A stretch of 56,947 nt of DNA, filler included, from Platydemus manokwari (Eukaryota), in NCBI GenBank assembly GCA_037951405.1. It is 5 parts of 5 records of this genome, joined end to end, with 100 filler letters (N's around TTAATTAATTAA, not from the genome) between each part and the next. Parts side by side here need not be neighbours in the genome. Positions count along the whole stretch, not along the records: positions 35,970 to 48,030 come from JBBMOY010322225.1; 4 more parts are not named here. The stretch is one strand, 5' to 3'. The translations under genes and the position numbers were made by a program. Positions 1-56,947 of this stretch are shown one piece after another (the stretch's first letter is position 1; every line of letters begins with the position of its first letter). The notes under the pieces were generated by a model. It was not told the DNA's origin. It saw only the letters and a list, made by a program, of their open reading frames with translations, and made no database searches.

Positions 1-99
1 TAAGTAGTTTTTAAAAAATTTTGATTTAAAGTTCAATATATAAAAATCGGACATTTCATATGGGACAACCTAATACATATTAAGGACAACTAATAAGTT

Positions 100-372
100 G
101 CAATATTTAATGATAACCATGTAAACGTTCCTATAATCGTTATTCTATAAACAAATTTATTTAAAAATTTAAACTTCGAATGAACTTCAAATAAGTTGTT
201 TCAATATTTTTTCTGTAAATATTCTACTGATATTGGTAAGTAATATATAAGATAATAAATTTATGATTAATTGTTTTAAATTCTCAATATTTTCAGAGAT
301 CTTCGCTTTGTAATCCATTTATTATACGGTGAGGAATAAGAGATATCTAATAGCTATGGTTTATAAATAATA
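100..372 (+). pseudogene. Possible decayed class A GPCR 3' end (TM7 + helix 8)
   Basis: A GT-AG intron at 236-296 joins ...FSVNILLIL|RSSLCNPFI. A 1-nt frameshift continues YTVRNKRYL, giving NPxxY plus an RNKxY helix-8 pattern. There are several in-frame stops upstream. Confidence 0.3.
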
Positions 373-1801
373 TTTATTTTTCAATGTCACGATATTTCCC
401 GGTAGTATGTTAACCTTCATATTCATCAGTAAATTCACTTTCATAAATAATGAATGGTTGTGACTCAAGTTTAAAATCATTTTCTTTTCTGGTCTCATTG
501 TTACATCGGAAATTATCATATTACATAAATAATGGAAAAATTCGTTTTCTTCAACGATATTGGATATCATCAAATGTATACGGTCTTGGTCAGCATGGAG
601 AAATTTTGGTTGATCATTACAATGAGGACTTTTGAACGGAGACATTAAACAATTTTGTTTAGGTGTGCAGTATGACGAGTTTAAATACTCAAAGATATCT
701 TTAAATATACTTCAAAAATTGACATTGATCCCGATTATTATTAGTCAAGACTTTGTTCATATAAAATTTTACTTAAAATATTTCAGAATAAATATAAAGA
801 TGTAAAGTAATACGTCGACAGTGTTATTTCAAGTAAATTTTGGTATTTTAGTATTTCTGTATTTTATTGATGAGTCTATTTTACATCTTATCAATATTGA
901 CTCTTGTGTACTGTTCGTATTAATTGACAAAGTCTTTCTTTTAAAAAAGCAGAATGTATTCAAGTTTTTTATAATTATTTATATATTAATATAAAAGTTT
1001 ATTATTATATTTATAATAATCGATTACTTAACTTTATCTTAAGTTAAAAAATTCAGATTTGTTTACATATGAATACACCTGTATATTGTTTTGAATAGGA
1101 CATGCAATCAACGGTAGAGTCGATCACAATGAGGGAGTGGATGTTTCGAAGTTAGGAAATCTAAAATTCTAATATACGGAGAAAATGAAAACAAACATAC
1201 AAAAAGAACACCTTCAGGAGATTAAAAGCTGGAAATTTAAAGCTCAAGTAATACATTATTTAATGAGAAATGAAGTTCTTCATAGATTAAAATACAAGAA
1301 ATATCAATGGAAAACGTGGCTTATTTTAATTGAAAACAAAAAAGGCATTTTGTTCATTTTCTAAAGAATATTGAAAGTTGCGGCCCGCATCTGCAAATAT
1401 TTCGTTAACTAAACATCAAGAATGTAAATTATTTAAATACTGAGTAAAGTTAGATCTTGTCAAAAAGGGAGAATACATCAAAATTGAGTACATTTTCGGT
1501 ACAAGATTGTAATGTTTTGGACATAAGTTGAGCAAGAGAATTTTCGTTAATAAACAAATGAAAATTGCTGATACTGTTGAATATAATTAACAAAATACTT
1601 GTAAATGATTTAAAAGTCACAATAATACAACTAACACAATAATACAGTCTAACACAAATTCTAACATAAACATAACACTGGCAGCTAAAATACTGGTCAT
1701 TGACCATCTCGGTCTCATTATTTAAATTCGTGTTTTGTGTGTTTCGCTTTTAATTGATTGTTTTGTGTATTGCATTTTCGTTGGATCCGACCACCATAAA
1801 A

Positions 1802-2006
1802 TGTGGGGATTAGTCAATTCCTAGGTATGTCACCTCGTGTAGTTATGTTTCTCGTAAAATTATGATTTTTCTGTTTAAGTCATCTGTGATTCGTTGGTTG
1901 TCAAGCTTGTATGATTATGTAGGTATGTCAATGTTCAAATTGCAAAATCAAGGGTTTCAAGGTACGAAATCGTTTTTATTTTTCAGAATTTTGTCTTCAC
2001 TCAACA
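1802..2006 (-). repeat. Candidate ~205-bp LTR
   Basis: The minus strand reads GAGGAC...AGGTAGAGGGGAA (PPT-like, 2021-2009), then TGTTGAG at 2006 ... CCCCACA at 1802, then TGGTGG (PBS-like) at 1796. No second copy is visible in the window. Confidence 0.35.
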
Positions 2007-2163
2007 TATTCCCCTCTACCTGAAGTTTTTGTCCTCAAAATCTTAGATAAGGACGATGAGTGGGATGCACCCTTTTCTTACTTTATCGATTAGTATCTCT
2101 TTTAATTATCGGTCTTTAAATTTTCAATTAAGATTGGACGTAAATCTAAATAATTAATGGTAA

Positions 2164-2635
2164 CTGAGTCTTTCAGCTCAGCTACCGACAGTCTATTTCA
2201 ATGTCGGAAAACTTTGTCTGATATTATTATTATTGTTATTTTTTTTATAGAAAATTTGATATTTACATACCACTCCACCCACGCCCCAGGAAAACGACAT
2301 CATCGCACTGACTCGTCATTGAGCATGGTGGATGTGAAATAATTTCCCGAAAATATACAATCCCAATTGGAAAATTGAAAAATATTTATATTTATCAATT
2401 GTGGAAATTATTGTTCCACCGAATTTAGTCGGCACCTGCCGACAGTATGTTTTTCCGGGACAATGCACCGCATCTGAGTTTCCCACGCTCAGCTGCCGAC
2501 ATTGTGTTCTATTTGATCAACCTAGGACGAGATCTAAACAATTCATAGTAGCTGAGTCTTTTATGCTCCGCTGCCTATGGCCAATTCCATCTGCTTAATC
2601 CGTGGCAGTGGAGCTTCCCATGTTCAGCTGCCGAC
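2164..2635. repeat. Cluster of degenerate ~26-bp GC-rich hairpin repeats
   Basis: CTGAG-N8/9-CTCAGCTRCCGAC-like units at 2164-2190, 2474-2501, 2551-2575 and 2611-2635, plus the palindrome GTCGGCA-CC-TGCCGAC at 2428-2443. Confidence 0.65.
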
Positions 2636-3619
2636 TATATAAACTCTGCCTTTGAAAATGTAGAGAAGAATACTTATCGTATTACATTAATATTGGAAAA
2701 TTGATTTTTGTTTTATTTCGATTATTGTTTGTCAAATAATTACAGCCGTATTACTCAAGTGAGTATTAATCTTCGAGAAAGAGTATTTATATAAATATAC
2801 ATATATTTGAAAGGAATTATTAGAATTTGATTCTAAAACCAGAAGAAATATCGAATTAATGATTTAAAGATTATTTATCTGAATTTATTCAATGGATTTA
2901 TTAATAATTATTCGATATTTAGTTTGAGTATTTCGGTTTGATGTAAGAATTCAGATTTATATTGTCATTATAAAATAAAATTTGTAAGGTTTAAATAATC
3001 TATACTGAGTATATATTTATTTTTAGCACCACAAACACTGCAAAGGTCAATCAATCCAATAGCCAGCTCGAGGACTGAAACCAGTGCACATTTATTATCG
3101 ATTGATAAAGATTTGTCTTGTGATAGTGTGACAATTAACGATGAAGATCTTCAACTTGTTAAACAAAGATCAGAAAATGTCGTCGATAATAAATCGATAA
3201 AAATTATTTTTGTATTATATCAATGGTATGGTTAATTATTTTGTCTATTATCAATTCAGAAAAAGAAATTTTGCTTTTTTATTATTTAATTCAACCAAGA
3301 AACATCTCTGTAAAATTAAATTTATTTCATGACTATATGATTCTATGTTTTTACATGAGTGGGTTTCAAATGTCATGACGGTGCTTTTATTAAATTCGTG
3401 TTAAATTTGTGTTACTTCATGATTCATCCATCTCGATTACTCCGTATTGGACAACTCAATGAAAACATTAAAATGGGATCATTTTTGCGTGCAAACATTA
3501 AAAAGTAACTACATTATAGTGATTCTTGATGTGATAAATTGATGGGTGCTATTAATGTTTTATTAATTAGAAGAGTTCTTAATATTGATATAAAAGCTTT
3601 TTATAACGTATACTTGACG

Positions 3620-5093
3620 TCCAACATCGTTTTGTTTTTCTTCTGCTCCATCTTTACAGTTATTTCACTGATAATCATTTCTTCTTCTTCTTTCAAAGTG
3701 TGATTATCGTAAATGTTTTAAATTCTGTTACAGAATACCGTAATAGACATGCTCGGCCTTAGCACTGTCGTTTTACTTTCTTGTTGAGGATCTTGTGTCT
3801 CTTGTTATATTAAACATTTCACATCGTCGTTTGTTTCATTTATTATTTTACTAGCAATCGTAGCCACCTGTTCAGTATTAATTTCAAATATATCGTCCAT
3901 GTTGCCTATATCCACCCAATGTAACACGTCTTCCTCGTCAACATTTTGTACGACTGTCACTCCGTTTTCGTCATCATATCGAAGATCAACTATAGTTTCT
4001 ATTTCTCTGTTGGTAGTCCTGTAAAGTTATTTTTCTTTTATAATATTCCAGTGGTTTCGATGGTGCATAGTGGCCAATCCTTTTATTTTCAATTTTTTGT
4101 ATATTAATCTTAAGGACTTGGCATCTTCTAAGGCGAAATGGACGCCTTTCTGGATGTCCAGGTCAGCTATTTATTTAGCTAACATCTGAAATTTATAAAA
4201 TTGACCGTTGCCCTTGGTTTGAATGTTAGCATCCTTGAAGACAAGAACGGCGGCCAGATCTCGAATTCCCATCATTGGATATGCGTTAATGGCTAGATAT
4301 TTAAATTCCATTTGGAGATCATGGCCTACCAATATTTTTCTTTTGAGTAATTCTTGCACTTTCATGATGGCTTCGTATTTGTTTTGACAATTCCTTGTAT
4401 GCCTCTCTCGTATTTCGTGATATTTTTCTCCGAAGTCGATCACTTGCTGTCTCGGTGTTATTTTGCCGTCCATCAGAATTTTTCCTTCGTAGTTCATTGC
4501 CGCAACTGTCAACGGAGATCTGGAGTCATCTGCATTTCTAGCCGTGAATTTCGCGTCAAGAAATACCAGTCTCTCCCTGATTTCATTCTGGCTTAGTCTT
4601 GTTCTGATAAATGATTTTCTATGTCTCAAGTCTTCTGATGTGGGTTTATATTCGACATCTGAAATGTTCTGTGGTGGTTTTTTTTTGCTGGGTTGTATTC
4701 TTTGATCGGTTTCTCTCGGAATTCAACTGCTATCCAAGCTGGTACACTTGCTGCTTGCACTCGAGTACTCTAGTCTTCCACTTTAACTTCCCAAGAGGTT
4801 CCTCTTTCTACTTCAAATAATCTTCTGTCTCGATCAATAAAATCTATGCTTTTTGATAATATGTGTATCTCCCGCTTTCCTTGTTTTGAATGTTTTTGAA
4901 AATCCGCTAGTCTAATTGGGTATTCTCTGGTAACCTCCGATAAATATAACTCCATCTTCCAATCCGTGATCCTGGCGTAGTTCGGTACTTCCTCGTTCTT
5001 AGTAATACTGATTATCAGGCATGAGTCCATCTTCGAAGTTAGCTGCTGTAGGGCTCTGTAACATTTGTTTGTTCTTAACGTTGGTTTGTGCAT
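3620..5093 (-). pseudogene. Disrupted accessory ORF with an ISG20/REX4-like DEDDh 3'-5' exonuclease domain and acidic tail
   Basis: ExoI-like LVFLDAKF (~4557), NYEGKILMDGKITPRQQVIDF, ExoII-like KILVGHDLQMEFKYL and IRDLA. Reading through the stop at 4171-4173 gives DIQKGVHFALEDAKSLRLIY (ExoIII HxxxED). The upstream ORF 4770-5093 connects to it through stops and a frameshift. Confidence 0.8.
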
Positions 5094-5199
5094 TTGTAAA
5101 TTGTTGTGGGGATGATTGATAATTTTAAAATTTTTATAGTCATCGTGTATGTGTGTGTCAATGATTATGTTGTGAGTGTGTGTCGCCGATATGGACCAA

Positions 5200-6610
5200 T
5201 GCCAGTTTTGGACATCATAATTTCTTGATTACAGAAAGAAATAATAAAATATCATAAAATTCATCACAGACAAAAACTTCAATAATCAATGTTCTCTAAA
5301 ATTTTAATTGTTAAGTTTAAAATATAATGTTAACGAATTATCATAAATAAATGATCACTAAAAGGTCAAATGTCATAAATACAGGGAATTGTTAATTGGA
5401 TCTCACTTATACCCAAGTGGATTGACTCCTGGCCCGTGAGATATGATGTCTCTGTGCTTGGTCAAATGAAGATTTAACAGTTAAACCTGAAATCAACAAC
5501 ATAGTCAATGCAATAGCGAAGAATACGACGATTGCTGTCAAAATCCATGCATCCAAATTGAAAGTAGATGGTTAATATGTTTTTTGGCTTCACAGAATCT
5601 TTGGATCGTAATTGAGGTTTTAGCTGGGATTGGTTAATATTTGTATCTAAATAATTATTATTACTGAAAATGGTTAAGTTAGAATATTCCTTGTCTGATT
5701 CTGGTTGAGATAGCCATTGAATGTCTGCGTATTTCACTAAATTGAGTTCCCATTCCGATCGTGATTGTTTCCAATATTCAACTTTCAGTCTATATTCCTC
5801 GCCTGGGATCAAATCTCAAAATTATCTTTGTGATTGGTTTGAGTGTAAACGAATGTTTTAATGGGCTCCCATAAAGTTTAAAACAATTTCTACTTATTAA
5901 TTGGTTTTACATGTTTTGTGAACTGAGATGGATGATGATGTTTTGAACGTTTGCACTTTGTCGTCTGGTTGGATTATGGTAATTATTTTATTTTCTTGTA
6001 ACACAATCGTGAACACTATTCGTTACTCTCATCTCCAAATATGTTATACTTATTCGATTTTTTTCGTGAAGTCTTACATTATCAAATTTCACATATGTTG
6101 AAAATTGAGTAAAATTAATTGATTGATCAACGTTTCTAATTTAATTTGTATTACTAAGTTCTGTTCATAATGCCATTGACACACAATACCGTCAACAAAT
6201 GGTTCAATTATAATTTTATTTTTTAATTCTCTTATCCATATATGGATTGCCATCTGAAGTCACGAGTAGGGTTTGACCAAAACGCAATTTTCCATGAGTA
6301 TCCCTTGTTCGACAGTAAATCATTAACGATAGTTTTTTCATTACACACGTCTAGCGTGAACGCCTCAGAGATATTTCGATTTATATCCCAATTACATAGG
6401 GTTCCTGGATTAGCAGCTTTATTTATATACAAATAAGATGTGTATATGAAGAGTAGATTTTCAGTCCTTTGATTAATTCAATTTCGATTTTCGACGTTAT
6501 CATTGAAGCTGTGGTACAATTTATATTAATTAGATTTATTAAACAGAAGAAAAGAAGTAACTTATAAGGTTTGTTTAAGATGTTAGTTGTCATTACATTG
6601 CTTGTCATTT
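5200..6610 (-). pseudogene. Disrupted ORF in the env position with a signal-peptide-like start
   Basis: After the pol-terminal YPLRSR motif comes KLLLFFCLINLININCTTAS (hydrophobic signal-like), then ORF pieces 6232-6432 and 5474-5812 on the same strand, with frameshifts and stops between them. Confidence 0.45.
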
Positions 6611-8070
6611 GCGATCTACTTCGTAATGGATATTGGTGATCGTCGACCTGTGACACCTTTTTGCAACAATAGTTTCAGCACTTTTCCCTCTTTTCGGTTT
6701 TATTTTCAAATTAGTTGGCGTGGTTCCGCATACAGTATATGGGCCTTTGTATGGGTGGTTCAATTTAGAAGACATTCGACTAATATTTTCTGGACGAAAC
6801 AAATAAACTAGATCACCTGTTTTAATTCCATGTTCGTGTGCTTTTTTATCATGATCATTTTTGTATTGTTCGTATTTATATTATATTTTTATATTTTATT
6901 TTTTGGCCAAACCGATTGCATACTCTCTTGTAATAATGATTTATAATCTGCTTTTTCCATGTACTGTGATACAGGTTCCTGATAATCTAAATCTATAGGC
7001 ATATTATTTCTTAGGTGTTCCTAATCGAAAGACTATAACCCCCACAAAGGTATATGCGACTGTTTCCGCTTTTTGATTTTTAATTGCAAAGGCCTCTGGC
7101 CATTTTGTTAGATAATCATAAAATACTAAAATATATTTGTTACCATTTATGGTTTCTGGGAATGGTCCAACTATATCCATGGCTGTCATCGGCATGGGGC
7201 TGAAGGTATTGGCATGGGTATCAATGGTGCTTTGATCCATCCTCCCGTGCTTCGCCTAGTTATACTTATTTTACAGAATTTCCACCAATATTTAACATCT
7301 TGTTCCATTTTAGCCCAATAATATTTTGATCTCAAACTCGATAGTGTCTTCCTTGAAGATAGATGTCCTCTTAACGCGCCATCGTGATATTACATTAAAA
7401 GAATATGTCTATGTTTTTCCGGCACCACTAATAATATGTTATTGCCATTATAATATTTCAATAAGTTTTGCTGTATAAAATATCCTGGTTGTGTAATTGG
7501 TTTGGGATCTACATTATATGGTCGTTTTTCCAGTGACGTTTTAATACATTTAATTTCAGTGTTGTTTTTGTGATCCTCATAAAACGTTTTCATACATAAA
7601 ACATTTTTCACCGCTGTTAGCACTTTGCTTCTTCGATTTCGTCTTTTTAAATTTGCATTTGTTTTTCCCAATCTATACCTAATATCAATGTCGTATTGTT
7701 GAAGCGCCATGACACATCTAATTAATCTACTAGCAACGGCCGTATAATTAATGAGCTATTTTAAAGGATTATGATCCGTATACCATATAATTTTGTGTCC
7801 TAATAAATATTGTCGAAAATGTGTTACTACGAAGATAACTGCTAACGGTTCTTTTTCTATAGTTGAATAATTTTTTTCGTGTGTCTTTGAAGCTCTGCTG
7901 GTATATGCGATAACATGATCCTTTTCTCAATAATCCTGTTGGCCTAATATAGCACCGATAGCAAATCCACTTGCCTCTGTCATTGCAATGAAGGGTTTTT
8001 TCATGCCGGGATGCAGGAGTATTGCATTGGTGGTTAATTTTTGTTTTAACAAATCAAAAGCTTCCTAATG
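6605..8070 (-). mobile_element. Ty3/Gypsy pol remnant: RNase H - integrase - GPY/F
   Basis: RNase H motifs TEASGFAIGAIL, NYSTIEKEPLAVIF, YTDHNPL and LQQYDIDIRYR; integrase HH region (HDGALRGHL...YYW); core AMDIVGPFPETINGNKYILVFYDYLTKWPEA; KLNHPYKGPYTV. The core is internally deleted between GTPKK and MPIDL (~7005). Confidence 0.93.
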
Positions 8071-8089
8071 CAGTTTCTATGATGATATC

Positions 8090-9260
8090 AGAACAAGAAC
8101 CCCGAGCCAATTGTTTCAGAACAGAAGTTCACTTCAAGAAGAGAGAGACCAGTATATTCGATGAAATACATGGCCTAGAAACTTTACAATAAGTGTCGAG
8201 GCATGCCATACCCAAAAGAAGAACGATTTCGTGGAGACATTTGCTTCTGCTGTGGAGAAAGTGGACGATGAAGGCGAGACTCGATGGAGAAAAGACAGAA
8301 AAGCAGAAGAGCAAATATTTAGTTCAAATACAAATAAAAGCGGAGATGCAGAAAATACAAAAGCGCAGCACAATGATGCAGAAGTACTGGAGACATTTAG
8401 ATTTCTAAATGGTGAAATAACTCTAACTAGCCCGGAATTCTGGAATAAACATTCACTTTCGAGAATTAAAGATAAGGTGAAGGTGATCGATAATATGCTG
8501 ATGATGGAGGAAGAGAAAGTTTTAGCTGCTTTAATACCGAAAGATTTTGCCGCTCATTTAACAAGACAATTCACGAGGAGCTCTGCAACCTAGGCTCAAA
8601 GAAAATCTTCGCATATTTGAAAGACGGTTTTTATTGGCCAGATATTTTCAACACCAAAGATACTGAAAGAATGTATTTTATGTGCAAAGAGAAAGATTGA
8701 TCAATCGAGAACTAAGGAGTTTATGCTCTCTCGGTTAGGCTCTGAGTTTCAAGAGCAAATCGTGGTGGGCATTGCACAAATGAACGCGATGCATAGTAAC
8801 AAGAATTATCTAGTAGTCATTATCGACAGATTCAGCAAGCTAGTGAGCCTCACTGCTGCATCTGAGGAAGACGAAAAGACAATTTTCCGGGTCATTTATC
8901 GTTTATTTATCGTGTATTTATCGTTTTGGAAAGCCAAAGAATATTCCATCTGATAACGGGAAACAATTTGGAGGCACATTTATTAGAGAGGCGTTTTCAA
9001 AATTGGTTATCAAACAGGAATTCAGTTCACCATAACAGCGTCATTCGAATGGGCTAGCGGTAAGAGTTATCATGACGGTACGAGATATAATAACAGCTAC
9101 TTTAAAGGGAAACAGCAATGAGAAAACTTGGGCTGAATTGTTGCCAAGAATAAAGTTCTGCATCAACGCAACACATCAATTAACAACGAAGTTCTCCTCT
9201 TTCGAGATAATCTATGGACGGAAGATCAATGTTCATAATAATCAGTCCTTAAACCACTAA
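8090..9260 (+). mobile_element. Ty3/Gypsy integrase remnant of a second, oppositely oriented element
   Basis: LGSKK...GFYWP...ECILC (zinc-finger region), YLVVIIDRFSKLV, SDNGKQF, SNGLA, TWAELLP and TTKFSSFEIIYGR, with stops and frameshifts. Confidence 0.9.
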
Positions 9261-9649
9261 TTCAAACTCAAGAGCTCAGATTATAAATCATGTGGATAGA
9301 AATGAAAAAGGCTAAACAATTTACTAAAAATTCGATTAAAATTACAGTAGTCTTTATTTTAATGATCAAAAAGTGATTACACAATCACATCATATGACAG
9401 TTACTCAATATATTTACCAAAACTTGCACATTATCTATAAATATAATCATCTGCTATATTATTGGGCAATTTGTAGAAAGATTCCAACATTAAATTAGAT
9501 GCGAAATATTGTCTGAAACTTGATAAGATATAGAAAATTTCTTTATCATTTTTAATCCTGGGGGAAAGGATTGTGATGGCCATTTTATAGTTACTAATTA
9601 TTATTATAGTTATTATTATTAGCTTATGATTTAATATGAGGTTCAAGAC

Positions 9650-10610
9650 ACATGGTATAAGATAGAATTTTATCTATAAATAGCTGAAGTAGAGTTGTTG
9701 TGGGAATCGGGGGCGTCTATCACAGTGATGATCGTGAAATTTTCGAGGAAAGTGGGAATCCTAAAATTGCAAGATGGTTTGATAACTCTTAGTAGAGTGT
9801 TTTCAACGGGTGCCGAATGCCCTCTGGGTTATACAGATGTCATTGTCGAGTGGAAAAGAAAGCAAAGAAAAATTAGGATTGTAAAAGTAAAAATAAATTG
9901 TCCCGGGATTCAGCTGAAAGAAGTTGTCATAATCGATTCATCAAAATTTAACGACAAATATACAGATAGGGTACGAGCGGAGCACGCAATGGAAATGATT
10001 AAGATTGGAAACATGGGCAGATTTAGAAGACTTATCAAAAAATACGGAAAAATATTTATGGCTTCGAAATTGGATCTAGGCAGAACCACCTCAATTGTTC
10101 ACGATATTATAATGACCGGAAATCCTATTTCGCAGAATCCCAGAAGACATCCCATGCACTTCAAAATAAAAATTAAAGATGTGATAGAAATCTGCTCAAA
10201 ATAAGAGTAATAAGACCATGCAAGAGTGCTCGGAATTCACCACTGGTCATCGTAGGAAAAAAGGACGGATCGATAGGAATGTGTGTGGATTATCGACGGC
10301 TCAATGGAATGACAGAAAAATTTAGTTTCCCCATGTCTGTTATCCATCAATTTCTAGACTGTTTGGCGTTTACTAAATATTTCTCCTTGATAGATTCAGG
10401 ACAGGCTTATTACTAAGTCGAACTAACTTCGAGATCCTAACATTGCACAACTGTTAGTACAAGAACTGGCCAAAAATGTTTCGACAGACTCCCGTTTGAA
10501 CTATATACAGCACCGGCAATCTGTCAAAAACTAATGCACAAGTTGTTTGATGGATTGATCTTTAAAGGCGTTGTGGTATCTTTTTGGATGATGTGTTAAT
10601 ATACGGAAAT
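9650..10610 (+). mobile_element. Ty3/Gypsy protease and reverse transcriptase remnant
   Basis: LLWESGASITVM (decayed DSGA protease motif), DLGRTTSIVHDI, NSPLVIVGKKDGSIGMCVDYRRLN, RLPFELYTAPA and FLDDVLIYG near 10580-10606. Confidence 0.92.
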
Positions 10611-12292
10611 AATTGATTGGTTAATTAAAAATAATTTTAGAAGATTTAGTTTCAAAATATATAAACATGAACTCAATGACTCACTAGTATATTGTGAAGC
10701 ACAATATCATTTGCTGACATAATTTCACAATATGTATCGCAAAATCAATTTTAAATCTGAGAAATTAATTAAAATGATGGTCACTCTAAAACCAAAATAA
10801 TCCTCGTATAGAGTTATAATATTAGTAATGTAGTAATATTGATACTATATTAAATTATATTATATAATACCGTAAATAATATTTTATTTTATAAATTATG
10901 TGACTCGAAATCTATTTGATGAAATCATTTAACCTGCAAATGATTTACGAAACTACAGACGGAATTAATAATAATTTATAATTACAATTATTATTGAAAT
11001 AATAAATAGAATAATTAGAATAAATTATTATTAATAATCCATTAATTTATCACATTATGTTTGGATTTTGATTGAATCCAAACTGAAACATTTTCAGGTA
11101 AACACAAAAGAATTTTCATTTAACTACATTTCATGGGAAAATTTAAATTAATTTATCTACTTAGACATTATAAGTACAATATTATAAAGTAATAATTTTT
11201 GAAAACATTTTTACAAAATATAGCAACTGATGAGAGAAAAAAATGTTTTGTGATAATCCATTGTGCTGTCAAGATTGATATTGCTCATTGAGGATAAGAA
11301 ATGTATATGTGTAGAAAAGTAACAAAAAAATGTAGAACATAAAATTTTATAAAAGAATAATTTCATATTATCTCAATTTCGAATGTTTTAAAACTTTTTA
11401 TTTTAACGAAATATTTAAAAAATTAAAATGAAATTATTTTTAAATATTTCTCTTTGCACATTTTTATATTCAAATTCCCCAATAAAATTCTTGAAAATAT
11501 TTAAATTTGTTTACCAAATTTGTGTTTAAATTTAAAGATTTTTGAGTAACTTCCCAACGAATTAGTATTGCGAAATTGCAAATTTAAACAAGGTAGCTAC
11601 TACTAATAATCGACAAATTGATATTCAGGTCTTTTATATTCTTGGCTGATATTACACAGTTGCTAGATCTAAAGATTTTATTAGAGTTCAAATAGCTTGT
11701 ATAAATGTATAAATTGCTAAAAATGACTCTCGATTCATTTTCAACGTGTGCTTTTTAAAATACCATGTGTTGTTGAACTTTATCGAAATTTAATCAGACA
11801 TACATAGATCATTAAAACATTTGTATACATTTTGAGAAAATAATTAAATAAATATAAACAGCTGGATTAGAATTGCTTTTGTGATGTTAAGAATTTCTCA
11901 ATTGAGTTAAATGATGGTACGAGTTGAAACAAAACTAATGTTCTGATTATAAATGAGATTCACAGATAAATTTCGGCTTGACTCGATGGCTTGTACATAA
12001 TAAAATTTTATTGTATTATAAATTTAAAAGCGAAATTCAATAAATACTTCAATCTTCATATGATAAATGAATTTAGTGATTTAATCGAAGTGTGTTATGA
12101 ATAGAAATCAATCTATTAACTAATAATGTTCTTAATAGGTTTTAATAATGGTTTCACAGATAAATGTCAAAAGAATAAAGGAGATAATAAAATTTTCATT
12201 GACATGAAAGCATATCACAGGAATTATATTGTTGGAGTGATGATAAAATTTGTCACCAACTCTCATAAAATTATTATGAAAATATCATTTTA

Positions 12293-12440
12293 CCTTGCAA
12301 CAATTGTTTGATACAGCTGAAACATGGAACAGAATTATTAAAAATTTTTTGTCATTAGTAGCTAGAATTGAGTTAAAAATATATAGAAAACCATGATTCT
12401 TTTGAAAGTAGAGACCAGAATTCGAATTATTGTGATCAAC
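12293..12440 (-). CDS. Possible exon fragment abutting the gap, product unknown
   Basis: An open frame VDHNNSNSGLYFQKNHGFLYIFNSILATNDKKFFNNSVPCFSCIKQLLQ ends at a CAAG|GTAAAA donor. No downstream exon could be joined. Confidence 0.25.
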
Positions 12441-12540
12441 NNNNNNNNNNNNNNNNNNNNNNNNNNNNNNNNNNNNNNNNNNNNTTAATTAATTAANNNN
12501 NNNNNNNNNNNNNNNNNNNNNNNNNNNNNNNNNNNNNNNN
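12441..12540. other. Assembly spacer (N44-TTAATTAATTAA-N44)
   Basis: An identical 100-nt structure occurs four times; the linker has stops in all six frames. Confidence 0.98.
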
Positions 12541-13212
12541 GGCATAACATTTGCTCAATTCTTTTATTGTTGGAATAGAAACTGGATATTCCATTATAAT
12601 ATCAAAAATCGATTTAAATCGTTTCTCAAAGAATATTTTCATTATATCTGATTCCGTCTTGTTTAAATGATGTTTGTTTTGAAATGTTTGTGGAAATAAA
12701 TTCGGAATTATCTTAATATCAATCATATGTTTTTCGGAAATTAATTTTTCCAAAGTTTCCCTCCGGTAACCCCTATTAAATTTTTTTATCTCCATATCAA
12801 TTCGTTTATTAATTACAATGGGTAAAATATCTATGAAAATATCCTCCATTAAGATAGGAGAATCTTTCATTAAATTATGTATATTATCTATAATATTAGA
12901 ATGTTTATCACATTGGCCTATTTGAAAACTAAATAAAATTCCACAATATTTCTCTAGTGCTCCACTTAACTTCTTTTTATTTTCCTCATTAAATATATTA
13001 TCAAAAAGCCTTTCTTTTATTATTTCGCAACTTTTTGAATTATTGATTTCGAAATTATTAAACATTTCAACGCAAAATTCTTTAACTGATTGTAAAAACT
13101 TAAATAAAATATCGAAATTGTTTCCTCCTTGATCACTGTTTAAAATATCATTAAATATCGATCTATGTGATGTTAAATGATAATAAACTTTGGTATATAG
13201 AAGTAAATCCAT
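12541..13212 (-). CDS. ANAPC2: Anaphase-promoting complex subunit 2-like, N-terminal part, truncated by the gap
   Basis: A 224-codon open frame ends in KRFKSIFDIIMEYPVSIPTIKELSKC, matching the APC2 motif R-x-x-x-L-F-x-I-I-x-[DE]-[YF]-P-x-S-x-P-A-I-x-D-L-x-x-C. A short GT-AG intron lies just upstream of the ATG (~13215-13257). Confidence 0.75.
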
Positions 13213-15777
13213 TTCTAAATGAAAATATAAATTAGAAAATTTAATTTATCAAATTACTTTTGATAATCAGAATTTGAAAAAATTCAAATTAATATATTTC
13301 TGAATTCGCAATATTTAAACAATAATTTCGAAATTAAATAAATTTTATTAAAGTAATAAACAAATTAAAAATTATTTATTAAATAAAGTTATTCTATAAT
13401 TTTGTAAATTAAAATTAATATTTTTAAAAATTATATTAATTTATAAAATTAATGTAAAATGAATTTTAACAAAACTGTAATGTAATTTATATATTTCTAT
13501 AAAATTTTATCAAGTCATTTATTATATTTCAATTGTATTTAAAAATTTTTTATTGCTTTATCTGTTTTTTTTGAAATAAATTATCATTATTTTATGTTTT
13601 AGTTATAATTAGAAATGTACTTGTTATTTAATTATAATTTTTATATATTGTTTTTACAGGCCTGTGAATAATAATTGTTATTTTGTCATTATAAAGATAA
13701 ATTGTTAATTTTGTACGAATATTAATAATGAATAATGAGTTAAGAATGATAAAAGTGTTTTTCCTTGAAATTATTGTTACATTTGTTTTAGATTTTCAGA
13801 ATCAAATGAAGCAGATTTATGGTACTTTTTTGGAGTATTTGCTATAAAAACTAATCCAAAAGTGAGCCACAAAAAGTAAGTTAATTAAGTATCTCGAAAA
13901 TCGTCTATTAAATTTACCATTTTTAAACAGTAGCTTTTCTTATCACACTTATTCAATTACAGCTTTCTCGAATTTAATAGAACTATTCAGCAACACGATT
14001 ATCCAATGTAATATAACTATATATTTGCCTTACTCAAAACACTAGTTGTTATTGGCGAGTTTATCTAAATTCTTTTATCTCTATTATTACAAGTGCAAGG
14101 TTCTCTTAATTACTTAAAATTACTTTTAACACTTTCACTCAAAACTTCTTTATCCAAACTTTCTCCTCGTGTGCGGCATCATTTACTACATTTGGAGCTT
14201 ATCGTTTTGGTTATTATAATACTTTCCAACTTTTGACAACTTAGTCTATCAGGCTGGTGAGTTCTGTTGATGACTCTTTGCGTAACAATTACTAATTCTT
14301 TTTATGCCTTTAAGCTACAGTATGATGATCAAAACTATTCTCAACCACCTTTAACAAACTTCCTATAGATTTAATATCAAATTATTTCTTTTTTTTAATT
14401 TTCTTAATTTCATATTTTTCAATTTATTATTTTATTGTAAACCTTATATCTTATTTTATTTTTTGTGCTTTCACTGGTATCGGGATAAAGCACTGGTTAT
14501 ACCTACTACTCATGAAAATTTAAACATTGATCATTTATTTTCCCTTTGTTATACATTAATATTATACATTAAAAATGTTTATTTCCAAAATTTTGATGTC
14601 CGCTAAATCAATTCATCAATCGATTGTTAATTATTAATTTTGAATTACGATCACACGCAAACCTTAACACCAGAGGGAAGTTGTATATATGAGTCTTAAT
14701 GTCTTTTTTTCTATTCTCCTTTCCGTGCTTTTTTATTTGAATTGTGATTCAATTCAATAGATCCCGTTATAATACGAATTCATTTGATTTATTGGATATT
14801 CATCGTTTGAGGCATCGATATCCTAAGGTGATCTCTTGAAGCACGGATTCATTTTGATTGTAGTATCTAGGTCTTTTTATTGCTATATATTTTACTTGCT
14901 AATTCTTGTGATGGCATTGTCCATTTCTGGAGTTTTGTCCCGGTTTGAACATTGGTTCATTATAATTTAGCGCAGATTTATCTGTTGTTCTTACGATTCG
15001 ATGACTAAAATTCTCTTTCGAATACTGTATATATAAAATTTAAAATTATAAATTGAAATAATTTTCTTCAGTTAGGATTTAAATTTCATTACATGATTTT
15101 TCTGTAAATATTGTATTAAAATGTTAAGGCATTAGAGAAACAAACATTTCTCTTAAAAATTCTCAAACATACTGCCTAATTTTAATAAAATTCTTTATTG
15201 TTCTATGAGTAAACATTCAAGCAAATTTCCAAAGCGGCAATTTTATTAATTTTCAATATGAATCGTCGCTCTTCTATTTGGGAATTCTCAAACATCTCTC
15301 GTATGGATAGTTTTTGGTTATTTGCTTGTCCAATAAGCCACGCGTATTACCAGAAATCTTTTCGTTGTTTTGTAAATTGTTGAATTATGTTCTTTTTAGT
15401 TAAACATTAACTTGCTATGGGATTTGATATTAATATCGCAATAACAGTAACGATAACATTTGATATTTCGCTTCTATTTAGTAACCTCGGTTTCAATCTT
15501 CCTGCAACAAGAATCGAAGCCTGTTGAAACAATCAAATGAGCTATCTTTATATATTTCAATTTGCTAGTCCGATATCATCGTGTCCATACGTGTTACTGA
15601 AGCTCCATAGGACGAGTGTAAGTCAACATCAGACACTTATATACAACTTATTTTTAATATTATCTAAATCCAAATTGATAATTTAAATAATTGTTTGTGT
15701 TTTGATTGTCAATGAAAGTATGGGATTTATATTGATGATTATAGATTTTTGCATATTTAATTTTTAAAAGTTCAAAG

Positions 15778-16158
15778 ATGTGTGACAAAGAGTTTAAAAA
15801 AGCATTCTGGAGTCATACTGAAATTCGTTATAATTTGAGAGTAATTAATTGTCAAATGACTGTTGCTATACTTAATTATTTAAAACTATGGTTGCCTCCA
15901 GATTTAACGTCCGAGACAATAGAAAAAGCTTTTGAAGAATGCTTTGGTCAATCATATATGTATAAAGAACTAAATTTTGAAGAATTTGAAGATTTTTTGA
16001 AAAGAAAAATTGCATTGATGGTTATTCGTAATCGAGGTGGTACAAGGGAAGATGCTATCAAATACGTCAGAGATAGATTTATTTCAGTTCCACCTATCAG
16101 GGATTTATATTCATTAATTGAACCGCACGATTTATACACGATTTTATATTATACTTGA
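15778..16158 (+). CDS. 126-aa protein, probable divergent p25alpha/TPPP-like domain
   Basis: Intact single ORF in AT-rich DNA. Segments LTSETIEKAFEEC, ELNFEEFEDFL and GTREDAIKYV are collinear with TPPP VTGTDVDIVFSKV, INYEEFKKAL and GKSKEEAFDAI. Confidence 0.5.
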   Translation: MCDKEFKKAFWSHTEIRYNLRVINCQMTVAILNYLKLWLPPDLTSETIEKAFEECFGQSYMYKELNFEEFEDFLKRKIALMVIRNRGGTREDAIKYVRDRFISVPPIRDLYSLIEPHDLYTILYYT

Positions 16159-16429
16159 ACAATTTTGAACTTACCTACAATGTTCCAAAAATAAGCCAAA
16201 CCTTCATGATAAGATTTAAAATCAACAACCTTCGTTAACTCATATCCACCTATTAACGATAAAAAATTATAAGAATTGAATAAAGTGACTGCATTTTTAA
16301 AATTGCTTTTTGTCTAGAAATTCAAATAATTAATTGTATTATGCTAGGATAAAGAAACTTAAATGAAACAAATTTCAATCCTCATTACAAATAATAAAGT
16401 ATAAATAAAAAAAATTTCTCCTCTCATAA

Positions 16430-19400
16430 AGTTATCAGCAATAGTGATATTTATCTATTTGCGACTGTTATTCTCAAGGTTCAATATTCGAAGAATGTTT
16501 GTGGTCTTTTTAAAAAACTTAGTTCTCCTCTTATTATCTTTTTGGAATTAAATAGTCGAATTTCCAGAGTCGTCGATATTATTTTCAAAACAAACTCCTT
16601 TGAGTATAATTCCTTAACCTACCTAAATTGCTCTAATAACATATCAGTTATTTATTCATTAATTGTTATGTTGGCACTTTATTGTGTCAGCTACTTTATA
16701 TCGTTATTTGTGTTTTAACTATGCGACTTAATTACTGATACGGATTAGATATTTGATGCGAGTAACTGAGCGTATTTCAAATTTAGCATTCAATGAAGCC
16801 TACGTAGGACAAATATTATCGTTAGCAATCTACAGTTAATATTTGATTATTTATCTAATTTATATTATCCAAAAAAGTTTAATTTTAAAATTCAGTTAGA
16901 ATAATTGATACGTTTTGATGACATTAAGAATTATAGGCTAATGTTGGGTTGCTGATGTTTAAATATGATTTTGTAGAACTAAACATAATGAGGTCATTTC
17001 TTATATGTGTATAACAGGAATTATTCAAGTACAATGAACAGAACTTCAGCAAATATATAAATATATAAAAATTTCATTATTCAACGGCGAGAAAACGAAT
17101 ATTTGGAACTGTTATAAGTGATTTGTTTTGAAAATTCATCAGCATATATACTAGCTGAAGTTCTGTACTTTGTACCTTGGATTAACCATCACTCTCGCAA
17201 AATTCTATCATTTTTTATGCTTTGGATTTTAATGATTTATACTTTAAAAAGTTCATTAACGATTTAACTTTTTAAATTTTATTTACATTACTAAATTTTT
17301 TAAGTTAAATTAGTGAACCTTACATTTTATATTAATTTTCAATTTTTTACCATATTTGAAAAAACTCATGTTCGCCCTTCCTTTGGGACTACACTTGGGG
17401 CCATTAACCCATATGCTCGTGATTTTGGAGAAACTCTTTAAAGCAAAGCATCTTACTTTTTAAACTATAAAAGATTTGTGGGAAGGTTGACCTGTCCCGA
17501 CTATATTTAACATTACATTATGGATATTTGATTATCTGTATTGTGTACCAGTTTTATCAATTTAGTTTAATATTTGTAATGAAAATTTAATATGATCAAC
17601 TTTTACTCCAATTTTGATTAATACTACCTAATAATTACTCATATTGGTAATTAATTATTTCTATTAGCAATCAGATAGTGTTCTGATTTAATAACAGGCT
17701 CTACCAACAGTGAGCACAAGCAAATAAATATATTACAAGATTCTTCGATCTTGAGCATTGTTGATTGTTGATAAACTCGTGAAAAATTAATAATACATCT
17801 TTATAGTTTAAAATTATATAATAGAATTACTACATAACATATGTTATTGTCTATTATGTTTATAATTCTCATATTATTAAAGTAAAACCTTGTAATATTC
17901 TACTGGATCAGTGCACCTAAATCCATATTTGTTTGTGATATGTTTTTAAATTAGCTCAACACTTTATAGTCACCTTAACAAACGTATCTCTAATCAATTA
18001 GTTGGCAATATACGCTTAATTGCGAAATAGCATAATTAACTTTTAGTTATCAAATTTTAAATGTTGAATTTCTTACTTAGTTTAAAGATTCTTACTTACA
18101 CTTTGAATTTGATTGAAATATCATTCTCAACAATTTCTGAAAAACATTTTCCTTGTTAGCATTGTAATTGATTATTATATTAAACTTTTAACATAATTAT
18201 AAGGCTTACATAATCTTAATTCTTAATTTGTTAATTCAACTTTTTTGAAATAATAATTTAACAAATTTATTTGTGTTTGTTTGACTGTATACTATTTTAA
18301 ACAGGTTTTTTGCAACACGCTAATCTCTAATAAGTTAAATCGGACAAAGTTTGTAAAATATTTTACTGCTTATATCAAAATTAACTTTGATTTAGATGTT
18401 TCCAAATATGAAGAACAACAGACCAACTTTCTTGTCATGCTTGTCATCTGTTCTTCGTTGGATATTTCATATAGGATATATGCCATTTCTACTCTATTTA
18501 GGATTTTACTACGGAGGTTCAAGTGAAAATTTAATTGAAAATTAATTATCGTTAGCGATTTTTTGTAATAAACAGTTAAATGAGTTTTTATTAAATGTAG
18601 ATTTTTATCTAGCTAGTCACGTGATAGTACCACATATATCTGTGTTAATCTTAGAGGATCATATAATATAAAGTTGCGATAGTTGACATCTATTTTGTTT
18701 AAATGTTATTTAATAGTTTATGTCATCTTTGTAATTACATAATGTTTAAGATAATTTGGGAATCCAATCATACTTATTTCTTAACCACCATGTTTTATTA
18801 AGAAATATTAGTTATTGGACGCAATATAGATTATTGTCAAAGTAACTGTTGAGTTCCTTGCGATAGTTTGTCCTGCATTATTTACAACGCCAATTTTAAG
18901 TACTAATTAACAAAATTCGTGAAACTAAATAGAAATTCTATGAAATCATTATTTGATTTTTGGTTATAATTCAACTCTAAATGAAAAGTAAGTGAAATCA
19001 AGGTACGATTTATCTTGTTATAAATGTAGTTAGGAATCTTCCTTCAATAAACAATATAATTATTGATCATCCTGCTGCTTAATAAGTAATGTTTCAATCA
19101 GAAATTAATCATTTCTCAACTGAAGATATGTAATATTACGGTGATTTACCTAAATATTTATATAGTTATGTACTATAAGCTGCGTTGATTGGATGAAATT
19201 CTTTGCTCCTTTTATAGAAACAAATCTATAATTACAAGAATTTATGTTGAATAATAAACATCGTTACTCTTAATGGATTTGCCTGTTATTTTATATTGTA
19301 CCATTGAAAATCTTGTTGCGCCTCATTTAACAAAAATGATAAACCCATAGTAGAAATATTTGCTGTAACATTTAAAATCTATCACATACAAAATTAGGTT

Positions 19401-19650
19401 AATCGCTCATTATCAATTACATTTGTTGGAGTTTCATAAGAATAGTTGTAAATAATTATTAAAATAAAGTAAAATAAACCTGGTACTGTGTAAAAACGAT
19501 AACAGAGTCATCTAAATGTCCAGAAATTTAAGTGGAAGTTGCATTTTTCAACTGTTTTCGCAACTTACATCCAAATTTTTTCCAGAATGTTTATTTTTAG
19601 CCGTTTCTTTGACTGGATTGTTTCCACTTTAACAACTTAAATCAGTATGA
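16430..19650 (-). pseudogene. Heavily decayed leucine-rich-repeat gene remnant(s)
   Basis: Scattered LxxLxLxxN-like pieces in different frames (NITYLQLRN, HLELNYNQ, LTIIYIASNN, YNNQLQ, ILRILNLENN) and an LRRCT-like FRCTDPVEY near 17915. Confidence 0.3.
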
Positions 19651-21608
19651 GATTCTCGGGTAAATACAACAAATCGTCTTATACCTTAAATTTAATTTTA
19701 GTCTCAGTGTCGTTTTTGCCTCAACGCTGCATAATAATGGGAAGATTATTGACTTAACATCTCTCTCAAAGTGAATGTTAGTGTTGATTTGTTATCAAGG
19801 CAAACTAATTTATTTACAAATATTTTATCAACTATTAATACTTAATAAATGAATGACAAAATTACGACAAATGAAATGACACTATTTTAGTGGCAATGAT
19901 TAAATGAAGCCCAAATACACTGAAAAAATAAATTGGAATGAAATACCAACGATACGCACAGTACAATAACAAATAGGAACAATATCGATATTTCAGCTAA
20001 CAACTTCGAAGTTTTTTACGATTCATTAAATCCTTTCATCTCTTATATGAGCCGAAGCTGTGATTAAAGCTTCAATGTACTATGCATTATGGAAACTTTA
20101 GATAGATTTCTATAACAAGTGTATATTACTTAGGTTTTTCAATTGACTTCTTGAGTAGATGTACAAGAACGGAATTCTTTTTAAATAATAAAACTTTCAG
20201 CTATCACAGGACATATAATTTTGTCCACGAAAGACTTGTTCAACACTTGTTTTCATAGTGGTTGATAGTAAAGCATTTTTATTTCAGCTAGTGGTTTCGA
20301 TTTATATTGTGTATTGATTTTGCTTTTATACTTTTGGGTACAACCCCGTAATGAATAATAATTATTAATACATATTTTTTTCAAAAATATAACTCATCCC
20401 GAATTGAAAAGACTAAGTTACCCAAAAATAGAACCATATTAATAAAAATTTAAATACAAAATAAAAGAAATACAAATATAATTTAAATATACCAGTTAGT
20501 AAAAATAACAACCAGAAAAATAAATGTATAAAAATAGTATTAATAAATCCGATTAATAGAATGGAAAATAAAATAAAGAATTTGTGACCAGTATTTAAGG
20601 AATAAGAACAAAATACAAACGATCTAATTCATTTTTACAAATTCGACAAACTATTGTGACACTTAAATCTATGAAGAAAAATTGCAACAAATTTTATTAA
20701 TTAATGCCGACAAACTATTTTGAAGAATACCTTCGATCAAAGAATCATTGTATATTATTATCTGAGTGCGAATTGTTAATATTATTTTAAACCCATTGAT
20801 CAAGTAACTTTTAATTATTTTAAAATCACCTTTTATCTTTATTCCAATATAAAAATCCTATTCTGAATCTCATTCATATAGAACCTAAATTAAAAATCTA
20901 AAATATTGGAATAAAACAACTCTATAGTAGTGGTTGCGGTACCATTATATCTAACCACCGATAAAATCAGATGAAGGCTCTTACAATAGCTGAATAATTG
21001 AAAACCTAAAAGTATTACACATCTGATTATTTGCTAAAACTCTAGTTTATTTTATTTTAATAATATTATTTTATCATACGATTTTATTGTATTTTTATTT
21101 GAACGTTATTAAACCATTTTATTTGAGATTATACTTTAAACTTCTTCGAATTTATTTTCTTTTTTACATCTAAATAAAATATTATAATAAACAACCTGAC
21201 AGTTATTCAATTATAAAGAATAATTTACAACTAATTCCTAAGTCATTTAACCATAAAATATTAAACACAAAATATAAATCATTTATATTTATATAAATAT
21301 AATATAATAATAAGATATAATAAAGAGATTATCATGCAATGTAGCTTATTGGTGAAGTCCTTCATTATTGCTAAATTCACATTAGTCTATTCACAATCTA
21401 TATAAAAATGCGATTGTAGTTCCTAATCATAAATTTATAATATTTAGTAACATGAATTATTGATTTGCTAAAATAAAATGTTTTGTTATCTTAAAAATAA
21501 AATAGAACACTAGAATTAACTAAATCAAACCAAAGATTGAAGTATATTAGGAAACAATTACATTTGTTTAGATTCAGTATCTGTTAAAAATTCTAATCAA
21601 AGATCTGA

Positions 21609-21708
21609 NNNNNNNNNNNNNNNNNNNNNNNNNNNNNNNNNNNNNNNNNNNNTTAATTAATTAANNNNNNNNNNNNNNNNNNNNNNNNNNNNNNNNNNNN
21701 NNNNNNNN
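21609..21708. other. Assembly spacer
   Basis: N44-TTAATTAATTAA-N44. Confidence 0.98.
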
Positions 21709-24229
21709 AACAATTCTCTTATTCATGTAAATAATTATCTTAAATTGTGCAAAATTTATTTTAAAACTCAAAAAACCCTATAATTGTGAGAATTATTCAG
21801 TATAGTTTCCTGAACAAAATAAAGAGATTATAATGATTATTATGGAATATCAATTAAGGATCCATTAATTTAAATAGAACTTAAATAATTAATGATAAGC
21901 TATGGTTGCTTATGCTATGAAAATGAAGCAAACATGATTACTGATTATACAGCATTTATTTATCAAAAATAAAATAATCAGAGATGATTTCAATTTCATT
22001 ATATTGTATATATTAAGTGAAATATACAGATTCAAAATATTCATTTTCATTAACTAATAATGGAATATAAATACAAATATTTAGTAATGGGTTTATAAAT
22101 GATGATTTTAATAACTGTATTAACAATTAATGTGAACGAATTGCACCGTAACGGTTTATACAAACGTAGTGGGGTTTTTGAATTCTCCTACCGCAATATC
22201 ATTCAACTCGCCCAGAAAATGTCTGCCTCGAATATGGCACCACTAGCAAACCGGGACGTTAAATCAACGTCAACAATAAATTCCACAACAATAATAAACA
22301 CATGCATTGCATTAAATAAAAATTCGTAGAAAATATCTGCAAATGACTCACCACCGTCAATTTAAGACAGTGACCACAATCATTACATACACAATAATCA
22401 CATAAGAAAAACCATTTTGCAACATACAATTTAGAAGAAAATTCTCTATCTGGAATTAGAATTAGGATATACCCAGTATTCTACTGGAAGAACCAACAGT
22501 AAGATACTACATTTTAAAATCACGGATTAGAATATCGCATATTCTTTCTATTTATAGAGCAAAAGCTCAAAACTATCTTCAAAAGATATTTCCCCATTAT
22601 CACGAAGGGGTTTGTTGGTTAACGACCTGCTACCCTCAATGGTTAGTACATAATTACACCGTTTAAGTGGATATTAGTAGAATAAAATCATTTAATTGTA
22701 TGAAAGTATTGAATTATCATTCTTTAATTGCAATAAATATTTTAGTGTTCAAGCGAGTTTTGTTATTCATTTGGCAGTTGGCCTTTAAGATTCACAAATT
22801 TATTAATAAAAATCATCATTATCATTCATAACCTTTTGAAGTTGTTATGGTGCATTAAAAAAATCAATAGAGACTGATGGAAACATAAATAACATCATTG
22901 AGAAAGTAAAAGAGGTATTCGTAGGATTAAAGTTGGCAAAATCATTATCTACACTGTTCCGGTTATCTCCATATAAGTCATAAACGTCGAAGTAAAGAAA
23001 AAACAATTAATTGAGGTCTAATTACTGCCTGAGAGTTAAACATACTCGAAAGAATGATCAAAACATAAATAGTGATCATCTAAATAATCGATAATAATAA
23101 AATCAATAAACCAATGACTCCAAAACGTATCAATTGATACTCTGAATGAGGAAAAACTTGGCTTATAATTTAATATAGTTTAATGACCGGAATGAAGTTA
23201 GAACTTGGTTAAATAATTAATGAGTCAACAGTTCAGATAATTTGAGTACGGATCAAGTTAATACAAAGTTGTAAAATATTAAACATTCAAATTATAAATA
23301 AAATTGTTGTTAATTCTGATGATTATTAATTCTAAGTCTCTAGTTAAAAATGTTAAAAATAATTCAATAATAACAAATCTGTAGGAAAAATTTATTAAAA
23401 TAACAGTCAGTTATTGATAAAAATCCTGGACATTGGTCAGATCGAAATTGACCTGAAATAATAAAAAATAAGTAATAATACAAGAACCTTGAAAAATACC
23501 TTAATTTCTGAAAACCTTCTGGAAAAATGAATAGAATTAGAATCATAAAACAATCGAAATTGAAAGCTAGTTAGAATCTTAAGAACTTAAAATCGAAATA
23601 ACTTGAAGATTAATTAAGGAATTAAGAATTTTAAATTAAGAATTGATAATTGGAATTGTAATTGAAAGTTAAGAACTGAAAATTTTAAATTGAAGAATTA
23701 AAAAGAACATTACGTCTCTAAAATAATCAATAATCCAATATGAATTTAAGAACATCATGGATAAATAAACTGAGTGAGTCAAATTTCAAAATTAACTATG
23801 GATAGAAAAAGTTTTATTAATATAACAAAGATGGTACCAACGTCAAACATGAATTAAGAATATAATATATATGTACATGTTTGGAAACTATAGACAGGCT
23901 AATGGTCTACTTCGACGGTGAGGAGAGCGAAGACTAGAAGACTTCTATCATCATCAGCTCATATGACGCATAGAAGAGCAAGATAGTCGAGACGAAACCA
24001 TTGCAGACAACAGCCTAGGTAAAAACATCACAACCCCAAACATCTCAAAATATCTCAATTACAACCCAGATAGCACTCCCAATGGAATTCAAAAGGCCAA
24101 TGACACCAGTAAAAAGTAATCAACAATAGAAAACATTTCAAAAGAAGAACTAAAGCGAAGATTCAGATTACTTTAATCTGACTACTAATCAACATTCATC
24201 CATTAGATCCAGATCCGAATATATAAATC

Positions 24230-24590
24230 CTAATATTCAGACATTTATGAACATTTAATATTGATATTTGATTTTAATTTTTTGTGAATACTTGATATTC
24301 CTGGCATTCGTCTTGACTCTTTCGATTTATTGATTAATGTCTCATTTGCAACTTGTGAAAAATTGATTAATTTTTGTGAATTGAATAATTTTTGTAAATT
24401 GTATACAAAAAATATATATTATTATTTATAAAAAGTTAGCTAATTTAATTTTTACAATTTTGATAAAATAGAATAAGTAGGAATAAAAAAAATTCAATAA
24501 ATAATTTTAAAGGTGTCAAATTATATAATATAAATTTTAAGGTTAATAAATTATAATAATTTTTTAAGTTTAAGAACTTTGTTGGGAACA
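24230..24590 (+). repeat. Diverged AT-rich interspersed repeat, related copy at ~31080-31420
   Basis: Both stretches contain TGAATACTTGA, AAAAATATATATTATTAT, TGTCAA and AAGAACTTT in the same order. Confidence 0.35.
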
Positions 24591-25538
24591 TACATTAAAA
24601 TACATCAATTAAATATTGAAATACACTTAAAATTATACAGCCCACACATTACTAATTTTCCTAAATGCAGAATTAATTCTCCTAAATTCAGATTTCATAA
24701 ATCACATAACCATTGTGAATAATTGCGTTACCAGGGCAACGCCTTTGAAGGTATTAAATCACCATGGTGAATATTAAAAATTATAAGAATTGCCATTACA
24801 ACGGCAAGAAATTTTCAAAATGTGGTAAAAACTCCCATACGCAAGGGAAAAATTGATATATAAACAAAGGCGAGTAATGGGATAGGCTCACAAAAAATTT
24901 TAAAAAATTAGATTAAAGTTTGCCTCAATTGGAGAAATTCACAAGCTAATAGAAACTATCAATGATAGTCAGTTAACTCAGAAATTGGAAATTGCTTTCA
25001 ATCGTCTATTATTGCTATCAATTCATCTCATAATTTGAAAATTTCTAGCGCGTATCAACTGTGATTAGATTTGGAAGTCAGAAGTCGTCATTGATATCGC
25101 TCAGAAGGACTCTTCTTGAATCTCGCAGAAGGAATATCATCGAAATCTTACCAACATATGATGCAATCGGTAATTTTAATTATTGTTCATCAACACTAAA
25201 GTATAAAATTGAAAGAATTTGTACTTCAGTGCCGTCACTCTGCAAAGCCGCAAGTGTTTGCAATATTTAAAATTAAATCTTCTTTAGTTTTTCGCCTGAA
25301 GTAAGGCGGCATTTAGTGCCTCAGCTTGAGTTGTTTCAAAACTCTTCAGGGCATAACACTTCCTTCTTTCAATTATATTGCATCACACATTAGTTAGTCT
25401 TTATTATATAACGTATTATATATAACTTTATTATATAAACGTTATATTATTTTGACTTATAGCTTTATTGCTTTATTGTTATTATACACTATGTCCGTAT
25501 TATACACGCAACCTAATTACTGATTAAAGTCAGATTAT

Positions 25539-26660
25539 TGGTGGAATCATCATTATTCTGATTATAATCAACATTTAAAGTATACGCAGGTAATTCACCG
25601 AGTTTATACTGAATTACCCCGCATAGTCAATCACCAAATGCTACTTAGCACCAGGCTAGTAGGATTCCATTGAATTTGGTGAGCCCGATGTGATTCAAAT
25701 AATTCAGGTTATAACATAGAGCCTGCTGAAGCTATCATTAAATAGATATTACAAGGATTTCTAAGCTTTACATGTTAATTAACTGCCTGAGGGCAACAAT
25801 ATAATTATTATTCTGTCTACTGCTCGCTCATCACCAAGTGACAATAAGGATACAGATTTCGAACAAAATCTCACTCAAGATAATTCATATCTATATACTA
25901 GATATAACCTGAATCCGAGAAAAAGCGATCATTCAGAATGAGAGACACCGATATGCCATCAGATAATGTGGATATAACTCAAGACAATCTTCAAAAAACA
26001 GGTGGAGGATAACACTTCAAGGATAGTCCGATTGTCTTCATCCCAAACAAACCATACAAGGGAGAGCCAGGGCTCTTTCATAAATTCATGGCTGATTACT
26101 TTCAGTTATCCGACGTATACAGAATCAGCCAAAGTAATATGATCAAAAGATTATCAATATACTTATCAGGTATTGCTCGCGAAAAATATAACGCCGTCAC
26201 AGCCACGCTAAAAGCCACCTGGACCGACTTCAGGCAGGCACTGGCAAAACAAATCCTACCAGCGGACACAGGGTACCTGTTCCGACAACGGCTCAATAAG
26301 CGTAAACAAAATATAGCATGTCGGCGAATTTGCGCATCAATTACTTCTCCTAGCTGAACGGGCACTTGGTGACTGATCACGATGGCCCCTAGATACCCAA
26401 TTAAATGTGAAGGATAACAAATGGGAAAGGTTCCTTCCCCATATAAGAGATGTACGCACCTCACAAATAGGCGATGACGAACATAAATGGGGAGAAAATA
26501 ATATGTCAAAGATGTGGATTAGACAATCACAAAACAAGTGAATGCACCAGCACTGGACTAATGTGTGATAATTGCGGTAGAAACGGGCATGTCCAATCAA
26601 TATGTAGGACTAAGAATAACCCATCCAAACGGGACGAGGTTAACCAACAAGGATAAATTA
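25539..26660 (+). mobile_element. Ty3/Gypsy gag remnant with two CCHC zinc knuckles
   Basis: Capsid-like YLSGIAREKY...TWTDFRQAL...LNKRKQ (26088-26310), knuckles CQRCGLDNHKTSEC and CDNCGRNGHVQSIC (CX2CX4HX4C), and a PBS-like TGGTGG at 25539 following ATTAAA. Confidence 0.88.
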
Positions 26661-27544
26661 AATATTATCGTTGTAACCAGTTCGGACACGAGCCAAATCT
26701 GTCTACAGAACGAAGCAGAGAAACCTACTCAAGTAATTGTAGCATGCGAAAACACACCTCAACCGAATTTGACCCGGTTACAACAACTCGAATAGGAATA
26801 TCTAGAAAAGAAAAGTCGAGTCGATGGAATCCGAACTCAAAACGAATTTTGCGGGATGTTACGCACCTGCAAAGTCAAGGTTTTCGGCATGTACAAATTC
26901 ATCATGGATAAGAAAATAAACAGAAAAATAAATAGAAAAATCATTATAACCATTTCAATGGAATAATAGGAAGAAGTAGAAACCCTGATAAAATAAAATA
27001 ATATAATTCACAAAATCAGCGAGACATGAAATCAAAATTTATAAAGAAATTATTCATAACAAAAAAGTAAATAAAAATAAAAGGGAAAATCAAGATGCTG
27101 CGAGGAAAAACCTATGATAAGATTGAAATATTTAGGAGAATATTACAGTGAAAATGATAACGAACCGATTAAGTTAAAAAATCTACCATTTATGAGCATG
27201 ATAGAAGACAAAGAACATTTTCCAAAAACTACATTTGAGGAAAATTTAAAGAAACTAATAATAATAATTTAAAATAATAATTTTAATAAAATTTTAATAA
27301 TTCAATAAATTTTAAAATAAAAAATAAAGTAATTATTAAATATTTTTATCTATACCTGATGAAGAATTCTAGAAAAAGATTTAAAAAAGAATTTAGATTT
27401 GTTTAAAAATTGTTTGATTTTTTTGTATTAAATAGAAGTTAAGAAAATCGTAATAATGATTTCTTTTATTGAATCATCAATTTCAAGCGAAGTAGCTGCT
27501 ACTAACGTGGCGACCACGCACATGGTTGCGATCTTGAGCAGACT

Positions 27545-27690
27545 TGTGCATGGAAAATACAGACGAGGCCTTGATATCGAACAGTTTATTAAAAGCTGTA
27601 ATAGATATTTCGATATTTGCAATACAACCGAATCGATGTGAAATCTGGTTGCAATTGCCTTATTAGATTGCTTTGAGAATTGATGTAAAC
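27545..27690 (+). mobile_element. Second gag N-terminal fragment
   Basis: GKYRRGLDIEQFIKSCNRYFDIC resembles the start of a retrotransposon capsid domain; it is interrupted by a stop. Confidence 0.45.
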
Positions 27691-30600
27691 AATTCTCAGT
27701 ATCTCAAACAAATTCTACAGTGCAATGCAAAGAATATGCAGATGATCAGCTCAATTCCCAATGGTATCCATCCTAGAAAATATGGCCATCCCCAATATTT
27801 TCAGAACGACAGATTGAAAGATGGAAATGTGGGCTACCAAAATAATTAAGCCACAACACATTACGTTGGCTGATATGGCAATCTCTCAACAAAAATGAAT
27901 ATGGGAATTGGACATCATAACCAGAAGCGCGGAGATCACAGACGAGAAAAAAGAAAGAAATTATCTGGATAGTACAACAAAATGAAGGATCCGAAGACTT
28001 GAGATGGAAAACGTGAAACAAGGAAGATCGAGAGCGGAACGACCAAAGACGGTTCCTTCTTAAAAAGGATATTTTCCTTTAAAAAAAATAATGAGTAATA
28101 CGGAATATTTAAAAAAACTTATGATTAAGATCAGAAATATTGGAATAACACAGATTAGTCAAAAATCACAGGGTGAAAAGCAGTGTTGTTTCGGTGAATT
28201 AAAAGAAAAACGAAAAAGACGACTATATAAGCACGGGTGAAATCATACTTTAATTCTACAACACAAAAATAGTACACTTGACAATTATCCTAATATCCCT
28301 GATATTTAGAGAAAGAACGATAATTCGGATGACAGACAGCACAAATACGAGGTATGTTTGGTCCCAAATCAGAAGAAAACCGATGCCTGAAGCTATCTAG
28401 TGTCATTTGCTGCCCGAGCTGGAAGACCTCAAAATCAGGAAATAGAGCACAGTAAAGATTGAAGATCCGCACTAGGAATTACAGGAAGTGAAAGCTATGT
28501 GCCGATCAATGTCTAAATTAATTTTGTAATGATTCATTTGTAATGTTTCATTTTCCTTAAAAAGAAAAGAGAACGAAAGGACAGTAATATAAAAACTATT
28601 ATAATAAAACCTGATTTACATTAACAAAACACCCCCAGTTAAAGGGGCATAGCTAAAAACAAATTATTAAAATACAACTATGATTATAACTTATTATTAT
28701 TATTATTGGACTTGATGCTGCGATCTAAGGAATACCAGAAACCCGGACCTCCTATTAATACAACCCCATAATTTTATTTAGTACTGGAAACCCAACAATT
28801 TCAACTTTAAATCCCCTTAAGTGAAACCACAAATAACCGAATCTATCAACGAAACTTCAAATTTTGGGACAAATCATACAGGAATGGGGACATGTATTGG
28901 CTAGATCACAAATCAATCAAAACGGTTACAAGACCCAAGGAAATAACACTAAAACGGTCGATACACACAAACGTGATAAGCACATAAGATTCAGCAAATA
29001 GAAAACGAAAATCCGTGACATCAAGCGACACACCCGATAGGTCTATAAGAAGTTGACTTCCATGAATCCAAACTAAATCAATTAAAGTAGGAAATTGTCA
29101 CAAAATTGAACAGATGTAGTGAAGTTAATGAAAAATTGCACTTTGGCCTGCCCGGGATATGATGAATCGACGAAAGTTATTCGATCAATTAATAGATAAA
29201 AGAACACCAATTTAGTGAAATTGGTGGGAAACCACAATACGAAAATAACATTGAATGTTTAAATGCACAGTGCTGCAAGTAAACCAGTATAAAAACAAAG
29301 ACAATCCGATTAATTCTCTGTAGGAAACAAATAATAGCAATAAAATCGAGTTCAATTAATAAATTATCCAATAATCAAGTCACCACAAAAATAAGATAAC
29401 ATTTGTAATCACCAGTGCAACCTCAGTTCTAACCAATGTTTTTGTGCATAAATGATGCTGTACGGTGTACATTGCATACATGGGAGTCAAGTGTATAACA
29501 ATCACAGAATAGGTTCATGTATATATTGAAGCCCCAAAATTGAATTTAGAAATTGCTGTATTTAGGTGTATATTTATAATGCACCAGTCCCTTATCGCCC
29601 TTTGTCTATTTAGAGATGCTATTCCAAATTATCGGACAACCCAGTAAGTTTTGATCTAGAATGTTTTTCAGTAAAATCAATGCAATAAATAATCCCGAAA
29701 TGAACAGCCAACATCAACGTGCTATTTTGAGAATGAATACCAGTCAATCCATGTTAAGAAATACCGACCTAAACAGAATTCGGGAATAAACACCTCTCAA
29801 TTCAATCTAAATCCCAATACACTGAAGTTCAAAACAGCTTCAAACAAATATTGATCCCACAAAGAAGTTAACTGTCATAGCAGAGATAAAAGTTCAATCA
29901 AAACTTGAGATCACGTTTTCTTATGCTCCCAGTGATGTTGGGTTTTGGGGCTATTGACAATTTTTAAAACTGCAATAATCAGACATTAATCGTGATTGTC
30001 AATATTCAATATTGTATTATGTATATAAATGTATTTCTTGTACGAAAAAATTTGCCAAAACTGTTTTTGTGAATTAATTATTTAAATATTATGTCTTGAT
30101 AAAAATTTATATAAATATTTTAGATAGTGATTAATTTATGAAACCTAATTAGACATGTTGGTAAGATATAATGCTATTGATGCAGACTATTATTATTAAA
30201 TTAACACTCTATCATAATAGAGTTAAACAATAAGCAGTTAACTCATATTAACTGGTTATTTATTCAAAATCGGAGATTAAATTATTGTATTTTATTCATT
30301 CTTATTTTATTAACAGATTGTATTAATTGTTATAAAAATTATATTTTATTATTTATCCTATTGTTATTTATTAGCACAACATTATCGCTTATAATTTTAT
30401 TTACATAGACATTTTGGAGTAAGGTGTACTATAAATTATATCAACTAATAAAAGCTCAAATTTTTTATTGTGCTTTGAAATTATATCATCTAACCTTGAA
30501 TTATTTTAAATATCTTATTTTAGATATCTTTTAACTCACAATGAAATCTCAACAATACTTTCAATTCAGGGTGAGTCATAGTGATATTCTGAACAAATTT

Positions 30601-32519
30601 TATGTATTAATTATTATTATTATTTATTCTAGAGTTGTACCCAATATTTTAAACAAACAGCTAAAAGAGACACATAAACAAAAAAGGCAAATCAAACACA
30701 TGAATTTAAAATTGTTCGGAATTAACTCCCATCCCTAATCAAAGGAATAGATGTAACAAATATTCAAAATAAAGAACCAATAAGGCTGGTGCTTTACTCA
30801 GATAGTGAGGAGAAAGAAGATGAAAAATACCCATCATCATTAGCTTATAAGGTACATGGAAAACACAACTGCTAAATCAGAAATGGGATATGATACATAG
30901 GGAATTTAAGACCAATAGTGGCCCATACAAATACCAGGACAGTGGCCCAGTCAGAAAATGGCTTGTTAGAGAAGAAAAAACCTGGGAAGATTTCGACGCT
31001 TGAGGTCAGCGAAAAACTTCGAATTCCAAATACTCCGATTTTCGAATTTCAGTTTTAAATACCAATAATAATATCTTATTAAACAGTTCTGACTTTATTA
31101 TATTTGAATATTCTATCAACATCTCTGACTATATTGTGATTGTCTGACTTTCACTATGTCATTATTTTAATATCTTTGGTAATTTTATGAATACTTGAAC
31201 GTGCATAAATTATTATATAAAAATATATATTATTATCGTTAAAAATCAGATTAATATTATAAATTAAACATAATAAAGATTTTGTGTTTTAAGACAATTT
31301 AATTAAAATAAAATAAAGGACAAGTTTAAAATTAATTAATAAATCGAAATGTCAATAAATTAAATAAAATTTGTAATGTCATGGAAAATATAAAGATTTA
31401 TAAAATTAAAGAACTTTTAAAATCATAAATCATAATATTCCAAGGTATGAAAAATAATAAAATTTTCTATATTATGGAAAAATCATAGGTACAAAATACA
31501 AAATTTCTGCGGTATATGTATTCATCATAAATCATTCTCACTCTAATTAAAACGAATAAGCCTGTGGACGAGTAGTTAATCGGAGAAATATAATACATTG
31601 CAAAAAACGATAAATTACAGTTAGAAATAATCTCTCTGTAAATATGATATTTTAAACAATTAATCAACAAGTTAAATGCTAAAAGAATCTTAAATTTTTG
31701 AATCCCATATTAATTTATTTTAAACTTTCTTTAAATTCATTAAGAAATTTAAAGTATTCTTTTTCTCACGCAAGATAACAATACCCATTTGTTATAAAAC
31801 TATATTGATTGAGTTAATTAGTACGACTTTTTTAATTTAATCGATAATTAATTTGAATTTGTGCCGTGAATTCATTATCTAAATGTTTCAAAATCTTATA
31901 CACAAACGAAATAGGACTTACGCTGTTGAGTTGCACAATATCAAATATAACAACATCTATAACTCATTAGGATTTAGATATTGTAGGAAACATCTTGTTG
32001 GAATCTCCCACCTAACATATTACAAAAATATTTGTACACATTACAACCAATATAATATAATAATATAATGTTAGATTCTTCCCACATAACATTCCCAGAC
32101 ATTTTACAAACACAACATACAAACCTTGACTAAAAACACAGAAAGAGAGCCAAGATAATTCGCAAAAATCAATCCAAGAATAATCAATTCCTATTCAATC
32201 AACAGTTGAGACATTTGTTCAGTGATTCAATATACATTGATATTGATTTTTAATGTGAAATTGCTGTTATTATCTTGACATTATTATCGATTCTAAAACT
32301 TTTGAATTGACAATATTATTAATTGATATTAATATGGAATTATTAATTGAGTTAATATTTATTTGAATATTATTATTGGTTATATTAATCGTTGTAAAGA
32401 GAAAGAAGAGAAAATTTCGACAGATATAATAAAGAAAAATAATTAATAAAAAGAAAAGAAAAATTAATTTGTAATTTATATGCAAAAATACCATGAGAAA
32501 AGAATGGATAAAATTAGAA

Positions 32520-34400
32520 TTCGTTCGCTGATTAGGTTAGTATAAATAGCCGATCGGAATTCCGTCACAACGCAATACTAAAACACAGTTTTCTAGAAGT
32601 GACTTTTGAATCGAATAGATCAGCCTGAACGATTTAAGCCACAGCTATTAATTGATACATTAAATTTAGATTTTATCAAGAATTGCACTCAGTCATTTCA
32701 TTAATTATTTCATTAACAATTGTTAAAATATAGGAATTTAACTTTAAACGGTCAAGCAGAGGACTAGCTTTAGAAACTTTAAGAATAATTCAGTTAAGAA
32801 AAATTATTTTGATAACGTGGTCATCAATAGTCGTTATTGAAGTCCTCTAAAATTTGTATATAAATCTAAAGCTAATCGATTAAACAAGTATAATTAAGCA
32901 TAAACAAAATAAAGCAGAGAGATATTATTATAGCAAATAACAGGTGATTTATTAATCTAATATCTCTAACCATTCAACATTCAACCATAATAAATAATCG
33001 ATCGTTGAATTATTGATTTATTAATCGATTACCAGATTATCACTCACCGTTTCCCATCATCTTTTTTTTATCTTTCAAGCCCCGCTAATTTATAATTGAT
33101 AAAATACGCTATATAACAACAATCAATATTAATTATTGCACTTAATTACTACCTAAAGTTATCAGATCTCACGAGATTGAAAAGACGTAATTATTGTTAA
33201 TAGGATAAATTATAATAATGCGATCAAAAGAATTAAAACAACAACATACCACCCGAAGTAACATTACGTGTTCCAAGTCACGAGGAAGCTTGTTTAAACA
33301 ATAAATAAACAATTGGTTAAAATTATTGAAGATAAAATTATTAAAATCTTGAAATAATTTAAAGTATAGAGCTCAAAGTATAGTACTCAAGTAATAATAA
33401 AAGAATAGTTATAAATAACAATTAAGGTTCAGAAAAAAATTCAAAAATTGAAGCGCTATTAAACAAGATTAGCTAAATCTGATAAATTGAAATTTAAAAA
33501 GATAATAAATCTCGTAAATAGTATAAAATTGAAATTGAATATACGCTTAAAGAACTGCGAATTGTAATTTTTTCATTGATTTTGAAGGATAAGAACTTCA
33601 TATTGATCGTCGAAACATTGGATATAAAATTAAAAAATATCTCCACCTATCTTATTTATTTATATTTATCATATTACTTTATTTAAATATATCATATTAC
33701 TTTATTTAAATCTATAGGCATAATAAATTATTCTTTACAATATTAATGGATGTCTTTAAATCATTCTATACTTTGGAACCAATCAAAATCAGTGACTACA
33801 ATATTTCCTTCTAACACATCAATTAGAACTCCCAAACTCATAACATATCAATCAGATAAAGATGTCAGAAAGGCCTTCCACAAATGCATGATAAAGCAAA
33901 GATCAAAAAGATCACAGCATAAAAGGTTCGCGCTGTATACGCAAATACACAAGGTATTATCTTTCATTTAACAACAGTAAAGGTCAATTGGTTAGTAATT
34001 ATTCATTTTAATTTTAGAATCAATACCGCCAATCAGCGCATAGGAAAGTCTATTCGATGGCTGTAAGATTTGTTTATATTATATTTCCTTAATTAATGTT
34101 TCCTCTTCAGTCTAGAATAACAGCCAGATGATTTTATATTAATTTTGAATTGTTATTTATATTTTTTTGAGAGTTCCTGGTGTTTTATATCCGGCTCACA
34201 ATTAAACCTTACAATATTTCCACAATATAATAATTTCATTTTTAGCCTGGAATTAGAAGGTTATTTCATTTTTTGGAATTTCATTTTCATTCTTTTCAGA
34301 GAAACCGAAAAACTAGAGAAATCGGATTTATATAATTTACAGAGACTCACCGATCAACCACCTAAACCAGCTCGAACTGAGGTTCATTAAATGTGCCAAA
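32520..34400 (+). repeat. LTR/leader-like repeat remnants
   Basis: TATAAATAG promoter-like motif at ~32541. TTCAAGCCCCG(C/T)TAATT (33075) recurs at ~55553, and TTTTTTGGAATTT...CAGCTC (34268-34373) recurs at ~55293-55416. Confidence 0.35.
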
Positions 34401-35869
34401 TCAAGTCAAAACCGACCAAATTACCAAAATTGGCTAAATCAATCAAGAGCACCGATGAACACTCCACTTTTCAGTCTGGATACATAACATAAAACCCATT
34501 ACCACACTATGACCATGCCCACTTGACGAATTTAACACAATGCACTGAGCATATCTATTGACATTAAAATCTCATTGTTTTGTCGATACGCTGACACCGC
34601 ACAACATCTCAGGCTTTAATATGAACCATCGAAATCTGAGGTGACCTCTCCAAATTAATTATTCAATATAACTCAAATAAAAACCAGAGCTAGAATTCTT
34701 GATTTATCATCGAAGGATGGAATGGATTTATTTCTTGGCATCACAACCGACACTACCAACTGAAATTTTCGAAACAAAAGACATCTTTCGTTGTATAATA
34801 TTTTAACATTTATGAGTTCTTTTTTTGAAAAGGAATTACTTAATTTTTTTAAATCTATGTATTGTTCATTATTATTTTTTAAAAGAAAAGTTAACAATAT
34901 TAAAATGTCGATTATAAGAGTGATCGAATAATAAGAATGACCATTCCAATAATAATAAAATAATGTGTAATGATATAATATATTTCATTTCTTTTGTAAT
35001 TTTTATTTATTCACCTATGCTTAACTGGGAATGTTTTTAAATATAAGTAAAATTATAAAATTACTCACTGTTATTATTCTTCTTTTTTAAAAAAACAAAA
35101 GATTACTAAGAAATATTTAAATTTTGCATTCGCTTTCGTTTTAACTTTGGTACCTTTACGCTGGATTTTAAGTTGAAATCCATCTATCTTTATTTCATTC
35201 TTCGTCTATGCCATGGAACCGCTGCCCGAATTCGATTACTCGATGCCTTGGAGTTATATTACCATTCCGAAACAATTTACAGTTAAAATTGTGCCTCATA
35301 TAAAGGAAATTTGAGAAAGACAAAATGTGATGTGTTTTGTACAAATTTCAAAAACAAAATTTATTATCGAATTATTAATAGTTGAAATTTTCTAATTAAA
35401 TAGAAATAAAAAATTAATTTAATTAAAATAACAAAAGAAAAATTAAATAACTCAAAAGATTTTTAATCGGCGAATATGTGAAGAAATTTAAACATACATT
35501 CAATTATTTAAAATAACATCCTCACATATGTTCAAATAATGTCAATCTTTATCAGAATAATTTTAAAATTCGACAAGTATAAATGTTTATAATTAATTGA
35601 TTATTTGAAAAATCTTTAGAATTTTGATAATCATGCGTTTTTAAAATTTTCGAATAATAATCATCAAAAATAGAAATTCTCAAATTTGAGAAACAAATTT
35701 AGGAGATAACATAAAATTATTGAATAAATGAAATACAATTTTTTTTTGTTATTTTGCATTTTATTCTTTTATTTTATTCTTCATTTTTTCTTAAATTATT
35801 TAATAGCTTATTTTGAAGTTGTGATTTAGATAAATACTATAAATTGACTATCGTGGAATATAATTTAAC

Positions 35870-35969
35870 NNNNNNNNNNNNNNNNNNNNNNNNNNNNNNN
35901 NNNNNNNNNNNNNTTAATTAATTAANNNNNNNNNNNNNNNNNNNNNNNNNNNNNNNNNNNNNNNNNNNN
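35870..35969. other. Assembly spacer
   Basis: N44-TTAATTAATTAA-N44. Confidence 0.98.
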
Positions 35970-36188
35970 CAATGAAATTCCAAATTGGGTTCATTCATTT
36001 TTCTATTTACTTTTTTAATTTACTTTATTTTTAAAATTAGGGCAATTTTATGATTTTTAAATATGTTTATTATATACTTATTTTCTACTCTAAGGTTAGT
36101 ATACTGCTTTATTTCCTTAATTGCAAAATGTGCAATTTGGAGGTGATTCGTGTGATATACTGAAGTTGTAAAATTTGATTGTTTTACT

Positions 36189-36287
36189 AGTAGTGGGAAA
36201 AGGAGGATCCTAACTCAAATCCTAGACAATTTGAGCGCAACGAGAATTGGCTAGTGTTTGGGTTAGGACCCTCATTTTCCCACTTCT
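36189..36287. repeat. ~99-bp imperfect palindrome (foldback)
   Basis: AGTGGGAAAA-GGAGG-A-TCCTAACTCAAA-TC-CTAG-A-CAATT pairs with AATTG-G-CTAG-TG-TTTGGGTTAGGA-C-CCTCA-TTTTCCCACT around a ~13-nt loop. Confidence 0.85.
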
Positions 36288-37273
36288 TACTAAATCGTAT
36301 GCTAGAAACTTGCACGATAACAAATTTTTATCATGAAAATAAAGAGGACTGCTTCGTAATATAATCTGTGATTGAGAACAAGAAATTGGGACAACTCGAA
36401 ATTGAGTAATAAGAAGCGAGACAACAAAATGAAACTAACAATGATTTGAGTTAAAGGGAAACTACTCATTAATTAATATACCAAAAGCAAAATATATATT
36501 AAATTATTTCAAACTGTTTATCTTAAATTTATCAGAATAACAACACATATTTGTAACTCCCCGAAAGTTAACACTGTTTAACCACATAACCAAGTATATA
36601 TAAGAATTCACGCTATTGAGTTTGAACAATGATATTAAACAACACAAACCAAACCAGTCTAGTGATTTTTGCTAAAACCGATCCCTCATTTTTTCCTTAT
36701 TCGCATAGAACATAATATAACATATTATATTACATATTTATACTTTAATTTGCATAACATTTATTTATAATTCAATCTTCATATTATTCCAGAAATTCAC
36801 CTCGAAGGATAAGAGTGATGGCATTCATAAACAATAATTCTCAACCAAATAATAGGTTTTTATGTAACTTAAAATATCTGTGACTCATTAGCAAAGATGA
36901 CACCAAATACTTTGTCTTGCAAGGCCTCATATATCAAGAATACGTAGTGTGGGTATTATGAGTGCTAATTTAAATCCAATAAGTATGTATCGCACTAATC
37001 CTTTACATACTTTTTTATTTTAATAAGTTTTTTTCAAGTATTATACTTCTCAGTTCGAGAACAGAGCTACTTTATGCCAAAGCAAATATTCACAGACAAA
37101 TAATGGTAGTAGTTTTATTAATAATAAACATGAATCGTAAATGAAAAAAATAAGTTAAATTAAATTTAAAATTAAATATTTGTTTAAATATTATGGAAAA
37201 TTTGTAATCAAATATTTTGAAAATTCATTAAACTTATCATGGATTAGGTAAGTCTTCATTAAATTTAATAATT

Positions 37274-37379
37274 TGTCATTAAATGATGATTTTTATGATA
37301 CGTTCTTTGTATTTATCTTCGTTTTGAAGGTATACATAATATGAACGATTTTCATGTCATAGTTACTCTGATAATGATA
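37274..37379 (+). ncRNA. SNORD46: Box C/D snoRNA, SNORD46 (U46/U40)/snR63 type, copy 1
   Basis: Box C ATGATGA at 37283-37289 and box D CTGA at 37368-37371, with terminal stem TGTCATTA/TAATGATA. The guide GTCATAGTTACT is complementary to LSU rRNA helix-69 AGUAACUAUGAC, and the D+5 rule points to the A equivalent to yeast Am2256. Confidence 0.9.
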
Positions 37380-37533
37380 ATTTCTTTTAATATTTACGTT
37401 TATTTAATGAATTGTTAACCTGTTTACTTTAGGTCACAATTGTTCAAGTCAACTAGAAATTTAATGTTGCAAACAAAATGGTAGTAAAGATTTCCGAAGG
37501 TATGATTTTAAATTAATATTTAACTAAATTTTT

Positions 37534-37632
37534 GTAAAATGATTATAAATTCCACTTCGTTCAATGAATTATTCTTCGTTTTGAAGGTATTCGTATTATG
37601 TTCGATTTTCATGTCATAGTTACTCTGATTAC
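37534..37632 (+). ncRNA. SNORD46: Box C/D snoRNA, SNORD46/snR63 type, copy 2
   Basis: Variant box C ATGATTA at 37539-37545, the same guide GTCATAGTTACT, box D at 37625-37628 and terminal stem GTAA/TTAC. Confidence 0.85.
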
Positions 37633-37767
37633 TTACCTATAATAATTTAAATTATTATTATTTGAGTCCTTATAGAATATTATTTTAGCAATGAATAACA
37701 AAGGAATAGGCAGCCTGATAAAATCACCAAAAACAAGGTATTTATACTTTAATATTAATAGGAAATT

Positions 37768-37868
37768 AATTAATGATGATACATTTTAAACGTTCAATGT
37801 AATATTCTTCGTTTTGAAGGTGTTCATATTATGTTCGATTTATATTATGTCATAGTTACTCTGAATTT
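37768..37868 (+). ncRNA. SNORD46: Box C/D snoRNA, SNORD46/snR63 type, copy 3
   Basis: Box C ATGATGA at 37773-37779, the same guide and box D at 37861-37864; the terminal stem is weak. Confidence 0.87.
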
Positions 37869-38309
37869 TATAAATGTTAAAAGTTATGAAATATTTGAAA
37901 CATTTCATTAATATGTTTTTCGTTTTAGGATGATGCACTATAAACCAGAATGATCAATTGATTTTCTGAAATATATTTTGTGATTTGATGATTTGTTGTT
38001 TCGTAATTTTTGGTAATACAATAGGTTTTATATTTGATATGAAAAAAATATTGTCGTTTAATATATAATATATCTTACTTTCAATATAGAACATGTTTGA
38101 ATTAGTAAAAATTTATTGGGATTAATGGTTCATAAATTTGATTTATAATTTTTGTCACAGTTAATTATTAGGAAATATAGCATTTCTTGTAGTAAATAAA
38201 GTTTTCTCGTTAAATTATGGTTTTTGGTAGAATGAATTTTCTAATATTATTTGAGTTAAAAAATATTCTGTATATGTATCTTTAACTGAATTATCCAAGA
38301 ACAATTGAT

Positions 38310-39060
38310 TAAAGCACTCTTCCTGGAATTATGATGCACAATCAGGACATACACATCAATGTAGGCCTAACTCGCATACAAATCAACCAAGTGAGACGAA
38401 GGCAATAGAAATCACCGTAAAATATGCCTAAACACACAACAATTCCACTTATCTTATTTTGAATCAAATCCCAATGGATCCGATATCCCAAATAGATCAT
38501 GGAACAATACTGTGGACCCGGCCAAAACAATTACCATCAGCATTGACAGCAATAAATGCAAACATGGAGCACTTAAAAAACCTATCATACAAATAATTGG
38601 TCCTAGAACCCCAATCTCAAAATGTGCAAATGACACAGACAATGGTTTGCTGTACGATATACGGACATTACAAAATCCCGCATTGACATGGAAATCAGGT
38701 TATGTACCAAAGGTCCATGATACACCAGTTCTATCATGGGACTATTTTGAGGACGCAAAGTGAAATAATGAATTGGTCAATAGCCGTAGAAAACAACAGT
38801 ACCAATATGCCGTCACTATTCGGAATCTCACGAGAGAAAAATTCAATGCTGTCCTCAGAAACACAGATCGTTACTGAGATTCATAACAATTCCGCGCCAA
38901 CAGTTAAGTTAGAATTCCAAATAACGAGCAATGCTATGCTGAATTCGAGGATATTACTGCACTGAACGTCAATGACGATGAGAAAGAGAGATTCTGATCC
39001 TACTACACTGGGATTCTGCGAGTTTCGACCACCAACAGCAACTCTAGAATATCTGTGGTG
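38310..39060 (+). mobile_element. Decayed viral/retroelement envelope glycoprotein-like fragment
   Basis: A higher-GC island with broken frames: DHGTILW, KCKHG, PISKC, and VRIPNNEQCYAEF...NVN...F...YTGIL, resembling the CY-E...F...T-IL block of class III (gB/chuvirus-type) env proteins in LTR elements. Confidence 0.35.
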
Positions 39061-39353
39061 GTGGTGTCATCCTGTATTACAAAAAATTTGTTTTATGAAT
39101 AAATATTTGTATACTATATAAAAATTTTTTTCGTGTTCATATATTTAAATAATATGATACGGCAATATATCAACTGACCAAAATAAATTGAAATTTAATA
39201 ATCTGTTTAGACAGTATTTTTAGACTTAATTGTCATCTATAATATTTCATTTCTTATAATTAAATGAAAAAGTCATGGAAACTTTTTATTAATTGATTTA
39301 GATTTTAAAATTGATTATTTTAATGACTTATTAAAGGAATATACGAACTTCAA

Positions 39354-42300
39354 ATGGTCTGATATTTTTTAAATTATCAATTTTTAAATATCATCTTTGA
39401 AATTTTTTCAATGGTTTCTTTTACATATATTTTAGAGAGAAGTCATTTGCATAAATATTGGTCAGGCTGGTGTTCAGATGTCGAATGCTGCTTGGGAATT
39501 ATTTTGTGTCGAGCATGGAATTGAAGCAAACGGAAAGTTAAAATTAAACTTAGTTGATGACGATAGCACTGCATTTAAAACATTTTTTGAAGAATTGCCA
39601 GATAAAAATCAATTTGTTCCCAGAACTATTTCAGTAGATTTGGAACCAACAGTACTTGGTATTTTGGATCTATTTTTTGCTTTGCCTTTAATGATTTGGT
39701 TTTATTTAATCACATATTTTTTTGTTCTAATATATTCATACAAGGTTCTTCTTGAATAATTACATTAATACAGAATTTCATTAAAATATCAATAATGTAG
39801 ACTCTCTAAGGTCTAACAAATTATTTTTTTCTGATTTTTTAAATGTGGTAATGTTCGTATTTTAATTCGAATGATTGTGAGTTCTTAATTTCGCAACAAA
39901 AATTATTATTGTTATTATTCTTCAATTTTCACACCGTTAGTTACTTAGTTATTTATAAATTTAACAGAATGACGCTAACGCAAAATCTCTAAATAAGTGG
40001 ATCATTTTGTACTGCTTAGTTGACTTAATTTTTTGAAGTAATTGCAACTAATCAATCGAAAAAAATGAGAATTTCTTGATTCCACATAAAGTTAAATAAT
40101 AACAAACCGGATTTTTAACTAAAAATCTCTGGCCCCAACTTTTAACATAAATAAATTAAAATTTTTAAAAGATTGTTTAAGCTTTAAAATTTTAACTAAA
40201 TACAAACATATGAGTAGCTTCAAGAGATGTCTTGAAAATTATTTTATTTACCATTTCTAGATGATTCTATTAGATATTGTATAAAATATAGAACAGTAAA
40301 ATTGTTCTACAACAACTTGAAATTAATGATATTTATAATTTTAATTATTAAGAGTTTAGAAAACTTAATATTGATATATTATGTTTGGTGTAATTCATTT
40401 TTAAACTAAGCATTATAATACTTGAATATATTTTCAGAGAAAATTTGGTGTTCGGTGATCAGTTTCATCAATTACATTTTAGGTTTTGGGGTTTTTTAAA
40501 ATATGGATTCTTATAATCCCTCAAAAACCATTCGTTATTATGAATTATTTATCGATAATTTAAGTTGGCTATTTTTGCATCAATTTTTTGTAATTTTTAA
40601 CTTAATATATAAAGCTCATCAAAATTTATTTGTTTTTAAATTTTAAAATTTAAACTAGTGTTTCAATAGTTTGCATAATGATAGAAATGTTGGTATTATT
40701 TTAACAGATAATCAAAAGATGAATTTAAACAACTCTGTAATTTACTGTTAAGCTTTGTTATGTTATCTTTGAGAATCTTTATTTTACATTATGATAGGGC
40801 AACTAAAAATTCACAATTCCAAGAAGATTCGTTTTGATAAACTTTAATTGATGAAGAACGAAACAACTTGTTGAACATAAAATAAGTCATGATAAAATAT
40901 GCGATCATCGCTTAGGTGGGAAGCCGCTAAATTCATAACATGTACGTAAAAAAGCAAGAATGACCGATAAATAATGATCAAACAATAATCGATATTTCAA
41001 ATTTACTAATATTGGTTTAAATTTTCGCAAAGTTAGTTTGAAAATTTAAATGAGTTGATTGAATTTCATCAAAGAACAAGCGTCATAACTGTTATTATTT
41101 TTATGTTTTCGCCTCAATTGCCATTTATAATGGAGTTTTCATGTCATTGCACGTCTTCACCATGTTTTTCTACTGTATTTTTATGAGAGTTAATTGTTGT
41201 TTGTTGAGAATTTGTTAGTTTATTGTATTGTTTATTAAATAAAATTCAAATTCTTACAACGTCTATTATATCAAAACCAAAATTGATATTCTTAAATTTG
41301 TTAATTGGTAAATGTTTATATATCACGAATTGTTAATTATAATTTTAGAGAAATTAAGTTTTTCGGTTGGGTTCAATTCTCAATAAATATTTAAGTTCAT
41401 CTAAATGATGTAAAAGTCTGATGGGGATATTTCTTTTGGGGAATCAGTTGTACCATTTTTTTTGAAAAATACCGATTTTTGAATCATCATTCATATTATA
41501 ATGTTTATATAATTTTAAAAAGCTATTTTCTCAAAACTTGACATTTTTCACTGTTATCCATACGGACCTAACTATGACGTAATCGAGTCTTATCACAGTT
41601 TTTATATCAATAACTACCTCAGTCAATCCAGGTTTAAATGTTGGAATGAATGATTATATATATAATGTAAAATTGAAAACCCGTTTTGAAAATCCTTCGC
41701 CATACACTGCGTATTTAAATTAATTAATTACATTAATTACATTTAAATTAATTACATTGATTTTAATTTTTTATGTGGGTATAGAATAATATTTTGTATA
41801 ACATTTTTAAAAACTTATTTAAAATTGTTTGAATATAAAATTCGGTATTACTAAATTTAACAATTTTTGTTAATATTTTATATTAATTGTTAGCCGCTAT
41901 TATTTTAAAAGACACATTAAAAAATAACTGAAAAGCCAAGACACCAAAAATAAATTTATAATTTATTACAAATATTTATAAAAGTAAATTTGCGTAAATA
42001 TGATTTCATATAAAATCAGAATTAAATTTGAATTATAAATTTAATTAATTTAAAATAATTAAAATTAATTAAATACTATTATAGATGAAATTCGAAAAGG
42101 ACCTTACCGTTGTCTTTTCCACCCAGATCATTTAATATCGGCTCTCGAAGACGGAGCTAACAATTTTGCAAGAGGATTATTTACAATAGGAAAAACTAAA
42201 TTACCGATAGTGAGAGAAGTTTTACGAAAAGCTGTCGAAAATTGTGACATGCTTCAAGGGTTTTTTATGTTGCATAGTTGTGGTGGAGGTACGGGATCCG

Positions 42301-43316
42301 GGTTTTCTACCTTAATGTTAGAAAATTTATCTCTCGATTATGCTAAAAGAACTAAATTTCAAATGCATACATTTCTTAGCCCAATTATGTGCAGTTCTGT
42401 TGTCGAACCCTACAACACCATCTTATCTTGTTCGAAATCCATGGCAAGTAGTGAAATGACTAATGTAATGGACAATGAAGCGATGTATGAAATTTGCAAC
42501 ATCAATCTCGAAATACCCAGGCCGACGTTTTCCCATTTAAATCGTTTAATTGCTAGATTATTTAGTGATTTAACGGTTTCTCTTAGATTTGAAAGTTCTT
42601 TAAACTCAGATCTTGATCAATTATGTACAAATCTAATTCCATTTCCAAGAATTCACTATCCGATATCATCGTATTCTCCGGTTAATTCTCAAAACCGAGC
42701 AGTGCATGAGCTATGGACCACAAGTCAGTTGACAAGAGACGTATTTGAATCTACCAATCGAATGGCCACATGTGATCCAGGTAAAGCTCGGTATATGTGT
42801 TGCGTACTGCAATACAGAGGTGATGTATCCCATCAAGAAATAAATGCTGCTATTATGGAAATAAAAAAACGGAGAGATGTACGATTTGTTTCTTGGTCCC
42901 CTACGGGTTTTAAAATAGGAGTAAACTGTCAACCACCTGCTACAATTTCCGGAATAATCGCTCCTAGTACAAGATCTACGACAATGTTATCTAATACAAC
43001 TGCTGCCAAAGATTGTTTTGGTGAATGTGAAAAGAAATTCGATTTATTATTTTCTAAAAGATCTTTTGTTCATTGGTATGTAGGCGAAGGTATGGAAGAA
43101 GGAGAATTTAACGAAGCTAGAGATGAAATCGATTCTTTAGTCAAAGATTATGAAGAAATTGAATTAGCAGAAATAGAATTGGACGAAGAAGAAGAATTAC
43201 TTGATGAAGCAAATGAAGATGCTGCTAAAGCGGGTGGTCAAAATGATGACCAAACGGGTATCAATGGAGAAATTGACGAAAACCCAAAAGAATCTAGTCC
43301 ACCCCCAGAAGATTGA
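39354..43316 (+). CDS. Divergent alpha-tubulin, 485 aa; exons 39354-39356 (ATG only, position uncertain), 39436-39658, 42085-43316
   Basis: M|[14 protein letters not shown]...VDLEPTVL|[14 protein letters not shown]...GGGTGSG...[15 protein letters not shown]. Introns fall after codon 1 and at c.226 (phase 1, D76), the positions known from vertebrate alpha-tubulin genes. There are no internal stops. Confidence 0.95.
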
Positions 43317-43949
43317 TTAATAGTCTATCTAATAAAAATATTTCTTTATTCAACGCTGTTGAAAGAGAGAATTATTAGCATTTTAATCTGAAAATATTTT
43401 GTTTAAGACAAATAATTCATGTCTAATATTTGTTTATAAAAACATTAAATGATAATTTTGGCAATTAGAAGAAAATAAATCATTTTATACTTTACAATTC
43501 TTCGATTTTTTTATTAAAATAGTGATATACGTAAATTTTACTAGAATATTTCTAATTTATGATAATTTTAATGATTGTCAGTTTAACTTAATCGTTCGTT
43601 AGATAATTTATTTAATTTTAATTTCACTTAATTATGCTTATACTATAAGTCTGAATAAATTATTTGAATAGCTCACAATGATTTTGATATTTATAAATAA
43701 TTATTCTACAATGATTGTTAGATCATTTTTAAAAATATTGCTACATTTATAATCTATAAGCTAAAACTATAATCACCACTTTCTGATCTTAAAGAATAAA
43801 CACTTTAAGAATAGGAATGGTTACCCTAAGGAGGATCACACAAAAGTTGATGATCATGAAAACTGCCAATCGTTCACATTAGTCGCTCTATTTGCACGTT
43901 GAGTTGTGTTTGTTTCCACTGTATTTAATAACTTTACTTTTATTTTGTA

Positions 43950-45030
43950 GAACAATTTGAAAACTTGGCTATGTATTTAATTGGTAGATTTTCTTCCATC
44001 TCCTAAATCACTAATGTATTTCGACTTTCGCGGTATTTTGTTGGTATAAACCTACTGTTGAGTGAGATGAAATTCTGCAAAAAGAAAAACGGATTTGCAC
44101 CTTGGAGCCCTTGTTTTAACACTTTAAACATCTGTATTCCCATAGCAATTAGTCAATCACAGTAGATTTAGATGGTTAGCGACAATTGGAAAAAGGGACA
44201 TAGCCACACAACAACACACACATAGGGATTAACCAAATGCAAAAACTTAAAAGTCCAATAGGAACACGGAAAAACAAAGATCGAATAAAAATGTGATACA
44301 ACATGACACAAAAAACACAGATCTCGAATATAAATATCGATGTAAAGATGGCCAACTGCCAGTTGGAAGCCACGTTTTGTTTATATTTTGTAAAGTATCT
44401 GAGGTGTAAGTCGTACTTAGCATTACGCTTTCGAAATACAGTTTCATCCTTCTATTTTTGAAGTCAGAGGTTAATTAATTGTTAGTAGGATCCAACATTA
44501 CTAAAATTGTAATATAATTGTAATATAAGAGTATTGGTTTGACGGCTTCTTTTTAGTTACTGGTACATGTGTCTATTGCGTATTTATGTCTACCATTTTA
44601 AGACTGTTTCAATGGTTTTAATCAGGATTTTTAATCCAATTTGCGTCACATTCCATGGTATTAAAATAGTTTAGATTTAAAAGCACATGCTGGGTATCTG
44701 AGAAAAAACATTTATTTCTAGTGATTATTGATGTATATTGTTGTAATTATGTTCATTAGTTTTGAACTGATTGTACTTATAATTCTGCTATTTATATATT
44801 CATTTATATGGCAGTGAAATAAAATAATAATAAAGGTAACTTTTAACCAGAAGATATTGATTTCAGTTATTCTGAATTTGAAGATTTGTCAATTCGTCAG
44901 CCAGGTTTTATACCGAAACCACTAGAAGGATCTAAAAGACTTAGCCTTTGATATATGCCAATATATGCTATTAATATCATAGATATAGGGAAGGGTATTC
45001 TACCTCTAAAACAATTAATTATCTAAATTC
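43950..45030 (-). pseudogene. Decayed LRR-LRRCT-transmembrane gene remnant
   Basis: ELTNLQIQNN and ITTIYINN (LRR-like), NTMECDANWIK...DTCTS (LRRCT-like), then hydrophobic AIFTSIFIFEICVFCVMLYHIFI, with many stops and frameshifts. Confidence 0.35.
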
Positions 45031-45930
45031 CATCGTTATATTTCTTATTTATCGAGTAGTCACTAATTTCCAGGTCGTTAGCACTTGTAATTCCTGAAGA
45101 TAAAGCGATCCACGAGGTTTGTGTAGGTTGAGTAGGCCGGTAGCTTTAATAGAGACACGTGATGTTCTTCAAGCTAAAGTCGAATTAACTGTGCTGCATG
45201 AGGTCTGGCAATGTCATGCTGAATGACCATTTCCAAAGCAGATAGTCTTGTTTGAAAGTTTAAAATCAAATTCTGAAGGAATTGTAGGTATCTCTCAGCG
45301 TTCATGGATCCATCGTCGTGAAGAATTTCGAAATTTTGCATAGTTGCCAGCCAACAATAATCAAAAATTTGCAATCAGATATTGTCGGCCTAGCAAAAGT
45401 TAGACGATCACCTGTGCCATTCACACAAACACTGTTGCATTCTTTTGAAGATACGTCTCGTAGGTAAATTCATTTTTCATCGATCACAATCATCTTTTCT
45501 TTAGCCCTTCTTGCCGAATAAACATTCAACATTTATCGACAGAAAATGATTCTGATTCTCTTTTTATTATCCCTTGGAATGTGGGGAACCTATCCGCTGC
45601 AAAGTTCTTGTTTCAATATGTGGCATATAGTCATTTCTTTAATATCAGTGAAAAAAAGTGACAGCTTCAGTGGCAATTTTCTTTAATAATGATACGCACA
45701 ATAATGAAATTCTCTTCTGCAGTGCTCGATCTTAGTCTTCCTGAACTTTCTTTTCGCTCAAAAAGTGTTCGTTCGTCTCCTACAAACTCTTTTGATAATC
45801 TCCTGCACTCTCCGAAGGCTGAAGACGTTCTCTGCTCCACAACTTTCGACAAGAAAGGGATGGATTTTGGTAGCCTAAAAGCTGTTCCGTTTTAAAGTTG
45901 CAACAAAGAAATTTATGTCGCATTGCTTTG
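45030..45930 (-). mobile_element. Tc1/mariner transposase remnant
   Basis: HTH region ending SGRLRS, IVIDEK (first catalytic D, cf. GDEKW), SMNAERYLQFL, HDIARPH (cf. HDNARPH) and a decayed PYS-x-L motif near 45130. TIRs were not recognised. Confidence 0.85.
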
Positions 45931-46249
45931 CCTTCATCTTTCAGGCTAAATCGTATAGGCAACTCTAATCGATTGATTTAGATTTAAATTTTTTAAGCTA
46001 AATCATTTAACCAACTCTTATCGATTTCTTTAAATTTAAATCTTGAACTTTCCAGTCTTGTTAATGATCTACCTTAGAAAATTTACCTAAGAAAGATCTA
46101 CTTAGAAAATTTTAAATTTGACCTTCAGATATTTGACATTTCGTATAGATTGACTCTGAAGTCGGTATTATTGATTACACAATTTGCAATGATATTGATT
46201 ATTTGATTGTGGCTAAATAATACATGTGAGTTCGACGTCTTGGACATAG

Positions 46250-47600
46250 GAAAGATGTGCGTTCGAGAATCAGTTAGGTAGAGGTATTTTTGCAGACCAT
46301 TTCATTCATGAATTTGTTGTTGAGTGTTGGCAAGGTGTCAGTTTTGGCCTTATGAATAAATTGAAATTTTGCAACTGTGAGTTTGCTAATCGCATCACAA
46401 ATGCTATTGCACCGCCTGATTCTTATTTGTTTATTCCATTATACTTTGCACGATTGCATAAATCACCTTCTTAGTAGCTTCGGAATTTCTTTGATCCTTT
46501 TCAGTTCCACTTTTGCCGATTTTTCTTATGAGATATCGTTTGAGTATATTTTCTCGGATATGGTTGATTGGCAGAATTAGTGAAATGCTGTTAATGTGAT
46601 GACATCATGTTTGCTGGTAAGCAGGTATTAAGCATGCATAATTGATTGTATCGTGTGGTCTTCTGACATATTTCGTAGACCATAACCAGCGTTGATTTTT
46701 GATGCATAAAGATAGTTGTTGTTGCTGCAGTATTTGGGTACTCAGTATCTTTAGGATCATTACATCAATTTCCAGCAGTTTAGTATACGTTATGTAGTAG
46801 ATTCTCAGGAAGGTCATTTTGATGTGTACGAAAAACTCAAAGGCCCTCAACTTTTGCCACGGTAGTAGAATCGAATTGGTCAACTTCTTCATGATATTCT
46901 ACATGTCACTGAAATGACTATACATTGAATTGTATAACTTTACGGAAAAGTTAAGACCGATGTATGTGTCGAGTTTATTCAAGTCGTTTAATGGGATCGT
47001 TTGTTTGCTGATATATAGATTGTCTGATACGGAACCTTTCAGATTGTGAAGGCAACCGTATTTCGTTGGTTTGAACTTGAAGCTCACTGGGCTTGCTAGT
47101 TCGTAAGCGTCACTGATCATGGATTGTAATCTGCGGTTTTCTCAGACCACCGCGAGGTCATCGGTATAAGTAAGACAGATGATTTTATTGCTCGCAAATA
47201 TCAGTCATCCAATTCTGTTGTGTTCCAGTATAACCAAAATTGAGTTTATTACAATGCTAAATTGTAACATTGAGATTGAGCACCATTGCCGGACTCCGAG
47301 CTTCATTTCAATTAAAACTGTAGCAGATTGGAGCTTGGATCTGCATATAGTAAGTTCTTGTACCTAATATTGTTTATTTCTGGTGATGTTGGGTCCTTCG
47401 TTTGTAGTACATGATTAATTGACTTTTCGTTGATTTTCTTGAAAGAGAATTTTGGACCTATCTTTGTTAGTTTCATCAGCTCACAGGAATGGTGGCAAGG
47501 CTTGTTACTTTATTTTTGACATTATGGAGTCGTAGTAGTATAGGTTGTTTCTTTTCATAGTGTTTTCCCGATCTGATTTCGTAGGGTAGGAGTTTGCATT
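46250..47600 (-). mobile_element. Non-LTR retrotransposon remnant, R2 superfamily (RLE type)
   Basis: RT motifs GVRQWCSISMLQFSIVI, CLTYTDDLAVV, FKFKPTKYGCL and TYIGLNF, followed by SILLPWQKL (typical of R2/NeSL/Utopia-like elements) and a decayed CCHC/endonuclease region. Confidence 0.78.
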
Positions 47601-48030
47601 TGTTGATTTGGTTATTATTTCAAATATTACTGAGGGCGCATTATTGAAAAAGTTTCGTAGTCTCTTGCCTGTTTGTCCCTCTCCTAACTATTTACCGCTC
47701 CTCCCAAGAAGAGTTGTCCTTGCAACTTAATTACAGTTGTTTATTAGAAACTCGCAAATAATTTTGTAGGCTTCATTTATATACCTTGTTTTTGTATTGG
47801 AATGAGTATCTTTATTAATTCGTTCGCTCCGTAATTAATTTTGCATCGTGTCAGAATTTTTTTTCTTCAGCGTCTTTAAAGACGTTAGGGAGTCAAACAG
47901 TTACAATTATATGTATTAGCTTCATTCCCTGGAGGGCAAGAATTACACTGAAGTGCACTCACTGTGCAATGTGCATATGAGAATACGTGCAAAGAAATCG
48001 TCTCTATTTTAAGCTGGTTAGCAACTAAGC

Positions 48031-48130
48031 NNNNNNNNNNNNNNNNNNNNNNNNNNNNNNNNNNNNNNNNNNNNTTAATTAATTAANNNNNNNNNNNNNN
48101 NNNNNNNNNNNNNNNNNNNNNNNNNNNNNN
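48031..48130. other. Assembly spacer
   Basis: N44-TTAATTAATTAA-N44. Confidence 0.98.
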
Positions 48131-48535
48131 ACAACTTAGTAATATGTCAATAGTCAAGATTATGTTACTATCTACAACTTACCATTTTATCAATATATGC
48201 ACTATAAATATTGATATTTTATTATATTTAATGAGGTCTAACTACTAATAAAGAAAAATGTGTTTATTTATTATTTAGTTATTGTAGTTATGAATTTTGT
48301 TGGTATTTATGCTGTTATCGAATTATTTTATGCACCATTTACTTGATCTTTATATTTTTTAAAGATGAATTAGGAGTTAATTAATAACTCTTAATAACGA
48401 ATTATTATTCTAGGCTTAATAAATGTAAATGAAATTTGATATTATCTTATTTTCATATATAAATCATTCCAAGTATATTTTTTTGAATATTTTTGAGTAT
48501 TTTTATGAGTCTCTTTCATATTTTTTACAAGGAAC

Positions 48536-49396
48536 CAATGTTCCCTGTAAGCTCTGCGCGTGTGGGTGCACACAAAGAAAACATGTGCGCACAGTTGTAA
48601 AATGTCTGCGTACACTAAGGGAAAACGTCAGCACACAAAAGTTTCTTACTGAGAACAAAGTACTGGCACAATGTCAAAAACTTTGTTTAAATATCGGTTT
48701 TGAGAATGGGATTTTTATTTCTTTTGCAAGGAAAAAATGAAATACAAGATTGGATGACATTTGATGTGACAAAGTCGTAATCAGATTGCGAATTTGAGTT
48801 TGGAAATAACGAAATCTCTTCTTTGTGTAAGAAATATTCAGTTTTTCAGATGTGCAACGTGCTTATAAAAGTGAAGAATATTCTAATTTGGCAAAGTTGT
48901 TGGACATTGCTGGGACATTTATTGCATCAAATGCAAGCTTTGAAAGAGGATTTAGTTTAATGAATTAAATTAAAATCAAGCAAAGAAATATAATGGGTGA
49001 TGCACATATGGACAAGATTGTAAGAATTAAGAGCTATATTAAAATGAATGCTGTGGTTAGTTTAGATTGTGTACGAAACATGGATACAGGCAAAATACAG
49101 AAGAGAGAAGAATTAGAATGTTTGTACACAATTGACATAAACAAAAAGTACAATGTACAATTTATTTGCTTTAAGTAATTGTTTTATTATAGCTCATAGT
49201 ATAATCTTCAGCAGTTTATTGTATTCCTACTATCAGTCTAGTAAAAAAAATAAAGAGTCGAAAAAATGAATAAATTGTTTTCTTGTCTTATGTTCATTCT
49301 TGTACGCACAGTGCAAACGATAAATTTCAATTTGTCATATTTTGCACAGCACTAAATATTGTGCACAGGGACTTGCAAAAATCAGAGTGAACATTG
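48536..49396 (+). mobile_element. Internally deleted hAT DNA transposon (861 bp)
   Basis: TIRs CAATGTTCCCT / AGTGAACATTG (10/11 match), GCACA/TGTGC-rich subterminal repeats, and a C-terminal dimerisation remnant YSNLAKLLDIAGTFIASNASFERGFSLMN*IKIKQRN. The flanks CAAGGAAC / TAGGAGAC are only a degenerate TSD. Confidence 0.88.
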
Positions 49397-49509
49397 TAGG
49401 AGACCATCTATTATGTGCAAGAATTATTTCAGTTATTTTGTAAATGAACCCAAGTAAACTTTTTGTTATTAATTTTACTTTCCTGCGTGGCTGTACCTAA
49501 CGATTTTGT

Positions 49510-49940
49510 ATCCAAATTTTAATCAAATTTATTCAGTTTCTTATTAATACCATCTCCCATCCAGGGATTGTAAAAGTTGTGCCTGGGCCATGTCCGATAA
49601 TCAAATATTTTTATGCATATGAATCTACACAATTGTTACTTAACGCACTTTCAATTATGTTTTATTTCTGTAATTTTGTAATTCTCTTCTATTCATTTAT
49701 CTATTGTGATTGATTTATACCTAATTTCTATTTGGGTTACCATGCATTTATTTCTGAGAAGCTAGATAGTTAAGATAAATTAAAACTCATCTAATATCTA
49801 ACAGTATATCAATTGATTCGTTTATAAATTGCATAGTTATAATTGGAACTTAAATTCATCAACCAAATAGAATCATAACAATTCCCTGTTAATCTATTTC
49901 ATTCATTTACTGGTGCACTGAGTATTTTTGATAATAAATG
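49510..49940 (+). pseudogene. Decayed LRR gene 5' remnant
   Basis: GPCP (LRRNT-like), then YHAFISEKLDS*DKLKL, SISIDSFINC and NQIE...PVNLFHSF, spaced like extracellular LRR units across frameshifts. Confidence 0.35.
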
Positions 49941-50450
49941 TTTTTGTTATTTTTGTTGTTTTTTTATATTGTAGATTTCAAAAATAAATATTTATTGAAT
50001 GAAATTACCTTCTTGTTGAAAGTCTCAAGTGAAGCTGCGAAAGTCGAAATCTTATGACATTTAAATAAAATATTAAAAGAATTTGTTGAAAATAAAGCAA
50101 AACTATTTAAAGAAGTCGAAAAATAAAATACTAAAAATTATTATTTTGAAGAAACCTCGCAACTGTCGGGATTATTGTGAACAAGAGTTGTAAAGTCTCG
50201 ATTTGGAAAAGTTTGGAAAGAAAATTTTGTACAATGTGATCATCTCAGATTTGAAGAGTAATGCTACTATTTTTGAATTTAGATGAGTTGTGACAAATAT
50301 TTTGGATGCGATTAAAGAAAAAATTAACGGAAAAGTTTTTGATTTTCGTATCACAGATTTTAGAGGAAATTTTTAAAATTAAAACTAGATTTGTTTTCGA
50401 AAAATATTGATATTAGACTTCAGATTCCAGGAGAAATCAGTACACTACAG

Positions 50451-50572
50451 CAGGGTGGCCAACCGGTCGAGCGCAATCGACTGGTCGATCTAGAAGCCAA
50501 TTTTAGTCCATCGCGTGAGATGTTATTCAAATGAAAAGTCGATCTTACGTACACAAAAATTGACCACCTCTG
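50451..50572. mobile_element. hAT (Charlie-like) MITE, 122 bp
   Basis: TIRs CAGGGTGGCCAA / TTGACCACCTCTG, 8-bp TSD CACTACAG / CACTGCAG (7/8 match) and internal GTCGA repeats. Confidence 0.85.
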
Positions 50573-51952
50573 CACTGCAGTATTTAAATCCGTTTTTGAA
50601 CGATGACGATTACACAAAAATAAAAGTAAATTAAATATAAATATAAATAAGCCTACATAAAAATTTAAAATAAAAATACAACTAGCACAAGTAATTAGAT
50701 TAAATGCGTCGCCAACATTCATACTGGTGCCAACGAATAAAATAGCTTGGATATAACCCAGTGCAAAATTCAGCAGACCATAACAATCAAGACTTTACCA
50801 TACATTTACATAGACCAATTCAATTTCATAATTACTAAATTTCAATTCACGTAGACAACAAAGAAGTACCATATTTTTGCACAAAACGTTTCTTTGACAC
50901 CAAAATGGCATCACTAAAAATTGAGAAGGATAACTTTTAACGATGATCGAATCACTTCTCACAAACGTTTGAGCATTGAACGATATCGTAGTTTTGCATA
51001 TCAATTATGTATTTTGCATTTATTCCTCTAATACCAGTTAATTTATTGATGCCAACTTGTTTAGTGTGACGGATTTCTATTTAATCGACATTGTTTATCT
51101 ACTTTTATTTTTTATAATTATTCTATTTATTTCATTATTTCATAAACATTGATTTATAATATTAATTATAAATATTGTTTTTATTCATAATAAATATTGC
51201 AACGAAAATATTACTATATTGTGACAATTTTCATTTATCAGAATACCATCATAAGTACATATTACACCACCTGGATAAGTTAAAATCTCGTTATTCAATT
51301 TCAAATTCTTAATAATCACAAAAAAGAATCTCAGCAATCTTGCTAACAATTTTAACAGTTCAAATTTCAAACATATAGTATCATTAAATAAACGGAATTA
51401 AGCGATTTATTGTCGCACGTTTCCCAAGTATATAAAGATAACATATTGCATTTCAATGTTTTCATTAAGCTTTCTCAGATTAGGCAAAATAAATACCAAA
51501 ACAATTCAAACAATATTTTATCATATACCCCCAAAAGTTCAAGACACACCACCACCCAGTTCAGAATATTAACCAATAGCGCAGGAATATAATAATTGTC
51601 ATTTTATTAGAGAATTATTCAATAATTACATATGCTAAAATGTACTATTTTTCGTCCTACGCGTATTTCAATAAGATTACTAAACAATCGTCAGCACCTA
51701 CTTACACGCATTTTAAGTTAGATATCGCTTACTTAATAATATACACAACGTGGGATAAGCCACGCAACATTTAACGAATTACATCGTACAAAATTTACCG
51801 TAATCCCAAAGTTATTCTAAATCCTATGAACGAAAAACAGTAAATAATTACAAAACATATTAATAACAATGTATTGTATTTGTATTGTTATCATCAAAAT
51901 ATAAACAGTTTTTAACTACTATAAACAATTTGGACAGAATATTTTCATATGA

Positions 51953-54015
51953 TCAATGCTTATCCTCCTTCTTTTCGGAATCAGGAGAGGAATCACTCGA
52001 TGACTGATTACTTGACTCTCTTTCAGAAGCCATCTAAAATAATATGTAAATATCGTACGTCTAATAATGTAAATATTTAACCTTTTTGTATGCCATTTCA
52101 AATAATTTTAGAGATGATTGCTGTAATTCGTTAGTAGCTTGTTTTATGGTTTCTGCAGTTTCATTATCTTTGTTTGCTAAGCGTTCACGTACTTTTGTAA
52201 TCAATCCTTTAAGTTTCTCACATTCGTCACTTGGTAATTGACTTTTAAATTCTTCCATCTTGCTTTCTGTATCATGAACAATTCCTTCTGCCTGATTCAG
52301 AGCCTCGACTAAATCTCTTTTTTTCCTGTCATTTTCTGCATTTTCTTCAGCCCTTCGAATCATATTTTCAATTTCATCTTTGCTCAAGCCCCCACTAGAT
52401 TGAATTACAATTTGTTGTTCTTTTCCTGTACCTTTATCTCTTGCGGAGACATTAACTATCCCATTCGCATCAATGTCGAAAGTAACTTCTATTTGAGGTA
52501 CACCACGAGGAGCAGGAGGAATGCCAACGAGTGAAAACTGACCTAATATTTTGTTATCAGCAGCCATTTCTCTCTCACCTTGATGAACTTTAATTTCAAC
52601 TTGTGTCTGCCCGTCCGCTGCTGTAGAGAAAACTTGTGATTTTTTCGTTGGAATAGTTGTATTCCTATTGATTAACTTGGTAAATACCCCACCTAATGTC
52701 TCTATTCCCAACGAAAGGGGAGTAACATCAAGAAGTAACACATCGGTAACATCACCAGCTAAGACACCACCCTGAATAGCAGCTCCCATTGCAACTGCTT
52801 CATCTGGATTCACACTTTTGCTAGGTACACGTCCGAACAATTTTTGAACTGTTTCCTGAACTTTAGGCATTCTTGTCATGCCACCAACGAGAAGTACTTC
52901 TTTTATTTCTGAAGGTTTGACTTCTGCGTCTTTGATAGCTTTTTCACATGGCTCAACAGTCCTTTTAATTAAATGTTCAACCAACTGTTCTAGTTTTGAT
53001 CTAGTGAGCTTTAAATGTAAATGCTTGGGACCTGTGTTATCCATTGTTAAATATGGCAAATTAACATCCGTTTGAATTGCACTGGATAATTCAATCTTAG
53101 CTTTTTCTGCAGCTTCTCTAACTCTTTGTAATGCCATTGGATCTTTATTAACATCCACACCTTGCTCTTTTTTAAACTCATTAACTATATACTGTAACAA
53201 AACATTATCAAAATCTTCACCCCCCAAAAATGTATCTCCACTAGTCGATTTTACTTCAAAAACGCCCTTTTGAATTTCTAAAACTGAAACATCAAAAGTA
53301 CCTCCACCCAAATCAAATACGGCAATAATTTTATCTTCTGCTTTATCCATGCCATATGCCAGAGCAGCAGCAGTAGGCTCATTAATGACTCTGAGAACAT
53401 TAAGCCCAGCTATTTGACCAGCATCTTTTGTTGCCTGTCTTTGTGAATCATTAAAATATGCGGGAACTGTTACAACAGCATTCTTAACTCCTGTCCCTAA
53501 ATAATTTTCAGCTGTCTCCTTCATTTTCATTAATACAAATGCCCCAATTTGACTAGGTGAATACATGTTCTTTTGTGCTTCTACCCAAGCGTCACCATTT
53601 GAAGCTTTGACAATTTTATAAGATACGTTTTTCATGTCCTTCTGGACTTCTGGCTCGTCAAATTTTCTGCCAATTAACCTTTTTGTTGCATGAAGAGTAT
53701 TTGCCGAATTTATAACAGCTTGTCGTTTTGCAGGTGCACCAACTAATCGTTCACCATCGTTTGTGAAAGCTACTACTGATGGTGTTGTTCTTGCACCTTC
53801 TGCATTTTCTAAAACTTTTGGAGTCTTACCATCCATAACTGACACGCACGAATTAGTAGTTCCCAAATCAATTCCAATGACATGGCCCTTAACTTTATCA
53901 CCATACAACCTAATATTCTTAAAAATAATACTAATTTATAAATATCTATGTAATAATATATTACCTTTGAATAATTAATTAATCCATTTTGAGTTAATTT
54001 CATCATTTTTAACAT
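51953..54015 (-). CDS. HSPA9: Mitochondrial Hsp70 (mortalin/GRP75), 655 aa; exons 54015-53965, 53917-52082, 52033-51953
   Basis: [27 protein letters not shown] and KLFEMAYKK|MASERE. GT-AG introns of 47 nt (53964-53918) and 48 nt (52081-52034) restore a presequence [17 protein letters not shown]|NIRLY and the animal-type C-terminus. Confidence 0.97.
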
Positions 54016-55149
54016 GATTCTAGAAATGTGAAATACTAAAGGTTTAAACAAATGAATAAATAATATGATAATCACTATGCATAAATTACCAATAAAATTT
54101 CAAAACGTAAAAAAATGTAATATTTCTTAGTTTAAAGATAAGAAAATTACCGTTAAATAATCGAAATTTAAATTATCAATAAGAATTTTAAAATTTATTT
54201 AATTTGATCTAATTATAAAAAGTTATGAGGTAACACTTAAATTTAATTTTGATTTTAACTTAAATGAATAAAACATAATTTAAGATCTTTGAGTACAATT
54301 TGTATTTTTAACTTATCAAAATGTCTACTTTTAACGATTAGAGAGCCAAAAATTATGTTTTAAATTGTTATTTGTCTTCAACAATAAAATTGACTAGCAA
54401 ATCGATTAAAAAATAATTGTTCATAAATAATTATGTAATCTAGAAGATTATTAATTAAATAATATGAACGAATGCTTGCAAGTTGTGTAATGTAAAAACT
54501 AAAATTGCACTTAAACTTCTTTTTGAAAGGGTTAATCGAAATTAAATAAATGATGGTTCTAAAGGTGGTGTTAACTATGTGGTATGGGACACGAAAATTG
54601 GCATGAAACCAAATCCAAAACCAGCCAAGGTAAGTGGATTCGAACTCCTGACAAAATTGATTTTGTGATTTGTGATAACTATCTCTAAATTTTGATTTGC
54701 TTCTAATTTGTGACAATTATTGAGTTCAATTGAGAAAATATATATTTGTTGATTTACCAATTTATATGTGCCACTGGGGATTTACAAATTTAGCTTTCGC
54801 AAAATCAAGTGATTAGTTTAATAATTCTATTTGGAGTAGGAACAGAAATAACTACAAACCATTAAACTTTATCGGTATGAAGGCACCATTTAAAAGGCTG
54901 TTGTGTGAGCATGTTATTAAAATATATTATATCTTAAACTTTATATCAGCACAAAGGCGGTTTTTTATCTAAACTATGTTTTTATTGAAAACCTTTTTAA
55001 CTCAAATTTTAATTTATAGTTTGTTGTAGTAATCGTGTGATTTAATATTACTTAATCTAAAGCTTAATTGCACAGCAAGAGAGAATTTTTGCATTTTTGG
55101 ATAGCAGTAGCGTTTCATAATTCAAATAAAAGTTTTTGAATTCAATGAA

Positions 55150-56800
55150 GAAAACTTCATTTTTGGTACAAAACTATCAAATCAGAACCGGAAGCCGATC
55201 AAACTCCACTCCTTCCCATGAAACTGCCATCAAATTCCAACCAACGATCAATCGAACTTTATTTTTTGTCAATGGAATTTACATATTATTATTTTTTGGA
55301 ATTTAATTTACGTATTTTATTTACTGTCATTATTCCTTTTCTTTTATATTTTTGAAAACCAATAGACAAAAGCTTGCTAAAAGAAATATATTTAAATTTC
55401 GTTCGCAATTCAGCTCTAACTTGGGTTCCATTTCACTGAATTTTATGTCGAAATCCGACTACTTGATTTTTTGGCCTATATCTTGGAGTAACTTTTACGC
55501 TGTACTTCTAGACCAAATTCCTCTAATTTTTATTTATTGACCATTGTCATCGTTCAAGCCCCGTTAATTATTATTATCCCCTTTTTCATATACACTTTAA
55601 AATCAAATATAATTTATACGACTACTACTAAAAATAGCATTGGTGGCTATTATGTTTAATAATAATAACAAAAATACCTATTATAGTATAACTGTATTTG
55701 TTTCAACATAATCTCTTGAAACTCTCTCCGGAGATTTCAGCTCGCGGCTTTCAATTCTTACAGTTTCTTTTCATGGTTTTCGATTTTCAACTCAGTATCT
55801 TGCATTGGTGTTTTGAACTCTTCTGGCTTCCTTTAAAAATCGCACTTGATTGCCTTTGGTATGGGCTTGCCTGTGTACAGTCACATCTCTTTCCAAAACT
55901 GACGATGGTCCTCATTGATGTCCTCCCTCTGAACATCAGTTCGACAAAGATTATAGTTATATTCCTTTCTTCTTTTCTTTTTCCTCTCTGTTTTTGGAAA
56001 TATCGAATATCATTTGATTCATGATTATATAGTGAAACTTACTTCTTTTTCATTTTCTTTGGTTTATCAAAGCAAAACTGTTTATCGCCCTAACAATCCC
56101 TAACCAAGTTATGTCGTTCTAATGATTTCTGAGTGAATTAAACATATAATATCTCTACCTTATTTTATGGTCATTGTCTTTTTTATCGTAATCTGCTTAA
56201 TAATGCTTTTGATTATATTTAATTTTTCATTTAAATCTATTTCTATCTATGTTGATTTTAATCTTTCTTGCATTGAGGTCCTACAATCGGTAGTTTCCAT
56301 ATATTGAAATATATAATTTAAATTACTTGACATATTATTCTTTCTTGATTATATTTTCGAAAGAAGTGTGCTTCACTATTTTTTTGGTTATCGATTGTAT
56401 TCACCTTCAGCTATTTATTAAATAATTACAAAATACTGAAATAAGTTGATTATCATTGGTGGTAAGAGGTCGGACATTGATATCATTTTATTCATTTATT
56501 TGTTATTATTATTTTTGCCTTATCTAATTCTTATCTCTCTGATGCTTTTACTTTTGGGATAAGAATAGTCAAACTCCTATCAGACGTCTCGACCCAATTA
56601 AGACTTGGCTCCAACCAAAATCCTGCTATTCTTTTATCTATGATCTCATTATTTCTAGAGTTTAAGATGCATTACAGTAATTTAACGTGGTTTAATCTAG
56701 CACCGCCTTCTATCTTCCTCTTTGCCAGTAAATTAGGATTTCAAGATACAGAGTTGGATGGTGACACATTTCAAAATAAAAATAAACATAAAGTGCCTTG
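55150..56800. repeat. Decayed retroelement-like sequence
   Basis: Shares short blocks with 33000-34400 and shows strong strand asymmetry with broken K/R/E-rich frames on the minus strand. No diagnostic domain was recognised. Confidence 0.25.
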
Positions 56801-56947
56801 AAATAGATACAGCATTGAAATAAATACATCAGGTCATAATCATACTTAATTTTCTCTAATTATGGTTGTTACAAATATTAGGCTGAGTCAAAAGTTATTC
56901 ATGTTTTTTAGTTGTTTAAAGTTTTTGTTTTACCAAATCATTTAAAC

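What the first reader, a model, noticed from the sequence alone, without database searches (positions are those of the whole stretch)
42591..42632. Alpha-tubulin with the GTPase-activating Glu254 naturally replaced by Gln
Seen: the spliced protein is in register with canonical numbering here ([14 protein letters not shown] versus DGALNVDLTEFQTN), and codon 254 is CAA (42618-42620) with Asp at 253. Established: alpha-E254 completes the beta-tubulin GTPase site, and engineered substitutions block or slow hydrolysis and stabilise microtubules. Inference: an isotype for hyperstable microtubules or a lattice modulator, unless D253 compensates. The ORF is otherwise intact.
Basis: partly seen in the sequence, partly recalled or inferred. 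Interest (0 to 1): 0.72.

Follow-up and report, generated by a model that had tools for sequence, protein, structure and literature searches.

The report
Flatworm-type alpha-tubulin lacking catalytic glutamate
This is an intact, selectively maintained alpha-tubulin gene whose GTPase-activating glutamate (E254) is replaced by glutamine, and the same replacement is shared by a family of divergent alpha-tubulins that includes planarian and fluke proteins, so it probably builds unusually stable microtubules.

Summary
Codon 254, in register with canonical numbering, is CAA (42618-42620, Gln). Asp is at 253 and D251 is kept.

It is not a one-off or a base error. The closest relative, P0001 (81% identical), has the same D-Q-L. 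So do about 20 divergent alpha-tubulins, including Schmidtea polychroa Q7Z1L8 and a Fasciolopsis buski protein. All canonical alpha-tubulins examined keep E254 (288 of the 352 proteins mapped; the rest are the divergent ones and 13 beta-tubulins).

In a careful tree built without the T7-loop columns, 21 sequences lacking E254 form one clade (100/99).

The gene is under constraint:
- The GTP-binding residues of alpha's own nucleotide site are kept.
- 107 of 131 canonically invariant positions are kept.
- Neutral-drift simulations almost never stay stop-free.
- Paralogues show pN 0.16 against saturated pS.

Changes cluster in the T7 loop/H8 (246, 250, 254-256), and position 254 is consistently Q (16 of 20).

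Engineered human alpha-E254Q is hydrolysis-deficient and gives stable, catastrophe-free GTP microtubules (PMC11893814). The best reading is therefore a naturally GTPase-dead alpha isotype for stable microtubules. That step is inferred, not shown.

Natural alpha isotypes without E254 are already described in Apicomplexa (PMC10056924), so the principle is not new.

The parts
39354..39356 (+). Candidate initiator ATG, the coding part of a mini exon 1. It is followed by GT (39357-39358), which would give a 79-nt intron. This is inferred only. The alternative source of Met1 is a trans-spliced leader ending in AUG.
   Evidence: Sequence. An in-frame TAG at 39433-39435 forbids extending exon 2 upstream. 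Paralogue contig L002 shows the same architecture unambiguously: ATG, a GTAAGA donor, a 53-nt intron, then codon 2. Flatworm spliced leaders end in AUG (PMC12582326).
39436..39658 (+). Exon 2, encoding residues 2-75 ([14 protein letters not shown]...DLEPTVL) plus the first base of codon 76. The acceptor AG is at 39434-39435 and the donor GT at 39659-39660.
   Evidence: Pfam Tubulin, E 2.9e-6 for the exon alone. It differs from P0001 at 3 of 74 residues by direct comparison of the translation with the P0001 sequence. L001 has a near-identical exon start after 'ttttag'.
39659..42084 (+). Intron 2, 2,426 nt, phase 1, inside codon D76. It is very AT-rich (about 23% G+C).
   Evidence: The same intron position and phase occur in paralogue contigs L001 and L002, where the introns are about 47-65 nt.
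42085..43316 (+). Exon 3, encoding residues 76-485 and the TGA stop (43314-43316).
   Evidence: open frame. Pfam Tubulin E 5.1e-29 and Tubulin_C E 2.5e-35; best solved relatives are alpha-tubulins, E about 1e-130, residues 77-446.
42591..42632 (+). T7 loop and start of helix H8 (residues 245-258), reading [14 protein letters not shown] where canonical alpha-tubulin reads DGALNVDLTEFQTN.
   Evidence: Positions 246, 250, 254, 255 and 256 are among the ten least-retained of 131 canonically invariant columns.
42618..42620 (+). Codon 254, CAA = Gln, in place of the catalytic Glu.
   Evidence: Position 254 is Q in 16 of 20 clade members and E in none.
43179..43313 (+). Extended acidic C-terminal tail (residues about 441-485). 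It has no terminal Tyr or EEY motif.
   Evidence: Long, poorly conserved acidic tails are shared by the clade.
43331..43336 (+). AATAAA polyadenylation-signal-like hexamer, 15 nt after the stop codon.
   Evidence: Sequence. This is a consensus match only, in AT-rich DNA.

Best explanation
The piece carries a functional three-exon gene for a divergent alpha-tubulin isotype. It belongs to a multi-paralogue family found in flatworms, with a planarian and a fluke member named. In this family the T7-loop/H8 'GTPase-activating' element has been remodelled and the catalytic Glu254 is fixed as Gln. The protein keeps the residues that bind its own non-exchangeable GTP, and it keeps N249, D251 and K352. 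It should therefore still fold, pair with a beta-tubulin and enter the lattice. When it sits on top of a beta subunit, it cannot supply the carboxylate that activates hydrolysis of that beta subunit's GTP. Lattice built from it, or containing it, would then stay GTP-like, resist catastrophe and be long-lived. The long acidic tail without a terminal Tyr, and the absence of K40, would additionally remove it from the usual tyrosination and acetylation codes. Shown here: gene structure, register, Q254, clade conservation, and purifying selection. Inferred: loss of GAP activity (from the engineered human E254Q), microtubule stabilisation, and the cellular site. Stable arrays such as flatworm sperm cortical microtubules or 9+'1' axonemes are candidates but are unsupported by data here.
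For: - Q254 is in register.
- Alpha-tubulin identity: Pfam Tubulin and Tubulin_C, best solved relatives are alpha chains at E about 1e-130, and the gene nests inside alpha relative to a beta outgroup.
- Residues of alpha's own GTP site are kept: G10, Q11, A12, D69, E71, D98, N101, S140, G143-G146, E183, N206 and N228. Y224 is F.
- Q254 is shared with P0001 (81% identical), the S. polychroa protein P0103, the F. buski protein P0353 and others.
- The 21 sequences lacking E254 form one clade at 100/99 with the T7 columns excluded.
- Constraint: 107 of 131 canonically invariant columns are kept. Position 254 is one of five columns where no clade member keeps the canonical residue, and the only one of the five with a dominant replacement, Q in 16 of 20. 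Paralogues show pN 0.158 against pS 0.854. Neutral simulations rarely stay open: 1.9% at 90% identity and 0% at 81%.
- A paralogue exists as a spliced full-length transcript-like contig (L003).
- Human alpha-E254Q is hydrolysis-deficient, stable, free of catastrophes, and binds EB3 along the whole lattice (PMC11893814).
Against: - There is no biochemical or expression evidence for this gene.
- D251 is retained and an acidic residue sits at 253, so some residual or alternative catalysis cannot be excluded.
- The effect of E254Q was measured in a human alpha-1B background about 50% identical to this protein.
- The partner beta-tubulin and the cell type are unknown.
- Clustering of fast-evolving sequences could be partly long-branch attraction, although support is high under a site-heterogeneous model.
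Confidence: 0.6

Rival explanations
1. The protein is a normally dynamic alpha-tubulin isotype. GAP activity would be retained because D251 together with the new Asp253, or a repositioned water network, substitutes for Glu254. Its specialisation would then lie in the divergent tail and loops rather than in GTP hydrolysis.
For: D251 is kept and D253 is present in the window, in P0001 and in 12 of the 20 Q254 sequences. Toxoplasma alpha3 also has an acidic residue shifted to 253 next to a non-acidic 254 (PMC10056924), which hints at a recurrent pattern.
Against: D253 is not conserved. It is S in P0103 and P0226, T in P0080 and P0258, I in P0205 and P0353, and M in P0232. D251 is N in P0103. The human E254Q mutant, which keeps D251, is hydrolysis-deficient. 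Adjacent residues at a helix start point in different directions (general structural knowledge, not modelled here).
Confidence: 0.2
2. The protein is a non-lattice or sub-stoichiometric regulator. It would not build whole microtubules. It would be incorporated sparsely to create GTP-like islands that promote rescue, or act at ends or templates (for example basal bodies or nucleation), or work outside microtubules altogether.
For: Small fractions of E254Q tubulin already change the properties of mosaic lattices. The family has many paralogues with very different tails, which suggests specialised roles. Lateral-contact loops, including the H1-S2 loop, are divergent.
Against: Longitudinal-interface residues and those of alpha's own GTP site are retained. 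Constraint is strong across the whole globular body, as expected for a lattice subunit. Nothing here is specific to this reading.
Confidence: 0.15
3. The feature is a pseudogene, an assembly error or a sequencing error at a single base (GAA read as CAA).
For: The initiator ATG is not contiguous with exon 2. No RNA run and no read-level check were obtained.
Against: The same Q occurs in the 81%-identical P0001 and throughout the clade. The open frame runs 409 codons in 23%-G+C surroundings, P about 2.5e-17 by chance. Neutral simulations lose the frame. Splice sites and intron positions are conserved with paralogues. An ATG-only first exon is demonstrated in paralogue L002.
Confidence: 0.03

Closest known systems
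Canonical animal alpha-tubulin (for example alpha-1B, PDB 3j8x and many others)
   Same: Same two Pfam domains and a gap-free alignment over residues 77-446 at about 50-52% identity. The GGGTGSG signature and the residues of alpha's own GTP site are present, as are N249, D251 and K352. A loop corresponding to the alpha-specific S9-S10 insert is present, one residue shorter. The N-terminus reads (M)REV.
   Different: E254 is Q, T253 is D, F255 is L, G246 is S and V250 is S. There is no K40 and no C-terminal Tyr. The tail is about 45 residues long and acidic, giving 485 instead of about 451 residues.
Schmidtea polychroa alpha-tubulin Q7Z1L8 / AAP47197.1 (P0103, 489 aa). From memory, not verifiable in the held library, this was published in 2003 as a 'divergent alpha-tubulin' of this planarian.
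   Same: Same clade in the tree, with Q254, the ESS motif at 245-247, LQYRG, and a long C-terminal extension. It is 54% identical to exon 3.
   Different: It belongs to a different paralogue group within the clade. It has N at 251 and S at 253, so both carboxylates near 254 are gone.
Engineered human alpha-E254Q tubulin (PMC11893814)
   Same: The identical substitution at the identical position of the T7/H8 element.
   Different: It is a laboratory point mutant in an otherwise canonical alpha-1B. The natural protein carries about 48% further differences, including neighbours 253, 255 and 256. The biochemical phenotype (no hydrolysis, stable GTP lattice, EB3 along the lattice) is measured only for the human mutant.
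Toxoplasma gondii alpha3-tubulin and coccidian homologues (PMC10056924)
   Same: These are natural alpha isotypes lacking the canonical D251 and E254 (T and Q/H). They have unusually long C-terminal tails and were proposed to have little or no GAP activity and to stabilise polymers.
   Different: They come from a different eukaryotic supergroup and were not included in my tree, so the resemblance is presumably convergent. They also lose D251 and have an insert in the MREI motif. The window protein keeps D251.
Beta-tubulin Lys254, at the equivalent T7/H8 position facing alpha's own GTP site
   Same: The principle is the same: a non-acidic residue at this position facing a nucleotide leaves that GTP unhydrolysed (established knowledge). 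K was seen at this column in all 13 beta-tubulins mapped.
   Different: This is a different subunit and interface (intradimer), with K rather than Q.

Membership tests
Alpha-tubulin (tubulin superfamily) | Tubulin/FtsZ GTPase domain plus tubulin C-terminal domain | tested here: met
   Pfam PF00091 (E 5.1e-29 for exon 3, 2.9e-6 for exon 2) and PF03953 (E 2.5e-35).
Alpha-tubulin (tubulin superfamily) | Closer to alpha than to beta or other tubulins | tested here: met
   All best solved relatives are alpha chains at E about 1e-130. The gene nests within alpha relative to a beta outgroup at 100/100.
Alpha-tubulin (tubulin superfamily) | Glycine-rich GGGTGSG signature and the residues of alpha's own GTP site | tested here: met
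   G10, Q11, A12, D69, E71, D98, N101, S140, G143-G146, E183, N206 and N228 are present. Y224 is F.
Alpha-tubulin (tubulin superfamily) | Catalytic Glu254, with D251, in the T7 loop/H8 that activates beta-tubulin GTP hydrolysis | tested here: not met
   Position 254 is Gln (CAA 42618-42620). D251 is present. E is invariant in all canonical alphas examined.
Alpha-tubulin (tubulin superfamily) | Sites of the usual modification code: Lys40 (acetylation) and a C-terminal Tyr (tyrosination cycle) | tested here: not met
   No Lys aligns at position 40. The tail ends ...SSPPPED.
Alpha-tubulin (tubulin superfamily) | Forms heterodimers with beta-tubulin and polymerises | not testable with these tools
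   Needs biochemistry. The only indirect support is retention of interface residues.
Divergent Q254 alpha-tubulin clade (S. polychroa Q7Z1L8, F. buski KAA0189647.1, P0001 and others) | Groups with these sequences in a tree built without the T7-loop columns | tested here: met
   The clade of 21 has 100/99 support. Window plus P0001 has 100/99, adding P0080 97/84, and adding P0036 99/93.
Divergent Q254 alpha-tubulin clade (S. polychroa Q7Z1L8, F. buski KAA0189647.1, P0001 and others) | Shared derived residues: Q254, S246, L/I255, F108, and a long acidic tail without terminal Tyr | tested here: met
Divergent Q254 alpha-tubulin clade (S. polychroa Q7Z1L8, F. buski KAA0189647.1, P0001 and others) | Shared gene structure: an ATG-only first coding exon and a phase-1 intron in codon 76 | tested here: inconclusive
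   The phase-1 intron at D76 is shared with L001 and L002. The ATG mini-exon is clear in L002. In the window it is only a candidate (39354-39356) and it is not seen in L001.
Hydrolysis-deficient alpha-tubulin (functional class defined by E254A/N/Q mutants) | No polymerisation-stimulated GTP hydrolysis, GTP retained in the lattice, no catastrophes | not testable with these tools
   Only the sequence determinant (Q254) is met. The phenotype is known for human E254Q.

The most novel reading that the evidence does not exclude
An animal phylum (flatworms) maintains, under purifying selection, a whole radiation of alpha-tubulin paralogues that are naturally GTPase-dead. E254 is fixed as Q, with occasional H, D, V, S or A. 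These paralogues would build permanently GTP-state, non-dynamic microtubule arrays, for example the sperm cortical microtubules and 9+'1' axonemes typical of the group. They would be natural counterparts of the engineered E254Q 'GTP-cap mimic' lattices.
Probability: 0.4. Interest if true: 0.8.

Novelty: new variant of a known kind. Interest (0 to 1): 0.62.

Why it matters
GTP hydrolysis triggered by alpha-E254 is the basis of microtubule dynamic instability, and this glutamate is invariant in ordinary alpha-tubulins.

A conserved, selected animal family with Q at this site would be a natural experiment on what cells do with a lattice that cannot hydrolyse GTP:
- It offers native material for studying GTP-state lattices, EB and MAP recognition, and motor behaviour.
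- It could explain how flatworms build very stable sperm or cortical arrays.
- Because parasitic flukes share the family, it could mark tubulin isotypes with unusual drug responses.

The finding also shows that loss of the GAP glutamate has happened more than once, since it is also reported in Apicomplexa.

Tried and rejected
Those places were sent to no search tool afterwards.
- A word search with a profile of the clade was swamped by tandem-fused canonical alpha-tubulins and gave no new members.
- A region-restricted word search recovered P0001 and P0036 again and added three further members (P0178, P0183 and P0205, identified).
- The 70-row careful tree did not finish in two runs. A 35-row careful tree was used instead. 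The rows left out were mostly very long-branched D, S or N variants and extra canonical sequences.
- dN/dS for the window gene itself could not be computed, because no DNA is on record for P0001. The P0074/P0030 paralogue pair was used instead, and its synonymous sites are saturated.
- The organism could not be named. UniParc-only and Logan records carry no taxon.
- The 2003 paper on the S. polychroa protein and the planarian CCT paper are not in the library. The testis expression that I recall for the S. polychroa gene is therefore unverified and is not used as evidence.
- Pfam on seven neighbouring ORFs gave nothing.
The exons were analysed separately by reference, and structure prediction was therefore not run.
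- The pseudogene, base-error and 'other tubulin family' readings were considered and rejected on the evidence given under rival explanations.

Full report
**1. Observation**

The stretch 42591-42632 reads [14 protein letters not shown] on the + strand. GAT at 42615-42617 is Asp and CAA at 42618-42620 is Gln.

The register with canonical numbering follows from the gene model.
- Exon 2 starts at 39436, straight after a 'ttttag' acceptor. It encodes R2[13 protein letters not shown]... down to L75, plus the first base of codon 76.
- Exon 3 starts at 42085 after 'tatag', completes D76, and runs open to the TGA at 43314-43316.
- Hence codon 254 = 42087 + 3 x 177 = 42618.
- HMMER aligns exon 3 without gaps in this region to solved alpha-tubulins, residues 77-446, at E about 1e-130. 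It pairs D-Q-L with T-E-F at 253-255.

**2. What the gene is**

Pfam finds Tubulin and Tubulin_C in exon 3 and the N-terminal part of Tubulin in exon 2. Exons 2 and 3 are each about 52% identical to a canonical alpha-tubulin.

Residues kept:
- The residues that hold alpha's own non-exchangeable GTP: G10, Q11, A12, D69, E71, D98, N101, S140, G143-G146, E183, N206 and N228. Y224 is F.
- N249, D251 and K352.

Features missing:
- Lys40.
- The C-terminal Tyr.

The tail is about 45 residues long and acidic and ends ...SSPPPED.

*The initiator Met.* An in-frame TAG at 39433-39435 prevents exon 2 from extending upstream, so Met1 must be supplied separately. There are two possibilities.
- A candidate ATG followed by GT lies at 39354-39358, which would give a 79-nt intron.
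- A trans-spliced leader could donate the AUG. All reported parasitic-flatworm spliced leaders end in AUG (PMC12582326).

The paralogue contig L002 shows the ATG-only first coding exon unambiguously: ATG, a GTAAGA donor, a 53-nt intron, then codon 2. L001 and L002 also share the phase-1 intron inside codon 76. An AATAAA hexamer lies 15 nt after the stop.

**3. Not a one-off**

The word search returned one close relative and several at 51-57% identity.
- P0001 (UniParc only, 500 aa) is 78-81% identical over exon 3 and differs at 3 of 74 residues in exon 2.
- P0030, P0036, P0074, P0080 and P0085 come from Logan contigs, and P0060 from UniParc.
- P0103 is Schmidtea polychroa Q7Z1L8.

All of these have Q at 254, in the patterns D-Q-L, D-Q-I, S-Q-I or T-Q-L. 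Every canonical alpha-tubulin among the proteins has E-F-Q-T-N at 254-258.

The exhaustive profile search of 50%-identity representatives was followed by residue mapping. Of 352 proteins:
- 288 have E.
- 20 have Q.
- 15 have D.
- 13 have K, and these are beta-tubulins.
- A few have V, S, A, H and other residues.

One Q-bearing cluster contains Fasciolopsis buski KAA0189647.1. Five Q254 paralogues come from a single sample. Q254 is therefore a family trait that spans at least a planarian and a fluke, and it occurs in several paralogues per genome.

**4. Phylogeny**

The careful tree used 35 rows under LG+C20+F+G4 PMSF, with the T7-loop columns removed and beta-tubulin as outgroup.
- All 21 sequences lacking E254 form one clade with 100/99 support and a stem length of 0.30. 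They are separate from canonical alpha-tubulins, including those of Macrostomum, Schistocephalus and Opisthorchis.
- Within the clade, the window pairs with P0001 (100/99). P0080 joins next (97/84), then P0036 (99/93).
- Long-branch attraction cannot be fully excluded, but the site-heterogeneous model and the shared intron positions argue for common descent.
- A Steinernema protein with E-Q-L (P0081) sits among the canonical sequences. It is a separate case or an annotation artefact.

**5. Selection**

- Exon 3 is a 409-codon open frame in DNA whose introns are 23% G+C. The chance probability is 2.5e-17.
- In simulations of neutral substitution at intron composition, 1.9% of replicates were still stop-free at 90% amino-acid identity. 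None were at 81%, the observed identity to P0001.
- Between paralogues P0074 and P0030, the 370 core codons give pN 0.158 against pS 0.854, which is saturated.
- Of 131 columns invariant in 16 canonical alpha-tubulins, the window keeps 107. The clade's median retention is 0.86.
- No clade member retains the canonical residue in only five of those columns: 113, 250, 254, 308 and 370.
- Five of the ten least-retained columns lie in 246-256, so the change is concentrated on the GAP element.
- Position 254 is the only one of the five with a dominant replacement, Q in 16 of 20. This looks like selection for Q rather than simple relaxation.
- D253 is present in only 12 of the 20 Q254 sequences, and D251 is N in the S. 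polychroa protein. This weakens the idea that D253 is a replacement catalytic residue.

**6. Mechanism**

[quoted passage not shown] Human alpha-E254Q tubulin is hydrolysis-deficient. It forms stable microtubules without catastrophes and binds EB3 along the whole lattice. It also gives a slightly expanded lattice (PMC11893814).

By inference, this natural Q254 alpha cannot activate hydrolysis in the beta subunit beneath it. It would then yield GTP-like, long-lived lattice, either as whole arrays or as stabilising islands.

Flatworm sperm carry parallel cortical microtubules and 9+'1' axonemes (for example PMC4178227 and PMC4230190, abstracts). These are plausible destinations, but nothing here links the gene to them. 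I recall that the S. polychroa gene was reported as germline-expressed, but I could not verify this and do not rely on it.

A transcript-like, intronless, full-length contig exists for paralogue P0357. At least one family member is therefore probably expressed.

**7. Comparison with what is known, and novelty**

The engineered substitution is well studied.

Natural alpha isotypes without E254 have been described by sequence analysis in Toxoplasma alpha3 and coccidian homologues. These have T at 251 and Q or H at 254, again with very long tails, and a stabilising role was proposed for them (PMC10056924). The principle is therefore known.

I found nothing in the held literature that mentions position 254 of planarian or flatworm tubulins. 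The S. polychroa sequence has long been public, but the clade-wide fixation of Q254 under selection does not appear to have been pointed out. That is absence within this library only.

I rate the finding a new variant of a known kind.

**8. Limits and procedure notes**

- No RNA run holds the stretch.
The exons were handled separately by reference, so no structure model was made.
- The source organism could not be named. A flatworm origin is inferred from the nearest named relatives.

Noticed in passing
window 39433-39436 and 39354-39358; L002 200-262; L001 100-135: Exon 2 begins exactly at codon 2, right after an AG acceptor, with an in-frame TAG just upstream. Met1 must therefore come from an ATG-only mini-exon, which is clear in paralogue L002, or from a trans-spliced leader ending in AUG, as flatworm leaders do. 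L001, in the window's own subclade, shows no ATG followed by GT within about 130 nt upstream.
   Followed up: partly
window 39659-42084: The phase-1 intron in codon 76 is 2.4 kb here, against about 47-65 nt in the paralogue contigs L001 and L002 from another organism. It is about 23% G+C and contains short AT-rich repeats built on 'aattaatta'-like motifs.
   Followed up: no
window 45174-45962 (- strand): Several short ORFs lie in a stretch of raised G+C (0.37). One contains a D-I-A-R-P-H-like motif reminiscent of Tc1/mariner transposase C-termini. Pfam found nothing at E <= 0.01, so at best this is a decayed remnant.
   Followed up: partly
window 38342-38965: An island of raised G+C (0.40) and strong AT skew carries overlapping short ORFs on both strands just upstream of the tubulin gene. 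Pfam gave no hit.
   Followed up: partly
P0081 (Steinernema glaseri A0A1I8A5P0), P0082 (Ceratobasidium), P0180 (Lygus hesperus): Three otherwise canonical-looking alpha-tubulin records outside the clade also lack E254 (E-Q-L, N-K-F and S-D-F). They may be real isolated variants or chimeric or low-quality gene models.
   Followed up: no
Representatives: P0239, P0242, P0245, P0249, P0250, P0252, P0319: A sister sub-clade of divergent alpha-like tubulins has V, S, T or A at 254. Three of its members (P0239, P0245 and P0249) were in the careful tree, where they group at 100/97. Several of its members, and several in the Q sub-clade, carry UniParc numbers close to that of P0001. This suggests that one AT-rich genome holds ten or more such paralogues.
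   Followed up: partly
Columns 113, 308, 370 and 96 of the alpha-tubulin alignment: Besides the T7/H8 element, E113, R308, V370 and K96 are invariant in canonical alpha-tubulins but are lost by all or nearly all clade members. Their structural roles were not examined.
   Followed up: no
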